In this document: piece by piece, positions 1-64,000 of the stretch
Position numbering within the stretch: position 1 is the stretch's first letter
Layout of the letters: every line of letters starts with the position of its first letter
Assembly (NCBI RefSeq): GCF_900079725.1
Contig: NZ_LT599032.1
Location: 1,170,871 to 1,234,870 of the forward strand
Direction: 5' to 3'
Source: an uncultured Dysgonomonas sp.
GTDB taxonomy: Bacteria > Bacteroidota > Bacteroidia > Bacteroidales > Dysgonomonadaceae
Length of the DNA: 64,000 nt
Notes under the pieces: model-generated
Told to the model about the DNA's origin: nothing
Seen by the model: only the letters and a program-made list of their open reading frames with translations
Databases searched by the model: none
Position numbers and translations under genes: made by a program

Positions 1-163
1 TTTTCATACTATCAGGTATATCTCCGGTTATCTTACCTGACAAGGTCGCTATACCATATTTAAACCGGGGTGCCGGTAGCTCGTTATCTGTTTGCGAATA
101 TACAGTTACAGTGTTTATGTACAATAGCAGACATAAACTGAACATTCTGATTGCTGTTTTCAT
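1..163 (-). CDS. 5' fragment of a secreted or lipoprotein-like protein that runs off the left edge
   Basis: ATG at 163-161 (minus) opens MKTAIRMFSLCLLLYINTVTVYSQTDNELP..., a signal-peptide-like N-terminus. The frame stays open to base 2. It is absent from the ORF track because it is truncated. Confidence 0.35.
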   Translation of the reverse strand, partial: MKTAIRMFSLCLLLYINTVTVYSQTDNELPAPRFKYGIATLSGKITGDIPDSMK

Positions 164-195
164 ATGATATAGGCATTTATGGCATTAGTAAAGAA

Positions 196-1014
196 CTATA
201 TATTAAAATCAATAATATGCTCTCCTGCACTAAGTGTACTGTGTATTCTTATCTCTGAATTCTGCTGAACAAGAGAATAGGGTACCACACTTTTTGTCAG
301 CCAGGCATTACCTCCGATTGTAGAATCATGGCCGACAACCGTCTTGCCTCCCAAAATAGTAGCTCCGGCATAGATAACCACATTATCCTCAATGGTCGGA
401 TGCCTTTTCTCATTGGCAAGGCCTTTGGTTACAAACAATGCTCCGAGAGTAACCCCTTGGTAAACTTTCACATTGTTGCCGATAACCGTAGTCTCCCCTA
501 TCACGATCCCTGTTCCGTGATCAATGTAGAAAGCCCGTCCTATCTTCGCTCCCGGATTTATATCTATACCCACCTTCGAATGGGCGTATTCGGAAAATAA
601 CCGGGGAATAATAGGCGTATTCATTTTATAGAATTCATGGGAAATACGATAGACCACCTGTGCAAAAAAACCGGGATAGGTAAGAATAACTTCCTCTATC
701 GATTTAGCCGCCGGGTCATTTTCAAAGTAGACAGTCGCTTCGTCGTATAATTTATCCTGAAGTTCGGGTAACCCTGATATGAATCTGTCAACCATCGCCT
801 CTGCCGTTTTTCGATCCGACAAGGCGGCAATATTTTCTACCAGAATAGAGTAAAAATAATATAGTTTTTTCTCTCTGGACTTCTCCTGATCACAGATCGG
901 AAACAGTACTCGATGGATCAGTGTATTCAGCGCATCTTCCAGTTCAATTCTATTGATTGGCAAGTGCTTTGACTCGGCTCTCAGTTTATTCGCGATTTCG
1001 TATATATTAGTCAT
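196..1014 (-). CDS. cysE: serine O-acetyltransferase
   Basis: 272 aa. Left-handed beta-helix hexapeptide repeats (DHGTGIVIGETTVIGNNVKVYQGVTLG, IEDNVVIYAGATILGG) follow a SATase-type N-terminal helical domain. Confidence 0.85.
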   Translation of the reverse strand: MTNIYEIANKLRAESKHLPINRIELEDALNTLIHRVLFPICDQEKSREKKLYYFYSILVENIAALSDRKTAEAMVDRFISGLPELQDKLYDEATVYFENDPAAKSIEEVILTYPGFFAQVVYRISHEFYKMNTPIIPRLFSEYAHSKVGIDINPGAKIGRAFYIDHGTGIVIGETTVIGNNVKVYQGVTLGALFVTKGLANEKRHPTIEDNVVIYAGATILGGKTVVGHDSTIGGNAWLTKSVVPYSLVQQNSEIRIHSTLSAGEHIIDFNI

Positions 1015-1034
1015 AACTTTAGCTTTGAAAACAA

Positions 1035-1042
1035 CAAATGTA
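1035..1042 (-). promoter_or_regulatory. candidate Bacteroidota sigma-A -7 box (TAcaTTTG on minus strand) for cysE
   Basis: Plus-strand CAAATGTA is an exact TAnnTTTG match on the minus strand, 20 bp upstream of the cysE ATG. Confidence 0.35.
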
Positions 1043-1158
1043 ATAATTAAATACAGAAAATCAGGAATTATGATTCTGCTTAATTTTTGTATGTTTTAAA
1101 TCATGTATTTCTAAGTGAAAAACAAAACAAAATATTACCCAAAATCGTTGTTTATTTC

Positions 1159-1166
1159 TACATTTG
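1159..1166 (+). promoter_or_regulatory. candidate -7 box (TAcaTTTG) for gdhA
   Basis: Exact TAnnTTTG match 31 bp upstream of the ATG at 1198. Confidence 0.4.
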
Positions 1167-1197
1167 TATAGTCAAGAACCGATTTAATAGTTAAATC

Positions 1198-2535
1198 ATG
1201 AAAATAAATAACATTTTATCAGAGCTGGAGGCAAAACATCCCGGCGAGCATGAATTTCTGCAAGCTGTAAAAGAAGTGCTTGTATCAATTGAAGATGTAT
1301 ATAATCAGCATCCCGAGTTTGAAAAAAACCGTATTATCGAACGCCTGGTAGAACCCGACAGGATTTTTACATTCCGCGTAGCGTGGGTAGACGACAAAGG
1401 TGATATTCAGGTAAATCTGGGATACCGTGTACAATTCAACAACGCTATCGGCCCTTACAAAGGAGGCTTACGGTTCCATGCTTCAGTCAATCTATCCTCA
1501 CTCAAATTCTTAGGATTTGAACAAACTTTCAAGAATGCATTGACTACACTGCCTATGGGTGGCGGCAAAGGAGGTTCCGATTTCAGCCCGAGAGGCAAGT
1601 CGAATGCCGAGATTATGCGTTTCTGCCAGGCTTTCATGCTTGAACTTTGGCGCAATATTGGCCCAGACACGGACGTTCCTGCCGGAGACATCGGCGTAGG
1701 CACACGCGAAATCGGTTATTTGTATGGCATGTACAAAAAACTGGCAAGAGAAAACACAGGGACTTTCACAGGCAAGGGACTCGAATACGGAGGCTCGCTG
1801 GTCCGTCCTGAAGCCACAGGTTTCGGTGCGCTGTACTTTGTGAACGAAATGCTGAAAGCCAAAAATATAGATCTGAAAGGAAAAACCGTAGCGGTTTCGG
1901 GATTTGGCAATGTAGCATGGGGTGCAGTCACCAAAGCGACAGAACTCGGAGCTAAAGTAATTACCATTTCGGGACCTGACGGATATATTTATGACCCGGA
2001 TGGCGTTAGCGGTGATAAGATAGAATATATGCTCGAACTTCGCAACAGCGGTGACGACATCGTAGCTCCATATGCTGATAAGTATCCTAATTCTAAATTC
2101 TTTGCAGGCAAAAAGCCATGGGAACAGAAAGTAGACATTGCTTTGCCATGCGCCATACAGAATGAACTGAACCTGAAAGATGCAGAAACACTGATTGCCA
2201 ACGGCGCTACCTGTATAGCCGAGGTATCTAATATGGGATGTACTGCCGAAGCCGTGGATTTCTTCATCGAGAAGAAAACCCTCTTTGCTCCGGGCAAGGC
2301 TGTGAACGCCGGAGGTGTCGCCACATCGGGACTGGAAATGAGCCAGAATGCGATGCATCTGCAATGGACAGAAGAGGAAGTAGACCAGAAACTACATCAG
2401 ATAATGAAAAATATACATGCTCAAAGCCTGAAATACGGAAAAGAGGATGGAGGATATATCAACTACGTGAAAGGTGCTAATGTTGCGGGATTTATGAAAG
2501 TAGCCTGTGCTATGATTGCGCAGGGAGTTGTATAA
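1198..2535 (+). CDS. gdhA: NAD(P)-specific glutamate dehydrogenase
   Basis: 445 aa. Carries the Glu/Leu/Phe/Val dehydrogenase active-site motif LPMGGGKGGSDFSPRGKS and the Rossmann motif GFGNVAWG. Length is typical of hexameric GDH. Confidence 0.95.
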   Translation: MKINNILSELEAKHPGEHEFLQAVKEVLVSIEDVYNQHPEFEKNRIIERLVEPDRIFTFRVAWVDDKGDIQVNLGYRVQFNNAIGPYKGGLRFHASVNLSSLKFLGFEQTFKNALTTLPMGGGKGGSDFSPRGKSNAEIMRFCQAFMLELWRNIGPDTDVPAGDIGVGTREIGYLYGMYKKLARENTGTFTGKGLEYGGSLVRPEATGFGALYFVNEMLKAKNIDLKGKTVAVSGFGNVAWGAVTKATELGAKVITISGPDGYIYDPDGVSGDKIEYMLELRNSGDDIVAPYADKYPNSKFFAGKKPWEQKVDIALPCAIQNELNLKDAETLIANGATCIAEVSNMGCTAEAVDFFIEKKTLFAPGKAVNAGGVATSGLEMSQNAMHLQWTEEEVDQKLHQIMKNIHAQSLKYGKEDGGYINYVKGANVAGFMKVACAMIAQGVV

Positions 2536-2560
2536 CTTAATTTAATCAATCGAGAGAAAA

Positions 2561-2593
2561 GCCCTTTGGATACAGAAATCCAAGGGGCTTTTT
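2561..2593 (+). terminator. rho-independent terminator after gdhA
   Basis: GCCCTTTGGA (2561-2570) pairs with TCCAAGGGGC (2579-2588) with one G-U, followed by TTTTT. Confidence 0.7.
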
Positions 2594-2678
2594 GACTTAT
2601 AAAGAGGCCGGCTGTATACCGGAATATTTACCCTGAATTTTACACCATATATTTTTGCATATCTCAAATAATTGTCAC

Positions 2679-2686
2679 TAACTTTG
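2679..2686 (+). promoter_or_regulatory. candidate -7 box (TAacTTTG) for mtgA
   Basis: Exact TAnnTTTG match 45 bp upstream of the ATG at 2732. A second match (TAttTTTG) lies at 2650-2657. Confidence 0.4.
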
Positions 2687-2731
2687 CATTTCAAAGTAAA
2701 ATATATAATGACTCTTTTTATATAAAGAAAT

Positions 2732-3472
2732 ATGCTGAAAAAGATTTTTAAATGGGTAAAGAGAATCGTAATATTTCTGTTTGTATTCAGCATATTACAA
2801 GTTATCGTTTTCAAATTTGTCCCTGTGTACTACACTCCGCTCATGGTATGGAACAATACGACACAACTCTTTTCGGGAGAGGAGGTTGTTTGCAAACATA
2901 CATGGGTTCCGCTCGATGAAATATCCAAGTACTTGCCATTGGCTGTGGTAGCATCCGAAGACAATTTATTCTTAGATCATTCGGGATTCGACTTCGACCA
3001 GATAGAAAAAGCGATGAACGAAGCCGAAAAGGGCAAGCGCCAACGGGGAGCGAGTACAATCAGCCAGCAAACGGCAAAAAATGTTTTCCTTTGGTCCGGC
3101 CGTTCCTATATCCGTAAAGGACTGGAAGTCTATTACACATTCCTCATAGAAACCATCTGGGGTAAAGAGCGCATTATGGAAGTATACCTCAATTCCATAG
3201 AAATGGGTAAAAACATCTATGGAGCGGAAGCCGTCGCACAAGCCCATTTCAAAAAAACAGCGAAAAAGCTGACTGCCGGCGAATCAGCTTTGATAGCTGC
3301 CACATTACCCAACCCCATACGGTTCAATTCGGCAAAGCCGTCACCTTATATAATAAAGCGTCAGGGAAAGATACTGGACTTGATGGGAAAAGTAAACCCG
3401 GTTGATTTTGATAAGGAACCCGAACCCAAGAAAGATGTAAAAAAAAGTACTAAAAAGAACACTAAAAAATAA
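2732..3472 (+). CDS. mtgA: monofunctional peptidoglycan glycosyltransferase
   Basis: 246 aa. N-terminal TM anchor and GT51 motifs ([27 protein letters not shown]), with no transpeptidase domain. Confidence 0.9.
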
Positions 3473-3479
3473 CATCATT

Positions 3480-4010
3480 ATGGAAACACAAACACTAGAA
3501 AAGCAACTACTATTTAAAATCAGAGCATTGACGATCTTCTATATCTTCGCTCTTTTCTTCTGGGGCGTTACAGCCTTTCCTGTCGAAACCGAAATCCGGA
3601 TTGTTTGCCAGATTATGGGCATATCACTTGATGTTTCGCCCGATAGTTACGAAGGATTCAATTACTGGATAGCCACCGTTGCCAACGGTTTAATAAATAC
3701 TAATCGAGACTACCCTTTCCTTGCTTACGGAACAGACTGGCTGGCATTTTCACATCTGGTGATCGCAGTGGCATTCATCGGCCTATACAGGAAACCTGTA
3801 CGAAATATATGGATAGTATATTTTGGGATGATTGCCTGTTTGGGTGTAATGCCTTTGGCTCTTATATGCGGTGCTGTGCGCGGCATCCCTTTTTGGTGGA
3901 GAATGATAGACAGCTCATTCTGCATATTCGGAATAATCCCGCTCTGTTTCTTACATATTTATATAAAGAAGCTAGAAAAACTAACCGGATACGTACCTTC
4001 TAAATACTGA
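3480..4010 (+). CDS. polytopic membrane protein, function unknown
   Basis: 176 aa with about four hydrophobic helices. It starts 8 bp after mtgA. I recognise no family motif. Confidence 0.6.
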   Translation: METQTLEKQLLFKIRALTIFYIFALFFWGVTAFPVETEIRIVCQIMGISLDVSPDSYEGFNYWIATVANGLINTNRDYPFLAYGTDWLAFSHLVIAVAFIGLYRKPVRNIWIVYFGMIACLGVMPLALICGAVRGIPFWWRMIDSSFCIFGIIPLCFLHIYIKKLEKLTGYVPSKY

Positions 4011-4018
4011 GGTTTCCT

Positions 4019-5146
4019 TCAAATTTTACTGACAGGAATATATATTTCCGTCAGTAATTCACTTTCAGGAACCAGCACAGGGCTATTCAGGAATTTGGAG
4101 AAAGACATATTGTCCCTTAATTCGTATTCACTCTTCGGTATCCAGTACCGGTAAATATCACAATACACTTTATCCATATCCTTATACGTCCCCCGGTAAG
4201 TAAAAACAGCATATAAGCCGCCTTCTATTGTTTGCCGTCCTAACCGCCCATTGGCTTTAAGTGCACTTCCAGCATTTATGCATGTGTATATCCTGCAATT
4301 CTCAGGGCTTGTTATTGTCGAAATATCCCGGCTTAATGATAGATATTCATGGTTGTTATCGGGGATTCCGTTCACACCGACAATACTGATCAGCTTGTCC
4401 CATGCCTTGAGGAATGCGTCTGCCTGCCTATAAGGATTTACCACACGCAGGTATAACACTTCTTTCGACGCCATTTTCCTTATTTCAGGTTCTAAAAAAA
4501 GGTACTCCACAGGGCTATCCATCGACATTGTTAGATCACCGGGTTGTGCACGATAAGCCGAAGGTGTAATTCCATATCTCTTTTTAAATGCTTTTGATAA
4601 TGCCTGAGGACTTTGATAGCCTGTTTGTTCTGCAATATCAGCCAGTGAAAATCGCGTAGTATGTAACTTAAAAGCCGTTTTTTCTAATCGTAAACGCTGT
4701 ACATAATCGCCGGGGCTTTCATTCATTACAGCCCTGAAAATCCGGTGAAAATGAAAACTCGAAAGCCCGGCTATGCTTGCCAGATCAGAAAGATTAATGA
4801 CGGTGGAGAGATTATCATTTATATAGTCTACTGCTCTATTTACCGATTTGTAATATTCCAAGTGTGTAAACTGGTGTGACTGCCATCGCTTTAAACCGGG
4901 CAGTTTGACTGTTGTTTTTAAGTTCACCTCATCCAGAGTAAGAGTGCGTCCATCCAGTTTTTCAGCCTCATCATGATATTGCAAAGAATCCTTGACAAAT
5001 TCATCAAAACTGAAATCGTCAGTATATTTTCCATTCCGGAAGCAAAAACAACAAAAATCTTCATTCAGACTTTTATCTCCATTGGTTCCAAAATGCTCTA
5101 CTGCCGCCATCGGCATGCCACAGCTTTGACATATGTCGTTTTTCAT
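4019..5146 (-). CDS. AraC-family transcriptional regulator with N-terminal zinc ribbon and C-terminal GyrI-like effector domain
   Basis: 375 aa. CxxC...CxxC at the N-terminus (CQSCGMP...CCFCF), an AraC HTH (SSFHFHRIFRAVMNESPGDYVQRLRLEK...SPQALSKAFKKRYGITPSAYR), then a SOUL/GyrI-like tail. Confidence 0.85.
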   Translation of the reverse strand: MKNDICQSCGMPMAAVEHFGTNGDKSLNEDFCCFCFRNGKYTDDFSFDEFVKDSLQYHDEAEKLDGRTLTLDEVNLKTTVKLPGLKRWQSHQFTHLEYYKSVNRAVDYINDNLSTVINLSDLASIAGLSSFHFHRIFRAVMNESPGDYVQRLRLEKTAFKLHTTRFSLADIAEQTGYQSPQALSKAFKKRYGITPSAYRAQPGDLTMSMDSPVEYLFLEPEIRKMASKEVLYLRVVNPYRQADAFLKAWDKLISIVGVNGIPDNNHEYLSLSRDISTITSPENCRIYTCINAGSALKANGRLGRQTIEGGLYAVFTYRGTYKDMDKVYCDIYRYWIPKSEYELRDNMSFSKFLNSPVLVPESELLTEIYIPVSKI

Positions 5147-5230
5147 ATCAGACAGACTTTCTTTATTTCACACTTATAATCAGTAAACCCATACAAAAAA
5201 TTCCAAATAATCGCAGCCTTTGATTTTGAA

Positions 5231-5375
5231 GTCGTCTAGACTTTTTATTTTGATATCTTTTTGTCATGCTGACAATAGGAAGCATCTCGTTTCTCTAGAG
5301 ATTTTTCACTCTGTTCAAAATGACAAAGAGAGTATTTGTTTTATAACGTTACCAGATTCAAAAAGTCTAGACGGC
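5231..5375. repeat. hairpin-bounded ~145-bp miniature element with a conserved GTCAT...ATGAC core
   Basis: CGTCTAGACTTTTT (5233-5246) is the perfect reverse complement of AAAAAGTCTAGACG (5360-5373). The core at 5262-5330 is about 75% identical to 59201-59272. Confidence 0.7.
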
Positions 5376-5629
5376 TTTTTTATAAGCTAATTTATTCAAT
5401 TCTATATTTGGACAATCATTATTCAATCAAAAGTATAAAATATGTCCTTATTATCGTTTGTCCATTCTTGCGAAATATGGGAATAAGCAAGAATATCTCC
5501 CATCTGAAAAGTTAAATAAGGTTAATATTTAAAATATAAAAATCCATATTTTACATATAATCAATACAATAACCATCAACTATTAAATTCACATAGTATT
5601 ATGTATTACATAGTACTAATATTTATTTA

Positions 5630-5637
5630 TATATTTG
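5630..5637 (+). promoter_or_regulatory. candidate -7 box (TAtaTTTG) for the PspC/PadR cluster
   Basis: Exact TAnnTTTG match 53 bp upstream of the ATG at 5691. Confidence 0.4.
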
Positions 5638-5690
5638 CAATACAAACAACAATGTATAGTATAATAAGTGGCATAAAACAATAGTAGGTT

Positions 5691-6272
5691 ATGAAAAAAG
5701 TTATAGAAGTTAGCATAGGAGGGATCAACTTCACAATGGAAGACGATGCCTATTACAGACTAAAGGAATACCTGAGACGTTTCGAGGAAACTATTTCCGA
5801 CAAAAAAGAAGCGCGTGAAGTAATGGAAGACGTGGAAGCGCGTGTCGCCGAAATATTTCAGAAAGAAATGAAGTTTTCGAATCAGGTAGTAGATATGAAG
5901 CTCGTACAGGTCGTTATTGACCACCTGGGCGAAGTGGAACCTAAAACCCAAAATGAGAATCAAACCTCATCACAAAGTAGTTACGATCTGGGAGAAGAGT
6001 ACTCCAAAGGTAACAAAAAATTCTACCGGGACATGGATGACAAAATGCTGGCAGGTGTATGTAGCGGAATCGCAACATACACAGGAGTGGACGTCACCAT
6101 CATAAGACTAATATTCGTTGCACTGGCATTTGCCTATGGCAGTGCCATCCTTGCTTACTTCATCCTGTGGATCGTATCGCCAAGGGCCGAAACCATAGCC
6201 CAGAAGCTTGAATTGAGAGGGTATGCCCCCACAGCAGATAATATCAGAAAATTTACATCACAACGCAAATAA
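5691..6272 (+). CDS. PspC-domain membrane protein (short paralog)
   Basis: 193 aa. PspC motif KFYRDMDDKMLAGVCSGIATYTGVDVTIIRLIFV followed by a TM helix. The N-terminal domain is paralogous to that of 6629..8128. Confidence 0.8.
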   Translation: MKKVIEVSIGGINFTMEDDAYYRLKEYLRRFEETISDKKEAREVMEDVEARVAEIFQKEMKFSNQVVDMKLVQVVIDHLGEVEPKTQNENQTSSQSSYDLGEEYSKGNKKFYRDMDDKMLAGVCSGIATYTGVDVTIIRLIFVALAFAYGSAILAYFILWIVSPRAETIAQKLELRGYAPTADNIRKFTSQRK

Positions 6273-6280
6273 TATACAAT

Positions 6281-6616
6281 ATGGAAACAATAAATGTAGA
6301 CAATATAAAAGCCCAGATGCGCAAAGGAATACTGGAATACTGTATCCTCAGCATACTGTCGAAAGGCGACGCTTATGTATCGGCCATTATCAACGAACTG
6401 AAAGAATCGGAAATGATCGTTGTGGAAGGAACACTTTACCCTCTGCTTACCCGCCAGAAAAATCAGGGATTGCTGAGCTATCGCTGGGAAGAATCGACAC
6501 AGGGACCGCCACGGAAGTATTACACAATCACAGATAAAGGCCGTGCCGTATTAGACGAACTTGATACCGTATGGACAGATCTGGTCAGGGTTATAGACAA
6601 TATCAGAAACAAATAA
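6281..6616 (+). CDS. PadR-family transcriptional regulator
   Basis: 111 aa winged-helix protein with ILEYCILSILSKGDAYVSAIINEL...EGTLYPLLTRQKNQGLL...RKYYTITDKG. Confidence 0.9.
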   Translation: METINVDNIKAQMRKGILEYCILSILSKGDAYVSAIINELKESEMIVVEGTLYPLLTRQKNQGLLSYRWEESTQGPPRKYYTITDKGRAVLDELDTVWTDLVRVIDNIRNK

Positions 6617-6628
6617 AACCTAAATACA

Positions 6629-8128
6629 ATGAAACCAACTGTAAGAGTGAGCATAGGCGGATTGGCATTCAATCTTGAAGAAGATGCTTTCCAGGTTCTC
6701 GATAGCTATCTGAAATCTTTAAGAAGGCATTTCAGCGGAAACCCGGAAGCCGATGAAATTATTGCAGATATAGAATCGCGCCTCAGCGAATTACTGCAAA
6801 TGAGGGTCAATGGAAACGATGGCGTAGTATCGATAACCGATGCTCAGGAAATCACAAAAATAATGGGTAATCCGAAGGATTTCGATGAATCTATATCCGG
6901 GGAAGCGGAAGAAGGTACACCTAAAAACGAATCCTACCATGATACTGAGAACAGAGACGATTCTTATAATTTCTTTAAAAAGAAACTGTACAGAGACGAA
7001 AACAACAAACTCATAGGAGGTGTATGCAGTGGCTTCGGTCATTATTTCAAAATTGACCCAACGGCAGTCCGTATCGTTTTGGCTGCTATAGTATTCCTCT
7101 TTAGTTTCCTTTCGTTCAAAGTGGTAGGAACAATCGTACTGGCATATATTGTATTATGGGTGGTCATGCCGGCAGCAAGGACATTCAATCAAAAATTATC
7201 CATGACCGGAGCCGATCCCTCGATTGAAAATATAGAGGACCGCACACAACCTGCCCCTCGAAAATATAAGGGCAGTGCTATAGGAACCATACTTAATGTA
7301 CTAATAAACATTTTTGTAGGAATCATTGCCGTTGCTGTTTTTCTCACTATGCTGGGTATGATTACTACCTTGGTATGGCTCTATATGGATACAGAATTAT
7401 TTGGCTTGAATAACTATCTGGTTCTGCTGGGATACAACTCCATTAATCTGAAAATAGCTTTTGTACTGGCAACGTTAATTCCGATAGGGGCTTTATTCAG
7501 CTTACTGATTAAAATATTACGTCGCTCATCATTCACATCACAAACACTGGTCAGTTTCATCATCGGACTGGTGATTTGGATAGGCGCAGTAGTATATATC
7601 AGCAATAAGAGCATCAAGTTTGCTCATTCACATAAAGAACGGGCAGAAGCTGTGGAGCATTTACCTGTAAGTACAAAATCCGACACCCTGATTATAAAAC
7701 TTGGGGATGAATATCTGACTGCAAGTCCTCAACCACAAAATCCAATCATGTTTTACAAAGGGGAAAAAATGAAAGACAGGCAGGTTTGCATCCTTCCATA
7801 TATAAAAATCAGACAAGATACTTCTTTGACAGATTACAAAGTGGAAATACTCAAGAAAGATTATGCCGACAACAATATTACAGCAAAAAGGAAGACTGAG
7901 GCATTACACCTGGATTATAATATAACCGACTCACTGATTACTGTCAATCCGAAATGGTATAACAATAAAGATAAGTGGAACCTGGAATCATTTGAGATTA
8001 TTGTTACTGCTCCGAACAACAAAAAAGTGATTATGGAAACACCACTTAAAGAGTCCTATCATATCAATTCTATAAGATTCAACCGCTATGATTGCTTTGG
8101 TTATCATTATGATTTTGATTTTGATTGA
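6629..8128 (+). CDS. PspC-domain membrane protein (long form with extra TM segments and a C-terminal extracytoplasmic domain)
   Basis: 499 aa. PspC motif KLYRDENNKLIGGVCSGFGHYFKIDPTAVRIVLA, several TM helices, then a soluble C-terminal region. Confidence 0.8.
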   Translation: MKPTVRVSIGGLAFNLEEDAFQVLDSYLKSLRRHFSGNPEADEIIADIESRLSELLQMRVNGNDGVVSITDAQEITKIMGNPKDFDESISGEAEEGTPKNESYHDTENRDDSYNFFKKKLYRDENNKLIGGVCSGFGHYFKIDPTAVRIVLAAIVFLFSFLSFKVVGTIVLAYIVLWVVMPAARTFNQKLSMTGADPSIENIEDRTQPAPRKYKGSAIGTILNVLINIFVGIIAVAVFLTMLGMITTLVWLYMDTELFGLNNYLVLLGYNSINLKIAFVLATLIPIGALFSLLIKILRRSSFTSQTLVSFIIGLVIWIGAVVYISNKSIKFAHSHKERAEAVEHLPVSTKSDTLIIKLGDEYLTASPQPQNPIMFYKGEKMKDRQVCILPYIKIRQDTSLTDYKVEILKKDYADNNITAKRKTEALHLDYNITDSLITVNPKWYNNKDKWNLESFEIIVTAPNNKKVIMETPLKESYHINSIRFNRYDCFGYHYDFDFD

Positions 8129-8201
8129 GCTACTCCTCAAGATCCTCCGATGAAACGTTATTTCATTTTGATAATAAATAGGATTTAGTTCCATCTGTTA
8201 A

Positions 8202-8236
8202 ATCGGGCAAAAAAAGGATTTTTTTGTCCGATTTTC
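8202..8236 (+). terminator. rho-independent terminator after the PspC cluster
   Basis: ATCGGGCAAAAAAA (8202-8215) pairs with TTTTTTTGTCCGAT (8219-8232) with one G-U, followed by TTT. Confidence 0.6.
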
Positions 8237-8313
8237 ATTAAAAAAACACAACAAAATTCGAGTTTTCTCGTTTATAATATATAATTTTGTGAAATAACCT
8301 TAATTATTGGGTT

Positions 8314-8790
8314 ATGAAAGGTAAATATCTAGCGTACATTTTAATATCAATATTGACTCTGGGGTTTCTGCTATCGTCGTGCGACAGAGAAGACAATGCC
8401 TATACCAAAAGTATAGAAGGGCATTGGGTATATACAGAAACAAAAGCCGAAGTATATGTCACTGAGCCTTCTCTAAAGAAAACGATAGAAGATTACATCA
8501 ATGACAGAAACAAGACTTATAAGGTGAGTTATGAGTTTAAAAATGATAAAACCTATTATTACTATAAAAATTATACCGAACCTCTAAAAGGTATATATAA
8601 AACAATAGACAAGAACTATTTTAAAATGGATGATCTGCAAGGAGTAAAAACTCTCTCCTACAAAGACTCTATCATTTATATAGTATCTGACATAAAAGAC
8701 GAAGTGGCTCAAGAATTGAAGATAGACAAAAACAAGATACTGAAAGCCAATACCATGGACATCTTTGAACGTGGATTGTTTTCACATTAA
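8314..8790 (+). CDS. small lipoprotein, function unknown
   Basis: 158 aa with a signal peptide and lipobox (LLSSC). Confidence 0.6.
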   Translation: MKGKYLAYILISILTLGFLLSSCDREDNAYTKSIEGHWVYTETKAEVYVTEPSLKKTIEDYINDRNKTYKVSYEFKNDKTYYYYKNYTEPLKGIYKTIDKNYFKMDDLQGVKTLSYKDSIIYIVSDIKDEVAQELKIDKNKILKANTMDIFERGLFSH

Positions 8791-9101
8791 TACCCTGGAA
8801 ATATTTCGGCTGATTGCAAGATTAAAAGAAAAAGGCTGTAAACAGACCTCTGTTCTTTCCGCATGGTAAATACTTATACAATTAAGTAACAATAAGACTT
8901 TTATTAAAAAATCACAAATAATATATCTGACGTAACACATCTGTATTTTTTGCGTTAAATATATAAAGAACATAATACACATATTACTTTTTATTTTAGA
9001 TAAAAATAACACTACTAATCAGGAAGCATTTATCCGTGAGGATAGATGCTTTCACTTTTCAGACATCTCATACAATAACTAAAATCCATATAATCAATTT
9101 T

Positions 9102-9163
9102 TCAAAGAGCGATAAACCATCAGCCAATAGCTAACAGATTTTATAATATAGATAAAGTTTCTG
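9102..9163 (+). repeat. fragment of the mosaic intergenic repeat family (TCAAAGARC...ATAGATAAAGTTT module)
   Basis: Matches the modules at 18076-18120 and 27287-27336, and in inverted orientation at 59018-59078. Confidence 0.6.
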
Positions 9164-9217
9164 AAATAACATTATGGATACGATAATACTATTATCACAT
9201 TATACATTTTTTTTTAA

Positions 9218-9225
9218 TATCTTTG
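9218..9225 (+). promoter_or_regulatory. candidate -7 box (TAtcTTTG)
   Basis: Exact TAnnTTTG match 49 bp upstream of the ATG at 9275. Confidence 0.4.
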
Positions 9226-9274
9226 CTCTGCAATATATCGAGTAAGACAGGCTTATTAATTTCAGGTATGAGAT

Positions 9275-10231
9275 ATGATAAAGATAATAAACGCAACATT
9301 ACAAATATTCTTAAAATCACGTTTGATCATCACAATCTTTCTTTTTTTGGCATGTGTATCGTCATGCGGGCTTTTCGATAAGGAAATCAAGCAAGACAAA
9401 CATATAGCTGAATTCAGATACCGGATGAACCGGATTATGGACAGTTTGGATAATCACAAGGAACGTATAAAAGCCTTTGAGAAGATCATTGAAAATATAG
9501 AGGCTGACGAAGACCTTATTACCCCCCGGAAAAAAAATATATTACTAGTAGAAGGAAATACCTTTATCAGCAATGAATACCTTAGCCTGGAGAACTATAA
9601 GAAAGCAATTAAATACACCAATATTATAATAGGAATAGACTCCACATCCCCAAAAGGATTTTATAACAGGGGCTGTATATATCAGATACTCGACGAAGAC
9701 AGTTTAGCCATACTTGACTATAACAAAGCATTAAAGCTAAACTCTGATTATTCGGACGCCTACTACAATCGTGGTATTATCTACGAAGAGTCTGGCAATT
9801 ATGATAAGGCGCTGGAAGATTACAACAGAGCCATTAAGCTGAACCCATCCTATATTATCGATGTATATACCAACCGAGGAAATACCTATCTGGCTAAAGA
9901 AGCCTATGACAAAGCAATCTCCGATTACGGTAAAATATTAAGTATAGACTCGGCCAATATAAAAGCATACAGCAACAGAGCCGGAGCTTACATCATACAG
10001 AAAGAATACGATAAGGCACTGATCGACTGCAACAAGGCCATCGCCTTAGACTCTACAAATATAAATGCCTACCAAAGACGGGCATCGATCTTCGAAGCAC
10101 AGAAAGAATATAGTCAAGCATTGGATGACTACGGAAAAATCCTTGCTCTCGATCCGCATGATAAGTTCGACACACACGAGACTGTAAGAAAAGCGATAAA
10201 GAAGCTAAGACCTCTCTCCAAGCACAAATAA
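9275..10231 (+). CDS. tetratricopeptide (TPR) repeat lipoprotein
   Basis: 318 aa with lipobox (VSSC) and at least six consecutive 34-aa TPR units (AYYNRGIIYEESGNYDKALEDYNRAIKLNP and similar). Confidence 0.85.
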   Translation: MIKIINATLQIFLKSRLIITIFLFLACVSSCGLFDKEIKQDKHIAEFRYRMNRIMDSLDNHKERIKAFEKIIENIEADEDLITPRKKNILLVEGNTFISNEYLSLENYKKAIKYTNIIIGIDSTSPKGFYNRGCIYQILDEDSLAILDYNKALKLNSDYSDAYYNRGIIYEESGNYDKALEDYNRAIKLNPSYIIDVYTNRGNTYLAKEAYDKAISDYGKILSIDSANIKAYSNRAGAYIIQKEYDKALIDCNKAIALDSTNINAYQRRASIFEAQKEYSQALDDYGKILALDPHDKFDTHETVRKAIKKLRPLSKHK

Positions 10232-10236
10232 GCCGC

Positions 10237-10818
10237 TTATTCATATCGGTAGTGCCCTGTTATTTTAAAACCAAAGAGACAATCTTCCAGTACCTGTCCT
10301 CTCCCTATATTGTGAACGATCAGGGGACGCTTACCATCCGAAGACATGCGGTCGGTAACGATTCCAATATGCGTGATGCTTCCCCCCAGATCCCACGTAA
10401 CTATATCTCCCGGCGAATAATCACTCCCTTTGTCCGATACCTTCAGTACAGTTCCAAAACGTGAAAAGTACATAGCCTGATTAGGAACCCGGCGGTGGTC
10501 AATATTCTTATCCGTACCCTTCAGCCCCCATTTTTTAGGATATTTGCTGAAGTTAGCTTTCATATCCACATGTATTTTTTGCTGCAAATCTATACCCAAT
10601 TTCCGGTATGCCCTTACAATCACATCCGTACACACACCTTTATCGGATGGCACATCCCCATTAGGATACGGGATAGAATAATAACGGGGATCGTAAGTGA
10701 CTTTATCTTTTGTCAACTCTATAGCTGCCGCCGACAAACGCTTGTAAAAATCTGCCTCCTGCGCATAAATACATAGATTAAGGAAAGAGAGCAAAAGTAA
10801 TATCTGTAGTCTTCTCAT
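10237..10818 (-). CDS. DUF1287-family secreted protein
   Basis: 193 aa with a signal peptide. Motifs YDPRYYSIPYPNGDVPSDKGVCTDVIVRAYR and NIDHRRVPN are typical of DUF1287. Confidence 0.75.
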   Translation of the reverse strand: MRRLQILLLLSFLNLCIYAQEADFYKRLSAAAIELTKDKVTYDPRYYSIPYPNGDVPSDKGVCTDVIVRAYRKLGIDLQQKIHVDMKANFSKYPKKWGLKGTDKNIDHRRVPNQAMYFSRFGTVLKVSDKGSDYSPGDIVTWDLGGSITHIGIVTDRMSSDGKRPLIVHNIGRGQVLEDCLFGFKITGHYRYE

Positions 10819-10833
10819 ACATGTGTAGTTTAA

Positions 10834-11826
10834 CTATAAATCACCTTCCTCACTATACACATCCATCTCCTCCAGATTACCTACAAAAGCAGAAACAACA
10901 TTATGCCATTCCTTCTCATACTTCAACAGATAACTCTCATGAGGCGAATCAGGGAATATCTTCAACTCTTTACGTTTGGAAGCAAGTCGGCCGAATATCC
11001 TTTCGGTTTCCTCTTCGGGAATGTTAGGATCTTTTCCTCCGCACATAAGCAATGCCGGAACATGAATCTTATCCGCATAATCCTGAGGATTGGCCTTAGA
11101 TGCATCGAACCCGTTAATCTTGCCAAACCAGAAAGTAAACATTCCGCTCACAGGAAAATGCGGCATGCGCAGTTTATCCAACCGGGCATTTACTGTCTCC
11201 TGAAATGTGGCATATGGCGCTTCTATAACAATGGCTTTTACCAACAGGTTATAATCGGCCTGTGCTTTCATTATGGCTACCGCTCCCATCGAAAAACCTA
11301 TCAGTATAATATTATCTTCCTGCAACTGGCTCACGGCATAGTTATGTGCATATTTTACATTCTCAGCTTCCATATAACCCAACGTAGTCTGGTTTCCATA
11401 AGAATCTCCTGCCCCCATAAAATTCACAAGCATAACATCATATCCCATATCCAGAAATACTTCCGCCCTATCTAGCATCGACGATTTTTCATCGATATAT
11501 CCATGAAATGCAATTACCAGGCCACGCTTCAGCCTATGTGTATGTAGTAACCATGCATCCAGCTGCCTACCCTCACCTGCCGGTATACGGAGCGAATCAT
11601 ATGGTTGTGAAGGAAATGATTTGGTGCGGGGTCTTGGTAAGTCTAATCCGGTTATCGCAATCTTAACCGACTCCAAAAATGTCGGCTTATAGTCCAGTGT
11701 TAACGGTCTGGCATTCTCATCGAAATGAGATAAACTATATGCCTGAGCAATTATGGCAACATTTAATAATATAAATATTGCAATTAATACTCCAAGCCCT
11801 ATTTTCAGATGCTTTTTATATTTCAT
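10834..11826 (-). CDS. alpha/beta-fold hydrolase with N-terminal membrane anchor
   Basis: 330 aa. Nucleophile elbow GFSMGA and C-terminal D/H residues (GGKDP, SPHESY). Confidence 0.8.
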   Translation of the reverse strand: MKYKKHLKIGLGVLIAIFILLNVAIIAQAYSLSHFDENARPLTLDYKPTFLESVKIAITGLDLPRPRTKSFPSQPYDSLRIPAGEGRQLDAWLLHTHRLKRGLVIAFHGYIDEKSSMLDRAEVFLDMGYDVMLVNFMGAGDSYGNQTTLGYMEAENVKYAHNYAVSQLQEDNIILIGFSMGAVAIMKAQADYNLLVKAIVIEAPYATFQETVNARLDKLRMPHFPVSGMFTFWFGKINGFDASKANPQDYADKIHVPALLMCGGKDPNIPEEETERIFGRLASKRKELKIFPDSPHESYLLKYEKEWHNVVSAFVGNLEEMDVYSEEGDL

Positions 11827-11856
11827 TATCAGGGTAATCCATAAATAGACTCAACC

Positions 11857-12627
11857 TTATTTGGTGTAGAACACAGGCGCAAAGTAAGGCCTGTTCACCC
11901 ATTTCCCGTTAAATGGATTCAGTTCGCGTATTACTCCGCCTTCTATTCCGAAGTTTTTGGTTATTTTCACTTCTATAGTGCCTCCATAATAAGTTTGCGG
12001 ATACATATTCATCAATGGCCCGGCCACTCCGTTACGATCTCCACTAACAGAATATTGTCCATAACCGTTCAGACGAATACGGTCATGCAAAATGAATTTT
12101 ACAGCACCGTTAACACCCACATCATTATAAGTAGCACCAAACAAATTATACTTTGCTCCGTATGGTCCGGCCGAAACAACCAGCCAGTCGAGAGGTTGAT
12201 AATTAAAATTCATCCCGACATTTCTTGTTGCCCCTACCAGAGGATATGTATTATAAGATGATGATGAAGACAACCACATCTGATCAGAAAGGATTTGCCC
12301 TCCATAAAAGCTAAAATCATTAGCGAACGGGAAACTTGTAAAGGTATTGCTTTCGAGTGGAGGTCCCAGATAAACATCTAACGGGGGCAAACTTACGTCC
12401 GGCAGCTGGTACATTTCATCCTCATTTATCAGAGGATGATAAAGAGAGGCTTTTGATTTAGCCTGATTAGTTGCATTCTGATTGTTGAGCTGCAAATAAT
12501 TATCAAGCTTTTCATTCAGGTTCAACGACTCTTTTTTCAAAGGAGGAAAACTATCCTTGGGCACCTCTGTCTGACTATACACAGTAGCAGAAATTGCCAG
12601 TAGTAATATAAAAACCAGTTTTTTCAT
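11857..12627 (-). CDS. secreted, possibly outer-membrane, protein of unknown function
   Basis: 256 aa with a signal peptide. The Gly/Tyr/Asn-rich C-terminal half shows alternating beta-strand-like patterning. Confidence 0.55.
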   Translation of the reverse strand: MKKLVFILLLAISATVYSQTEVPKDSFPPLKKESLNLNEKLDNYLQLNNQNATNQAKSKASLYHPLINEDEMYQLPDVSLPPLDVYLGPPLESNTFTSFPFANDFSFYGGQILSDQMWLSSSSSYNTYPLVGATRNVGMNFNYQPLDWLVVSAGPYGAKYNLFGATYNDVGVNGAVKFILHDRIRLNGYGQYSVSGDRNGVAGPLMNMYPQTYYGGTIEVKITKNFGIEGGVIRELNPFNGKWVNRPYFAPVFYTK

Positions 12628-12733
12628 AACCTTCCGTATTTAATTACTTTAACCGTAAAGTTAATAATTTATTGTTGTTAAAAAAAGCCTATTTGTTATT
12701 AAGTATATGTTTTTTCTTATTTTCCTAAAAGTG

Positions 12734-12880
12734 AAAAAGGTAACAAAGGTAACACAGAAAACAATTAATAATTAAGAATGAAAAATTAATAATTAGCTTG
12801 TCATGCTGAGCCGTGCGAAGCATCTCGCCAGAGAACAGTCATCGGTTAATAACTCGTCTACTCGTATCTAATATAACTTA
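12734..12880. repeat. mosaic intergenic repeat copy
   Basis: Contains AAAAAGGTAACAAAGGTAACAC, five AAT-type heptamers (12763-12797), a half core TTGTCATGCTGAG...GAAGCATCTCG (12798-12827), and CTCGTCTACTCGTATCT. Each of these also occurs at other loci in the window. Confidence 0.65.
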
Positions 12881-12890
12881 CAGCTTCCCT

Positions 12891-13601
12891 TCAATCCGTT
12901 CTTGATGTATATCCCGGCGGCAGAAACGGATAGGAATTCAGCTTGGGCTTCTCTACCGGAGGGGCAGATAGTTGAGCGACAAGTGGCTGTTCCATAACTT
13001 GCCCTTGCTCCATCTTCTCTTGCCCATTTGCCACTTTTCGTTCTTCACTTTTCGCTTTGCTTTCCTCTTCCAGTTTCCTATCTACAGCAGTAACTACCTC
13101 CGGATTGAGCGAACCGCCCGAACGGAAGCCATTCTCCTGTAATATCATCAGCTCACGTTTGGTTTCCTCATCCTGTACTTCGATGACCAGCGGACGGCGC
13201 TCCGATGCTAGTAAGCGGTCTTTGTCTTTTTTCCTTTCCTCCCGGTCGAGGACATACTTTATAGCACGGATGCTTGGCGGACAGAATTTCTTTTCCACTA
13301 CACGGCATTTCTCCACATCGTTTACCGGATCATTCTTATCAGGGACATAGGTGATCTTCTCTTTTTTCTGCACATAGCCCTCTAACAGTTGCTTCAGCCC
13401 TATCCGTGCCGAGGCTATCATTACATCTTCGCGGTGGTCGATAGCTTCTTCCACTGCTTCACCGAAATCAGGCTTTGTCTTTTTCCATTCGTAAAATGTC
13501 TTCCGGCTGATTTTAAATGATTTGCAGATTTCAGATATGCTGCACAAGTCCTGCTCTATCATCCGGATAATTTCTGAGGCTGTTTTTTCTTTATACTTCA
13601 T
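12891..13601 (-). CDS. HTH DNA-binding protein resembling phage terminase small subunits (orphan)
   Basis: 236 aa. N-terminal HTH (ISEICKSFKISRKTFYEWKK), then a helical and charged region. Coding potential is good, but the functional call is only by architecture. Confidence 0.45.
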   Translation of the reverse strand: MKYKEKTASEIIRMIEQDLCSISEICKSFKISRKTFYEWKKTKPDFGEAVEEAIDHREDVMIASARIGLKQLLEGYVQKKEKITYVPDKNDPVNDVEKCRVVEKKFCPPSIRAIKYVLDREERKKDKDRLLASERRPLVIEVQDEETKRELMILQENGFRSGGSLNPEVVTAVDRKLEEESKAKSEERKVANGQEKMEQGQVMEQPLVAQLSAPPVEKPKLNSYPFLPPGYTSRTD

Positions 13602-13800
13602 AAGGCTTAAATTTTTCGGCTCCTAATCCCCCGAAAGAAACTATGGCAAGCCGTATTTGTTAATAAATAAAGCCATTAACTAATAGCTCTTTTACTATAG
13701 ATAAATAAATTTAAACTTGATTATACCTTAGCAATAAATATATAAATATATTTATATATAACTATGATTTTTATTATTTTACAAATACATTAATAAACCT

Positions 13801-13808
13801 TATCTTTG
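13801..13808 (+). promoter_or_regulatory. candidate -7 box (TAtcTTTG) for the pirin gene
   Basis: Exact TAnnTTTG match 76 bp upstream of the ATG at 13885. Confidence 0.35.
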
Positions 13809-13884
13809 TACTGTAAAAAAACATTTTAGAATTCAAGATGTTTATATTCAAAAGATTTACACAATAAATAGAAAGGATCATTTT

Positions 13885-14607
13885 ATGAAAACAACATTAT
13901 ACCGTGCATCTTCGAGAGGACATGCTTATCATGGATGGCTGGACACCTACCATACATTCAGTTTTGCTAATTATTACAATCCTGACCGTATCAATTTCGG
14001 AGCGCTTCGTGTAGTAAACGATGACATAGTAAAAGGAGGTGAAGGCTTCGGCACTCATCCTCACGACAATATGGAAATCGTATCCATACCCCTATATGGT
14101 GATCTTGAGCACAAAGACAGCATGGGACATACCGAAGTGATACGTGCCGGAGAAGTACAGGTAATGAGTGCGGGAACAGGTATTACCCACAGCGAGTACA
14201 ATTCGAATGAGGATAAACCTGTCAATTTCTTTCAAATCTGGGTTTTTCCCGATAAGAGAAACGTAACACCACGCTACGACCAAAGGGCTTTTGACTATAT
14301 ACACAGCAAAAATCAGCTTGTACAGATAGTAGGGCCAAAGGATGACGCCGACAATACAGGTTTGTGGATACACCAGAATGCCTGGTTCAATATCGGTACA
14401 TTCGAAAAAGGAAAAGAGATAGAATATAAAATAAAAGGAAAAGGCAACGGTGTTTTCGCCATGGTAGTAGAAGGTGAGTTCACAGTAGAAGGACAGAAGC
14501 TGCACCACCGCGACGGCTTTGGCATACAAGATACCGATATGGTCAAAATAACGGCAGATTCTGATAATGCCCGCATCTTATTAATAGATGTGCCAATGGA
14601 ATTTTAA
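13885..14607 (+). CDS. pirin-family (bicupin) protein
   Basis: 240 aa. Cupin metal motif GFGTHPHDNMEIVSIPLYGDLEHKDSMG and an overall YhhW-like length. Confidence 0.9.
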   Translation: MKTTLYRASSRGHAYHGWLDTYHTFSFANYYNPDRINFGALRVVNDDIVKGGEGFGTHPHDNMEIVSIPLYGDLEHKDSMGHTEVIRAGEVQVMSAGTGITHSEYNSNEDKPVNFFQIWVFPDKRNVTPRYDQRAFDYIHSKNQLVQIVGPKDDADNTGLWIHQNAWFNIGTFEKGKEIEYKIKGKGNGVFAMVVEGEFTVEGQKLHHRDGFGIQDTDMVKITADSDNARILLIDVPMEF

Positions 14608-14640
14608 CGGTAGGTAATGTGTAAGGAGCAAACATGTGAT

Positions 14641-14669
14641 AGCCCGGAGAAAAACTCCGGGCTTTTTTT
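14641..14669 (+). terminator. rho-independent terminator after the pirin gene
   Basis: AGCCCGGAG (14641-14649) pairs with CTCCGGGCT (14655-14663), followed by a T7 run. Confidence 0.75.
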
Positions 14670-15492
14670 ATTTATTTTTATCCGAAGCTATAAAATCGTC
14701 ATTAAGCCTTTTCACCTTGCTCATCTTTATTTTGGCATCGTGACAGTATATAAGTGTATATCCTCCTTTTTCGGCATCTATAAGAAACCGTTCTTTCTCA
14801 GACAACGACGTTAGCGCACAAATATCATAAGCCGAAATCCATTCCAACGGCACATGAGCCGATGTAGGTATCAGGTCGCCGGGAAAAACATACATTCCGT
14901 CATCGCCATTGATGAATACAACCAACTGCCCTTCGCTATGTCCGTCGAAAAGCTGTAATTCAATCCCGTCGCACAGCAGCGTATCTTCATCTATTAAATG
15001 TAATTGCCCCGAATCGTACACAGGCAGGATATTATCTGCAAAAAGAGAATCCTTCTCCAAACGGTTAGATTTCAGAAAATTTGCCCACTGTTTACGGCTA
15101 AGCCAGTAACGGGCATTCGGAAAAGATGGAAGCAGCCGTCCTTTTTCATCTATACGGGTAGCACCTCCGCAATGATCGAAATGAAGATGCGTAAGCACCA
15201 CGTCAGTTATTTCACCGGCCGTATATCCTGATTCTTTTACAGACTCGTCCGCACACTTCAAATCATATGGACGGTAATAAGATACCTTGTCGAGATGCTT
15301 ATCTCCCATACCGGTGTCTATCAGTATCCGGCGATCCGCTGTAGTCGCCAATACACACCGCATAGCCAACGGACACAGGTTATCTGTATCGGCTGTATAT
15401 TTTCGCTGCCACGCACGCTTAGGTATGGCGCCGAACATGGCCCCACCGTCGGCCATAATATATCCTGCTTCTATAATCTTTATATCAAACAT
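14668..15492 (-). CDS. MBL-fold metallo-hydrolase
   Basis: HxHxDH motif (THLHFDHCGG). I prefer the ATG at 15492 (MFDIKIIEAG...) to the track start at 15555, which adds 21 poorly coding residues. Confidence 0.85.
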   Translation of the reverse strand: MFDIKIIEAGYIMADGGAMFGAIPKRAWQRKYTADTDNLCPLAMRCVLATTADRRILIDTGMGDKHLDKVSYYRPYDLKCADESVKESGYTAGEITDVVLTHLHFDHCGGATRIDEKGRLLPSFPNARYWLSRKQWANFLKSNRLEKDSLFADNILPVYDSGQLHLIDEDTLLCDGIELQLFDGHSEGQLVVFINGDDGMYVFPGDLIPTSAHVPLEWISAYDICALTSLSEKERFLIDAEKGGYTLIYCHDAKIKMSKVKRLNDDFIASDKNK

Positions 15493-15642
15493 ACCCCTAA
15501 AGATATAAAAAAGAAAGAGACGGTTCTCACAACCACCTCTTCCAGACCTTAACACTAATATAAAACTAACATATACTATGATTAAAAAACAGGTAATAAA
15601 AAATCAACTAAACAATCTATCTAACACACTATGAAAAAAGTA

Positions 15643-15942
15643 AGAACCTGTTTTGTAGATAGAACACTGATTAATATATCTTTGTTCAATCTTATTGTTA
15701 TATATTTTATTTATTAAAGAATAAATACCATCTACACACATATTTAGGCTATTTATTTAAGTTCCTGTTTATATTTTATTCGTTCTAATTTTCAGAGCTG
15801 TTTTTAGGATAATTTGTTCTTCCAGAAGCGATAATAGCGGGCTATTCGAGTTGAGTGAAAGGATAAATTAGACAAAAAGAGACTGAAAATGGACGAAAAA
15901 AGAACTATAACAAAATATTTTGGTAAAATTTAAACAGGTTCT
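15643..15942. repeat. 11-bp perfect inverted repeat pair bracketing a 278-bp AT-rich segment (candidate invertible or structured segment)
   Basis: AGAACCTGTTT (15643-15653) is the reverse complement of AAACAGGTTCT (15932-15942). A nested IR pairs ATTTTCAG (15788-15795) with CTGAAAAT (15883-15890). Confidence 0.4.
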
Positions 15943-15962
15943 AACATTCACCATATATTATT

Positions 15963-15970
15963 TACCTTTG
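15963..15970 (+). promoter_or_regulatory. candidate -7 box (TAccTTTG) for the DUF4924 gene
   Basis: Exact TAnnTTTG match 77 bp upstream of the ATG at 16048, just outside the right inverted repeat. Confidence 0.35.
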
Positions 15971-16047
15971 TACAGAATTTATAAAATTGAAAATCTGCAA
16001 TAATATCAGTAATCAATTCATAACTTATAATTCATAATTACCATACA

Positions 16048-16593
16048 ATGCTTATAGCTAAAAAACTGAAAGAGGAAAACATAGGTGAATACCTTTTATA
16101 TATGTGGCAGGTAGAAGATATGATACGGGCCAACGGTTTCGATATCGACAAAATCGATGAACAGATTATATCCCGTTTCGATCAGCCGGATAATGTAAAA
16201 AAAGAAATAAGGGAATGGTACGGAAACCTTATCGGGATGATGCACAGGGAAGATGTCTCTCAGAACGGACATCTGATTATAAATAAAAATGTGATCTCAG
16301 AACTCACCGATCTACATCTCCGCCTGTTAAAGGCTCCGGATGAAAGTGATTATTCGGCAGCATATTACAAGACATTGCCATTCATTGTAGAATTGCGCTC
16401 CAAATCGCCAGACAAAAATATTCCGGAACTGGAAACATGTTTTGCAGCATTATACGGTTATTTGCTGATGAGATTGCAGAAGAAAGAAATTTCGGGTGAA
16501 ACACAGGCAGCTATATCGCAAATATCTTCATTTCTGCGTATCCTGTCACAGAAGTATAAGGCCGACAGAGATGGCAGCCTGAATATTCAGTAA
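16048..16593 (+). CDS. DUF4924-family protein
   Basis: 181 aa. The N-terminus (IAKKLKEENIGEYLLYMWQVEDMIRANGFDIDKI) is characteristic of the Bacteroidales DUF4924 family. Confidence 0.7.
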   Translation: MLIAKKLKEENIGEYLLYMWQVEDMIRANGFDIDKIDEQIISRFDQPDNVKKEIREWYGNLIGMMHREDVSQNGHLIINKNVISELTDLHLRLLKAPDESDYSAAYYKTLPFIVELRSKSPDKNIPELETCFAALYGYLLMRLQKKEISGETQAAISQISSFLRILSQKYKADRDGSLNIQ

Positions 16594-16594
16594 T

Positions 16595-16975
16595 CTAGTC
16601 CTTGTGCTTTTTTTCCCAAATACGACGGCGGATCAATGTATCGCCTATCAAAAGCAAGAGTACTACACACGCTATGGAGATAATTAACGGATCAAATTTC
16701 ATCTCGGGCATGGTAAATGTCAGATCAATTTCCACTGGTTTTAATTCCGGTATAGACACCACGCCGAATAGCCAGAAAATAAGAGCGGGAATACCGAGCA
16801 TCCCGATAATTCCTCCGGCAATAGCCAGAGTAGACTTCAAACTTCTCCGTTTAGTTTGCTTTGCAGCAGCTATATGGACATGCTTCATCAACCGGTTTTC
16901 GAAATCGGCTGATGGCTCGTCTAATTTCACTTCCTGAAATAAACTCCTGAGCTTGTCTTTTTCTTCTGCTTTCAT
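16595..16975 (-). CDS. small membrane protein, putative anti-sigma partner
   Basis: 126 aa with two or three TM helices. Its start overlaps the stop of the upstream ECF sigma gene by 4 nt. Confidence 0.55.
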   Translation of the reverse strand: MKAEEKDKLRSLFQEVKLDEPSADFENRLMKHVHIAAAKQTKRRSLKSTLAIAGGIIGMLGIPALIFWLFGVVSIPELKPVEIDLTFTMPEMKFDPLIISIACVVLLLLIGDTLIRRRIWEKKHKD

Positions 16976-17526
16976 AATTGTATGAGTTTATTTATTTCAA
17001 AGTTCATAAATTTTCTTATCCTGTGCAACTTTACTTTCACATTTGCGATACTGTTGTTCGTTATATCACTTATCTGCTGTATGCTCTGGTTGTTCAGATA
17101 AAACATCGAGATCAGCAAAGCATCGTCGGGAGGCAGCTTTTTGAGCACTATATCCAGATATTGCAATTTATCTTCAACACTTATTTCGTCAATTGTATCA
17201 GCTATTTCCGCATCGGGCATATTGGCAAAATTATCTTCTATGGCTGTAAATTCATGTTTCCGCTTGCGCAATTCCGATATCGTTGTATTATAAGCGATGC
17301 GGTATAGCCATGTAGCAAATTCAGACTCTTCACGAAATTTATCCAGAAACTGAAACGCCTTGATAAATACTTCCTGTGTAATATCTTCGGCGTCTACCTT
17401 GCGGGAAACGATTTTGCTGACAATGGTAAATACCATTCTCTGATAGCGGCGTACTATATGCACGAAAGCATCAGTATGACCATCTTTGATCCGGCGTACA
17501 TAATAAATGTCATCAAAATCTGCCAT
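16972..17526 (-). CDS. ECF-type RNA polymerase sigma-70 family factor
   Basis: Region 2 (DAEDITQEVFIKAF, ATWLYRIAYN) and a region 4 HTH (SIQQISDITNNSIANVKVKLHRIR). I prefer the ATG at 17526 (MADFDD...) to the TTG at 17544. Confidence 0.9.
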   Translation of the reverse strand: MADFDDIYYVRRIKDGHTDAFVHIVRRYQRMVFTIVSKIVSRKVDAEDITQEVFIKAFQFLDKFREESEFATWLYRIAYNTTISELRKRKHEFTAIEDNFANMPDAEIADTIDEISVEDKLQYLDIVLKKLPPDDALLISMFYLNNQSIQQISDITNNSIANVKVKLHRIRKFMNFEINKLIQL

Positions 17527-17558
17527 ACCCGTATGACGCAACAAGATTGAATAGGTTA

Positions 17559-17566
17559 CAAATGTA
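17559..17566 (-). promoter_or_regulatory. candidate -7 box (TAcaTTTG on minus strand) for the sigma operon
   Basis: Plus-strand CAAATGTA lies 32 bp upstream of the ATG at 17526. Confidence 0.4.
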
Positions 17567-17641
17567 AATGAAAAAATTTCAGAAAAACATTTTAAAGCTT
17601 ATAGCCACCATCTATCTATAACAATTATGACCTAATATAAT

Positions 17642-18151
17642 AGGGCAAACGCACGAAATAGAGGATTTTAGCCATTGGCCTCATTCACATTTATTAACTG
17701 CATATAGTTAAAACCTGACACATCTGACACTTTTGGGACTATTTCCGTACTGTCATTTTTACATCCATTAATCATATATAGTTAAAAGGTAACAAAGGTA
17801 ACAGTCTTTTTAGCCTTTGTGTCCTTTGTGATTTCCTTCGTGTACTTAGTGTTTAAAAACTCTTTACCACAAGAGGCGCAAAGATTTACACAAAGAACAC
17901 TATTTACAGTCAACAGTCAACAACTTGTATCTCGTACCTCGTCTACTCGTATCTCATATAACTTTCAACTTAGTACTTAAAACTCATTACTTGTTAAAAA
18001 GGTAACAAAGGTTACACTTTTTCTACTTATTCTTTTTACTCTCATTGTAAGTCCCCCCTGGGGCTATCAATACATCAAAGAACTATAAGCTAACAGCTAT
18101 CGATATAGATAAACTTTCTGCATAAAAACACATATTTCGTGCGTTTGCCCT
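17642..18151. mobile_element. MITE-like non-autonomous element (510 bp) with 19-bp perfect TIRs and a 10-bp target-site duplication
   Basis: The left end AGGGCAAACGCACGAAATA (17642-17660) is the exact reverse complement of the right end TATTTCGTGCGTTTGCCCT (18133-18151). The direct repeat CTAATATAAT lies at 17632-17641 and 18153-18162. There is no ORF with coding character inside. Confidence 0.7.
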
Positions 18152-18276
18152 GCTAATATAATATTGAAATCCGGCAATAAATATTTTTTCATTTATTTTG
18201 TAACCTTTCTGTAACCCCTGCGTCAAAATGGACAAACGAACAAAACAAGAATGTTTAACTTCTAAAATTAGAAATT

Positions 18277-18702
18277 ATGGAAATGATAGGAATTGTATGC
18301 GTTGTAGGCATAATCACTTATGGAGTCTACCGCTTATTCGAATTATTCGCACGCCGCAGGGAACGTATGGCAATGATAGAGAAACTTTCGTCGGGTATAG
18401 ATCCGCAGATATTAAACAATCCCCTGCATATACAGAAATACAGGGATATTATAGTCGGATCATGGGCTATCCGCATCGGATTGCTACTTGTAGGTGTGGG
18501 ATTGGGAGTAGTGACTGCTACCGTTGTTGACCTACTTGCTGTAGCGCCGGCTGACACCGACAGCAGAATGTATCACGAGTTCAGGAACACCATTTCGGTA
18601 CTTTATCCTGCATGTGCAGCTGTTTTTGGTGGAATAGGACTGGTTATAGCCTACTTTGTGGAACAAAAGAACGAGAAGAAATCGAAAAGAAATGAAGAAT
18701 AA
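18277..18702 (+). CDS. small membrane protein (DUF6249-like), function unknown
   Basis: 141 aa with three TM helices and a basic C-terminus. The overlapping ORF 18228..18530 is out of frame and non-coding in character. Confidence 0.6.
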   Translation: MEMIGIVCVVGIITYGVYRLFELFARRRERMAMIEKLSSGIDPQILNNPLHIQKYRDIIVGSWAIRIGLLLVGVGLGVVTATVVDLLAVAPADTDSRMYHEFRNTISVLYPACAAVFGGIGLVIAYFVEQKNEKKSKRNEE

Positions 18703-18806
18703 GCAGAAGATAGTATCTAGTGATATCATATTTTCAATCTAACTGCTTATTGTATTCATTCTAAACAAAGTAACAAATAGGTCCGCGACCTTAATATCTA
18801 TTGAAT

Positions 18807-19157
18807 ATGAAAGATAGATTATCCCCGATATTGTTCACTCTTATTATTTTGGCAATCGTCTTTGGTGTATAGTTTGCGGGAAACCGTCAGGGCTGGTTTC
18901 TCCGAAAAACAGCTGATGATTTCAGTATATGCTTCAATGTAAAGGATACTGTTATATCCATCCAAAGCAAGATTCCCGGATATGGAATTACAGGATGGAG
19001 CACAAGCAGGTATGACGACAACATACTCCATATCGACTTAAATGTATCCAGAGATCGCCAGAATGATATGACATTTAAGATAGACACGGTAAATGTTCAT
19101 CATCTCGAACTTTACGGTAAAATATACCATATCAAAGAGTTGCCCATCTGCCAATAG
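18807..19157 (+). pseudogene. 116-codon ORF for a membrane-anchored small protein, interrupted by one in-frame TAG at 18870-18872
   Basis: MKDRLSPILFTLIILAIVFGV-TAG-FAGNRQGWFLRKTADDFSICFNVKDTVISIQSKIPGYG...HIKELPICQ-TAG. Both parts are in the same frame and are followed by a clean terminator. The ORF is missed by the ORF track. Confidence 0.45.
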
Positions 19158-19181
19158 CATTTGTGACTATATAATACTTAA

Positions 19182-19213
19182 AGCGCCAGATTTTGTTTAT
19201 GGGCGCTTTTTTT
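19182..19213 (+). terminator. rho-independent terminator
   Basis: AGCGCC (19182-19187) pairs with GGCGCT (19202-19207), followed by a T7 run. Confidence 0.7.
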
Positions 19214-19377
19214 ATATAACAAATACATTATTTTGTTAAAAAGAATAAAATAAGCCGACACTTAGTGATAAAAATATAATTATTACGACAAATTCGTAGA
19301 AGGTGGATCGATAAGTAAAATCAATTTATATCTTAGCCATCCCAAATTGAACTAAAAAAACATATAAAAACTTCTTT

Positions 19378-21888
19378 ATGAAAATCCGTATCCTGTTAAT
19401 TGCCCTGTTTATTACAGGTTTTTCAACTATGTCGGCCCAGACTAGTACCCCGACTGCCAATATCGTAAATGTTCTTGTGAAAGGGCAATTGGTAGACTCT
19501 CTTACAAATGAGACAGTGCCTTATGCCACAATTAAAATAACAGACAAAGGAGCTACTCCTCAATTGCTAAAAGCTGTGGCCAGTGACGACAACGGAAAGT
19601 TTCAGCTGACTATGAACAAAAAAGGCGAGTTTCTTTTCACAGCCGAATTTATCGGAAAAAAAACGGTTACAAAAACGATTGAAATCGGAAATGCAAAAAC
19701 ACTCGATCTAGGCACAATCCTTATGCCTGATGATGCCCAGGCTCTGTCGGAGGTGGTCATATCGGCTCAGAAACCGCTAGTGAAGGTAGATTTGGACAAA
19801 ATCACGTATAGTATGGAAGATGATCCGGAAGCTAAAACCAACAACGTGCTGGATATGTTGAAGAAAGTCCCTATGGTAACTGTAGACGGAGAAGAAAATA
19901 TACAACTCAAAGGCTCCTCTAATTATAAAATATACCTCAACGGCAAACCCTCGAATATGATCACAAGCAATCCGAAAGATGTATTGCGCAGTATGCCGGC
20001 GAGTTCTATAAAGGATATAGAAGTTATTACCGACCCGGGGGCAAAATATGATGCGGAAGGCGTTGCCGGGATTATTAATATTATAACCCAGAAAAACACA
20101 TCGATGGGTGGCTATACCGCTACATTAAACGGACGTGTAGATGATCTGGGCGGATTCGGTGCTGGCGCTTACCTACAGTTGAAACAAGGAATCGTAGGCT
20201 TTACCGGAGGATACAATTATTATGAATATAAACGCCCTAAAGGTGAATCATCCTTCTATCGGGAAAACTTTAAGAATGATGACTTCAAATATTTATCTCA
20301 AACCGGGTTCTCTAAAAATAATGGAAACGGACAATATGGAAACGGTGAACTCAGCTTCGAATTAGACACACTTAACCTTATCAATGTAGGCTTTAATCGT
20401 TACTTTGGAGAAGGAAAATCAACGAACGAACAAATTGCGGAGATGCTGAAAAATGACCGTACTCCACAATATAAATATGAACTCGACAGCCGCTCTAAAC
20501 AAAACTATGGAGGAACGGATGTTAATGTAGATTACCAGCGTACCTTTAAGAAAAAAGATCAATTATTCACTGCTTCATACAGGTTCAGTCTTAGCCCGAA
20601 CGATAGTAAATCAGACAACTCGGTAAATCACATAAATGGTACTCTTCCGGAAACAGCAGAAACGAACAATCAGTTTACCGACGCTGATATGAAAGAGCAT
20701 ACCTTTCAAACCGATTTTGTCACACCATTCGGAAAGATTCATAATTTAGAGGCCGGTGTAAAATATATCATACGTCTCAATCAGAGTAACAGTGGCTATG
20801 ACTTTCTCAATGCAGACGGAGATTGGGTTAATAAGCCACAGATGTACGATAAATTCAAACACGAGCAAGATATTCTTGCTGCATACGGAGGTTACAGTGC
20901 AAAATTCCAAAAATGGGGAGTGAAAACAGGCTTGCGCTACGAAGCCACATGGTTGGAAGCTAAGTTTCCGAAAGATGAAAGCAAAAATTTTAAAAACGAT
21001 TACTCAAATCTGGTTCCGTCGGCGACAATTACCTATCAGCTCAAACCTACGCAAAACATCCGCTTTGGCTACAATATGCGTATACAACGCCCGGGTATTT
21101 ATCAACTAAATCCATATGAAGATACATCTAACCCTAATAATATCAGAATTGGTAATTCATCTCTGGACGCGGTTAAAAACCATAATTTAAGTATAAACTT
21201 CGGATCTTTCAGCAGAACACTGAACCTCAATCTGAATATGTCCTATGATTTCGAAAATAATGGTATTGAAAGTATTACTACTCTCAGCAATGATGTTGCA
21301 ACTACTACATATGAAAATATAGGGGAACGAAAAAATTTCGGACTTTCGGGATATGTGAATTGGAGTCCTAATGATAAAATACGCATATACAGCAATATGT
21401 CGGGAAGATATGTAGATATTAAGTCCAACAGCAATTCATTATCAAATACAAAAATGAGTAACAGTGGATTTACCGGGAACATTTTTGCCGGAGGACAATA
21501 TTCATTCCCGCTTAATTTTAAAGCGTATATAAATACAGGCTATTTTAGTCGTCAGATCAGCCTGCAAGGGGAAGGCCCTTCTTTCTTCTTTCACAGCTTA
21601 TCTTTCTCTAAAGGTTTCATGAATGATAAATTGCAATTCCGAGCCTATGCCCAGAATCCATTCAAGAAGGACAATGAGTTTAAGAATATAACACGCAACG
21701 ACGACTTCTACTCCGAATCTTTAAGTACCGGCAGGATGCGCCAATTCGGCGTTTCTGTCTCGTTCCGATTCGGAGAGATGAAAGCCCAGATAAAGAAAGC
21801 TCAGCGAAGCATCAATAATGATGATAATATGGGTGGCGGACAAGGTAATCAGGGTGGTCAAGGCGGACAAGGAGGCGGACAGAATTAG
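19378..21888 (+). CDS. TonB-dependent-receptor-like outer-membrane beta-barrel protein (CarboxypepD_reg + plug + OMP_b-brl_3 type)
   Basis: 836 aa. Signal peptide, an N-terminal carboxypeptidase-regulatory-like domain (VKGQLVDSLTNETVPYATIKI), a plug (ITYSMEDDPEAKT...IQLKGSSNYKIYLNGKP), and a long Gly/Tyr/Asn-rich barrel. Confidence 0.85.
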   Translation: MKIRILLIALFITGFSTMSAQTSTPTANIVNVLVKGQLVDSLTNETVPYATIKITDKGATPQLLKAVASDDNGKFQLTMNKKGEFLFTAEFIGKKTVTKTIEIGNAKTLDLGTILMPDDAQALSEVVISAQKPLVKVDLDKITYSMEDDPEAKTNNVLDMLKKVPMVTVDGEENIQLKGSSNYKIYLNGKPSNMITSNPKDVLRSMPASSIKDIEVITDPGAKYDAEGVAGIINIITQKNTSMGGYTATLNGRVDDLGGFGAGAYLQLKQGIVGFTGGYNYYEYKRPKGESSFYRENFKNDDFKYLSQTGFSKNNGNGQYGNGELSFELDTLNLINVGFNRYFGEGKSTNEQIAEMLKNDRTPQYKYELDSRSKQNYGGTDVNVDYQRTFKKKDQLFTASYRFSLSPNDSKSDNSVNHINGTLPETAETNNQFTDADMKEHTFQTDFVTPFGKIHNLEAGVKYIIRLNQSNSGYDFLNADGDWVNKPQMYDKFKHEQDILAAYGGYSAKFQKWGVKTGLRYEATWLEAKFPKDESKNFKNDYSNLVPSATITYQLKPTQNIRFGYNMRIQRPGIYQLNPYEDTSNPNNIRIGNSSLDAVKNHNLSINFGSFSRTLNLNLNMSYDFENNGIESITTLSNDVATTTYENIGERKNFGLSGYVNWSPNDKIRIYSNMSGRYVDIKSNSNSLSNTKMSNSGFTGNIFAGGQYSFPLNFKAYINTGYFSRQISLQGEGPSFFFHSLSFSKGFMNDKLQFRAYAQNPFKKDNEFKNITRNDDFYSESLSTGRMRQFGVSVSFRFGEMKAQIKKAQRSINNDDNMGGGQGNQGGQGGQGGGQN

Positions 21889-21910
21889 TCGGCATCTTAA
21901 TTAATATATC

Positions 21911-21943
21911 AGAGGCTTTTCAGATGAGAAAAGCCTCTTTTTG
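21911..21943 (+). terminator. rho-independent terminator
   Basis: AGAGGCTTTT (21911-21920) pairs with AAAAGCCTCT (21929-21938), followed by TTTTT. Confidence 0.75.
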
Positions 21944-22070
21944 TTTTATTACAAATCAAAAACCGATTTTTCATTTGTAATAAAAATAATAAATATTACA
22001 TTTATACACAAACAGAGACTATATACATATATAGAAACATAAAAATAATCTGATTCACAAATATAAACAT

Positions 22071-22856
22071 ATGGTTATAAATAGAGATAGAACGAATATA
22101 TCGATGATTACCAAAGCGATGGAGTTGTTAGAATCCCTATCGAAGTATCCTAAAGGATTAACTCTGCAGGAGATAGTAGGTGTCCTCAATTATCCCAAAT
22201 CATCAATATACAAAATAGCTACCAATCTTCTCCTACTGGGTTATATAGGCCGTGAACCGGACAGTCTCCGTTATTTTCTGTCTCACAAATTGCTATTGCT
22301 TGGACTGACCGCTGTCAGCAGTTACGACATTATAGAAAAATCGGAAGAATATATGAAACGGTTGCGAGACAAGGTGGGCGAATCAGTCATGATAGGAACA
22401 CTTTTGGATACAGAAGTAGTTCTGATAAAACAAGTACAAGGTAACCTCGATTTCGTATTTACCCTACAACAGGGAATGCGGTTCAATCTACATTCGACTG
22501 CCCCGGGCAAAGTCCTGTTAGCCTTTATGCCTGAGAAAGACCAAAAAGAGAAGCTTTCGGAAATCCATTTCGAAGCACATAACGAATATACCATCACAGA
22601 GAAAGGCCTATTAAAGAAGGAACTCGACAAAATTGTTACAGACGGATATGCCCTCGACCTGAATGAAACAGTAAAAGGAGTACATTGTATCGCCGCACCC
22701 ATCTTCGACGAACGGGGCAATGCAATCGCCTGCATATGGACATCAGGCCCGGCAGGACGGCTATCACAAGACAAAGTCAGAAGCGTAGGTTTGCAGACTC
22801 GTAATGCAGGGTTGGAAATATCCCAAAACATCGGCTATAAACATAAATTAAAATAG
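22071..22856 (+). CDS. IclR-family transcriptional regulator
   Basis: 261 aa. N-terminal wHTH (LESLSKYPKGLTLQEIVGVLNYPKSSIYKIATNL) and a C-terminal IclR effector domain. An alternative start is the ATG at 22104. Confidence 0.85.
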   Translation: MVINRDRTNISMITKAMELLESLSKYPKGLTLQEIVGVLNYPKSSIYKIATNLLLLGYIGREPDSLRYFLSHKLLLLGLTAVSSYDIIEKSEEYMKRLRDKVGESVMIGTLLDTEVVLIKQVQGNLDFVFTLQQGMRFNLHSTAPGKVLLAFMPEKDQKEKLSEIHFEAHNEYTITEKGLLKKELDKIVTDGYALDLNETVKGVHCIAAPIFDERGNAIACIWTSGPAGRLSQDKVRSVGLQTRNAGLEISQNIGYKHKLK

Positions 22857-22865
22857 AATAATAAG

Positions 22866-23513
22866 ATGAAAAAAGTTATCATTTGCCTTCTGGCAATTGT
22901 CTCAGTTCAGTCAGCAATGGCTCAAAGCCTCGAAAAGATGCAATGGTTCAACGAACCCGAAAAATGGGAAGTAAAGAATAATACATTAAGTATGTTCGTT
23001 ACTCCGCAAAGCGATTACTGGCGTATCTCGCATTATGGCTTCACAGTAGATGACGCACCTTTTTACTATGCAACCTATGGCGGTGAATTCGAGGTGAAAG
23101 TAAAAATCACAGGCGATTATAAAGCCCGATTCGACCAGATGGGGCTAATGCTTCGTATAGACCATGAAAATTACATAAAAGCAGGTGTGGAATTTGTTGA
23201 TGGGAAGTTTAATCTGAGTACGGTCGTTACTCACAAAACAAGCGACTGGAGTGTTATTACATTGGATAATACACCTTCATTTGTCTGGATCAAAGCAGTA
23301 AGAAGGCTCGATGCCGTGGAAGTTTTCTATTCCTTCGATGACAAAACTTATACAATGATGCGCAATGCCCATCTGCAAGACAATATCCCCGTTATGGTGG
23401 GACTAATGGCGGCATGCCCGGATGGGAAAGGCTTCGACGCTAAATTCGAAAATTTCAAAGTTACTCATTTGCCGGATCAGCGGCGTTTGCAATGGCTAAA
23501 GAACAATCAATAA
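22866..23513 (+). CDS. DUF1349-family secreted protein (concanavalin-like fold)
   Basis: 215 aa with a signal peptide. Motifs WFNEPEKWEV...TPQSDYWR...DQMGLMLRID are typical of DUF1349. Confidence 0.75.
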   Translation: MKKVIICLLAIVSVQSAMAQSLEKMQWFNEPEKWEVKNNTLSMFVTPQSDYWRISHYGFTVDDAPFYYATYGGEFEVKVKITGDYKARFDQMGLMLRIDHENYIKAGVEFVDGKFNLSTVVTHKTSDWSVITLDNTPSFVWIKAVRRLDAVEVFYSFDDKTYTMMRNAHLQDNIPVMVGLMAACPDGKGFDAKFENFKVTHLPDQRRLQWLKNNQ

Positions 23514-23519
23514 CAAAAT

Positions 23520-23545
23520 GGGGCGATAATATTCGTCCCTTTTTA
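23520..23545 (+). terminator. rho-independent terminator
   Basis: GGGGCGA (23520-23526) pairs with TCGTCCC (23533-23539) with one G-U, followed by TTTTT. Confidence 0.6.
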
Positions 23546-23546
23546 T

Positions 23547-24668
23547 TTAGGCAAGAGCATACATATTGCCCGGCAGATTCTTTATCAGTCCTTTCATTTC
23601 CAATTCCAGAAGAGTGGTAAACAATTGATATGCCGGAATATTCAGTTCTCTGGCCAGTTGGTCTATATGTATCGAATCTGTTGTGGCCAGTTTATCTGCA
23701 ATGACCTTTTCTTCGTCTGTCAGAACGACAAACAGGTCTTGCTGACGCGGCATTTTCTTCTTTTTCTGCGATGCATCGTCCCAACCCATTTGCTGAAGGA
23801 AATATTCTGTCGATTGGAACAAATCCGCTTTGTGCGAAGCTATCAGCTTATTGCATCCACGCGAATACCTGTCCGACATCCGGCCGGGTACAGCGAATAT
23901 ATCTTTACAGTACGAGCCGGCAATCTCAGCAGTTATCAGAGAGCCTCCTTTTTCGTCCGATTCCACAACTATAACAGCATCTGCCATACCTGCCACAATA
24001 CGGTTTCGGCGAACAAAGTTATAACGGTCGGGCTCGGTCTTGCTCGGAAAATCGGAAAGTAACCCTCCCTTTTCTAACATGTCAACTGCTGTTTGCCTAT
24101 GTACAGCCGGATAAATCATATCCAGGCCATGTGCAAGCACTCCCACAGTGGACAGGTTATATTTGAGAGCAGCTCTGTGGGCATGTATATCTATCCCATA
24201 AGCAAGCCCGCTAACAATAAGTGTATCGGGTAATACTGCGGATATCTTTTCTAAAAATACATCGCAAAAGCTATTGCCATAATTCGTTGAATTGCGGGTA
24301 CCAACAATGCTTATTACCTTGTCTGCATTAAAATCAGCTTTCCCTTTGAAATAAAAGAGTACCGGAGCATCGGCACAATCTTTCAGACGGTAGGGGTAAT
24401 CTTTATCACTGATAAAGTAGGTAGAAATACCATTCTTTTCTACAAATTCAAGTTCTTTCTCTGCCCTATTCAATACTTCCGGATTTAATATCTCTCCAAC
24501 AAGTTTGGGCGGAAGTCCCTGAATACTTAATAGTGATTTTCTGCCCGATCTGAATATTGCTTCTTCATCACCTAGCACCTGCAGCAGATTACGCGCAGTA
24601 ATATCACCCACCCCTAATATCCGGGTAAGGGCAATCTGATAAAGACGCTTATCAGCAGATATACTCAT
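23547..24668 (-). CDS. dprA: DNA-processing protein DprA
   Basis: 373 aa. Rossmann-like DprA core (IVGTRNSTNYG...SGLAYGIDIHAHRAAL...VESDEKGGSLITA) and a C-terminal winged helix. Confidence 0.9.
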   Translation of the reverse strand: MSISADKRLYQIALTRILGVGDITARNLLQVLGDEEAIFRSGRKSLLSIQGLPPKLVGEILNPEVLNRAEKELEFVEKNGISTYFISDKDYPYRLKDCADAPVLFYFKGKADFNADKVISIVGTRNSTNYGNSFCDVFLEKISAVLPDTLIVSGLAYGIDIHAHRAALKYNLSTVGVLAHGLDMIYPAVHRQTAVDMLEKGGLLSDFPSKTEPDRYNFVRRNRIVAGMADAVIVVESDEKGGSLITAEIAGSYCKDIFAVPGRMSDRYSRGCNKLIASHKADLFQSTEYFLQQMGWDDASQKKKKMPRQQDLFVVLTDEEKVIADKLATTDSIHIDQLARELNIPAYQLFTTLLELEMKGLIKNLPGNMYALA

Positions 24669-25340
24669 TTATAAAGTTTCAGACAGGTTTTCTAATATCA
24701 TGCCATCCTTCATATGGATGGTGCGGTCAGTTATAGAGGCCAGGTGCTCGTCATGCGTTACAATAACGAAAGTCTGACCAAGCGTATCACGTAGTTTGAA
24801 AAACAATTGATGTAGTTCATCTTTATTTTCAGTATCAAGACTACCCGAAGGCTCATCTGCAAGTATCACAGCCGGATCATTAATCAGCGCACGCGCAACG
24901 GCTACCCGCTGTTTTTCCCCTCCCGACAACTCATTTGGCTTATGTTCCATACGAAGCGATAGCCCGAGCATATCCAGAAGTTCTTTCGCTTTGGCTTTGG
25001 CTTGCGATTCCTTAACTTTACCTATAAGGGCGGGGATCATTACATTTTCCAATGCCGTAAATTCCGGTAACAGTTGGTGAAACTGAAATACAAATCCGAT
25101 ATTTTTGTTACGAAAATCCGAAAGACGGGAATCATTCAGCCTGCTCAGATTCTCATTATTAATATAAACAGTTCCGCTATCAGCCTTATCCAACGTCCCC
25201 ATGATTTGCAGAAGAGTGGTTTTACCTGCACCACTGGCACCTACTATCGATATTATCTCTCCTTTTTCTACACGGAGGTCTATCCCTTTCAATACTTTGA
25301 GAGAACCAAAACTTTTGGTAATTCCTTCGACTGCGATCAT
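24669..25340 (-). CDS. ABC transporter ATP-binding protein (LolD/MacB-type)
   Basis: 223 aa. Walker [10 protein letters not shown], signature [15 protein letters not shown], Walker B ILADEP. Confidence 0.85.
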
Positions 25341-25355
25341 CTGTTTGCTCTTTTA

Positions 25356-25400
25356 AAGAAAAGGCTACACAAAACATTTTTCTTTCATGTAGCCCTTTTT
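25356..25400 (-). terminator. terminator after ugd (minus strand)
   Basis: GGCTACA (25363-25369) pairs with TGTAGCC (25388-25394). On the minus strand a U-rich run follows. Confidence 0.55.
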
Positions 25401-25416
25401 ATTTTCTATTTGGTTA

Positions 25417-26736
25417 CTAAATGCCTATTCCGAAATAATCGAATCCGGCATCATTCATTTCCTGCTTATTATAGATATTACGCCCGTCAAAAACGACAGG
25501 CTTATTCATTGTTTTCTTGATAACCTCCCAAGTAGGCAAACGGAATTCGTTCCATTCTGTTACCATAAGTATAGCATCTGCATCAAGTGTTGCATCATAA
25601 ATATCTTTTGCATACACGATAGTATCCCCGAGTCTCTGATGTTTCGCCTCTTCCATCGCTACCGGATCATACGCCCTTATTTTACCTCCCGCTTTCAATA
25701 TTTTATCTATCAGCACAAGAGACGGGGCTTCTCGCATATCATCTGTTTTGGGCTTGAAAGCCAATCCCCATACAGCTATGGTTTTCCCTTTGATATCACC
25801 ATTGTAATATTTCATTAACTTATCAAAAAGAATATTTTTCTGGCGTTCATTTACATTTTCCACTGCCTCAAGTATTTCCATTTTATACCCGAGTTTATTC
25901 GCTGTTTTTATAATCGCTTTCACATCCTTAGGAAAACAACTGCCTCCATATCCACAACCGGAATACAAGAATTTAGAGCCTATACGGACATCCGAACCGA
26001 TACCTTTACGTACCATATTTACATCTGCTCCCACAATTTCGCAAAGATTTGCTATATCATTCATAAAACTGATACGCGTAGCGAGCATTGCATTAGCGGC
26101 ATACTTAATCATCTCTGCAGAAGGAATATCGGTATAAATTATACGGTAATTATTCAATGTAAATGGCTTATATAGCCTTTCCATCAGTTTTTGAGCTTCT
26201 TCCGATTCTACGCCCACAACTACCCGGTCGGGCTGCATAAAGTCTGTTATAGCTGCTCCTTCTTTCAGAAATTCAGGATTAGAAGCCACATCGAACTTCA
26301 AGTCGGATAAACCTCTTTTATCCAGTTCTTCTTGTATAGTCTTTTTTACCAATTTGGCTGTCCCTACGGGTACAGTACTTTTGGTAACAATCACCATATA
26401 CTTATTTAGGTTTTTCCCTACCGTACGGGCAACTTCAAGTACATACTTAAGATCTGCACTGCCATCTTCGTCAGGAGGAGTACCCACAGCTGAAAACACA
26501 ATATTAACATCGTTAAGAATTGCACTCAGGTCAGTAGTAAAATGTAAACGCCCTGCTTTATGATTACGTTCCACCATTTCATCCAGTCCGGGTTCAAAGA
26601 TAGGTATGACACCATTCTTCAGATTTTCAATCTTTTTTTGGTCAATATCGACACAATAAACTTCTGTACCCATCTCTGCAAAACAAGTCCCCGTAACAAG
26701 ACCCACATACCCCGTACCAACAATTGCTATTTTCAT
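25417..26736 (-). CDS. ugd: UDP-glucose 6-dehydrogenase
   Basis: 439 aa. N-terminal GTGYVGLVTG Rossmann motif and catalytic GYGGSCFPKD. Confidence 0.9.
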   Translation of the reverse strand: MKIAIVGTGYVGLVTGTCFAEMGTEVYCVDIDQKKIENLKNGVIPIFEPGLDEMVERNHKAGRLHFTTDLSAILNDVNIVFSAVGTPPDEDGSADLKYVLEVARTVGKNLNKYMVIVTKSTVPVGTAKLVKKTIQEELDKRGLSDLKFDVASNPEFLKEGAAITDFMQPDRVVVGVESEEAQKLMERLYKPFTLNNYRIIYTDIPSAEMIKYAANAMLATRISFMNDIANLCEIVGADVNMVRKGIGSDVRIGSKFLYSGCGYGGSCFPKDVKAIIKTANKLGYKMEILEAVENVNERQKNILFDKLMKYYNGDIKGKTIAVWGLAFKPKTDDMREAPSLVLIDKILKAGGKIRAYDPVAMEEAKHQRLGDTIVYAKDIYDATLDADAILMVTEWNEFRLPTWEVIKKTMNKPVVFDGRNIYNKQEMNDAGFDYFGIGI

Positions 26737-26812
26737 TAATGATAAATTTTATTTTTGCGTTTTATAAATACTTGTGATAATATATAAACTTAATCGGTTT
26801 GATTTTCTGGCA

Positions 26813-26820
26813 CAAAGATA
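26813..26820 (-). promoter_or_regulatory. candidate -7 box (TAtcTTTG on minus strand) for ugd
   Basis: Plus-strand CAAAGATA lies 76 bp upstream of the ATG at 26736. Confidence 0.35.
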
Positions 26821-26962
26821 ATATATTTTTAGTAAATACATACGCATAAGCATTAATGTGCAAATCCAATTAGAAAATCTTAGACATTATCAGATTAGAG
26901 AACACCCCCTTCGCAACCATTTACATAACCAATTAACTACCAACCATTTTTACCGAATAATT

Positions 26963-27336
26963 AAAAAAAGGTAACAAAGGTAACAGTTTTTGTTCTTTAT
27001 GCCCTTTGTGATTTTCTTCGTGTACTTAGTGGTTAAATCTCTTTACCACAAGGAACACAAAGTGTTACACAAAGAATACTTTTTTCAGCAAACAGTTAGC
27101 AGTAAACAATCAACAATTAGAACTCCTTTATACTTATTACTCAATACTTACTACTTTGAAAAGGTAACAACCAACGGTCACAGGAGCGTAGCGTATGTAA
27201 AGGTTACACTTTTTTACTTATTACTTCTACCCTCTCTGTAAGTCCCCTTTGGGGGATTTAGGGGGCTGTTCATTCTTTCAAAGAACTATTCACTAATATC
27301 TAAAAACTATCAGCCACCGGTATAGATAAAGTTTTC
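26963..27336 (+). repeat. mosaic intergenic repeat, full-length copy
   Basis: Module order matches 17781-18120. The 52-nt block 27159-27210 is an exact reverse complement of 59477-59528. ORF 26990..27241 inside it is spurious. Confidence 0.75.
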
Positions 27337-27398
27337 AAACACTTATTCGCTTTATCGATGAATATTCCAACAAAATAAATAAACAGAAACAAATTAAT

Positions 27399-27406
27399 TA
27401 TCTTTG
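27399..27406 (+). promoter_or_regulatory. candidate -7 box (TAtcTTTG) for rluF
   Basis: Exact TAnnTTTG match 34 bp upstream of the ATG at 27441. Confidence 0.45.
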
Positions 27407-27440
27407 CACAAAATAATCTCCGATATCACTTATACTAAAA

Positions 27441-28469
27441 ATGGAATACAGATTAAATAAATATATCAGCAACTCCGGATTCTGCTCCCGACGCGAAGCC
27501 GACCGATTCATAGAAGAAGGCCGTGTGACCATCAATGGTAAACGCGCCCAAGTGGGAATGCGGGTTCTGCCGGGGCAGAAAGTGAAGGTAAACGGAGAAC
27601 TCATCGTTAATAAAATCGAGCCGGTGTACATCGCTTTCAACAAGCCGGTAGGTATCGTCAGCACTACCGACCCGCAGGAAAGGGATAACATTATTAATTT
27701 CATCCGGCACGAACAACGGATATTTCCTATCGGACGACTTGATAAAGATTCTCAGGGGTTAATCCTGTTAACTAATGATGGTGACATCGTAAATAAAATA
27801 TTGCGTGCAGGAAACAATCATAAAAAAGATTACCTTGTAAAAGTAAACCGCCCTATTACAAAAGACTTTCTTACACGCATGGCACAGGGCGTGCCTATAC
27901 TGGACCGCGTTACCCGCCGATGCGAAATAGTAGAGATAAACCCTTACATGTTTCGCATATCGCTTATACAGGGACTAAACAGGCAGATCAGACGTATGTG
28001 CGAATATTTCGACTATGAGGTACTCAAACTGGAACGCATACAGATAATGAATATCAAACTCGGCGATCTGGGACAAGGCAACTGGCGCAACCTGACACAG
28101 ACTGAGCTGGAAGGACTTTTCGATATGCTGGAAAACTCCGAAAAAACTCAGACGGCTAAGGCTCCGAGTAATAAGGCTTTTAATAAAGCCCTTGAAGAAT
28201 TCGATATAAAGACTGATTACAGAAAAGCCAGCATTGCTGCAAAGTATGGAAAAACTGACAAAGTAAATAAACCTAGTAGTACCAATAAAAAGACTTCAAA
28301 TATCCCTGCTGCCCCCTCTGACGAAAGTGAACAAAAGGCAAAACCCAAACGAAAAGGCAAACCTGCCAGCGGACTACGTGTAGGCAAGCAAAAAGTAGCT
28401 GCGAACAAACCAAAAGGGGGATCAAAACCGAAACCAAAGAGCAAATCTAAAAAGAAACCTCTGAACTAG
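27441..28469 (+). CDS. rluF: 23S rRNA pseudouridine synthase, RluF-like, with a Lys-rich C-terminal tail
   Basis: 342 aa. S4 domain ([33 protein letters not shown]), RsuA/RluB/F catalytic motif ([17 protein letters not shown]), and about 110 aa of K/P/S-rich low complexity at the C-terminus. Confidence 0.8.
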
Positions 28470-28520
28470 AGTCATTTTCTTTTATAGTTTAATTTAGGAT
28501 AAATACATCAAAATCCAGAT

Positions 28521-28595
28521 ATTGTGGGCAGGGGCGAAAAATCTTTCGCCCGCAGATTTCTTTCATTCCGGGCGAATGTTATTCACCCCTACAAT
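28521..28595. repeat. GC-rich double-hairpin (REP-like) element
   Basis: GGGCGAAA/TTTCGCCC (28532-28539 / 28544-28551) and GGGCGAAT/ATTCACCC (28570-28577 / 28581-28588) are enclosed by ATTGT/ACAAT (28521-28525 / 28591-28595). Confidence 0.6.
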
Positions 28596-28665
28596 ATACC
28601 CTGACAATGATTATATTTTTGACTCCTTTACCTTAAATATTTATATTATTTATAATTCTTTTCAC

Positions 28666-28673
28666 TACCTTTG
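28666..28673 (+). promoter_or_regulatory. candidate -7 box (TAccTTTG) for purL
   Basis: Exact TAnnTTTG match 42 bp upstream of the ATG at 28716. Confidence 0.45.
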
Positions 28674-28715
28674 TATGCCTATTAAAAAGTCAATTTATTA
28701 ACTTGAAATAAAAAT

Positions 28716-31700
28716 ATGGTTTCCTTCTTTCAAACCCCTTCCAAGAACATCATTGCTGTTCAAACAAACTCAAGTCTTAACGCCGATTTTATCCAACGCC
28801 TCACATGGGCATTCAGTGGTGCAACCTTGCTCGAAGCAGAAAATGTTCCGGGCTTTTTTGTTGGACCGCGCCGCGAAATGATTACACCATGGAGCACCAA
28901 TGCTGTGGAGATCACGCAGAATATGGGTATCGACGGAATCGTACGTATCGAGGAATTTTTTCCGGCAGATACAAACGATGCTAAACACGACCCGATGCTT
29001 CAACGCATCTATGACGGGCTTAATCAGGAAATATTCAATATTTACAAACAACCTGAACCCATTATCGAAATAGATGATATAGAAACATACAATAAGCAGG
29101 AAGGCCTTGCCCTTAGCGAAGATGAAATAGAATATCTGAACGAAGTAAGCAAAAGACTGAACAGGAAACTGACCGACAGCGAAGTATTCGGATTCTCACA
29201 GGTAAATTCGGAACATTGCCGTCACAAGATTTTCAACGGTACATTTATCATCGACGGAGAAGAAAAAGAAAGTTCGCTTTTCAAATTAATAAAGAAAACA
29301 TCGCAGGTAAACCCCAACAAGCTGGTATCGGCATACAAAGACAATGTAGCCTTCAGCCAGGGACCGGAGATAGAACAATTTGCACCGGAAAAAGGAGAAG
29401 AACCAAGCCTTTATCAGAAAAAAACAATCAAATCGGTTATCTCTCTGAAAGCCGAGACCCATAACTTCCCTACTACCGTAGAGCCTTTCAATGGCGCTGC
29501 TACCGGTTCGGGAGGTGAAATCCGTGACCGTCTGGGCGGAGGAAAGGCATCCCTGCCAATTGCGGGAACTGCCGTATATATGACATCCTACCCACGCACA
29601 AAAGCAGGTAAAGCATGGGAAGAAACTATGCCGGAGCGCCCTTGGCTATACCAAACACCGGAAGAAATACTTATCAAGGCATCGAACGGAGCGTCCGATT
29701 TCGGAAACAAATTCGGGCAACCGCTTATCTGCGGTTCCTTACTTACATTCGAGCATCAGGAAAACCAAAAGAAATTTGCATACGATAAAGTAATCATGCT
29801 TGCCGGTGGTGTCGGCTTTGCGAACAAACGCGACGCGCTGAAAGGCGAACCGAAACCTGGCGAAAAAGTGGTTATCCTCGGAGGAGACAATTATCGCATC
29901 GGTATGGGTGGAGGCGCTGTATCGTCAGTAGATACAGGACAATACTCAAGCGGTATAGAACTGAACGCCGTACAACGTGCCAATCCCGAAATGCAGAAAC
30001 GTACTGCAAATGTGATACGTGCATTGGCTGAGTCGGATAACAATCCGGTTGTCTCCATTCACGACCACGGTGCAGGAGGACACCTGAACTGTCTTTCGGA
30101 GCTTGTAGAAGCTACCGGAGGAAAAATAGACATATCCAAACTTCCTATCGGCGACCCTACCCTATCGTCAAAAGAAATTGTAGGAAATGAGAGCCAGGAA
30201 CGTATGGGCTTGCTTATCCCTGCCGACGCTGCCGACAGGATTAAACGCATTGCGGAACGCGAACGCTCTCCTATGTATGTTGTAGGAGAAACCACAAACG
30301 ATATGAAATTTGTTTTCGAACAGGCTGACGGCAAACGTCCTATCGACCTTAAACTGGAAGACTTCTTCGGAAAAGCGCCGAAAACAATCATGCGCGACGA
30401 GACAATCGACGAGGTTTATGCAAATCCTGAATATGATCTATCCAAACTGGAAGAATATATAAAGAACGTACTTCAACTGGAAGCTGTTGCCTGCAAAGAC
30501 TGGTTGACAAATAAAGTAGACCGTTCGGTTACAGGTAAGGTTGCACGCCAGCAAACACAGGGAGAAATCCAGTTGCCGCTAAGCGACCTTGGTGCTGTAG
30601 CCCTCGATTATAAAGGGAAGGCTGGTATCGCCACATCTATAGGTCATGCACCACAGGCTGCGATGGTAGACCCTGCTGCAGGTTCTGTACTGGCAATAGC
30701 CGAATCGTTGACTAACATCATCTTCGCCCCGATCGAGGATGGACTGAAAGGAATTTCATTGAGTGCAAACTGGATGTGGCCTTGCAAGAATCCGGGAGAA
30801 GACGCAAGATTATATAAAGCAGTAGAGGCTTGTTCAGAATTTGCCTGCGAACTGGGAATAAACATCCCGACAGGCAAAGACTCTCTGTCGATGACACAGA
30901 AATATGGAGATGACAAAGTATATTCACCGGGTACTGTGATTATATCGGCTGCGGGTGAAGTGAAAAATATCCGCAAGATCGTATCTCCGGTATTGGCATA
31001 TATCAAAGGTACTTACCTTTATTATATCGATTTTTCTTTCGACACCTTCAAACTTGGAGGTTCTGCTTTCGCTCAAACAATGAGCAAGCTGGGTGAAGAA
31101 GTTCCGACCGTGAAAGACCCTGAATATTTCAAAAACGCATTCAATGCAGTGCAGGAACTGATAGACAGGGGACTGGTACTTGCCGGACACGATATATCTG
31201 CCGGAGGACTTGTAACAGCCATGCTGGAAATGTGTTTTGCCAATCCGCAGGGAGGACTCGAAGCACGTCTCGACAAACTGCACCATGCAGACCTGATTAA
31301 AGTGTTATTCTCTGAAAATCCGGGTATCCTAATTCAGGTGAAACATCACCATCTGGTGGAAAAAATACTGGACGATTACGGTATTGGTTTCGCCATCGTT
31401 GCCCGCCCGATAGAAGAGCGCAAATTCGTTATCCAAAAGGATGCTTTCAGCCAGGAATTCAATATAGACGAACTGCGTGATGCATGGTATGAACCATCAT
31501 ACCTTCTCGATAGGAAGCAGAGCACCGAAAAACTGGCTTTAGAACGTTTCGAAAACTATAAGAAGCAACCGCTTCAATTCAAGTTCAACCCTTCGTTTTC
31601 AGGTAAATTTGCTCAATACGGAATCGACCCTAATAGAACTGCCCCAACAGGGTTGAAAGCTGCTGTTATACGCGAAAAAGGTACAAACAGCGAACGTGAA

Positions 31701-32408
31701 ATGGCTTATTCCCTCCATCTTGCCGGTTTTGACGTAAGGGACGTACATATGACCGATTTAGCTTCGGGACGTGAAACGTTGGAAGACATCAATCTGATTG
31801 TATTCTGCGGAGGATTTTCCAACTCGGATGTACTTGGTTCGGCAAAAGGATGGGCCGGTAGTTTTATCTACAACGATAGAGCAAAAGAGACCCTTCGTAA
31901 ATATTACGAACGCAAAGATACACTGAGCCTCGGAGTATGTAACGGTTGCCAGCTGATGATGGAACTCGACCTCATTTATCCCGAACATGACAAACACCCG
32001 AAAATGGAACACAACACATCGCATAAGTTCGAATCGACTTATGTAAGCGTAGAAATTCCACAGAATAACTCTGTTATGTTGGGTTCACTATCAGGTAGTA
32101 CATTGGGTATATGGTCAGTACATGGCGAAGGACGTTTTGCAATGCCGAAGTCTGAATCCGAGTATAATGTAGTTGCCAAATACATCTACAGTGAATATCC
32201 GGGAAATCCAAACGGTTCCGACTATAACGTCACCGGTGTTGTTTCGAAAGACGGACGCCATCTGGCAATGATGCCTCACCTCGAACGTTCTCTATTCCCT
32301 TGGCAATGCGGGCACCATCCTTTCGAACATCGTAAAGATGATTTTACTCCTTGGATGGAGGCATTTGTAAATGCAAGGGAGTGGGTGAAGAAAGTGAAAA
32401 GTGAATGA
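28716..32408 (+). CDS. purL: phosphoribosylformylglycinamidine synthase, single-chain large form
   Basis: 1230 aa. FGAM synthetase AIR-synthase-like repeats (ETHNFPTTVEPFNGAATGSGGEIRD, DHGAGGHLNC) and a C-terminal GATase-1 domain (GVCNGCQLM). Confidence 0.95.
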   Translation: MVSFFQTPSKNIIAVQTNSSLNADFIQRLTWAFSGATLLEAENVPGFFVGPRREMITPWSTNAVEITQNMGIDGIVRIEEFFPADTNDAKHDPMLQRIYDGLNQEIFNIYKQPEPIIEIDDIETYNKQEGLALSEDEIEYLNEVSKRLNRKLTDSEVFGFSQVNSEHCRHKIFNGTFIIDGEEKESSLFKLIKKTSQVNPNKLVSAYKDNVAFSQGPEIEQFAPEKGEEPSLYQKKTIKSVISLKAETHNFPTTVEPFNGAATGSGGEIRDRLGGGKASLPIAGTAVYMTSYPRTKAGKAWEETMPERPWLYQTPEEILIKASNGASDFGNKFGQPLICGSLLTFEHQENQKKFAYDKVIMLAGGVGFANKRDALKGEPKPGEKVVILGGDNYRIGMGGGAVSSVDTGQYSSGIELNAVQRANPEMQKRTANVIRALAESDNNPVVSIHDHGAGGHLNCLSELVEATGGKIDISKLPIGDPTLSSKEIVGNESQERMGLLIPADAADRIKRIAERERSPMYVVGETTNDMKFVFEQADGKRPIDLKLEDFFGKAPKTIMRDETIDEVYANPEYDLSKLEEYIKNVLQLEAVACKDWLTNKVDRSVTGKVARQQTQGEIQLPLSDLGAVALDYKGKAGIATSIGHAPQAAMVDPAAGSVLAIAESLTNIIFAPIEDGLKGISLSANWMWPCKNPGEDARLYKAVEACSEFACELGINIPTGKDSLSMTQKYGDDKVYSPGTVIISAAGEVKNIRKIVSPVLAYIKGTYLYYIDFSFDTFKLGGSAFAQTMSKLGEEVPTVKDPEYFKNAFNAVQELIDRGLVLAGHDISAGGLVTAMLEMCFANPQGGLEARLDKLHHADLIKVLFSENPGILIQVKHHHLVEKILDDYGIGFAIVARPIEERKFVIQKDAFSQEFNIDELRDAWYEPSYLLDRKQSTEKLALERFENYKKQPLQFKFNPSFSGKFAQYGIDPNRTAPTGLKAAVIREKGTNSEREMAYSLHLAGFDVRDVHMTDLASGRETLEDINLIVFCGGFSNSDVLGSAKGWAGSFIYNDRAKETLRKYYERKDTLSLGVCNGCQLMMELDLIYPEHDKHPKMEHNTSHKFESTYVSVEIPQNNSVMLGSLSGSTLGIWSVHGEGRFAMPKSESEYNVVAKYIYSEYPGNPNGSDYNVTGVVSKDGRHLAMMPHLERSLFPWQCGHHPFEHRKDDFTPWMEAFVNAREWVKKVKSE

Positions 32409-32446
32409 GCCCCCTAAATCCCCCAAGGGGGACTTGCAATGAGAGT
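32409..32446. repeat. fragment of the mosaic repeat family (GC-rich hairpin word)
   Basis: GCCCCCTAAATCCCCCAAGGGGGACTTGCAATGAGAG is a near-exact reverse complement of 27225-27268 (CTCTCTGTAAGTCCCCTTTGGGGGATTTAGGGGGC). Confidence 0.65.
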
Positions 32447-32465
32447 ATAAGCTAAGATAATAAAA

Positions 32466-32493
32466 AGGCATGGGTTTACAGCCTGTGCCTTTT
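32466..32493 (+). terminator. rho-independent terminator after purL
   Basis: AGGCATGGG (32466-32474) pairs with GCCTGTGCCT (9 bp including two G-U), followed by TTTT. It overlaps the track start of the next ORF, which argues for the later ATG at 32527. Confidence 0.6.
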
Positions 32494-32526
32494 ATCCTTA
32501 TAATTGTAAATCATATCCTTGCACCA

Positions 32527-34005
32527 ATGACTAAAAACAACGATACATCAACCTCTTTCTTTTCGTTACTGAAAGCGAAAGAGCAACGAATAGACTGGAT
32601 TATACTAATCCTTAGTTGTATAATCGGATATATCGTACTGAAAATATGCTATCCTTACCCTGCTACGATTTCCGATTCGGGTACGTATGTGCATGCGGCC
32701 GCTGAAGATATGTTTACTTTCTACCGCCCGTTCGGATATTCATACTTCCTGCAGATAGTGCATGCCATATCCGGCAGTATCCATGCGGTATTTATTGTAC
32801 AAACTATATTGTATTTCTTTTCGGTTGCAGCATTTTCCTTTGTATTGAAATATGTAATTCCGCCTATAAGCTCTATATTCTGGCGAATTCTGTTGTTTCT
32901 GTTTGTTTTCAGCCCGGTTGCGTTGTATATGTCGAATGCATTGATGAGCGACTTGCTGTTTGCCATAATGATCTATTTTATGCTGGCATCGTTCATCTAC
33001 TTTATCAAGATACAGGGATGGGTAGCACTTTGCCTGTTCGTCCTGTCATTATTCTTCGCTTTGCATATTCGCTATTCGGCCATTATGTTCCCTGTGCTGT
33101 TTGTATGCTTTTTCTTTATGGTAAAAGGAAAGATGCGCTGGATAGGCATAGCTATGACACTGGCCGTAACACTCATTTTTTACAATCAGGTAAAAAATGA
33201 CATGCGTAAAACTACGGGATTCAACCAGTTTTCGACAGGATTCGATGGATGGCAACTGGCAAACAACGCTATGCATGTAGTGCCTTACATAGACCTGAAG
33301 CCTGAAAAGATAAAAGACCCCGAAATGAGAATATTGCATCAGTATATGCTCACGCAAACCGATGTAATAAAAGAACGGACAAAAGACGGCTCGGAAGCCG
33401 TTGCCGCATTTATGTGGATAAACGACCTGCCGCTGAAGCAGTTTATGTTTTCATATATCCAGCAGACTAGACAAGGGTATTCACCTTCGTGGATATGGCT
33501 GGGAAGCCGCAATTACAAAGAATATGGCACTTATATTATCAGCCACTATCCTTTGCAGTTTGCACGATACTATTATCTGCCAAACAGTAAGGAAGTATTC
33601 TATCCCGACCACCACGAAATTATCGGGAAGTATTATCCTATAAATATGAAAAATGTATTGGAATGGTACAAAATTCCTGAGGATACTAATATGGATGCTA
33701 AATACACCCTTTATAGTGATTATTTAGATAAACCGATAACAATATCCTTCCTCATTACATGGCTTATTATCGCCGTAGCTGCTGTACTTTCCATAGTATG
33801 GAGAAAACAGTTGGTATGGGGAGAGAATGAGCGCAAGATATTCTGTATAATCGCCACAGTAGGAATAATATATTATGCTGCTACCACGTTTGCCAGTCCC
33901 GTTTCCACACGATTCTGGATACCGATGAACGCTGTTTTCTTCGGAGTTGTATATATATTGTACAATCGGATAATTACATATAAGAAAGGGAAGAATAAAG
34001 AATAA
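32527..34005 (+). CDS. polytopic membrane protein, possibly a glycosyl- or lipid-transferase-type enzyme
   Basis: Start moved to MTKNN. Roughly nine TM helices in the N-terminal half, a soluble middle region and C-terminal TM helices. I am not sure of any family motif. Confidence 0.55.
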   Translation: MTKNNDTSTSFFSLLKAKEQRIDWIILILSCIIGYIVLKICYPYPATISDSGTYVHAAAEDMFTFYRPFGYSYFLQIVHAISGSIHAVFIVQTILYFFSVAAFSFVLKYVIPPISSIFWRILLFLFVFSPVALYMSNALMSDLLFAIMIYFMLASFIYFIKIQGWVALCLFVLSLFFALHIRYSAIMFPVLFVCFFFMVKGKMRWIGIAMTLAVTLIFYNQVKNDMRKTTGFNQFSTGFDGWQLANNAMHVVPYIDLKPEKIKDPEMRILHQYMLTQTDVIKERTKDGSEAVAAFMWINDLPLKQFMFSYIQQTRQGYSPSWIWLGSRNYKEYGTYIISHYPLQFARYYYLPNSKEVFYPDHHEIIGKYYPINMKNVLEWYKIPEDTNMDAKYTLYSDYLDKPITISFLITWLIIAVAAVLSIVWRKQLVWGENERKIFCIIATVGIIYYAATTFASPVSTRFWIPMNAVFFGVVYILYNRIITYKKGKNKE

Positions 34006-34063
34006 AAAATAAGGTGCAAGTATGATACTTGCACCTTATTTTTTTATTACGGATATACCAAAG

Positions 34064-35230
34064 TTACTTCTTTGCACCAATCCATGTCGCCTTTTTCCAA
34101 ATATATTCCAATGGGCCATGCCTGTGCTTTTTCAGCCAGAAGTATGCAAATGTATACTGAATGGCAAAAATACCAAGCCCCACTAAGATGGAGAAAGTTA
34201 CCGATAATTCTTTAGCCAGCCCCAATCCCCAATTGTAAAATATAAATCCTCCTATTACAGATTGGGAAATATACATCGTCAAACTCATTTTTCCATAAGG
34301 CTCTAATTTAGACAACCACTTTCTGAAAGTACTTTTGTAATAGAAAAGCACGAATAAAGAAATGAGTATACACAAAAAAGCAAAAGACGAATAGCAACCA
34401 AGAACAATACTTAATTGATGCTGTACATTCGGGTTTTCGACAAACGTATTCATTATAGGGATAAGCCCTGCCAAAGGAAAGTAGCAGACGATACTTATCA
34501 TAAGCGTTTTACCCCAGAACCGGATATTTTTTTCAGTGTCAGCAAAGAGCCCCCTCCTACCTATCAGCATACCAAACAAGAACAATGCCGCTACCTGAAA
34601 TACACGGCCTTGGCATGTCCACCACAGGAAGCTATACAATTGGCTGTTGACAACGCCTGTAACCATATCCATAAAATTACCGCTCCTCATTACAGTCAGG
34701 GTTTGCAGATAGAAAGGAACATGTGGCTGCGCCTCGAGAGGTAATTCGGCATTGAACAGGTAAAAAATGACTTTGCCCCATTGCAGTGGCATTAAGAAAA
34801 AGAAAACAGCCAGAATTAACACTGTTCTATCTGCTAGCTTTGTGGTTATAATTAGTAAAAAACCAAGCATGGAAAACAGAATGAGGACATCCCCCGTATA
34901 AAATATAGAATTAATTACTCCCCAACCAAAAAGAAGTACCAACCGCCATGCAAACCTTCCCCTGAAGTCTTTCCCTTTCTGCAATTGATTATCATTCTGG
35001 ATGAAAAAACTCAACCCGAAAAGCAGGGCGAATATTGCATAAGCCTTTCCTGCAAAGAGAAAAGGTATGGAGTTATTGAAAACAGAATCGGAAAATAATA
35101 ACAACCGGTTTTCGACTGCCGGATAATCAAAAAGATTAAATTGTTCGAGGCTATGCATCATCAGAATCCCCAGAATGGCAAACCCTCTCAATGCATCAAC
35201 AACATTGATACGTGCTGTAGTATTTTTCAT
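34064..35230 (-). CDS. DUF418/YeiB-like polytopic membrane protein
   Basis: 388 aa. The N-terminus (RINVVDALRGFAILGILMMH) and about ten TM helices are typical of DUF418 and acyltransferase_3-like proteins. Confidence 0.7.
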   Translation of the reverse strand: MKNTTARINVVDALRGFAILGILMMHSLEQFNLFDYPAVENRLLLFSDSVFNNSIPFLFAGKAYAIFALLFGLSFFIQNDNQLQKGKDFRGRFAWRLVLLFGWGVINSIFYTGDVLILFSMLGFLLIITTKLADRTVLILAVFFFLMPLQWGKVIFYLFNAELPLEAQPHVPFYLQTLTVMRSGNFMDMVTGVVNSQLYSFLWWTCQGRVFQVAALFLFGMLIGRRGLFADTEKNIRFWGKTLMISIVCYFPLAGLIPIMNTFVENPNVQHQLSIVLGCYSSFAFLCILISLFVLFYYKSTFRKWLSKLEPYGKMSLTMYISQSVIGGFIFYNWGLGLAKELSVTFSILVGLGIFAIQYTFAYFWLKKHRHGPLEYIWKKATWIGAKK

Positions 35231-35389
35231 TATTATTGGGCTTTATATAGAAATAAAGTACAAAACTATTATAATTATTTAGAAACACAGCCTTTCCCCA
35301 TTATTATATTAATAGAAGTCCATCTATCTAATGATAAAATGATAAAGCGGAAAATCGTATATTTGCACTTTAAATAAATTGAATAATGT

Positions 35390-35800
35390 ATGGCAGAATC
35401 CATATTTGAATACAAATTGAAGGTGCGCGACTACGAATGCGATGCACAAGGCATAGTAAATAATGCCAATTACCAGCATTATTACGAAGTAGTGCGTCAC
35501 GAATTCCTGGAACAACACGGATTGAATTTCTATGAATTACATGAGCAAGGTATAGATGCAGTAGTAGTGAGTGTTTATATACGGTACAAACATTCCCTGC
35601 GCGGAGCCAACGACTTTGTATGCACTATCGATTCCATTGAAAAAGATGGCATCCGCTATATTTTCAATCAGAAAATCATTCGTCTGAAAGACAATAAAGT
35701 CTGCTCGACAGCGAGGGTAGAAACAGCCTGTATGGTAAACGGGAAAGTGGGAAAACCTGAATTATTCGATAAAGTTCTCGGACATTTGCTAACAAGCTAA
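35390..35800 (+). CDS. hotdog-fold acyl-CoA thioesterase (YbgC/4HBT family), copy 1
   Basis: 136 aa. VRDYECDAQGIVNNANYQHYYEVVRHEFLE contains the catalytic Asp context of 4HBT-class thioesterases. Confidence 0.8.
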   Translation: MAESIFEYKLKVRDYECDAQGIVNNANYQHYYEVVRHEFLEQHGLNFYELHEQGIDAVVVSVYIRYKHSLRGANDFVCTIDSIEKDGIRYIFNQKIIRLKDNKVCSTARVETACMVNGKVGKPELFDKVLGHLLTS

Positions 35801-35810
35801 ACATAAAATT

Positions 35811-36221
35811 ATGGCTCTAACTTTTGAAAACAACATGAAAGTACGCGACTACGAATGCGATTCGCAAGGTGTAGTCAACAATGCCATCTACCTGCATTAC
35901 TTCGAAGCGACCCGCCACGAACTGATGGAAAAATGCGGTTTGCGATTGCGTGATCTTACTGAGGCTAATATTATCCCGGTTGTACGTAATGCAAATATCA
36001 ATTACAGGAATTCTTTGCGAGGTTCAGAACACTTCATTTGCTCTGTCAGCATAGAACGCAAAGGCGTCAGATATTACTTTCATCAACAAATAATCCGTGT
36101 GCCCGACAACACTTTATGCGCCAGCGCTGTTATAGAGGTAGTCTGTTTGATGGATGGTAAGGTTTCTGCGCCCGAAATGTTCGACAAAGCTTTTGCAGAT
36201 TACATAGATTGGAATAAATAA
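35811..36221 (+). CDS. hotdog-fold acyl-CoA thioesterase (YbgC/4HBT family), copy 2
   Basis: 136 aa. Collinear with copy 1 at roughly 45% identity by eye (VRDYECDSQGVVNNAIYLHYFEATRHELME). Confidence 0.8.
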   Translation: MALTFENNMKVRDYECDSQGVVNNAIYLHYFEATRHELMEKCGLRLRDLTEANIIPVVRNANINYRNSLRGSEHFICSVSIERKGVRYYFHQQIIRVPDNTLCASAVIEVVCLMDGKVSAPEMFDKAFADYIDWNK

Positions 36222-36282
36222 AGCCTCCCCAACTCCTCCAAGGACGGGCTAAAGTTAGTTTCTATAAAAAAATAAATATTTA

Positions 36283-36990
36283 ATGAGTAAAATTACGTTA
36301 TACATTGCCCGTCACGGCAAGACGATGATGAATACCCTCGACAGGGTACAGGGTTGGTGCGATTCACCGTTAACAAAAGAAGGGATAGATGTAGCCCGTT
36401 ATCTGGGTTACGGAATGAGCGATATAAATTTCCGTACTGCTTACTGCAGCGATCTGCGCAGGACTGTACAGACTACCAAGATAGTTCTGGGAGCCAAAGG
36501 ACAGGACGATATTCCTGTGATTGAGCTCGCGGGATTGCGCGAAGCATGCTTTGGTAGTTTCGAGGCTGACTTTAATCATCATATGTGGAACAGTGCCGCT
36601 TTATACCTCCACCACACATCTTCCGAAAGCATGATTAAAGCGATTATGGAGAAAGAAATCAGCTACCGGGAGGTACTCGATGCCGTCAAAAAACTGGATA
36701 AAATGGGCATGGCCGAAAACTTCTCCCAAGTAGAAGCACGCACACAGGAAAGCCTTCTCGAAATAGCAAAGAATGAGTCTCAGCACGGTGATGCTAATAT
36801 ATTGATTATCTCCCACGGAATGAGCATACTGGCTATGTTATTAGGCTTGGGAGGAGACAAATTATTCAAGAAGCCATTGGAAAATGCTGCTGTATGTAAA
36901 GTCATTTATCAGGATGGTAAGTTTACAGTGGAATCGATGGCAGATATGAGTTATGTGGAAAAAGGTAAAAAAGAAGCGGCTACAATATAA
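36283..36990 (+). CDS. histidine phosphatase (phosphoglycerate-mutase-like) family protein
   Basis: 235 aa with the RHG motif (YIARHGKT) and a distal SHG (IISHGMS). Confidence 0.85.
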   Translation: MSKITLYIARHGKTMMNTLDRVQGWCDSPLTKEGIDVARYLGYGMSDINFRTAYCSDLRRTVQTTKIVLGAKGQDDIPVIELAGLREACFGSFEADFNHHMWNSAALYLHHTSSESMIKAIMEKEISYREVLDAVKKLDKMGMAENFSQVEARTQESLLEIAKNESQHGDANILIISHGMSILAMLLGLGGDKLFKKPLENAAVCKVIYQDGKFTVESMADMSYVEKGKKEAATI

Positions 36991-36996
36991 AAAACA

Positions 36997-37926
36997 ATGA
37001 AAAAAGTATATATAATAATATTTCTCGCCTTATCAAGTATTGCTCTGTTTGCGCAAAAAGAAACAATACCTACATTTGCATATGATAGTACAGCTAATTT
37101 CCTGGGCAAAAATGCAATGGGATACACCGGGCAGGAACTATATCTGAAAGGACTGGATAAATCGTCCCAATCTTTCGGATATAGCGGCTTTATACTGAAA
37201 TATAAGAAAGACGACGACCTGCTGAACGACGAAAAGAATATATATAAGCCGAACGACAATTACAATTCCCGTTACGAAGACCTGGCAGGAAAGTATTTTC
37301 ATGTAATAGAAGTGATTCGACACCCGAAATCAAAAACAGAAGTAAAAGATTATAGTGACGAATTCTATCTGAAATTACAAGAGTTATCGAGTGGAGATAT
37401 AATGTACTATAAATACAGCGCAGAATCTGAATATACATTTCCTTTTATAGTAAAAGGCTTCTTCGAAAAGCAGAAAGAATTACTCACCGGAAAAGAATAT
37501 GTAATATCGGACGATATATTAAGAATGTCGCGTAATCTGGTTACAAGCAAGTCTCTGACTTTCACCACCGGGCAGACATGGAAATGTACGGATGTGACAA
37601 TGGATAATACAACTAATGAACTTTCATTGGTTCTGCAAAATGCAAAGGGTATAAAAACAGTTGTCCCCTATTCTGTTACACTAAATAATGAGAGTATAAA
37701 GAAAGTATATACCACAGCTGAAGCCTCAGCACTGACAAGAAAATATAATGCAAATAATTTTCGCCGTATCCTGCAAAACAAAATAAGGGTTGGGATGACA
37801 AAGGAAATGACCCGTCTGGCATGGGGTGAGCCTACTGAAATAAAAGAAAGCGGAAATACCGAACAATGGTTTTATCCTGCCGGAAACCTGACTTTCAGAG
37901 GAGATAAAATTACGAGTACAAAATAA
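36997..37926 (+). CDS. secreted protein of unknown function
   Basis: 309 aa with a signal peptide and good coding character. No motif recognised. Confidence 0.55.
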   Translation: MKKVYIIIFLALSSIALFAQKETIPTFAYDSTANFLGKNAMGYTGQELYLKGLDKSSQSFGYSGFILKYKKDDDLLNDEKNIYKPNDNYNSRYEDLAGKYFHVIEVIRHPKSKTEVKDYSDEFYLKLQELSSGDIMYYKYSAESEYTFPFIVKGFFEKQKELLTGKEYVISDDILRMSRNLVTSKSLTFTTGQTWKCTDVTMDNTTNELSLVLQNAKGIKTVVPYSVTLNNESIKKVYTTAEASALTRKYNANNFRRILQNKIRVGMTKEMTRLAWGEPTEIKESGNTEQWFYPAGNLTFRGDKITSTK

Positions 37927-37979
37927 GTAACTGTTACTAAGTTCCAATTACTTAAAACTGTATATTTAAATATAGATAG

Positions 37980-38849
37980 ATGGATAAGACCCAGACAGCT
38001 CAAAAGGCATCTATTTTTAGTATAATAGGTAATACTCTTTTAGCGGTATGTAAATGGCTGGCCGGATATTTTGGAAATTCCTATGCCCTGATTGCCGACG
38101 CTATTGAATCCACCGCCGATATATTTTCTTCCATCCTCGTTCTCTTAGGCTTAAAGTATGCAAGTAAACCTGCCGATGAAGATCATCCTTACGGGCATGG
38201 CCGTATAGAGCCGCTTGTAACATTTGCTGTTGTTGGTTTTCTTATCGTTTCGGCTACAATTATTGCTATTGAAAGTATAGAGAATATACGCACACCTCAC
38301 GAAGGCCCCAAACTATTTACATTATTCGTATTGGGAGCAATTATATTATGGAAAGAGGCTTCTTACAGATGGGTAATAAGAAAAGCAAAACAAACAGACA
38401 GCACATCTCTCAAAGCCGATGCCTGGCATCACCGCAGCGATGCTATTACTTCTGTCGCGGCTTTTATAGGAATATCCATCGCTATTTATAAAGGAGAAGG
38501 GTATGAATCAGCTGACGATTGGGCTGCATTATTCGCAGCATTTATTATTCTCTATAATAGCTATCGCATACTGAAACCCGCATGGGGAGAAATGATGGAT
38601 AAAGATATGTATACAGATATGGCCAACGATATCAGCAACTTTTCCAAAATGGTAGACGGTGTGGTAAATACCGAAAAGTGCCACATCCGCAAAACGGGAA
38701 TGTCTTACTATGTAGATTTACACATCATTGTGGATAAGAACATTACAGTAAAAGAGGGTCATGACATAGCCCACGAACTTAAGCGCAGGCTAATAACCCA
38801 CAAGCCGGAAATAGCTGATATACTCATACATGTAGAGCCTTCAAGATAA
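37980..38849 (+). CDS. cation diffusion facilitator (CDF) family metal efflux transporter
   Basis: 289 aa with six TM helices. Motifs SYALIADAIESTADIF and HHRSDAITS, plus a C-terminal cytoplasmic domain (HVEP). Confidence 0.9.
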   Translation: MDKTQTAQKASIFSIIGNTLLAVCKWLAGYFGNSYALIADAIESTADIFSSILVLLGLKYASKPADEDHPYGHGRIEPLVTFAVVGFLIVSATIIAIESIENIRTPHEGPKLFTLFVLGAIILWKEASYRWVIRKAKQTDSTSLKADAWHHRSDAITSVAAFIGISIAIYKGEGYESADDWAALFAAFIILYNSYRILKPAWGEMMDKDMYTDMANDISNFSKMVDGVVNTEKCHIRKTGMSYYVDLHIIVDKNITVKEGHDIAHELKRRLITHKPEIADILIHVEPSR

Positions 38850-38853
38850 GCCT

Positions 38854-39684
38854 CTAACCTATTACAAGAGAGGTCATACTCAGCGACCCCGCAATTACTT
38901 TATCATTGAATATCCGGACAGGTTCATCTTTCTCCCTCAAAGCCAACGTATAAAGCAGCGGAATATAATGTTCGGGAGTAGGAATAGCCAGACGGGCAGC
39001 GTCATGCAAACGGGTATAATCTATCAGGGAATGGAAATCACCGTTCAATATCTTATCTTTGAATAAGTCGTTCAGCTCGAAAGCCCAATCATAACCATAT
39101 TCCGTATTGAAATCATCCCCTTCGACGCGTACCATCCTCAGGTTATGTATCATATTTCCACTGCCTATCACCAAAACGCCTTTGCGACGCAGAAAAGCCA
39201 GTTCCCGTCCCAGATCATAATGATATCGCATTCCTTTGAAATGGTCGATACTCATCTGCACTACCGGGATATCCGCCAAAGGATAAATATGTTTCAACAC
39301 GCTCCAGCTACCGTGGTCGAGTCCCCATTCGTAATCTTCTCCGATGGCAACATCGTTTATACGTTCTCTTACTAACTCCGCCAGCTCTTTCGATCCCCGG
39401 GCAGGGTACTGTTGGGCAAACAATTCACGGGGAAAGCCATAGAAATCGTGTATAGTCTTAGGTTCACTCATGGCAGTAACGAAAGTTCCACGTGTTTCCC
39501 AATGAGCTGAAATACAAAGGATAGCCTGCGGTTGCGGAAGGTCTTGCCCCAAGCTCGTCCATGCCTGTACAAACTCATTATCCTCAACGGCATTCATGGG
39601 TGTGCCATGCCCTACAAATACAACCGGCATAAGCGGTGTATCGTGAAACTGCATGGCTTGTTTATGTAAGTCTTTTAGTGTCAT
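38854..39684 (-). CDS. ygiD: 4,5-DOPA dioxygenase extradiol (class III extradiol dioxygenase, YgiD-like)
   Basis: 276 aa with motifs VFVGHGTPMNA, ISAHWET and GSGNMIHNL. Confidence 0.85.
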   Translation of the reverse strand: MTLKDLHKQAMQFHDTPLMPVVFVGHGTPMNAVEDNEFVQAWTSLGQDLPQPQAILCISAHWETRGTFVTAMSEPKTIHDFYGFPRELFAQQYPARGSKELAELVRERINDVAIGEDYEWGLDHGSWSVLKHIYPLADIPVVQMSIDHFKGMRYHYDLGRELAFLRRKGVLVIGSGNMIHNLRMVRVEGDDFNTEYGYDWAFELNDLFKDKILNGDFHSLIDYTRLHDAARLAIPTPEHYIPLLYTLALREKDEPVRIFNDKVIAGSLSMTSLVIG

Positions 39685-39727
39685 AAATCTATGTTATTTA
39701 AGCTAATCAGTGGATGAATTTTAACGC

Positions 39728-40255
39728 TCTATTTTTTCTAACGCGCCTGCTGTCTTGTTTTTCATTTTGCCTTGATGCAAAACGAAACAAAAAATCAAGG
39801 CTGCATCCCCCGGCGACCCAAAGCCGCAGCTTCGGTGGGGCAAAATAATACGGAATCATCTTTAGCCAGATTATCAACAGGGTATAGCAGCTACCGTATT
39901 TTGCCCTACACCTCCGCTTTACGGATTGGGTGCCCCGCCTGCGGGACGAGGCCGGAATCGCGATGCGACGACAGGACAAAGGCTCTCCGGGCTTTAGCCG
40001 CACGTGCGTCAGCAGCGCCGTTAGCTTTAAGTACGGGGCACCCATAGGACGAAAAAGGCGTTAAAAACAAAAACGTGTTTGAACTTATCCGCTGATGCGT
40101 ATTATATACATCCCGGAGCGAGTTTTTTTGTTTAGCCTTTGAGTCCGTTATGGGTCGGACATTGAAGCGGGGCGCTAAAGCATTTTTGGTTCCTTTTGGG
40201 GCTTAGGCCAAAAGGAATGCAAGCAATTTTAATTGCGCGCAGTAGAAAAATAGAA
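39728..40255. ncRNA. candidate large structured RNA or RNA-carrying miniature element (unclassified GC-rich island)
   Basis: About 58% GC by hand count over 39801-40040, against AT-rich flanks. Only mirror-image, non-coding-like ORFs cover it. There are many perfect helices, including an 11-bp long-range pairing (39927-39937 / 40034-40044), a cUUCGg loop at 39830-39835, and a 10-bp hairpin at 40190-40217. Imperfect inverted repeats bound it at 39728-39746 and 40235-40255. Strand is unresolved. The UUCG loop and one G-U weakly favour plus. Confidence 0.4.
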
Positions 40256-40310
40256 CATTTTTATACGACAATAATCTCTTCAACTACTTACTGGCAGAAT
40301 TTATAAAATA

Positions 40311-40338
40311 ACGGCCTTGACACTATAGTCAAAGCCGT
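40311..40338 (-). terminator. terminator after yceI-like gene (minus strand)
   Basis: ACGGCCTTGAC (40311-40321) pairs with GTCAAAGCCGT (40328-40338). The single mismatch becomes a G-U only on the minus strand, and a U-rich run follows on that strand. Confidence 0.6.
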
Positions 40339-40364
40339 ATATAATAAAAATACCGTTTAATGTA

Positions 40365-41021
40365 TTATTGAGCCGCTTTTGCTACAACTGTTATCTGCAA
40401 TTCGATATTATCGTTTACAATATTTTCTTTCAGATTGGCAAACAAAGTTTTTGAACCATATTTTACATTCCATTGAGTACGGTCGATAGTAAACGGAACG
40501 GTAACGGCCTTATACAATTCACCTTCTTTTGTAACTTTTGCACCGAAAGAGATATTCTTTTCCACATCTTTCAGCTTCAGATTTCCGCTAACCGTATAGT
40601 TTACACTGTCGTTTGGCGTTGCCAGAGCCTCTACTTTAGTAATAGTGAAAGTACTTTCAGGATATTTTGCAACATCGAAGAAATCTTCACTCTTCAGGTG
40701 ATTTACCAACATTTCGTTCATCTTAGCTTCAGTAAGATCTTCATCTACAATTGCATTCATATCTATTACGAACGAACCCGAAGCCACTGCCTCTCCATTA
40801 ACAGCAAGGCTACCACTCTTTATACCGATTGTTCCGTGATGAGAACCTCCTACTTTAGATCCTACCCAATGAATAGATGAAGCTGAAGGGTCTACCGTTA
40901 GTTCAACTCCGGTTCCCGATGCTGCTGCCTGAGCGTCTGTACCTTCCACTTTATTTTTAGCAGCGTTGTTGCACGATGCTACGAATATCAATGATGCGAT
41001 TGCCAATAAATATGTTTTCAT
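40365..41021 (-). CDS. YceI-family periplasmic lipid/polyisoprenoid-binding lipoprotein
   Basis: 218 aa with lipobox (VASC). YceI-like motifs SSIHWVGSKVGGSHHGTIGIKSGSL and FTIDRTQW. Confidence 0.85.
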   Translation of the reverse strand: MKTYLLAIASLIFVASCNNAAKNKVEGTDAQAAASGTGVELTVDPSASSIHWVGSKVGGSHHGTIGIKSGSLAVNGEAVASGSFVIDMNAIVDEDLTEAKMNEMLVNHLKSEDFFDVAKYPESTFTITKVEALATPNDSVNYTVSGNLKLKDVEKNISFGAKVTKEGELYKAVTVPFTIDRTQWNVKYGSKTLFANLKENIVNDNIELQITVVAKAAQ

Positions 41022-41071
41022 TTTTAATTTCCTTTTTTAATATTAATATAATTTTTGATTTAAATATGTCG

Positions 41072-41079
41072 CAAAGTTA
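41072..41079 (-). promoter_or_regulatory. candidate -7 box (TAacTTTG on minus strand) for the YceI-like gene
   Basis: Plus-strand CAAAGTTA lies 50 bp upstream of the ATG at 41021. Confidence 0.4.
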
Positions 41080-41242
41080 AAATACTTTATTCTATTATCA
41101 AAATAGTTATATTGATATATAATTATAAAAAAATTAATAGATTTGCAGAATAAATCAATTAAATAAATATCTATAACTAAAGAGTAAACAGATTTGATAT
41201 ACGACATGTTCACTCTATAAAACTATAAATCAGAATTATTTT

Positions 41243-42154
41243 ATGGTCAATCTGGAATGGTACAGAACATTCAAAGCAATCTATCAGTACGGAACACTAA
41301 CACGGGCCGCGCAAGAGTTGATGATATCCCAACCTAATATGAGCATCCAACTGGCGTCGTTGGAAAGCTATATCGGACAACAGTTATTTGTAAGGCTGCC
41401 CCGGAAAATGATGCCCACCGAATATGGCAAACAGCTCTATACACAAATAGTGGAATCGATAGACAATCTGGAGCGGGTAGAAACCGAATTTAAGCGTACC
41501 GTTCTGAATAAGGCCCCTAGCATTCGTTTAGGTACACCTGCCGAAATCTTTAATGATTATCTGGCCGAACATGTAGGTAATCAGAAAGACCTCCATCTTA
41601 CAGTAGAATATGGTCTTGCCGATACTCTGACCGAAAAAGTTATCAGCCATGATCTCGATATAGCCATAATCACACGACAGAATAAATCGGCGGATAATCT
41701 TACCTATGAAGCCTTATTCACCGAATCGTTTATGATTGTATGCAATCCGGCTATGGATACGACTGATTTTGATGCCTGTGCAGAAAAGAATAATGTAGAA
41801 GATATAGAGAAATGGCTTAAGACTCAGAAATGGATTGCGTACAGTACTGATCTGGCATTAGTCAGAAGATTCTGGCGGGAGAATTTCAAGAAACGTCCTA
41901 TACTCAAACTACATGCCACTATACCCGACAATGACGCCATACTACGGGCCGTAGGAAATAGTGATGTACTGGCTGCATCGTCCGACTTAATTGCCGGCAA
42001 AGCCCTGGAGAAAGGATTAGTAAAAATACTCTGGAAAGGAAATATACCTGCAACAAATACTCTTTATCTGGCATACAATAAGGATAAAATACAACCCCAA
42101 TATGTAGAAAAAGTAAGAACCTTTATAAAAACATATATCAACACTACTGATTAA
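41243..42154 (+). CDS. LysR-family transcriptional regulator
   Basis: 303 aa. N-terminal HTH (FKAIYQYGTLTRAAQELMISQPNMSIQLASLE) and a LysR substrate-binding domain. Confidence 0.85.
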   Translation: MVNLEWYRTFKAIYQYGTLTRAAQELMISQPNMSIQLASLESYIGQQLFVRLPRKMMPTEYGKQLYTQIVESIDNLERVETEFKRTVLNKAPSIRLGTPAEIFNDYLAEHVGNQKDLHLTVEYGLADTLTEKVISHDLDIAIITRQNKSADNLTYEALFTESFMIVCNPAMDTTDFDACAEKNNVEDIEKWLKTQKWIAYSTDLALVRRFWRENFKKRPILKLHATIPDNDAILRAVGNSDVLAASSDLIAGKALEKGLVKILWKGNIPATNTLYLAYNKDKIQPQYVEKVRTFIKTYINTTD

Positions 42155-42168
42155 ATGCTACCTGCCAT

Positions 42169-42960
42169 ATGAAATATATATCAATATCCATACCATTCTT
42201 GTTCACATCCTGTAATGTAAGTTCTATCGCCGGATTCGGTATAGCAGGTATTATTGCCATGTTTGTACTGATGTTTATACTCTTTGCCGTCATGTTTTTC
42301 CTGATTGCAAAAAGGCGTAAACAAGGGGAAAAAAGTCTGGTAAAATTTAACAATGACGTCTATATTGCACTCAATAAGCTATCCGCTCCTCAGCAGAAAA
42401 TAAATATGCTGACCAATCTTATAGAACGCATCAATAACGATCAGAAATATAAGAAAGATACTGAATGGCGGGACAAAGTACTGGTAAAAACATATATGCA
42501 CCTTGCTACTATTTATTACCAGACCGGCAACGAAATGGAGACACTTAATACCTGTACTAAAATTATAGAACTCGATCCTAAAGACGGAATGGCGTATTAC
42601 AACAGAGGTTCTATTTACAGTAATATCGGATTATATGAAAAAGCTCTGAATGACTTTAACCGGACTATAGAATTGCTACCCGACTACGCCAGCGCCTACA
42701 ATAACAGGGGGCTTACCCATGAAAAAATGGAGCATTACGAAGAGGCTATAGCCGATTTTAATGAAGCTATAAAGTTAGAAGGTTCACCTGTAGCCTTGTA
42801 CAACAGAGGAAACACACATTACGAACTGGACAATTACCAAGAGGCCTTGAAAGATTACCAGTCGGCACTGAAAAATCTCGATACAGACGGCGATAGCGAT
42901 ATGAAGAATGATATAGAAATCAGCATACGCGCAACAAAAGAAAAGATAGCTGATATATAA
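42169..42960 (+). CDS. membrane-anchored TPR-repeat protein
   Basis: 263 aa. TM helix (IAGIIAMFVLMFILFAVMFFLIA) followed by four or five TPR units (AYYNRGSIYSNIGLYEKALNDFNRTIEL and similar). Confidence 0.8.
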   Translation: MKYISISIPFLFTSCNVSSIAGFGIAGIIAMFVLMFILFAVMFFLIAKRRKQGEKSLVKFNNDVYIALNKLSAPQQKINMLTNLIERINNDQKYKKDTEWRDKVLVKTYMHLATIYYQTGNEMETLNTCTKIIELDPKDGMAYYNRGSIYSNIGLYEKALNDFNRTIELLPDYASAYNNRGLTHEKMEHYEEAIADFNEAIKLEGSPVALYNRGNTHYELDNYQEALKDYQSALKNLDTDGDSDMKNDIEISIRATKEKIADI

Positions 42961-43105
42961 AATTAATGAAAGCATAGGTGCTATCTATACTCCAAAGTTG
43001 TCTGTTCGGTTTAAAAAGTATAATTTTGCACATCTTTTTCAGATCAGACCTCTTATTATCTGGAAACATCCTGTATCTTACATTGAAAATATTTAATCAT
43101 CCATA

Positions 43106-44380
43106 ATGAAAAATAATATATCCGATTTTGAAATAATGGCACCTGTAGGGTCATACGACTCTCTTTCTGCAGCCATACAAGGAGGAGCTGATTCTATATA
43201 CTTCGGCATCGAAGGACTGAATATGCGTGCCAGGTCATCCAATAATTTCACTATCGACGATCTGAAACAAATAGCATCTATATGTAAGGAGAAGGGGCTC
43301 AAAAGTTATCTTACAGTCAATACCATTATCTATGATAATGATATTTCATTGATGCATCAGATAGTAAACGCCGCCAAAGAAGCCGGATTATCAGCTATCA
43401 TCGCGTCCGATGTATCGGTAATGATGTACGCCCGTAGTATAGGTGTGGAAGTACACCTTTCCACCCAATTGAATATTACCAATACAGAAGCATTGAAGTT
43501 CTACGGACAGTTTGCCGATGTGGTGGTATTAGCCCGCGAACTGAATCTCGATCAGGTAGCAGCTATCTATAGAGACATTGTAGAACAGAATATAAAAGGT
43601 CCTAACGGGGATCTTATCCGCATTGAGATGTTCTCACACGGCGCGCTCTGTATGGCCGTATCGGGCAAATGCTACCTCAGCCTGCACGAACGTGACCTGT
43701 CGGCAAACCGTGGTGCATGCAACCAGATATGCCGCCGCAGCTATATTGTAAAAGATAAAGAAACGGATATAGAGCTTGAGATAGATAACGAATATATCAT
43801 GTCGCCCAAAGACCTCAAAACAATCCACTTCATGAATAAGATGATGGATGCAGGTGTACGTGTATTCAAAATAGAAGGACGAGCCCGCGGTCCGGAATAT
43901 GTGCGTACCGTAGTAGAATGTTACAAGGAGGCCATAAAAGCCTATTGTGAAGGTACATTCACTGAAGAAAAAGTTGAGAACTGGGATGAACGGCTGGCTA
44001 CTGTTTTCAACCGTGGATTCTGGGATGGTTACTACCTGGGGCAAAGACTCGGCGAATGGTCCAGTAATTACGGCTCGGGGGCGACCAAACGGAAAGTGTA
44101 TATTGCTAAAGGAATCAAATACTTCTCCAATCTGGGCGTAGCAGAATTTCTGATGGAAACCCAGTCGCTGAAAGTCGGAGACGAAATATTGATTACAGGG
44201 CCCACTACCGGAGCCGTCTTTCAAACAATAGAAGAGATTCGTGTTGACCTCAAATCTGTTGAAGAAACAGTTAAAGGCGAGAAATTTTCTATAAAAGTGA
44301 ATGATAAAATCCGCCCGTCGGATAAGCTTTTCAAGCTCGTAAAAGTGGAACGGAAAAAGAAATTTGTAGAGAAAGTATAA
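43106..44380 (+). CDS. peptidase U32 family protein (RlhA/TrhP-type RNA hydroxylation enzyme family)
   Basis: 424 aa. U32 signature region (EMFSHGALCMAVSGKCYLS...ANRGACNQICRR) and a C-terminal beta-barrel domain. Confidence 0.85.
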   Translation: MKNNISDFEIMAPVGSYDSLSAAIQGGADSIYFGIEGLNMRARSSNNFTIDDLKQIASICKEKGLKSYLTVNTIIYDNDISLMHQIVNAAKEAGLSAIIASDVSVMMYARSIGVEVHLSTQLNITNTEALKFYGQFADVVVLARELNLDQVAAIYRDIVEQNIKGPNGDLIRIEMFSHGALCMAVSGKCYLSLHERDLSANRGACNQICRRSYIVKDKETDIELEIDNEYIMSPKDLKTIHFMNKMMDAGVRVFKIEGRARGPEYVRTVVECYKEAIKAYCEGTFTEEKVENWDERLATVFNRGFWDGYYLGQRLGEWSSNYGSGATKRKVYIAKGIKYFSNLGVAEFLMETQSLKVGDEILITGPTTGAVFQTIEEIRVDLKSVEETVKGEKFSIKVNDKIRPSDKLFKLVKVERKKKFVEKV

Positions 44381-44384
44381 TAAA

Positions 44385-44420
44385 AAGGCTGCCCCATTAG
44401 CAATTGAGGCAGCCTTTTAC
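44385..44420. terminator. bidirectional terminator hairpin between convergent genes
   Basis: AAGGCTGCC (44385-44393) pairs with GGCAGCCTT (44408-44416). A A/T runs lie on both sides. Confidence 0.7.
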
Positions 44421-44422
44421 TT

Positions 44423-46261
44423 TTATTCTTTACATCCTACCATGTAGAAACCCGGAGTCTTAGCCCCATCTGTAGTAATTCCATATAGCTCTGTTATCTT
44501 GCCATCTTGCGGTTTTATCTTACTCCTGTCAAAAAAGACTTTCCCATAACGGCATTTATCCATAAATTTATTCCATGAATATTTCTTACCGTCTATTACA
44601 TACCAATAAATACGAAGATAACCCGACTTATTCCCGTCTGCTTTCTTATTGAATGACCTTGGGAAAACTGTAGTTTTGTTTTCCAAATCTCGTGCGTCAC
44701 TCATCATCACTACTTCAAACTTACCTGTCGGAGGATTACCGATTCTTGCTTCTGATTTATAGCCGGTGTCATCTATATATTGGCTGAGAACCTTACTTAC
44801 ACTGTCTCTTTGTTGCTTCGTATTCACAACGCCTTTATGATAGTATCGAGAAGGCGGCGAAGGCGGAGCAAAACGGACAACATCAAATACAGGAGACGAT
44901 TTAGTACCATCCTTGCTAACTATCTGACACTTAAAAGGCTTCTTTGGATCCATAGGTTTTGTAACCACCAGTTTTTCCCGGCCTTCTTCATATTCATATT
45001 TTGTACCATTCACCACTAGATACACATGCGACCTATCAGGAGATTTTCCATCTATAAACATTTCCCTGAGATATTCGGGAGACTTCATGCCGGTATTGAA
45101 GACGCCTTGCATCTTTATTACTTTACCTTTGGCAAAAGGCACATATTCCGGTTCCATTATCTCCACACTATTAGCCTTCAATTCTTTATATTCGGCATCG
45201 GAGACTTTCACTCCGTCTACTGTATAGTAAGCCGGATTGTAATTGTCAGGCTTCCCCTTCTTCTGATAATCTTCACCTGTATCTTCCGCAATTTTTGTTT
45301 TCTGCAAAATATTTGTACTTTCGTAATTGATGAGTGTATTTAATGGCTCATTTACTGAAGGCCGGGCAAAAGCGTATACAGTAAGTATAGCTAACGGGAG
45401 CAATAATAAGAGCTTCAACCGTGCCCATTTGTTTGATTTTTCTTTTAACATCATAGTAATTCGTTTTTTAATTTTACTGTGGTTAAAGCTGTTGGCTAGA
45501 GTGTAGGAGCTTGCGCCAACGGCTTTTTTCACTAATAGGAGTTGATATTTTGTTGCATCGATACCGGATTCTAAAACACTTATATCGGCCTGATATTCGT
45601 GTATATCTTTCAATTCCCTTTTCAACAGCCATACAGCCGGATTGAACCATTGTACAAGGACAACCAGTTCCATATAAATCAGGTCAATAGAATGCCGATG
45701 CCTGATATGAGCCATCTCATGCGTTATAATTTCAGAAGAATTACCGGCATAATCCGCTTCTGACAAAACAATGTATTTACCCCAGCTAAAGGGATTTATA
45801 TCGGAAGAAACGACAACAAATATATACCGGTCCTGTACAATCTTACGTCCCCCCCGGATAAGGCGATACATCGAATAAATAGACCTGATCAGTATTATCA
45901 GATTAACTCCGCCACCTATCAGGTATATAAGCAGCAATACCATACCAATTGACACTGCCGGATTCTCAGGTTCAGACAAGGGAGGTAATACACTCACTTC
46001 ATATTGATATAATTCCGGATGAGAAGATTCTTCAACAGGAACAAGGGCCTCTTCTATGAGGACAAAGGGTTTCTGAATAGTACTGTATTCTTGAATATCC
46101 ATCTCTGCCAGAGGCAAAGTAAAGCATGCCAGCGTACCAATAAGGATAACCGCGCGATTGAAACGATGAAAAGTTTCATTCGTAAGAATAGCTCTCACCC
46201 AAATGTAAAATAGAGTAAGACACACAGTGACTTTGAATATATAGAGAAGAAATGCTTCCAT
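44423..46261 (-). CDS. BlaR1/MecR1-type M56 peptidase signal transducer with a non-PBP C-terminal domain
   Basis: 612 aa. TM helices and the zinc motif HEMAHIRHRHS, a further TM helix, then about 300 aa of extracytoplasmic domain with no SxxK/KTG penicillin-binding motifs. Confidence 0.8.
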   Translation of the reverse strand: MEAFLLYIFKVTVCLTLFYIWVRAILTNETFHRFNRAVILIGTLACFTLPLAEMDIQEYSTIQKPFVLIEEALVPVEESSHPELYQYEVSVLPPLSEPENPAVSIGMVLLLIYLIGGGVNLIILIRSIYSMYRLIRGGRKIVQDRYIFVVVSSDINPFSWGKYIVLSEADYAGNSSEIITHEMAHIRHRHSIDLIYMELVVLVQWFNPAVWLLKRELKDIHEYQADISVLESGIDATKYQLLLVKKAVGASSYTLANSFNHSKIKKRITMMLKEKSNKWARLKLLLLLPLAILTVYAFARPSVNEPLNTLINYESTNILQKTKIAEDTGEDYQKKGKPDNYNPAYYTVDGVKVSDAEYKELKANSVEIMEPEYVPFAKGKVIKMQGVFNTGMKSPEYLREMFIDGKSPDRSHVYLVVNGTKYEYEEGREKLVVTKPMDPKKPFKCQIVSKDGTKSSPVFDVVRFAPPSPPSRYYHKGVVNTKQQRDSVSKVLSQYIDDTGYKSEARIGNPPTGKFEVVMMSDARDLENKTTVFPRSFNKKADGNKSGYLRIYWYVIDGKKYSWNKFMDKCRYGKVFFDRSKIKPQDGKITELYGITTDGAKTPGFYMVGCKE

Positions 46262-46293
46262 TGTTTCCGGGATATTAAGGTATTGATACTGCC

Positions 46294-46650
46294 CTATTTA
46301 TTTTTAATCTGGCGGATTAATTCCTGCAGTTCATCTATCGATAACTTTTCTTCTTCGATCAACGATGAAACAACACGTGTATACGAATTGTCGAAATACT
46401 TATCTACTACATTGCTGAGCGAACTTTTACGGTAATCGTCTTCTGAGACCAGAGCATAGTACTGATATGTATTCCCATAAGCCTTATAGCCTATATATCC
46501 CTTTTCTTCCAGTGTACGCACAATCGTGGAAAGGGTATTATAATGGGGTTTAGGTTCTTTTTGCAAATCAAGTAATTCACGTACAAACATCGGGCCGTTA
46601 CTCCAGAAACAAGCTAGAATTTCTTCTTCTTTTTGCGTCAGTTTTTTCAT
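46294..46650 (-). CDS. BlaI/MecI/CopY-family transcriptional repressor
   Basis: 118 aa winged-helix protein (LTQKEEEILACFWSNGPMFVRELL...YNTLSTIVRTLEEKGYIGYK). Confidence 0.9.
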   Translation of the reverse strand: MKKLTQKEEEILACFWSNGPMFVRELLDLQKEPKPHYNTLSTIVRTLEEKGYIGYKAYGNTYQYYALVSEDDYRKSSLSNVVDKYFDNSYTRVVSSLIEEEKLSIDELQELIRQIKNK

Positions 46651-46679
46651 GGAAATATTCTTTTATAATAACTATACCA

Positions 46680-46687
46680 CAAACGTA
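46680..46687 (-). promoter_or_regulatory. candidate -7 box (TAcgTTTG on minus strand) for blaI-blaR1
   Basis: Plus-strand CAAACGTA lies 29 bp upstream of the ATG at 46650. Three AACTATA-type repeats and the imperfect palindrome AACTAC-T-ATAGTT (about 46728-46742) lie just upstream and could be an operator. Confidence 0.4.
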
Positions 46688-46833
46688 ACTATATTTTCCA
46701 GTAAAACAACTATAAAAAACAGTTAAACTACTATAGTTAACAATAATTAACCTTACTGTAAAGATAGAGATATTTGGCCACATACAAGAAACCAATCTAT
46801 AAATCAATCAATTACAATATATCAAAACAAAAA

Positions 46834-46866
46834 AGACCGCTAAATCAGCGGTCTTCTCATTCTATA
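46834..46866 (-). terminator. rho-independent terminator after the OmpA-family gene (minus strand)
   Basis: AGACCGC (46844-46850) pairs with GCGGTCT (46859-46865). On the minus strand TTTTTTGTTTT follows. Confidence 0.75.
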
Positions 46867-46880
46867 TATAAGTATCTCTT

Positions 46881-47549
46881 TTATGGATTTATCAGGAATA
46901 GTACCGCCCTGTTTTTGTCATTGTCAAGTTCGAACGGTTGTAACCCGTCACCTTTCCAGTTAACGGAAATCCTATTCTTATTGATACCATACTTTTCTTC
47001 CAACGCCTTTGCCACTGCATTTGACCTCTCTTTAGAGAGACGCAGGTTAATTGCCGCATTACCGGTTTTCTTATCTGCGTAACCTGTAACCACTACAGTA
47101 GATCCCGCATTTGCGTTCAGATAATTAACAGCAAGCTCAATTTTAGCCCACTCTGCCTGATCTATCACCCATTTATTGATTCGGAAAAATACCGGATCAG
47201 GCAAAAAGAATGGCTTACCTTTTACAGGAGGTTCAGGAGCCGGGGTCTGAGGTAATGTCGGTTGAGTAACTTCTATTTTAGGGTCTTCGGGTTGTGGAGC
47301 CGGAGGAGCAAAAATATCGGGACAATCGAAATATTTTCTGCGCTTAGCCATATTCGACTGGCTCACACTTAATTGTTGTGCACTTCTTTTTACCACTATC
47401 ACTTCCTCTCCGCTATTCAGTTGGAGAAGTATAGAATCTCTGGAAGTTTCACAATTGCAAGGGTCCGGATTAGCCTTATTGTCTTGCGCACTTAAAGAAA
47501 AAGTCAGTACCCAAAACAGGATTGGCAGTAATAAAAATCTCATTTTCAT
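46881..47549 (-). CDS. OmpA-family peptidoglycan-associated protein
   Basis: 222 aa. Signal peptide, Pro-rich linker, and a C-terminal OmpA_C-like domain (VVVTGYADKKTGNAAINLRLSKERSNAV). Confidence 0.8.
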   Translation of the reverse strand: MKMRFLLLPILFWVLTFSLSAQDNKANPDPCNCETSRDSILLQLNSGEEVIVVKRSAQQLSVSQSNMAKRRKYFDCPDIFAPPAPQPEDPKIEVTQPTLPQTPAPEPPVKGKPFFLPDPVFFRINKWVIDQAEWAKIELAVNYLNANAGSTVVVTGYADKKTGNAAINLRLSKERSNAVAKALEEKYGINKNRISVNWKGDGLQPFELDNDKNRAVLFLINP

Positions 47550-47617
47550 AATTTCATATGGTGTTAAGGTAATACCTATTTACAGTTTTAGTGAGTTCAA
47601 AAGTTTTTTCTAGAATA

Positions 47618-47625
47618 CAAATTTA
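47618..47625 (-). promoter_or_regulatory. candidate -7 box (TAaaTTTG on minus strand) for the OmpA-family gene
   Basis: Plus-strand CAAATTTA lies 68 bp upstream of the ATG at 47549. Confidence 0.35.
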
Positions 47626-47836
47626 TACATTATTCTCAAATTATTTTTTATTTTTTATGAAAAGATTCATTTTTAACGATAAATATGAGTAATTCAGCTA
47701 TTTAATCGGAGGTAGAATCGTTTTCATCCAACTTTAAGGACAGATAATAATCTATATTGATAAAAAGCAACAAACAGTGAAATATAAATAAAACACTACT
47801 TTTGTTACTCTTTTATACATTTCACAAAAAAAAATA

Positions 47837-49294
47837 ATGGAGCAAGAAACAATCATAGAAATATCGGCGGCCATACCCCGCTTGGAGCATCTACAATTTG
47901 AAGAAGCCATCAACTGGCAGATAAAAAGCAGGGAGCACTGGGCAGTCATAGGTCCTAATGGAAGCGGAAAAACGATATTAATAGACATTCTACTGGGAAA
48001 ATACGCCCTTAAATCCGGTGAAATAATCTGCAAGAACAGCAAAGGGGAAAACCTGTCGATATCATCTGTAGCCAAAAGCGTCGCCTTCCGCGACATATAC
48101 AGCATCATTGATTCCCAAAACAGTTATTACCAGCAACGATGGAACAAGGGCGACGAACAGGAAATACCACAGGTCAAAGAGCTTGTATCCAAAGCCGACC
48201 CTATATGGCTGAACACCTTACTGGAGTGGTTTGGCATATCTGAATTGATGGATAAGGAAGTGAATATGTTATCGAGCGGAGAGCTTCGCAAGTTCCTTAT
48301 CGTGCGCTCATTACTATCGAGACCGCGCATTCTTATACTCGACAATCCGTTTATAGGCCTGGATGCGGCTTCACGAAATGTATTGAACGACTTGCTGGCA
48401 CGTCTGGCTGAATTGGAAAATCTGCAAATCGTACTAATTCTCTCCAATCCGCACGATATACCCGAAGCTATCACGCACGTACTACCCGTATACAATAAAA
48501 AAGTGCTGCCAGCCATATCCTGTAAAAGTTTTCTTAGCGATACAGATTTGAGCGACTTACTATTTACTAAAACAGAAAAACCGGCCATCGCTTCCCTGAA
48601 GAATGATTTCGACAACCAATCATATTCCTTCGAATACGCTGCGGATATGAAAAATATACACATCCGTTATGGAGACCGCACAATACTAAAAGATCTGAAT
48701 TGGCAGGTAAAGCGTGGCGAAAAATGGGCATTACTAGGTGTCAACGGTTCAGGAAAATCGACCCTGCTTAGCCTTATCTGCGGAGATAATCCGCAAGCCT
48801 ACGCAAACGACATCACTCTCTTCGACCGGAAGAGAGGAACAGGAGAAAGCATCTGGGATATAAAGAAAAGGATCGGTTATGTTTCGCCTGAGATGCATTT
48901 ATATTATCAGAAAAATGTAAGATGCCTCGATGTGGTAGGTTCAGGATTCTTCGACACCATCGGTCTTTACCGCAAATGCAATCCGGAACAGGAAAGCCTT
49001 GCGCTGAAATGGATGGAAGCCTTCAATATCGGCCACCTCAAAGATATCTCGTTCCTCAATGTATCTTCAGGAGAGCAACGCTTAGTCCTATTGGTACGGG
49101 TATTTATAAAAAATCCCGATTTACTGATTCTGGATGAACCGCTTCACGGACTTGATATAGCGAATAAAAAACGTGTAAAAAAACTGATAGAAGATTTCTG
49201 TGATAAGGACAAATCCTTGATATATGTTACACATTACGAAGACGAAATACCTGATGTTGTAAATAAACGGCTGGTACTGACCAAAAATGTATAA
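47837..49294 (+). CDS. tandem-ATPase ABC protein (ModF-like, no membrane domain)
   Basis: 485 aa with two NBDs. Walker A motifs GPNGSGKT and GVNGSGKST, signatures LSSGELRK and VSSGEQRL. Confidence 0.85.
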   Translation: MEQETIIEISAAIPRLEHLQFEEAINWQIKSREHWAVIGPNGSGKTILIDILLGKYALKSGEIICKNSKGENLSISSVAKSVAFRDIYSIIDSQNSYYQQRWNKGDEQEIPQVKELVSKADPIWLNTLLEWFGISELMDKEVNMLSSGELRKFLIVRSLLSRPRILILDNPFIGLDAASRNVLNDLLARLAELENLQIVLILSNPHDIPEAITHVLPVYNKKVLPAISCKSFLSDTDLSDLLFTKTEKPAIASLKNDFDNQSYSFEYAADMKNIHIRYGDRTILKDLNWQVKRGEKWALLGVNGSGKSTLLSLICGDNPQAYANDITLFDRKRGTGESIWDIKKRIGYVSPEMHLYYQKNVRCLDVVGSGFFDTIGLYRKCNPEQESLALKWMEAFNIGHLKDISFLNVSSGEQRLVLLVRVFIKNPDLLILDEPLHGLDIANKKRVKKLIEDFCDKDKSLIYVTHYEDEIPDVVNKRLVLTKNV

Positions 49295-49372
49295 ACGCCA
49301 GACTGACCCGCATAATCTAAACATTGCAAGCTATAAATTGTTAATATAAATAAATATAAACAATATAATTTT

Positions 49373-49891
49373 ATGAAGACAATACTATACTTTGCTGCTA
49401 TGACCTTATTGATTTCTGCATGCGGACAAAACAAAAGTAATGACATCCCGAAATCCGCCCCGGTTGTAAATGCATCTCAATCGGAGAGTAATCTCCAAAA
49501 TCTGAAAAACGTGGAACTAACAGATGTAGATGGTTATTTTTCAACAAAGAGAGTCACATCTCCCGAAGTTATGCTGCTGAACGAAATGGATTTCGACAAG
49601 CACTTTCACCCGGCCAAAACATTAGATAATGTATTGACTTTGATCGATTTTGACACGCAAAGGGCAGGTGCTATTATCTTACCAGAGACAAAGAATGATG
49701 TCACTATCTCGCTTGACAGTTCGTACCTGAAAGGGAGAACACTCAATATAGTATACTCCATCATGCAGGAATCTGCCGAACGCTCGTTTACAATAACTCC
49801 AGCGAAAATTTTCACCTTCGATGCAAGCCTAAGCATAGATTCAGTTGCTTTCTATAATGGCAATTCAATTGTAAAGTTCGCTGTTAAATAA
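49373..49891 (+). CDS. small lipoprotein of unknown function
   Basis: 172 aa with signal peptide and lipobox (LISAC). Confidence 0.6.
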   Translation: MKTILYFAAMTLLISACGQNKSNDIPKSAPVVNASQSESNLQNLKNVELTDVDGYFSTKRVTSPEVMLLNEMDFDKHFHPAKTLDNVLTLIDFDTQRAGAIILPETKNDVTISLDSSYLKGRTLNIVYSIMQESAERSFTITPAKIFTFDASLSIDSVAFYNGNSIVKFAVK

Positions 49892-49902
49892 TACAGAACA
49901 TA

Positions 49903-49944
49903 AAGAAGGGGATAAACAACAGTTGCTTATCCCCTTCTTTTATT
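49903..49944. terminator. bidirectional terminator hairpin between convergent genes
   Basis: AAGAAGGGGATAA (49903-49915) is the perfect complement of TTATCCCCTTCTT (49927-39939 reading 49927-49939), followed by a T-run. Confidence 0.75.
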
Positions 49945-49955
49945 TTATCCGGCAA

Positions 49956-50426
49956 TCAGAATCTCACACCATATCCCAACATGATATTGGCATTATCTAC
50001 ATCCTGGAACGAATATTTAAATTCTACGTTCAAATAACCATTATTACCTATATCGAAACTACCTCCGGCTCCTATATTCACACCGAAATCAGTACTGCTA
50101 TCGGAATATCCGCCAATAGATAAGCGATTATTTACCATGGCAACACCAGCCAATGGATATAATGAAAAACCGCTCTGTATAGGAAATACATAATGTATAT
50201 TTGCATTAAAATCCAATCCGGTCAAATGATTATTTGGAAAATAAAAAGTAAAATCAGGAGCCAGACGGAGATTGTTGGTAATAGAATAGCGTCCTTCAAC
50301 ACCTAAACCAAATCTTTCATAATCCGTTTGATATCCGGCTTTAACTAATACTGACTTGGAACCGCTTTGAGAAAAAGCCCCAATAGAGAGCCCTGCCAGG
50401 ACTAATACTAAGAGTAATTTTTTCAT
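49956..50426 (-). CDS. small outer-membrane beta-barrel (OmpW/porin-family-like) protein
   Basis: 156 aa. Signal peptide, alternating Gly/aromatic strands, and a C-terminal ...GYGVRF beta-signal. Confidence 0.75.
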   Translation of the reverse strand: MKKLLLVLVLAGLSIGAFSQSGSKSVLVKAGYQTDYERFGLGVEGRYSITNNLRLAPDFTFYFPNNHLTGLDFNANIHYVFPIQSGFSLYPLAGVAMVNNRLSIGGYSDSSTDFGVNIGAGGSFDIGNNGYLNVEFKYSFQDVDNANIMLGYGVRF

Positions 50427-50628
50427 TTTGTGATAAAATTAGTTTATAAATAAGTGAATCTTTATCGATTTTCTTTAATCTATAACAACAGAATTATTAA
50501 TTAGGTTCATTCACTGGTATTACTTATCAAGAAAAGAATCCCTTTGGTGAACTCATTTTTTATGCGTTTTTATGCTCTTTGTAAAAAAATTATTACTTTT
50601 GAATTAGGATTAAAAAAGTCTATTAAAA

Positions 50629-51180
50629 ATGGTATTCAGATTTTTACTTTTATCGGATGAAGTAGAAGACTTCAAACGTGAAATTCAGATAGATGCAGAT
50701 GCTACATTCTTTGATCTGCACAAAGCTATAGTCAAATCGGTCGACTACAAAGAAGGCGAAATGACTTCATTTTTCATTTGCAGCGACGATTGGGAAAAAG
50801 AGCAGGAAATTACCCTGGTGGAAATGGATACAAGCCCCGAAGAAGATTCCTATACGATGGAGGCATCTATATTAAACGACTTTCTGGAAGATGAACGCCA
50901 AAAACTGATGTATGTTTTCGATTATCTGACCGAACGCGCATTCTTCATGGAATTACGCGAAATTATCACAGGAAAGAATCTCGATGAAGCCATCTGTACT
51001 AAATCTATTGGTAATCCGCCTGCACAGGTCGTTGATTTCGACACTGTAGCGGCCACATCTACCACCCTCGATATAGGTGAGAATTTCTATGGTGACGAAG
51101 GCTATGACATGGACGAACTCGACGCTGAAGGTTTCGATGGTCTGGATAATGCCCCGCTACCGAGCGACGAGGAGTATTGA
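50629..51180 (+). CDS. acidic cytoplasmic protein, pRiA4b ORF-3-like (PRiA4_ORF3) fold suspected
   Basis: 183 aa. The N-terminal region ([32 protein letters not shown]) and a very acidic C-terminus. Its stop overlaps the miaA start. Confidence 0.5.
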
Positions 51181-52094
51181 TGAAACAGCTTATAGTCCTG
51201 CTTGGCCCTACAGGCGTAGGGAAAACGGCGCTTAGTCTCAACCTTGCAGAGTACTATCATTCACCTATCATTTCAGCGGATTCGCGGCAATTCTTCAAAG
51301 GATTGGAAATAGGTACTGCTGCACCAACGACAGAACAATTGTCGCAAGTGCGGCATTTTCTTGTTGGCATGCTCGGTATCACAGACTATTACAGTGCCAG
51401 CGAATTTGAACGGGATGCATTGGATATAATAGCTGAGCAGCATAAGACACATGACGTCCTGGTTGCCACAGGTGGCTCCATGATGTATATAGATGCATTG
51501 TGTAACGGCATAGACGATGTGCCCACAATAGACGAGGAACTAAGGAAAGAGTTATATGACCTTTACGAAAAAGACGGATTAGAACCTATCCGTGCACAAT
51601 TAAAAGCCCTCGATCCTGATTTTTACAACATAGTAGACCTCAAAAATCACAAACGGGTGATCCATGCACTGGAAGTATGCCTGATGACAGGCAAACCATA
51701 TTCCTCTTTCCGTACCAATACAAAGAAGCCACGACCATTCAATATCGTAAAGATAGGATTGATGCGTGAACGTGAACAGCTTTACGAACGTATCAACCGA
51801 CGGGTGGATGAGATGATGGAACAAGGCCTGCTCGAAGAAGCGAAACAATACTACCCGCAACGCCAGCTCAACTCCCTGAATACAGTAGGATATAAAGAAC
51901 TGTTTAAACACTTCGACGGTGAATGGACCCTTGATTTCGCTATTAACAAAATTAAACAAAACAGCCGCATCTATTCCCGTAAACAAATGACATGGTTTAA
52001 GCGGGATAAAGATATACACTGGATAAACCTGTCGGAAACAACTGAAGAAGAAGCTTTACTGCAAATAATTTCTATAGCTGGTAATCATCTGTAA
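51180..52094 (+). CDS. miaA: tRNA dimethylallyltransferase
   Basis: P-loop [12 protein letters not shown] motif ([17 protein letters not shown]), and a typical length. I prefer the ATG at 51180 to the TTG at 51177. Confidence 0.9.
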
Positions 52095-52114
52095 TTTTTT
52101 CCTACCTTAGACGT

Positions 52115-53320
52115 ATGAAACGAGGACACGCCGACTTACCCCTCCACTATGGAACTGTGCCCCCTTGGCTGGCTCAGCGAATGAGCCTTCTGGGCGGAGC
52201 CATTGCCGAAGCCATCGTTATCGAATATGGGCGCCCGGCATTGTTGCAGCGTCTTAGCGACCCGTTCTGGTTTCAGTCATTAGGCTGTGTATTGGGTATG
52301 GACTGGCACTCGTCGGGAATAACCACCTCTGTGATGAATGCTTTGAAAAAGGCAATAAACAAACGTTCTGCCGAGTTGGGCATCTACGTTTGTGGCGGAC
52401 GTGGAAAATCGTCACGGCAAACACCTGCCGAACTTATCGAGATAGCTAATAAAACCGGTTTAGACGGAGATGAGCTGGTTAGAAACAGTAAATTATCGGC
52501 TAAGGTGGATAACACAGCCGTTCAGGATGGCTACCAACTATATCTGCATTCTTTTGTTGTAACCATCGATGGAGAATGGACTGTTATCCAGCAGGGCATG
52601 AATGGGAACAACCGTATGGCACGGCGTTATCACTGGCTTTCGTCGTCACTTGAATCCTTTATGGAAGAGCCTCATACTTCTGTCTGCGGAAAGAATCAGG
52701 GTTTAATACTAAACCTGACAGATAAGCTCGCTGTACCAACAAAAGAGGGGATAATGGAACTGACAAAAGAAACTCCGGATAAACTGATAAATGAGGTTTC
52801 CATCATTTTGCCGAACCATCATGACGTACGATCCGAAGATGTAAATCTGAAACGTCTGGGAGCCGCGCTCATTCTTGCCCACGAAACCAATGTTTCTGAT
52901 ATAGAATCACTCTTGCTGCTCGAAGGTGTGGGACCACGCACATTACAATCGCTTACTCTGGTCAGCGAAGTGATACATGGCACACCTTCACGGTTTTCCG
53001 ACCCGGCACGCTTCTCTTTCGCACACGGAGGGAAAGACGGGCATCCGTTCCCGGTTCCGACCCAGGTATATGATGAGACGATCGAAATATTCGACAAAGC
53101 TATCCATCAGGCAAAACTGGGAGATAAAGACAAATCGGAGGCGCTCAAAAACCTTTCCAAAATATCGCAGGATATGGAGAAAGGATATACCCCGAGCAAT
53201 TACTTTGACGACTTGGTACAACACGAGCGGAATACTTCATACAAATATGGAGGTAAAACCGTATTCGGTGATGCAAGAAAACCGAAGGACGAAGGGACGC
53301 AGTTGAAACTGTGGGACTGA
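52115..53320 (+). CDS. DUF763-family protein
   Basis: 401 aa. The N-terminal block ADLPLHYGTVPPWLAQRM...LSDPFWFQSLGCVLGMDWHSSGITTSV matches my recollection of DUF763. Confidence 0.65.
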   Translation: MKRGHADLPLHYGTVPPWLAQRMSLLGGAIAEAIVIEYGRPALLQRLSDPFWFQSLGCVLGMDWHSSGITTSVMNALKKAINKRSAELGIYVCGGRGKSSRQTPAELIEIANKTGLDGDELVRNSKLSAKVDNTAVQDGYQLYLHSFVVTIDGEWTVIQQGMNGNNRMARRYHWLSSSLESFMEEPHTSVCGKNQGLILNLTDKLAVPTKEGIMELTKETPDKLINEVSIILPNHHDVRSEDVNLKRLGAALILAHETNVSDIESLLLLEGVGPRTLQSLTLVSEVIHGTPSRFSDPARFSFAHGGKDGHPFPVPTQVYDETIEIFDKAIHQAKLGDKDKSEALKNLSKISQDMEKGYTPSNYFDDLVQHERNTSYKYGGKTVFGDARKPKDEGTQLKLWD

Positions 53321-53421
53321 CTACAAGATTAGATTCTGCTTAATACAGAGCGAAGTATGCTTGTTTCACGGAATAAATTCGTAATTTTGCAGTCTCTTTA
53401 TAAAACTTTAAAATAAGCCGA

Positions 53422-55113
53422 ATGATTGCCGCCATAGTATGCTGGGTCTTAACAACACTTGTTTTCTTCTCATTTGGAGATATTTTCATCAGCCTTTATT
53501 CGAAAGTCCTGAAAAGGAAAGAAAGCTATTCTTTCTTTGAGACATTTCTCATCGGCTTGTGTGTTACCGGGACAATAATCTGTATATCATCCATCTGGTT
53601 GCCTTCCGATATAAAGATCGCCCTTGCTCTGGGTGTAATCTCAGTCTTCTATCTGATTGCTGTCAGAAGAAAAGATATCGTAAGCAAAGGACGTGCAACA
53701 ATCAAAAGCCTGTCGCCATTACAGATTATCTTAATCGGCTCTGCCGGATTACTATTTATGCTATTCTTCCTGGTTCCGCCTCAATTCCCTGATATATACT
53801 ATTATCACATGCAAAATATATTGTGGAATGAGCAATACCATGTTGTGCCCGGACTGGCAAATCTGGAAGAACGTTTCGGTTTCAACAGCAACCTGTTCCT
53901 CTTATGCTCTGTATTTGGCCTGCGCCCGCTATTCAGTGAATTTGTATTTGGGATAAATGCACTATGCATGGCATTTATGATGATATATATTGTAAGGCAG
54001 GCAAGCCACCGTCAGTTATTCCTTACAGCGCTATTCATCGCAGTATTCATACCGTTCTTTATGGAATATAAAACACATATAGGTTGTTCTTCTGCCGATT
54101 TGCTTCCCAATTTACTTATTATATACCTGTTGTTTATGCTTTTGACAGACCAGCAAAACCTCAGGAAGAAAAGTATCCTGTTCTGGCTGATACCGATATT
54201 CTGCATTACGCTGAAAGTATCCACTGTATTTATATGCCTCGTATCACTGTATCTTCTTATTCTGCTTATCAAAGAGAAAGATTATAAAGCCACTACATTT
54301 ATCTGCATTATTGCCCTGATAGTCGTTGCCCCATGGCTGGTACGCAATGTTATCATATCGGGCTACCTGATACACCCCTACCCTGCTGTCGACTTATTCA
54401 CGTTCGATTGGAAACTACCTGTTGAATACTCCATAGAATCGAAACGGTATATCGAATCTTTCGCCATCAGTTACGATGCCATGTATAATTCCAGTGATTA
54501 TATTCTGGATATGCCCTTGGCGGTAAAAGTCCAGAAATGGCTGGGTGAAAGGCATCCTCTGGATATTTGCATTGCAGGTGCAGGACTGGCATCTCCACTG
54601 CTGATGCTAGGTGCATTATTTAGAAAGAAAGGAATTATAAAAAATTATTCTACGCTACTGCTTGTCTGGATTATAGGGCTGATGGCCTTTATATTCTGGT
54701 TGGTAATGGCTCCGGCTGTAAGGTTCGGATATGGATTTATAGCTATTATATTTTCCATCCCTGTATATCTGCTATTCAAAGATTTGAAAAATCCGGCCAG
54801 GTTTCTATCAACCAATGTATTGCTGATAGCTACAATAGCCTATTTCGGCGTATTATCTGTTCGTTACTTCCTTGTTGTAAAAGAACCTTACGTTTCTTAT
54901 ACAGAAATACTCCGTAAGCCGCAAAGTATACAAACGCGTCTCGACAAATATCCCGTAACAATGGAAGTATTCAATTTGAACAATATAGACTTCTATAAAC
55001 CCCTTGATGGTGGTTGCTACGATCATGCTTTACCATGCAGCAATAATTATATAAAGAATCTGGAGATGAGAGGTAAAACTTTGCAGGAAGGTTTCAGGGA
55101 AAAGAAGAATTAA
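53422..55113 (+). CDS. large polytopic membrane protein (O-antigen-polymerase/LIC_10190-like topology)
   Basis: 563 aa with about 14 TM helices and a short soluble C-terminal domain. The family call is tentative. Confidence 0.55.
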   Translation: MIAAIVCWVLTTLVFFSFGDIFISLYSKVLKRKESYSFFETFLIGLCVTGTIICISSIWLPSDIKIALALGVISVFYLIAVRRKDIVSKGRATIKSLSPLQIILIGSAGLLFMLFFLVPPQFPDIYYYHMQNILWNEQYHVVPGLANLEERFGFNSNLFLLCSVFGLRPLFSEFVFGINALCMAFMMIYIVRQASHRQLFLTALFIAVFIPFFMEYKTHIGCSSADLLPNLLIIYLLFMLLTDQQNLRKKSILFWLIPIFCITLKVSTVFICLVSLYLLILLIKEKDYKATTFICIIALIVVAPWLVRNVIISGYLIHPYPAVDLFTFDWKLPVEYSIESKRYIESFAISYDAMYNSSDYILDMPLAVKVQKWLGERHPLDICIAGAGLASPLLMLGALFRKKGIIKNYSTLLLVWIIGLMAFIFWLVMAPAVRFGYGFIAIIFSIPVYLLFKDLKNPARFLSTNVLLIATIAYFGVLSVRYFLVVKEPYVSYTEILRKPQSIQTRLDKYPVTMEVFNLNNIDFYKPLDGGCYDHALPCSNNYIKNLEMRGKTLQEGFREKKN

Positions 55114-55304
55114 AAGTATCGAAGACTGAACTATACAATTTATCAGGTGTTTAACCGTTGATAAGTAACAGTATAAAGTTTAAAGGTACGCTATCAAATC
55201 AGTAGTAGCTATTGCAGTTGTAAATACAAAAATAATAAATGAGTCTGAGACCTTTACAAATAAATTATCGTTACTTTGCATACCATAATCCACTAAGTTT
55301 GTGA

Positions 55305-56258
55305 ATGAGGTTTAAATATATCATATTATCCGTTTTGTTTCTTGTCTTTGGTTTCAGTACTGTTTACGGACAGTGGGATGCCCAGATAAGCCAGTACTGG
55401 CGGATGAAAAACTTCTACAATCCTGCCTTTATCGGCGAAACGGGCAATATAGAAAGCTCAATGCTACACCGCCGCCAGTGGGTAGGTATGACCAATGCCC
55501 CCGTCACCTCTGTTGTTTCACTGAATATGCCCGTTAATTTCTTAGGGAAAGAGCATGGTATTGGAGCTATAGTTACAAACGAAAAAGCGGGACTGTTTTC
55601 TAACACATATTTTCTCGGACAATATGCTTATAAGTTTAAGTTTAAGAACAATAAGGTATTGCATATAGGATTACAAGGCGGTTTGCTCAATGTGAATTTT
55701 GATGCTGCCGGTATACGCATCCCTAACAGCGACTACCATACCCCGGGAGATCAGGATCCTGCATTCCCCTCGGCTGCGGGGAGTAAAATCATTGATGCGG
55801 GGCTGGGAATAGCATGGATTGCTCCCAACTATTATATAGGATTATCGGCTACCCACCTTTGGGAACCGAAGTTTGACCTGAACGACAACAGTTCGGCTTT
55901 CGTAGGCCGTGCTTATTATTTGATGGGGGGATACAATATAAAGCTGAATAATCCGTTGATAGAATTGCAGCCTTCTGCCTTCTTTAAATCTGATGCTGTG
56001 ACCTATCAGTTTGATATTACGGCAAAAATTGAATATAATAAGCTGTTCAATGGAGGAATATCTTGGAGAAAAGACGAAGGTTTTGTATTTTTGTTGGGCG
56101 TAAAAATAAGGAACATAGACGCAGGCTATTCATACGACTTATTGACATCGGATGTGTCGACAGTCAGTCATGGAAGCCATGAGCTGTTTATACGCTACAG
56201 CATTCCGTTACAAAAGAAACGGGAAGTAAAAGCAAGCAAGAGTATAAGGATATTATAA
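55305..56258 (+). CDS. type IX secretion system membrane protein, PorP/SprF family
   Basis: 317 aa. Signal peptide then QWDAQISQYWRMKNFYNPAFIG, the hallmark PorP/SprF N-terminus, and a beta-barrel-like remainder. Confidence 0.8.
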   Translation: MRFKYIILSVLFLVFGFSTVYGQWDAQISQYWRMKNFYNPAFIGETGNIESSMLHRRQWVGMTNAPVTSVVSLNMPVNFLGKEHGIGAIVTNEKAGLFSNTYFLGQYAYKFKFKNNKVLHIGLQGGLLNVNFDAAGIRIPNSDYHTPGDQDPAFPSAAGSKIIDAGLGIAWIAPNYYIGLSATHLWEPKFDLNDNSSAFVGRAYYLMGGYNIKLNNPLIELQPSAFFKSDAVTYQFDITAKIEYNKLFNGGISWRKDEGFVFLLGVKIRNIDAGYSYDLLTSDVSTVSHGSHELFIRYSIPLQKKREVKASKSIRIL

Positions 56259-56409
56259 AAGTTATAAATTATAAGTTATGAATTGCTATCATTACAATAC
56301 AACTTGTTTATTTGTATCTTGCAGATTAAAAAATATATTTTACAAAATTACGACAAACAATTAACATCAAGCCTAAAAAATAAGTAGCCGAAGGCTAACA
56401 GACATATAT

Positions 56410-57834
56410 ATGAAACAACTGTTTTTTGTAACTATAGCTTCACTTGTATTACTGGCTTCCTGCGGAAGGTCGACAGGTGGTTCAGGCATTGGCGGTGAAG
56501 TAACGGGCGAAAAAGGCTCATCATGGGCCGAACCGTCACCTTACGGTATGGTACTGGTATCGAGAGGTTCGATAGAAATGGGCCCTGCCGAAAACGATTC
56601 CCTGTGGGATATAAAAGCCAATCCGAAAGGTGTATCCGTCGATAACTTCTGGATGGACGAAACCGAGGTGACTAACTCTAAGTATCGCCAGTTTGTATAT
56701 TGGGTACGGGATTCTATTATTCGAGAACGTTTGGCAGACCCGGCTTTCGGAGGTGATGAAACCTTCAAAATAACTGAAGACCGTTACGGTGAACCTGTAA
56801 AACCTTATTTGGACTGGAAAAAGCCAATCCCCAAAAGACCTTTGGAAGAGGAAGAGCGTGCCATCAACAGTGTAACTACCATTCATCCGATCACAGGAAA
56901 GAGAGGCTTGGATCCTACCCAAATGAATTTCAAATACGAATGGTTCGACTATACGGAAGCGGCCAAACGCAGAAACAGGCTGAATCCACAAGACCGGATT
57001 TTAAATACGGACATAACTGTAGATCCCACCCAAGTGGTAATGATTTCGAAAGATACAGCATATATAAATGAAGAAGGACTTCCGGTGAACGAAACAATCG
57101 TCCGCCCTTTGAGTTCGCTCTTCGACTTTGTCCACACCAAGATTGTAAATATATATCCTGATACGACAGTTTGGGTAAATGACTTCAATAATGCGTACAA
57201 CGAGCCTTATATGAGGATGTACTTCTCTCATCCGGGTTACAACGACTATCCTGTAGTCGGCGTTTCGTGGGAACAGGCTACAGCTTTTGCCGAATGGCGT
57301 ACAATGTTTTACCGTATGGGACAACAGAAGAATGCCCGGCCGATAGAGAATTTCCGCTTACCTACCGAAGGTGAATGGGAATTTGCCGCACGAAACGGGC
57401 GTAGCGAGAATAAATATCCATGGGACAGAGAAGGCACAATGGACGAAAAAGCCTGCTTCATGGCTAACTTCAAACCGGGAGAAGGAAACTATACCAAAGA
57501 CGGAAACCTGATACCTTCGCGTGTAGCATCTTATATTCCAAACCGCTTTGGGATATACGACATGGCAGGAAACGTATCGGAATGGACATCGACATCTTAT
57601 ACAGAATCAGGCACAGAACTGATGAATGATATGAATCCGCAATACAAATACGATGCAGCAAAGGAAGACCCTTATGCTATAAAGAAAAAAGTTGTAAAAG
57701 GCGGTTCGTGGAAAGACATAGGACGCAATATCAGAGGAGATATGAGAGAAGGTGAATTCCAGAACCAACCACGCTCTTACATCGGATTCAGATGTGTAAG
57801 AACACAAATAGGCTTTGCAAAATCAAAGAAATGA
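56410..57834 (+). CDS. porK: T9SS lipoprotein PorK/GldK (SUMF1/FGE-fold)
   Basis: 474 aa with lipobox (LLASC). Motifs FWMDETEVTNSKYRQFVYWVRDS, YPDTTVWVNDFNNAYNEPYMRMYFSHPGYNDYPVVGVSWEQA, GGSWKD and GFRCV. The size matches PorK rather than GldJ. Confidence 0.8.
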   Translation: MKQLFFVTIASLVLLASCGRSTGGSGIGGEVTGEKGSSWAEPSPYGMVLVSRGSIEMGPAENDSLWDIKANPKGVSVDNFWMDETEVTNSKYRQFVYWVRDSIIRERLADPAFGGDETFKITEDRYGEPVKPYLDWKKPIPKRPLEEEERAINSVTTIHPITGKRGLDPTQMNFKYEWFDYTEAAKRRNRLNPQDRILNTDITVDPTQVVMISKDTAYINEEGLPVNETIVRPLSSLFDFVHTKIVNIYPDTTVWVNDFNNAYNEPYMRMYFSHPGYNDYPVVGVSWEQATAFAEWRTMFYRMGQQKNARPIENFRLPTEGEWEFAARNGRSENKYPWDREGTMDEKACFMANFKPGEGNYTKDGNLIPSRVASYIPNRFGIYDMAGNVSEWTSTSYTESGTELMNDMNPQYKYDAAKEDPYAIKKKVVKGGSWKDIGRNIRGDMREGEFQNQPRSYIGFRCVRTQIGFAKSKK

Positions 57835-57848
57835 AGATATTAATTAAA

Positions 57849-57876
57849 AATGAATAATTAATAATTAATAATGGCG
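57849..57876. repeat. AAT-type heptamer run in the porK-porN spacer
   Basis: AATGAAT AATTAAT AATTAAT AATGGCG. This is the same type as 12763-12797 and, inverted, about 59712-59740. Confidence 0.55.
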
Positions 57877-57898
57877 TAAGCGACTTGTAACTAAAATA

Positions 57899-58945
57899 AT
57901 GAAAAGAATATTCCATATAACAACAATATTGCTCTGCTTCTTCGGCCTGACCAATATGATACAGGCGCAGAACCAGCAGGAATCGCTTCGCGACAGACTG
58001 GCTCGAAAACAGCAGCAAGAACAAGGAGCGCAAGGTCAGAACAATGGCCCTAAGGTTCCTCAATTATCCGTTCGTGCCGAAATGATGAACGAAAATCAGA
58101 CACAGGATCTGGCAAATGCCACATGGATACGCGAAGTATACCGGTTTCTGGACCTGACTAAAGGCAAAAATGCAGCATTACTATATCCGGTACAGCCCGT
58201 AGGGCAGAAAATGAACCTGTACACAATGATTTTTAAACTGATGGCTAACGGAAGCCTTATCGGATACGATTGGAATCAGGGACAGGATTTATTTACGGAT
58301 AACTTGATTATAGATTTCGGCGATGTGCTCAACCGGCTTGAAATACCATATCAGAAAAACGGAAGTATCTATACATTCGACGAGTTTAGTATTCCCAGCA
58401 ATGAAGCGTTAGGTTATTACATAAAAGAAGCATGGTATTTCGACCAGTCGAATTCAGTACTAGGAGTGAAAACAGTGGCCATATGCCCGGTCTTGTTCCG
58501 CCAACGTTATTTTGGTGATGACGACCTCGACGCATCTGTTTCGGCTACAGGTTCCCGCGAACCGCAATTCTGGATACCATACGAATATGTAAGGCCATAT
58601 GCAGCGCGTATGCCGATTATGACTTCCGACCTGAATAATGTAATGAATAAAACCATCGACGATTATTTCAGGCTCAGACTATACGAAGGAGAGATATATA
58701 AGACGACCAATATGGAGAATAAGTTCCTGCAAGAGAAATTTACTACTCCGGAGGCATTGAAACATGCGCAGGACAGTATCGAAACCCAACTGAAAGATTT
58801 CGACAAAGGCCTATGGGTTATCAATGACTCTATAAAAGCGGCAGGGGATATGAATCCGAAGAAAGCAAAGACCTCAAAAGCCAGCAAACCAAAATCATCA
58901 TCTTCTTCATCTAATGCGACTTATTCAGCTCGCGACAGAAGATAA
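57899..58945 (+). CDS. porN: T9SS periplasmic ring protein PorN/GldN
   Basis: 348 aa. Signal peptide and GldN-type blocks (WIREVYRFLDLTKGKNAALLYP, YYIKEAWYFDQSNSVLGVKTVAICPVL, FWIPYEYVRPY, DFDKGLW). Confidence 0.75.
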   Translation: MKRIFHITTILLCFFGLTNMIQAQNQQESLRDRLARKQQQEQGAQGQNNGPKVPQLSVRAEMMNENQTQDLANATWIREVYRFLDLTKGKNAALLYPVQPVGQKMNLYTMIFKLMANGSLIGYDWNQGQDLFTDNLIIDFGDVLNRLEIPYQKNGSIYTFDEFSIPSNEALGYYIKEAWYFDQSNSVLGVKTVAICPVLFRQRYFGDDDLDASVSATGSREPQFWIPYEYVRPYAARMPIMTSDLNNVMNKTIDDYFRLRLYEGEIYKTTNMENKFLQEKFTTPEALKHAQDSIETQLKDFDKGLWVINDSIKAAGDMNPKKAKTSKASKPKSSSSSSNATYSARDRR

Positions 58946-58973
58946 AAAGTTCTGGTTAAATAACAAATATAAG

Positions 58974-59005
58974 GAAGCAGCGGTCATTAGATTGCTGCTT
59001 TTTGT
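58974..59005 (+). terminator. rho-independent terminator after porN
   Basis: AGCAGC (58976-58981) pairs with GCTGCT (58994-58999), followed by TTTTT. Confidence 0.65.
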
Positions 59006-59009
59006 TATT

Positions 59010-59640
59010 CTTTCACTGAAACTTTATCTATAGAATATCGCTGATGTATTTTTTCATCAGAAAATAGTTCTTTGAAGTATTGATTAGCCCCTCCATTGGC
59101 TCCGCTTCGCTCTGCCGATTTTGACTCCTTCGATTTGCAATTCAATTCTCCCCTCGGGGCAGCTCTGTTAAGTTCTCTGCTTTATCCTGTTACTTTCTGC
59201 TGTCATCCTGAGTGAAACGAAGGATCTCTTATCTTACAAGAGATGTTTCACTCCGTTCAACATGACAAAGAGGGTATAAATTTTAGAGCTTAACAGACCT
59301 GCCCCGAGGGCTGGCTACAGAGAGAGTAAAAGTAATAGATAGAAAAAGTGTAACCTTTGTTACCTTTTAACAAGCTATGAGTTGAAAGTAATAAGTTGAA
59401 AGTTATATGAGATACGAGTAGATAAGATACGAGATACAAGTTGTTAACCGACGGCTGTTAACCAATGACTGAAAATAGTGTAACCTTTACATACGCTACG
59501 CTCCTGTGACCGTTGGTTGTTACCTTTTTAACAAGTAATGAGTTTTAAGCAATAAGTAATAAGTTGAGAACTGTATTTCTGTTGACTGCTAACTGTTTAC
59601 TGTTAACTGTAAATAGTGTTACCTTTGTTACCTTTTAACT
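59010..59640 (-). repeat. largest copy of the mosaic intergenic repeat (inverted orientation), containing a nested hairpin-bounded mini element at 59152-59308
   Basis: The reverse complement reproduces the module order of 17781-18120 and 26963-27336. CCTCGGGGCAGCTCTGTTAAG (59152-59172) pairs 20/21 with 59288-59308. CTGNTNA heptamers x5 lie at 59579-59613. Confidence 0.75.
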
Positions 59641-59911
59641 AAATATAGTTGAGAATATAAAATTAGAATAAAGCGTCATTAATGAGATGAAAAGCAAATC
59701 TGGATTTACAGGGATTATTAATTTTTCATTCTTCGTTATTAATTACTTTCTGTTGCTTTTTCCACTCAAAATTTACATTATGATTATTAGTGTAATCCCT
59801 AGCTGTGAACAAAATAGAATATAGTAAAAAATATGTTCACGGATTAACAAATCATTTTACTTTTTAATCAAAAACGCATTCCATTTCTTTTGAAAATCCC
59901 TTTATTTAATC

Positions 59912-59919
59912 TATTTTTG
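59912..59919 (+). promoter_or_regulatory. candidate -7 box (TAttTTTG) for sdhCAB
   Basis: Exact TAnnTTTG match 95 bp upstream of the ATG at 60015. Confidence 0.4.
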
Positions 59920-60014
59920 CATGACAATAGAAAAAAGCAATTGCATATGGTTATTTTCTATCACTATCAGCTAAAAATTTAACTATTCTAAATAACTAAA
60001 AACAATTTTAATTT

Positions 60015-60716
60015 ATGAGTTGGTTACTTAAATCTTCTATTGGTAAGAAGTTGATAATGAGTATCACTGGTATCGCTCTTATCTTGTTTTTGCTGTTTCA
60101 CGCTTCGATGAACGTGACGGCTGTATTTTCGGAGGATGCCTACAATACCATCTGTGCTTTGTTAGGAGCTAATTGGTATGCTGTAGCGGGAACTGCTGCT
60201 TTGGGTGCGCTTGTTGCCATCCACTTCATCTACGCTCTTATTCTGACTTTACAAAACCGTAAGGCCCGCGGAGGTGATGCTTATGCAGTAAACGTACGTC
60301 CTAAACATGTGGAGTGGGCATCACAAAACATGTTTGTCCTGGGTGTAATTGTCATTGGTTTCATGGTGCTTCACTTTAGCCAGTTCTGGTATAAGATGAT
60401 GTTTACCGAACTGATGGGACATCACGAAGTGGCACTTGGTGGCGAAATGGTTTCTCCTCAGGATGGAGCCGCTTTTATCAAGTATTATTTCAGCCAGACT
60501 TGGGTTGTGGTCGCATATCTTGTTTGGTATGTTGCATTGTGGTTCCACTTATCTCACGGATTTTGGAGTGCAGTTCAAACTATCGGTTGGAACAATCTGG
60601 TTTGGATGAATCGCTGGAAAGTGATCAGTCAGGTACTTGCCACTATTATTTGTCTGGCATTTGCTTTTGTAACCATCTACTTTTATGCAAGACATTTACT
60701 TTGTCCGTTTTGTTAA
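60015..60716 (+). CDS. sdhC: succinate dehydrogenase/fumarate reductase cytochrome b subunit (b558 family)
   Basis: 233 aa with five TM helices and conserved His residues (FHASMN, HFIYAL, LHFSQFWY, FHLSHGFWS). It is the first gene of the sdh/frd operon. Confidence 0.85.
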   Translation: MSWLLKSSIGKKLIMSITGIALILFLLFHASMNVTAVFSEDAYNTICALLGANWYAVAGTAALGALVAIHFIYALILTLQNRKARGGDAYAVNVRPKHVEWASQNMFVLGVIVIGFMVLHFSQFWYKMMFTELMGHHEVALGGEMVSPQDGAAFIKYYFSQTWVVVAYLVWYVALWFHLSHGFWSAVQTIGWNNLVWMNRWKVISQVLATIICLAFAFVTIYFYARHLLCPFC

Positions 60717-60760
60717 GTAGGCACTGATTATTTTTGTTAAAGATTAAAAGAAAAACAGAT

Positions 60761-62734
60761 ATGAGTAATATACTAGATCCAAAAAAAGATTCAAAAATAC
60801 CTGAAGGACCATTGGCAGAAAAATGGACCAACTATAAGGCGCACCAGAAATTGGTGAATCCTGCTAACAAACGTCGCCTCGACATTATTGTAGTAGGTAC
60901 AGGTCTTGCAGGAGCATCGGCAGCCGCTTCTCTTGGAGAAATGGGCTTCAATGTTCTTAACTTCTGTATTCAGGATTCTCCTCGCCGTGCACACTCGATT
61001 GCAGCACAGGGAGGTATCAATGCTGCAAAGAATTACCAAAATGATGGTGACTCGGTTTACCGTCTTTTCTACGATACTATCAAAGGAGGTGACTACCGTG
61101 CCCGCGAAGCAAACGTTTACCGTCTTGCCGAGGTTGCAAACAGTATCATCGACCAGTGTGTGGCTCAGGGAGTTCCTTTTGCCCGCGAATACGGAGGCTT
61201 GCTTGACAACCGTTCGTTCGGTGGTGCACAGGTGTCGCGTACATTTTACGCTAAAGGACAGACAGGCCAACAATTGTTACTGGGTGCATATTCTGCATTG
61301 AGCCGTCAGGTACACAAAGGTAGCGTGAAACTATATACCCGCTATGAGATGCTCGATGTTGTTCTTGTCAAAGACAAAGACGGAGAAGAGCGTGCACGTG
61401 GTATTATTGCCCGTAACCTTGTTACAGGTAAACTTGAGCGTTTCGCAGCACATGCGGTCGTTATTGCTACCGGTGGATATGGTAATACATTCTTCCTTTC
61501 TACCAATGCAATGGGCTCGAACGGTTCGGCAGCAATACAGGCTTATAAAAAAGGTGCTTATTTCGCAAACCCTTGTTTCGCTCAGATTCACCCGACATGT
61601 ATTCCTGTTCACGGTGAATTCCAATCTAAGCTGACTCTGATGTCAGAATCGCTTCGTAACGATGGACGTATCTGGGTTCCTAAAAAGAAAGAAGATGCTG
61701 AAGCTATCCGTGCAGGCAAACTGAAACCGACTCAGTTGAAAGAAGAAGACAGGGATTACTATCTGGAAAGACGCTATCCGGCCTTCGGTAATCTTGTACC
61801 TCGTGACGTTGCGTCACGTGCAGCTAAAGAGAGATGTGATGCCGGCTTTGGTGTAGGTTCTACAGGCTTGGCTGTTTATCTTGATTTCTCTGATGCTATC
61901 AACCGTCTTGGAAGAGACGTGGTTGAAGCCAAATATGGTAACCTGTTCCAGATGTATGACAAAATTGTAGACGAAAATCCATACGAAACACCGATGATGA
62001 TTTATCCGGCTATCCACTATACAATGGGTGGTATCTGGGTAGACTATGAGTTGATGACTTCTATCAAAGGCTTGTTTGCTCTTGGTGAAGCTAACTTCTC
62101 TGATCATGGAGCTAACCGCTTGGGAGCATCTGCTCTGATGCAGGGATTGGCTGACGGATATTTCGTATTACCATATACAATCCAGAATTATCTGGCCGAC
62201 CAGATTTCTGTTCCTCGCTTCAGCACCGATCTGCCTGAATTTGCTCAGACAGAAAATGATATTAAGGAGAAAGTTGCCAAATTAATGAATATTAAGGGGA
62301 AACGTTCTGTTGACTCTATCCATAAGGAATTGGGGCTTATCATGTGGGATTTTGTAGGTATGGGCCGTACAAAGGAATCTTTGGAAGCAGCAATCGAGAA
62401 ATTGAAAGCTGTGAAAAAGGAATTCTGGTCAAATGTCCGCATCCCAGGTGAAGCTACCAGCCTGAATACTGAGCTTGAAAAAGCATTGCGTTTAGCAGAC
62501 TTTATCGAGATAGGCTTATTGATGGCATATGATGGATTGAATCGTAATGAGTCTTGTGGAGGCCACTTCCGTGAAGAATATCAGACACCGGAAGGTGAGG
62601 CTATGCGTGATGATGAACATTATTCTTATGTTGCCTGCTGGAAATATGAAGGTGAAGAGCAAGCTCCTGAGCTTGTGAAGGAACCTCTCGACTATGAATT
62701 TGTAGTTAGACAACAAAGAAATTACAAGGCTTAA
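60761..62734 (+). CDS. sdhA: succinate dehydrogenase/fumarate reductase flavoprotein subunit
   Basis: FAD motif [12 protein letters not shown], covalent-FAD His context ([14 protein letters not shown]) and HYTMGG. I prefer the ATG at 60761 ([22 protein letters not shown]) to the TTG at 60734. Confidence 0.95.
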
Positions 62735-62771
62735 ATCAGTTGACGAGTTAACAAGTAAACGAGTAGACAAG
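62735..62771. repeat. upstream low-complexity flank of the four-helix-bundle cassette
   Basis: ATCAGTTGAC GAGTTAAC AAGTAAAC GAGTAGAC AAG, an approximately 8-nt period. ACGAGTAGACAAG is an imperfect inverted match to CTTGTATCTCGT at 63136-63147. Confidence 0.6.
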
Positions 62772-62780
62772 TTTTTGAAA

Positions 62781-63134
62781 ATGGGAACTCATAAGGATTT
62801 GATTGTTTGGCAGAAGAGTATCAGTTTGGTGAAACAGATATATGTTGAAACTAAATCCTTTCCAAATGAAGAGTTATTTGGCTTAGTTTCTCAAATGAGG
62901 CGTTCATCTGTTTCTGTACCTTCCAATATAGCAGAAGGATTTGGTAGAGGTTCAAAAAAAGAATGTACACATTTTGTATACATTGCTTTAGGTTCTGCCT
63001 CGGAATTGGAAACACAAATGATAATTTCCAGAGAATTAGAATATTTATCAGAAATTGTGTACCAAACGCTGAATGCTTTACTTAACGAAATAATTAAAAT
63101 GTTGTCAGCTTTAATAAATTCTTTAAAACAATAA
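62781..63134 (+). CDS. four-helix-bundle protein (23S rRNA intervening-sequence protein / Avd family)
   Basis: 117 aa from the ATG at 62781. Hallmark blocks DLIVWQKSISLVKQIY, FPNEELFGLVSQMRRSSVSVPSNIAEGFGR and ALGSASELETQ. Confidence 0.85.
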   Translation: MGTHKDLIVWQKSISLVKQIYVETKSFPNEELFGLVSQMRRSSVSVPSNIAEGFGRGSKKECTHFVYIALGSASELETQMIISRELEYLSEIVYQTLNALLNEIIKMLSALINSLKQ

Positions 63135-63138
63135 ACTT

Positions 63139-63172
<34 letters not shown>

Positions 63173-63186
63173 AAAAACTCAAAAAA

Positions 63187-63942
63187 ATGGAAAAATTAAT
63201 CAATATAACATTAAAAGTTTGGCGTCAGAGAGGTCCTCAGGAAAAAGGAGCTTTTGAGACATATCCATTAAAAGGCATTTCTACAGAAAGTTCTTTTCTT
63301 GAGATGTTGGATATTTTGAATGAAAACTTAATCAACGAAGGCAAAGAGCCTGTCGTGTTCGATCACGACTGCCGCGAAGGTATCTGTGGTATGTGTAGCC
63401 TTTATATAAACGGACATCCTCACGGACCGGACGAAGATATTACAACATGCCAGCTGCATATGCGTAAATTTAAGGATGGTGAAACCATTACAGTTGAGCC
63501 TTGGCGTTCGGCAGGTTTCCCTGTTATCCGCGACTTGATGGTAGACCGTACTGCTTTCGATAAAATCATGCAGGCAGGAGGTTATGTTAGTGTAAACACG
63601 GGAGGTATACCGGATGCTAATGCAATACCTATTCCTAAGACAGATGCTGACGAAGCTATGGATGCAGCATCATGTATCGGTTGTGGAGCATGTGTTGCTG
63701 CATGTAAGAACGGATCGGCTATGTTGTTTGTATCCGCTAAAGTAAGCCAGTTGGCGCTTCTTCCACAGGGACGTGTAGAAGCAGCACGCCGTGCAAAAGC
63801 AATGGTTAGCAAAATGGACGAACTTGGCTTCGGTAACTGTACAAATACACAGGCTTGTGAAGTACAATGTCCGAAGAACGTATCTATTGCAAATATTGCC
63901 CGCATGAACCGCGAGTTCCTAAAAGCAAAATTCAAAGACTAG
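63187..63942 (+). CDS. sdhB: succinate dehydrogenase/fumarate reductase iron-sulfur subunit
   Basis: 251 aa with cluster motifs [20 protein letters not shown] and [12 protein letters not shown]. Confidence 0.95.
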
Positions 63943-63965
63943 TAAGTTTTGATTATAGAATTGAA

Positions 63966-63995
63966 AGCGGCTATCTGTAGATAGTCGCTTTTTGT
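63966..63995 (+). terminator. rho-independent terminator after sdhB
   Basis: AGCGGCTATC (63966-63975) pairs with GATAGTCGCT (63980-63989) with one G-U and a TGTA loop, followed by TTTTTGTTTT. Confidence 0.75.
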
Positions 63996-64000
63996 TTTGT

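Follow-up and report, generated by a model that had tools for sequence, protein, structure and literature searches.

A transposable element of the miniature inverted-repeat type (MITE) with ISAs1-type ends and a mosaic interior in a putative divergent promoter region of Dysgonomonas

The locus described here lies in a 64-kb window of a Dysgonomonas genome (the window being the whole stretch of DNA that was analysed, 64,000 nucleotides, to which all coordinates refer unless another locus is named), where a gene for an ECF-type sigma-70 family protein and a gene for a DUF6249 membrane protein stand back to back (Table 1). Each of the two is associated with a putative ECF-type promoter motif of the form GTAACC-N15-CGTC, and a search of the window for TGTAACC-N14-17-CGTC returned these two occurrences only, both with a spacer of N15. 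The divergent pair of motifs was present in nine of nine related loci (L025–L033, around positions 3800–3930), with the hexamers conserved and the spacers varying in sequence. Promoters of group 4 (ECF) sigma factors combine a GGAAC/GTAAC-type -35 element with CGTC at -10, and we infer from the sequence that the TGTAACC-N15-CGTC pair represents ECF-sigma-dependent promoters, an arrangement which suggests that the sigma factor may autoregulate its own expression and also drive the DUF6249 gene.

Between the two motifs lies an element that puts about half a kilobase between the promoters and leaves their -35 and -10 cores, as well as the A/T-rich tracts upstream of them, intact; the distance between the -35 boxes is 47 nt in most relatives and ~115 nt in D. 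gadei. A scan for sigma-70 promoters and terminators gave results at chance level with nothing inside the element. The -7 motif of Bacteroidetes promoters (TAnnTTTG), for which a scan was also made, was represented by one weak, inward-facing site with no -33 box; no outward promoter was evident. A preliminary description of this DNA had placed the insertion in the divergent promoter region and had proposed that it may alter the regulation of the neighboring genes. The position stands, as do the two neighboring genes that had been named; both promoter cores fall outside the element, an effect on regulation is possible and not indicated by the scans, and we would estimate the effect on the neighboring promoters to be close to neutral.

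The element is delimited by a 19-nt sequence, AGGGCAAACGCACGAAATA, at 17642–17660 and by its exact reverse complement at 18133–18151, a perfect terminal inverted repeat (TIR) that agrees with the preliminary description and lies far beyond chance, these being the only two matches in the 64 kb at up to three mismatches (chance expectation 0.01). Complementarity between the two ends reaches 29 nt at 86% (17642–17670 and 18123–18151). The direct repeat CTAATATAAT(A) occurs outside the TIRs at 17632–17642 and 18153–18163, with G18152 standing between the TIR and the right copy, an arrangement that had been read as a 10-bp target-site duplication with one extra G. The direct repeat is present as described, and its length and the status of the G have to be revised. 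Judged against the full-length relatives presented below, the element extends from 17641 to 18152, a refinement that gives a 512-bp unit with 20-nt ends reading TAGGGC... and ...GCCCTG, of which 19 of the 20 terminal nucleotides are complementary. The target-site duplication is better read as the 9 bp CTAATATAA, at 17632–17640 and 18153–18161, because the C that canonically terminates ISAs1 elements has its complement in G18152, which is thus the element's own base. A 10-bp duplication is possible if T17641 derives from the target, since the base after the target is also a T. The longest open reading frames inside the element are 43–53 aa and of low complexity, which bears out the earlier statement that the interior has no coding frame, and the predicted RNA fold of the element is dominated by its paired ends (z = -5.3).

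Table 1. Coordinates of the element, its parts, the neighboring genes and motifs, and the isolated mosaic fragments elsewhere in the window.
Feature	Position	Strand	Remarks
Mosaic tail alone	9089–9161		Intergenic
Single mosaic modules	12745–12886, 32421–32450, 40184–40296, 63134–63170		Intergenic
ECF-type sigma-70 family gene, left neighbor	16972..17544	-	Pfam Sigma70_r2 and Sigma70_r4_2
ECF-type promoter motif GTAACC-N15-CGTC, putative, of the sigma-factor operon	17535..17559	-	81 nt from the element's left end
Left copy of the 9-bp duplication CTAATATAA	17632..17640	.	Direct repeat; single copy in the UBA7710 empty site
Left TIR TAGGGCAAACGCACGAAATA, ISAs1-type end	17641..17660	+	Fits consensus CAGGGCAAACGCA; 18/20 against the L126 ends
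Left subterminal arm, specific to this MITE family	17661..17700	+	Also in L001; missing from the window's other mosaics
Mosaic interior (cargo)	17701..18118	+	Head motifs, then modules (hairpins, low complexity) and a tail
Right subterminal arm, specific to this MITE family	18119..18132	+	Within the 47–48 nt identical in the window, L001 and L206
Right TIR, CAGGGCAAACGCACGAAATA on the - strand	18133..18152	-	Canonical C of the family's ends appears as its complement, G18152
Right copy of the 9-bp duplication CTAATATAA	18153..18161	.	Direct repeat
ECF-type promoter motif GTAACC-N15-CGTC, putative, of the DUF6249 gene	18200..18224	+	47 nt from the element's right end
DUF6249 membrane-protein gene, right neighbor	18277..18702	+	Pfam PF19762

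The inverted repeat, which had not been recognized as belonging to a known IS family, can be assigned to ISAs1 on the basis of relatives that encode a transposase and of a family-wide consensus of ends. Exact matches to the 19-mer were found in 24 stretches of species-representative genomes from Bacteroidales, Gamma- and Deltaproteobacteria, and Bacillales, many of them at contig ends and most of them preceded by C. Several of these stretches contain an ORF that begins 30–100 nt inside the repeat and bears the DDE_Tnp_1_assoc domain (PF13808), and in MAGs of Bacteroidales and Dysgonomonadaceae the exact 19-mer stands directly upstream of ISAs1-type transposase N-termini (PF13808). Complete relatives (L108, L110, L111, L112/L113, and L126) are 1145–1172 bp long, have ends reading TAGGGCAAACGCAYGAAA... 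and ...CCCTA, and encode proteins of 363–401 aa that score 321–345 bits against the NCBIfam model NF033564, "ISAs1 family transposase" (cutoff 70 bits); for the L111 transposase, Pfam domains PF13808 and PF01609 were confirmed. With the outermost T...A assigned to the element itself, all five of the T-ended close relatives (L110, L111, L113, L119, and L126) are flanked by a perfect 9-bp duplication. A census of 31 full-length ISAs1 elements from many phyla, 1148–1404 bp in size, gave the end consensus CAGGGCAAACGCA, with positions 2–5 invariant, and duplications of 10 bp (n = 22), 9 bp (n = 3), and 11 bp (n = 1). ISAs1 elements are characterized in ISfinder by ends of CAGGG and by duplications of 8–10 bp, a description with which the census is in agreement.

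Read inward, the left end of the window element is TAGGGCAAACGCACGAAATA and its right end CAGGGCAAACGCACGAAATA, both of the ISAs1 type: their terminal 13 nt fit the consensus, and 18 of 20 nt are the same as in the ends of L126, a Prevotellaceae MAG that ranks with L108 (Bacteroidia bacterium PG1894_40) and L110/L111 (Chryseobacterium antibioticum) as the closest full-length relatives found. The 9-bp duplication is also that of the closest clade and falls inside the 9–11 bp measured for the family. Longer elements with the same ends, a search for which had been proposed with the preliminary description, thus exist, at 1.15–1.4 kb, with NF033564 ISAs1 transposases and duplications of 9–11 bp. 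The window element differs from them in its length (512 bp versus 1.15–1.4 kb), in having neither a transposase gene nor a remnant of one, and in its two terminal bases, T and C, which are unlike each other. A short-word BLAST against all ISAs1 loci found no similarity of either arm beyond the 20-bp TIR. An assignment as an ISAs1 insertion sequence proper was rejected for want of any coding remnant, in favor of a non-autonomous derivative with ISAs1 ends.

Two further sequence matches were noted in the course of these comparisons. A 13-nt identity, AATAGAGGATTTT, was seen by eye between window positions 17655–17669, just after the left TIR, and L004 5179–5193 (and the equivalent position in L011), where the ISAs1 transposase of Dysgonomonadaceae/Bacteroidales has, close to its start, codons for G-I-E-D-F; a deletion between two GAAATA/GGAATA repeats might have left this identity as a scar, but it is too short to rely on. 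In a Bacteroides MAG (L010 1325–4754), an ORF of 1131 aa with PD-(D/E)XK nuclease and SF1 helicase domains, and with weak, below-cutoff matches to anti-phage helicase models, has the exact 19-mer 15 nt upstream of it; a solo end or a match by chance is the probable explanation, since ~4 such 19-mer matches would be expected by chance in 596 Gb.

Orthologous loci were retrieved by a search with the DUF6249 protein, which is 97% identical in D. gadei ATCC BAA-286 (L025) and 96% identical in Dysgonomonas sp. UBA7710 (L026). The two flanks of the element align to L025 at 97.6% and 96.9% and to L026 at 93.8% and 90.2%, and in both genomes the two alignments abut with the element missing. UBA7710 reads ...ATTACCCAATATAATATTGAAATCC... 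(also given as ...CCAATATAATATTGAAATCC), with one copy of the target (CCAATATAA) and the right flank directly after it, and the empty site of the D. gadei type strain, ...ATGACCTAATATTGAAATCC..., is the same except that 4 nt of an AT-rich run are lacking. The empty sites that had been suggested as a check on transposition were thus found in two sister genomes, in UBA7710 with a single target. With respect to the 4-nt difference, L025 3880–3890 is without the 4 nt (TAAT/ATAA) that are present in L026 3875–3890 and in the reconstructed pre-insertion site of the window, and slippage in the TAATATAATATT run is the probable cause.

The filled allele was found in identical form in an ENA metagenome scaffold (L120). 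At this site the right arm of the element is present in four Logan assemblies. Three of the four have their break exactly 31 nt in from the right end, the behavior expected of a k = 31 assembler if those genomes contain the arm more than once; for a fifth Logan contig (L125), the overlap with the element is limited to its last 2 nt. The insertion very probably took place in the lineage of the D. gadei-like strain, after its split from the type strain.

Further copies of the element, which had likewise been proposed as a check, were found as the same arms at two more genomic sites. The D. gadei type strain carries a second copy at another locus (L001 4004–4368, 365 bp), in which the left 155 nt are ~85% identical and the right 48 nt 100% identical to the window element; its left TIR has a 3-nt deletion, and its duplication is the imperfect pair TTTAACGAA/TTTAATGAA, from which we take it to be an older copy. 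A metagenome contig (L206) has the right arm at a third site. In a three-way alignment of the window, L001, and L206, identity is complete over the last 47 nt as far as ...GCCCT and ends in the flanks with the very next base, and the junctions between arms and mosaic are the same in both copies that have a left end (the window and L001). Because these arms and junctions are common to separate sites, the transposase-less derivative predates the insertions and moved as a unit. The three known sites are a low copy number for a MITE, and the exact 19-mer occurs once in the type-strain genome.

Among the three copies, the right end was observed to vary in its outermost base, which is G in the window (18152), T in L001 (4004), and A in L206 (283). 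This variability could stem from mutation, from a tolerant terminal position, or from a flanking base carried over from the donor, and it might reflect an unusual cleavage step of ISAs1 transposases, the chemistry of which is to our knowledge uncharacterised. Short elements with ISAs1 ends also occur in other taxa: one of 258 bp in a Deltaproteobacteria MAG (L021 1694–1951), where the duplication is the 10-bp TGAGGACCGG, and ISAs1 deletion derivatives of 305 bp in Bergeyella porcorum (L114 2959–3265) and of 866 bp in a Flavobacteriaceae MAG (L119 2960–3827).

The interior of the window element is a mosaic. It contains the head motif TATAGTTAAAA twice, at 17703 and 17777, followed by low-complexity and hairpin modules, and ends in a tail composed of TCAAAGAACTAT (18075–18086) ... 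TATAGATAAACTTTC (18104–18118). Stretches that are 84–86% identical to this interior occur in mosaics at 26966–27254 and 59316–59646, and the same head and tail delimit mosaics at 26966–27335 and, on the - strand, 59018–59646. Together with the tail and the single modules that stand alone (Table 1), these form a family with a conserved head (TATAGTTAAAAGGTAACA) and tail (TCAAAGAACTAT ... TATAGATAAAGTTTC), four tails of which occur in the 64 kb and every copy of which in the window is intergenic. When the element was compared with the window by BLAST, the mosaic matches fell within 17772–18093 only and never in the arms (17641–17700 or 18119–18152), and no other ISAs1 end was found in the window with an 18-nt end at up to three mismatches. 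Since the other mosaics are without arms or ISAs1 ends, the mosaic family is independent of the MITE and much more abundant than it.

Although their right arms are identical, the three MITE copies have interiors that bear no relation to one another and that each resemble different dispersed mosaics. The simplest reading would be that interiors have been exchanged with other mosaics by recombination or template switching. That the ISAs1-type shell is a vehicle for a rapidly exchanging cassette of mosaic modules is a speculative extension of this reading which we consider unlikely. Searches of Rfam gave no match for the region at a permissive threshold, nor for the whole window at the gathering threshold, and a known structured RNA is not indicated. 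A minisatellite interior of the BrickBuilt kind was rejected, as TRF gave only 2-copy micro-repeats of 7–9 nt. Within the 59-kb mosaic we also noted a nested element at 59151–59310, which consists of 35-nt inverted repeats, 83% complementary, separated by a 90-nt spacer; the repeats contain a GC-rich hairpin motif, CCCTCGGGGCAG, and the nested element may be a REPIN-like doublet.

The transposase-less element at 17641–18152 is a genuine MITE: it is shorter than about 600 bp and has no transposase, it has TIRs, its duplication is matched by an empty site, and copies of it are present at several sites. The initial MITE reading, which had been based on the TIRs, the duplication, and the lack of a transposase in the window, thereby gains the support of empty sites, further copies, and transposase-encoding relatives. 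More specifically, we think it very probable that the element derives from the ISAs1 family and moved as a 512-bp unit into CTAATATAA, with the mosaic as its cargo. A tblastn search with ISAs1 transposase gave no match in the whole window, including the element's interior, in keeping with the earlier statement that the window has no transposase. With regard to a partner enzyme, an alignment-based scan showed no Dysgonomonas among the 600 stretches and best 80 ISAs1 loci listed, and a scan of close relatives comprised 15 loci in which the Dysgonomonadaceae were MAGs only.

Next to the observed ends and their family, the duplication, the empty sites, and the other copies, this account involves an enzyme that we infer to be an ISAs1 transposase mobilizing the element in trans. 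An ISAs1-type DDE transposase, supplied from elsewhere in the genome or from a transient element, would bind and cleave the two 20-bp ends, excise or copy the 512-bp unit, and insert it at a staggered 9-bp cut in CTAATATAA, whereupon repair of the cut would duplicate the 9 bp. Several observations count against the model: the left arms are ~85% identical versus 100% for the right arms, the outermost right base varies, the likeness to autonomous elements is limited to the 20-bp ends, three sites only are known, and no ISAs1 transposase turned up in the window or, among the best 80 loci listed, in a named Dysgonomonas genome.

Three other explanations for the structure were weighed. The preliminary description had left open whether the mosaic was captured by a transposable shell or whether the form with these ends is the intact mobile one and the mosaics elsewhere are decayed MITEs that lost their ends. 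The latter is consistent with the mosaic tail meeting the right arm at the same junction in three of three MITE copies, and with a weak resemblance to the right arm after the tail of the 27-kb mosaic (ACACTTATTCGC versus ACACATATTTCGTGCG). Against it, the BLAST matches to other mosaics in the window lie within 17772–18093 only and never in the arms, and the window has no other sequence within three mismatches of the 18-nt ISAs1 end; moreover, the four mosaic tails in 64 kb stand against a single exact 19-mer in the type-strain genome. We therefore consider the intact-form explanation very unlikely, and of the two alternatives originally put forward the capture of a mosaic as cargo in a transposable shell is the better one.

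It is also conceivable that a full-length ISAs1 element inserted at this site and decayed in place, through internal deletion and invasion by a mosaic, so that the short element itself never transposed. The duplication and the TIRs would look alike in that case, and deletion derivatives of ISAs1 do exist, as in L114 (305 bp) and L119 (866 bp), but the same subterminal arms are present at two other sites, in L001 with both arm/mosaic junctions as well, and no transposase remnant was found, which makes decay in place highly improbable. As for a local palindromic structure formed in place without transposition, only the inverted repeat itself and the end-paired RNA fold (z = -5.3) speak for it. 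It is refuted by the empty sites in the two sister genomes, and the flanking duplication, the copies elsewhere, and the identity of the ends with those of transposase-encoding elements of one family also speak against it, so that we assign it practically no probability. Transposition of a short, ISAs1-derived MITE with a mosaic cargo is thus the reading that we retain.

The window element shares with the prokaryotic MITEs reviewed in PMC10969869 its small size, TIRs, duplication, non-coding and intergenic nature, long hairpin, and ends belonging to an autonomous IS family, and differs from them in being known at three sites, a low copy number so far, and in that no cognate autonomous element was seen in Dysgonomonas among the best 80 ISAs1 loci listed. 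The BrickBuilt elements and MITEPgRS of Porphyromonas gingivalis, with IS5-type TIRs (GAGACC...) and tandem minisatellites of 23 or 41 nt, resemble it as strictly intergenic Bacteroidales MITEs in which a short leader arm and a short tail arm, with TIRs of an IS type, enclose a repetitive interior (PMC4596501), whereas in the window element the TIRs are of the ISAs1 type and the interior is pieced together from hairpin modules and lacks a tandem minisatellite. A BrickBuilt-type MITE was accordingly rejected as a classification: the TIR differs from GAGACC... (PMC4596501, Table 2), and TRF shows no minisatellite.

Sequences of the REP/BIME class have GTAG/CGTC-tagged palindromes that go with a RAYT transposase. 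With regard to the cargo and not the shell, a comparison can be made with the REP and BIME sequences of Proteobacteria, which are presented in PMC3733652 as mosaics with GTAG-tagged palindromes. The likeness consists in intergenic mosaics of short hairpins with GC stems, some of them starting with GTAG or GTAA, in variable order; the hairpin modules of the cargo look similar by visual inspection, and we would call this a resemblance only. Our literature search found no publication linking Dysgonomonas with ISAs1 or describing an ISAs1-derived MITE in Dysgonomonas, and among the few papers on ISAs1 and MITEs none was found that links a MITE to ISAs1.

The results assign a previously unrecognised inverted repeat to a defined IS family, and leave the understanding of such elements unchanged, the window element being of an ordinary kind. 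In Bacteroidota, short derivatives that are non-autonomous are supported by the ends of ISAs1, whose conservation extends across phyla, and L021, L114, and L119 are further candidates for such derivatives. As an insertion that is polymorphic among strains, the element could be used to type D. gadei-like strains, and it provides a natural experiment on whether 0.5 kb between back-to-back ECF promoters changes their output. The mosaics point to an abundant, undescribed family of intergenic repeats in Dysgonomonas, and if the shell were indeed a vehicle for exchanging cassettes, it would follow that mobile cargo and dispersed REP/BIME-like repeats frequently undergo recombination or template switching with each other in Bacteroidota.

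Follow-up and report, generated by a model that had tools for sequence, protein, structure and literature searches.

RESULTS

A GC-rich, noncoding island separates ygiD from yceI

The window analyzed here, a 64-kb stretch of the genome of an uncultured Dysgonomonas species, carries the minus-strand genes ygiD (38854-39684) and yceI (40365-41021), separated by a spacer that contains a GC-rich island. A preliminary description, made from the sequence alone, had read this island as an undescribed large structured RNA or, as an alternative, a miniature element with MITE-type ends. Its estimate of about 58% G+C for positions 39801-40040 agrees with the measured value of 58.3%, the highest of any 240-nt segment in the window (window mean, 40.0%; standard deviation, 6.0). 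A second GC peak, at 52100-52400, is ordinary coding sequence.

Only short, mutually mirrored open reading frames (ORFs) of 91 to 112 amino acids overlap the island, on both strands. They had been described as resembling no known family, and indeed none gave a Pfam match above threshold; the database contains no relatives of them apart from "hypothetical proteins" annotated over further copies of this element. The island had also shown no hallmarks of several known RNA classes, and the searches agreed: Rfam 15 gave no match for the whole window at gathering thresholds and nothing meaningful for 39400-40600 at E values up to 10, and ARAGORN found no tRNA or tmRNA.

The intrinsic terminator previously assigned to yceI is present on the minus strand at 40311-40338, intact and just outside the island, and is given here for context only. 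The D. gadei terminator has the same sequence and is separated from the ygiD ATG by about 20 nt. The reported lack of a TAnnTTTG promoter box between ygiD and the island also holds: none occurs on either strand between 39062 and 41071, island included, and the closest minus-strand occurrence, at 41072-41079, is the promoter box of yceI.

The island is an insertion with terminal inverted repeats

Comparison with related strains had been proposed to reveal whether an empty ygiD-yceI spacer exists. Such a site is present in five related genomes, namely, D. gadei (L002), D. mossii (L052), Dysgonomonas sp. PF1-14 (L004), a D. hofstadii metagenome-assembled genome (L005), and L006, in all of which the yceI stop codon, the terminator, and the ygiD ATG fall within about 75 nt. 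Because related Dysgonomonas have only this short spacer, the island is an insertion. The YgiD protein, 95 to 96% identical to those of D. gadei and D. termitidis, likewise assigns the window to Dysgonomonas. Among the relatives compared, the island is found at the orthologous site in Dysgonomonas sp. UBA7710 (L003) alone, with 90% identity and an extra 51-nt segment relative to the window copy. The insertion is common to the window strain and UBA7710, and its target was the gap of about 20 nt that separates the ygiD start codon from the yceI terminator.

Alignment of filled and empty sites placed the insert at 39700-40297, a noncoding element of 598 bp. The filled site reads ATGTTATT-T[element]AATTTAT-AAAATAAC, whereas the empty D. 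gadei site reads ATGTTATT-AATA-AAAATAAC; the 4 to 5 extra bases are consistent with a 5-bp duplication (TATTT/AATTT). The candidate left copy (TATTT, 39695-39699) and right copy (AATTT, 40298-40302) match in four of five bases. A perfect 5-bp flanking repeat (AAGTA/AAGTA) with the same geometry was found at L214 and L103, while copy L212a has no flanking duplication, and the left flanks differ between aligned copies. Judged from these flanking sequences, a 5-bp target duplication in the window is probable.

The terminal inverted repeats are about 25 nt long. Copy alignment and pattern searches locate the left one on the plus strand at 39700-39725 (AAGCT AATCAGTGGATGAATTTTAAC) and the right one on the minus strand at 40269-40297 (reverse complement, CTGCC AGTAAGTAGTTGAAGAGATTATTG), the latter being degenerate in the window copy. 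Both ends follow the family consensus ATryn AATCAGYAGTTGAGTTTTAAT, which is clearest in L214, L103, and L212. The inverted repeats at 39728-39746 and 40235-40255, which had been taken to bound the island, are real and pair with each other, but they are part of long palindromic arms, and the true ends are 39700 and 40297. In the minimum-energy folds of the plus and minus strands alike, the left of these inner repeats is base paired.

Copies of the element are dispersed in Dysgonomonas

The search for homologs in related Bacteroidales recommended in the preliminary description recovered dispersed copies: at least 10 more occur at unrelated loci, at least 5 of these in D. gadei, which itself has no copy between yceI and ygiD. 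Full-length copies were found at L103, L211, L212 (two copies), L214, L215, and L216; at L103, a metagenome contig, the whole element lies between unrelated genes, and loci L211 to L219 carry full or partial copies in differing gene contexts. The spurious 112-amino-acid ORF has 13 database relatives, none with a Pfam domain, and several of them, spread over four scaffolds of D. gadei ATCC BAA-286, are annotated as "hypothetical proteins." Across the Dysgonomonas copies, element length ranges from 540 to 600 bp, and a multiple alignment separates two subfamilies that differ in the segment corresponding to 40050-40130. The 64-kb window contains no second copy.

The element is an imperfect palindrome

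Element copies align with the island in reverse complement as well (E values down to 1e-22), which shows that the whole element is an imperfect palindrome. This arrangement of palindromic repeats accounts for the GC richness, the density of helices, the recurring words, and the mirroring of the ORFs. Compared with shuffled sequences, the whole element (39700-40299) folds far better on both strands (z = -3.5 for plus and -4.7 for minus; 0 of 100 shuffles were as good), while the GC core alone (39790-40060) is only slightly and not significantly better (z = -1.8 and -1.3, respectively).

The individual helices proposed earlier were largely recovered. Those joining 39838-39853 to 39894-39906, 39927-39937 to 40034-40044, 40131-40136 to 40174-40179, and 40190-40199 to 40208-40217 are present exactly as placed, and so is the cUUCGg tetraloop at 39830-39835; the helix joining 39960-39970 to 40007-40018 exists with the imperfections reported for it. 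The long-range pairing of CTCCGGG with CCCGGAG also exists, but CTCCGGG lies at 39985-39991, one base from the position given. The first of these helices, with its extension, forms GC-core hairpin 1 (39835-39909), which has a mismatch at 39896 in three D. gadei copies and a G.U-to-A-U change at 39836 in UBA7710. GC-core hairpin 2 (39927-40044) is built on the second, a perfect 11-bp stem that encloses the imperfect helix. Its pair 39932/40039 is not maintained, being G-C in one, A.C in five, G.T in two, and A-T in one of nine aligned copies.

The recurring word TTTAGCC was confirmed at 39861, 39993, and 40131; it is the reverse complement of GGCTAAA, the internal-loop motif of the long hairpin of the family, which here lies on the minus strand. 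GGGGC occurs at 39837, 40035, and 40169 as listed, but the count of three missed a fourth occurrence at 40198.

The interior consists of two inverted copies of a Bacteroidota-wide repeat unit

Inside the element, a repeat unit found dispersed through the Bacteroidota is present twice, in opposite orientations, with the two GC-rich hairpins between the copies. A perfect CTTGAT-hairpin module lies on the plus strand, and a degenerate module and a canonical long hairpin lie on the minus strand. The module is a 10-bp hairpin with the loop CTTGAT, followed by an A-run and then ATCAAGGCT; ATCAAG is complementary to the loop. The canonical module of the window spans 39760-39803 (plus strand), with arms at 39760-39770 and 39777-39787, the loop at 39771-39776, the A-run at 39788-39793, and ATCAAG at 39794-39799, followed by GCTG. 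A profile built from 43 units of other organisms had only two matches in the 64-kb window, one at the module (39760-39806, plus strand, E = 7e-11) and one at the apex region of the long hairpin (40141-40051, minus strand, E = 1.9e-5).

Among 129 distinct copies, each position of the module stem is 84 to 98% Watson-Crick paired, as many as four kinds of pair occur at positions 1, 2, and 7 to 10, and RNAalifold reported compensatory changes in five of eight module pairs. Run on a MAFFT alignment, in which the arms of the long hairpin are misaligned, RNAalifold recovered only the module hairpin. Covariation, which had been suggested as a check on the island, is seen in the module stem. In three copies a CTTGAC loop goes with a GTCAAG tail, where permutation of the tails predicts 0.22 such copies; this gives modest support to a pairing between loop and tail. 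Mismatches in the module stem are more often A.C than G.T (40 versus 12), and relative to co-directional neighboring genes the module is antisense in 28 cases and sense in 10.

The module is followed by the long hairpin, H1, in 45 units. H1 carries internal-loop words, GCTAAAA on one arm and TTCTTAACGC on the other, closes on GA-GGCC, and has an invariant, nonpalindromic apex, AACTCGC[variable hairpin]CTCAAACAG, located 74 to 83 nt from the module loop in the 33 units measured and about 83 nt from it in the window element. There, the H1 apex region (40051-40141, minus strand) reads GGCTAAAC-AAAAA-AACTCGC[variable hairpin]TTCAAACA-CGTTTTTG-TTTTTAACGCC, with the apex at 40076-40124. Canonical H1 hairpins have folding z scores of about -5. 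Before control for composition, the reverse strand had the lower folding energy in 41 of 45 units, by 7 kcal/mol; this advantage disappeared after shuffling controls (z = -4.9 versus -5.3, P = 0.32), and an assignment of strand from folding energy was therefore rejected.

The degenerate inverted module occupies 40171-40220 on the minus strand. Its hairpin (40190-40199/40208-40217, loop 40200-40207) is the helix already listed above with these coordinates, and its tail is GCGCTAAAGCATTTTTGG. The reverse complement, TTCCTTTTGG-CCTAAGCC-CCAAAAGGAA-CCAAAAAT.., aligns with the 5' module, TTCATTTTGC-CTTGAT-GCAAAACGAA-ACAAAAAAT.. The same 3' module is present at L101, about 400 nt from that locus's own module, and many elements end in an inverted, often degenerate, module copy.

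The module, but no transposase, recurs across the phylum

The module was found in more than 140 places across the Bacteroidota. A scan with the pattern CTTGATNNAAAAN{5,9}AAAAAAN{0,1}TCAAGGCT detected it in at least 120 metagenome stretches and 7 viral contigs, and the unit occurs in members of the Bacteroidia, Flavobacteriia, Cytophagia, and Saprospiria, as well as in some phages of these classes. One Flavobacterium locus contains the module six times, and mosaic or tandem module arrays occur at L038 and L106. BLAST of the island against plasmids returned only a piece of about 47 nt, 39756-39806, in Persicobacter and Haliscomenobacter, and phage records gave no match; a phage or plasmid origin of the island was rejected on these grounds.

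Rfam 15 had no match in fifteen canonical loci and only chance-level hairpin matches at L157 and L038. Literature searches with sequence words and for Bacteroidetes MITE/REPIN/RAYT and Dysgonomonas repeats found no published description of the repeat. A 2024 preprint lists 81,380 automatically detected, uncharacterized MITEs in Bacteroidota genomes, and the sequence of the element may already be in such a catalogue.

No autonomous parent with the same terminal repeats was found in plasmids, viral contigs, or 1.45 Mb of fetched loci. An all-against-all comparison of 643 ORFs within about 3 kb of 145 copies revealed no recurrent protein family near the module, and no transposase, reverse transcriptase, or nuclease was linked to the unit. 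The best-conserved part of the wider family is not the termini but the internal module, 60 nt from the end.

DISCUSSION

A probable nonautonomous transposable element of Dysgonomonas

We conclude, with a probability of roughly 0.8, that 39700-40297 is a copy of a nonautonomous Dysgonomonas transposable element, a MITE-type repeat. It is shorter than about 1 kb, has no real ORF, is bounded by terminal inverted repeats, exists in dispersed copies, and is present or absent at a given site; the family is new, and its kind is already known. We read the structure of the island as that of palindromic mobile DNA, and regard the element as a selfish repeat, not as a conserved RNA gene. Between the two possibilities raised in the preliminary description, the headline of an undescribed large structured RNA is not supported, as the island is not conserved at its locus and has no TAnnTTTG box, the two strands fold about equally after composition control, and the helices acquire mismatches in other copies. 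The miniature element with MITE-type ends is upheld by the empty site, the dispersed copies, the terminal inverted repeats, and the probable target duplication.

Because of the terminal repeats and the probable 5-bp duplication, we infer that a transposase supplied in trans would recognize the terminal repeats and make a staggered 5-bp cut; taken as sequence features, both point to an enzyme of the DDE type. The covarying hairpin and the pairing of its loop with ATCAAG would form in a single-stranded intermediate or in transcripts. As ygiD has no promoter box of its own, the minus strand of the element is probably transcribed passively from yceI: read-through from the yceI promoter would carry it inside a yceI-ygiD transcript, where its strong hairpins may attenuate or stabilize the mRNA.

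Some features sit uneasily with this scheme, among them the imperfect target duplication of the window copy and its absence at L212a, together with the lack of an autonomous parent in the plasmids and viral contigs searched. The internal peak of conservation is unusual for a transposase-driven MITE, and the covariation of the hairpin, the loop-tail compensation, and the orientation bias point to a strand-specific, single-stranded function that plain cut-and-paste transposition leaves unexplained. A reading that we regard as unlikely, yet the least so of those set beside the MITE, is that the conserved unit, module plus H1, is an undescribed, phylum-wide structured nucleic acid element of the Bacteroidota that functions in single-stranded form and for which the Dysgonomonas MITE would serve as one carrier. 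Such an element could be an RNA (acting as a mobile terminator or stabilizer or as a scaffold for a protein encoded in trans) or a single-stranded DNA substrate of an uncharacterized enzyme, possibly one related to the Bacteroidota RAYTs, whose flanking hairpins share AACTCGC. The RNA role is unsupported.

Alternative explanations

A stronger claim for RNA, that the element, or the module with its long hairpin, is a structured noncoding RNA gene spreading as a mobile cassette and that the RNA is its functional product, seems to us quite improbable. Such an RNA might serve as the guide or scaffold of a protein whose gene lies at another locus, or it might act in cis as a terminator or stabilizer. 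The strong stem covariation in 129 copies, the compensatory CTTGAC/GTCAAG changes, the invariant nonpalindromic apex (AACTCGC...CTCAAACAG), whose spacing from the module is fixed, the z scores near -5 of the canonical long hairpins, and the 28-to-10 orientation bias would all suit it, as would the terminator-like arrangement read directly from the sequence in reverse orientation, where the long hairpin is followed by UUGAUUUUUU. Stem covariation is also expected of DNA hairpins in mobile repeats. Against an RNA gene stand the absence of a TAnnTTTG box in or beside the island on both strands, the lack of an Rfam family match, the equal folding of the strands after composition control (z = -4.9 and -5.3, P = 0.32), the absence of any protein gene that recurs beside the unit, the missing island at the orthologous site of five relatives, and the mismatches tolerated in the core helices of copies. 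The older idea that such a GC-rich island might be the decayed fragment of a horizontally acquired coding gene is effectively refuted and retains almost no probability. In its favor, the G+C content of the island lies 18 points above that of the genome, ORFs of 91 to 112 amino acids occur on both strands, and one sub-threshold Pfam match was obtained (PF24623, 22.8 bits against a cutoff of 24). Yet the mirroring of the ORFs is a consequence of the palindromic DNA, none of the 13 database relatives has a Pfam domain and all of them lie on copies of this repeat, the cysteines of a putative zinc finger are not kept in copy L103, and the element has terminal repeats and multiple dispersed copies.

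Mobilization of the inverted modules as single-stranded DNA, in the manner of REP/REPIN sequences, by a single-copy HUH Y1 transposase rather than a DDE enzyme is also improbable in our judgment. The enzyme would be a RAYT (TnpA-REP) of the Bacteroidota-specific subclass 2.6, and Quentin et al. provide a published lead toward it. In favor of such a system, the two inverted hairpin modules fold together into a larger hairpin, their stems covary, copies are numerous, and no transposase is linked to them, and the AACTCGC of hairpins flanking Bacteroidota RAYT genes equals the invariant 7-mer of the H1 apex. These RAYT genes were retrieved with a composite query, which recovered thousands of real PF01797 proteins from Bacteroidota. 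At the three distinct loci examined (L205 to L208, which are one locus in four samples; L209; and L210), however, the flanking hairpins have the form GCGAGTT-loop-AACTCGC and none is a CTTGAT module. Furthermore, 1.45 Mb of module-bearing loci contained no Y1 transposase motif, the module hairpin has no GTAG/CGTC foot, its conserved parts being the loop and the 3' tail, and the Dysgonomonas element is bounded by true terminal inverted repeats and probably by a 5-bp duplication. HUH single-strand transposition, as in IS200/IS605 and REP systems, is not known to produce terminal inverted repeats or target duplications.

Relation to known repeat families

The MITE-type element resembles the Correia elements of Neisseria, ERIC/IRU, and RUP in being small, noncoding, intergenic, and multicopy, in having terminal inverted repeats and folding into a long hairpin, in its presence or absence between close relatives, and in lying beside terminators and start codons, where such repeats can affect transcripts. 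It differs from them in size (about 600 bp versus about 100 to 160 bp), in being GC rich rather than AT rich, in having no known cognate insertion sequence, and in that its best-conserved part is an internal module shared across the phylum and not the termini.

Within the Bacteroidales, Porphyromonas gingivalis has the MITEs BrickBuilt, MITEPgRS/MITE464, and MITE239 (PMC4596501). These, too, are a few hundred base pairs long, have given rise to spurious "hypothetical protein" calls, and occur in 10 to 20 copies per genome (PMC4596501). Their ends are of the IS5 type (GAGACCTTTGCA) and unrelated to the AATCAGYAGTTGA of the Dysgonomonas element, and they contain tandem minisatellites instead of a CTTGAT hairpin module.

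With the REP/REPIN/BIME sequences and their RAYTs, the element shares inverted pairs of covarying hairpins that form a larger hairpin, mosaic or tandem arrays, the absence of an internal transposase, and wide persistence within a lineage. A REP is a palindrome of 20 to 40 nt whose 5' tetranucleotide foot, GTAG/CGTC, is conserved; the present unit is about 10 times longer and has no such foot. The RAYT genes examined are flanked by other hairpins, and the Dysgonomonas copies have terminal repeats and a probable duplication.

The subterminal hairpins and structured noncoding interior recall the PATEs derived from IS200/IS605 and the guide RNAs of TnpB and IscB. The module loop contains TTGAT, the target pentanucleotide of ISDra2. 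No tnpA, tnpB, or iscB gene lies nearby, and there is no Rfam match to IS605-orfB or HEARO. A palindrome-associated element of the IS200/IS605 type does not fit: the Dysgonomonas element has terminal inverted repeats and a probable duplication, both lacking in IS200/IS605, and its left flanks vary between copies, whereas elements of that type insert 3' of a fixed tetra- or pentanucleotide.

Significance

Recognition of the insertion removes a false lead, as the island is not a conserved riboregulator or RNA gene, and the "hypothetical proteins" of D. gadei annotated over its relatives are artifacts. For the window strain, a hairpin-rich insert of 598 bp now parts ygiD from the yceI transcription unit, which is probably its sole source of a promoter. 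The analysis also exposes a repeat unit with a cleanly covarying hairpin that is absent from Rfam and for which our searches found no description. Few bacterial repeats are understood mechanistically, and identifying the enzyme or process that recognizes this unit would add another family to them.

Promoter context of ygiD and coding potential of GC-rich stretches

Both strands were surveyed for the TAnnTTTG promoter box, which is enriched across the window (94 matches observed, 68 expected). The preliminary description had reported no such box between the ygiD start and the island, and this was borne out, as neither strand carries one from window 39062 to 41071, a region that takes in yceI and the island as well as the 5′ portion of ygiD. 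The box of yceI lies immediately beyond, at window 41072-41079 on the minus strand. Because of this arrangement, ygiD seemingly depends on read-through of the yceI terminator, and the same seems to hold for D. gadei. In D. termitidis (L001, 2136-4000), the synteny is broken, and the upstream neighbor of ygiD is a gene for a 563-aa membrane protein instead of yceI.

A spurious 91-aa open reading frame on the plus strand of the island (window 39772-40047) matched the phage zinc-binding domain PF24623 at 22.8 bits, below the cut-off of 24; as the cysteines are not retained in the L103 copy on a metagenome contig, this match was treated as a compositional artefact. The second-highest GC peak, at window 52100-52400, is ordinary coding sequence, coinciding with the start of a 401-aa reading frame (52115-53320) that follows one of 305 aa.

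Variation and flanks of the Dysgonomonas element

The same-site copy in Dysgonomonas sp. UBA7710 (L003) contains, relative to window 39759/39760, an additional GC-rich 51 nt directly upstream of the CTTGAT module (3873-3923), and a shorter, 30-nt form of this segment is found in L103 and in L214, another full copy. Its variable presence suggests that the left arm has either a hotspot for indels here or a hairpin that is optional. The L103 and L214 copies also have about 50 nt of flank in common on each side (L103, 11116-11165 and 11760-11802), which includes the promoter-like box TACCTTTG, while the adjoining genes differ. The element may be nested within another repeat, or may target promoter-like sequence.

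Arrays, gene contexts, and possible phage dispersal of the module

In a Flavobacterium MAG (L038, 3550-3935 and 4840-6260), six CTTGAT modules form mosaic, partly tandem arrays on either side of the ygiD homolog, with two kinds of interstitial hairpin units alternating between them, a layout closely similar to that of BIME and BOX mosaics. Locus L106 carries about four 440-nt units in tandem (1-1900) and a fifth copy outside the array at 6012; in every tandem unit the module and long hairpin come first, and a partner module in inverted orientation is lacking throughout.

RAYT (PF01797) genes of Bacteroidota are flanked by nnCGCGAGTT-loop-AACTCGCGnn hairpins with a recurrent G.T wobble (L205, 2330-3200; L209, 2300-3120; L210, 2380-2500), whose 3′ arm has the 7-mer AACTCGC in common with the invariant long-hairpin apex of the module family. 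At locus L157 (1596-2990), two mutually inverted module-plus-long-hairpin units, with inverted arms of about 250 nt, enclose a 54-aa reading frame together with a 162-aa protein assigned to DUF6169 (Pfam E = 1.9e-15), an arrangement that could be a cargo-bearing form of the element, or else two separate insertions. Such units also adjoin structural genes within the phage-like viral contigs L078 and L083, with two (at 4514 and 6989) in the single 11-kb contig L078. Phages may transfer the module-plus-long-hairpin unit from host to host.
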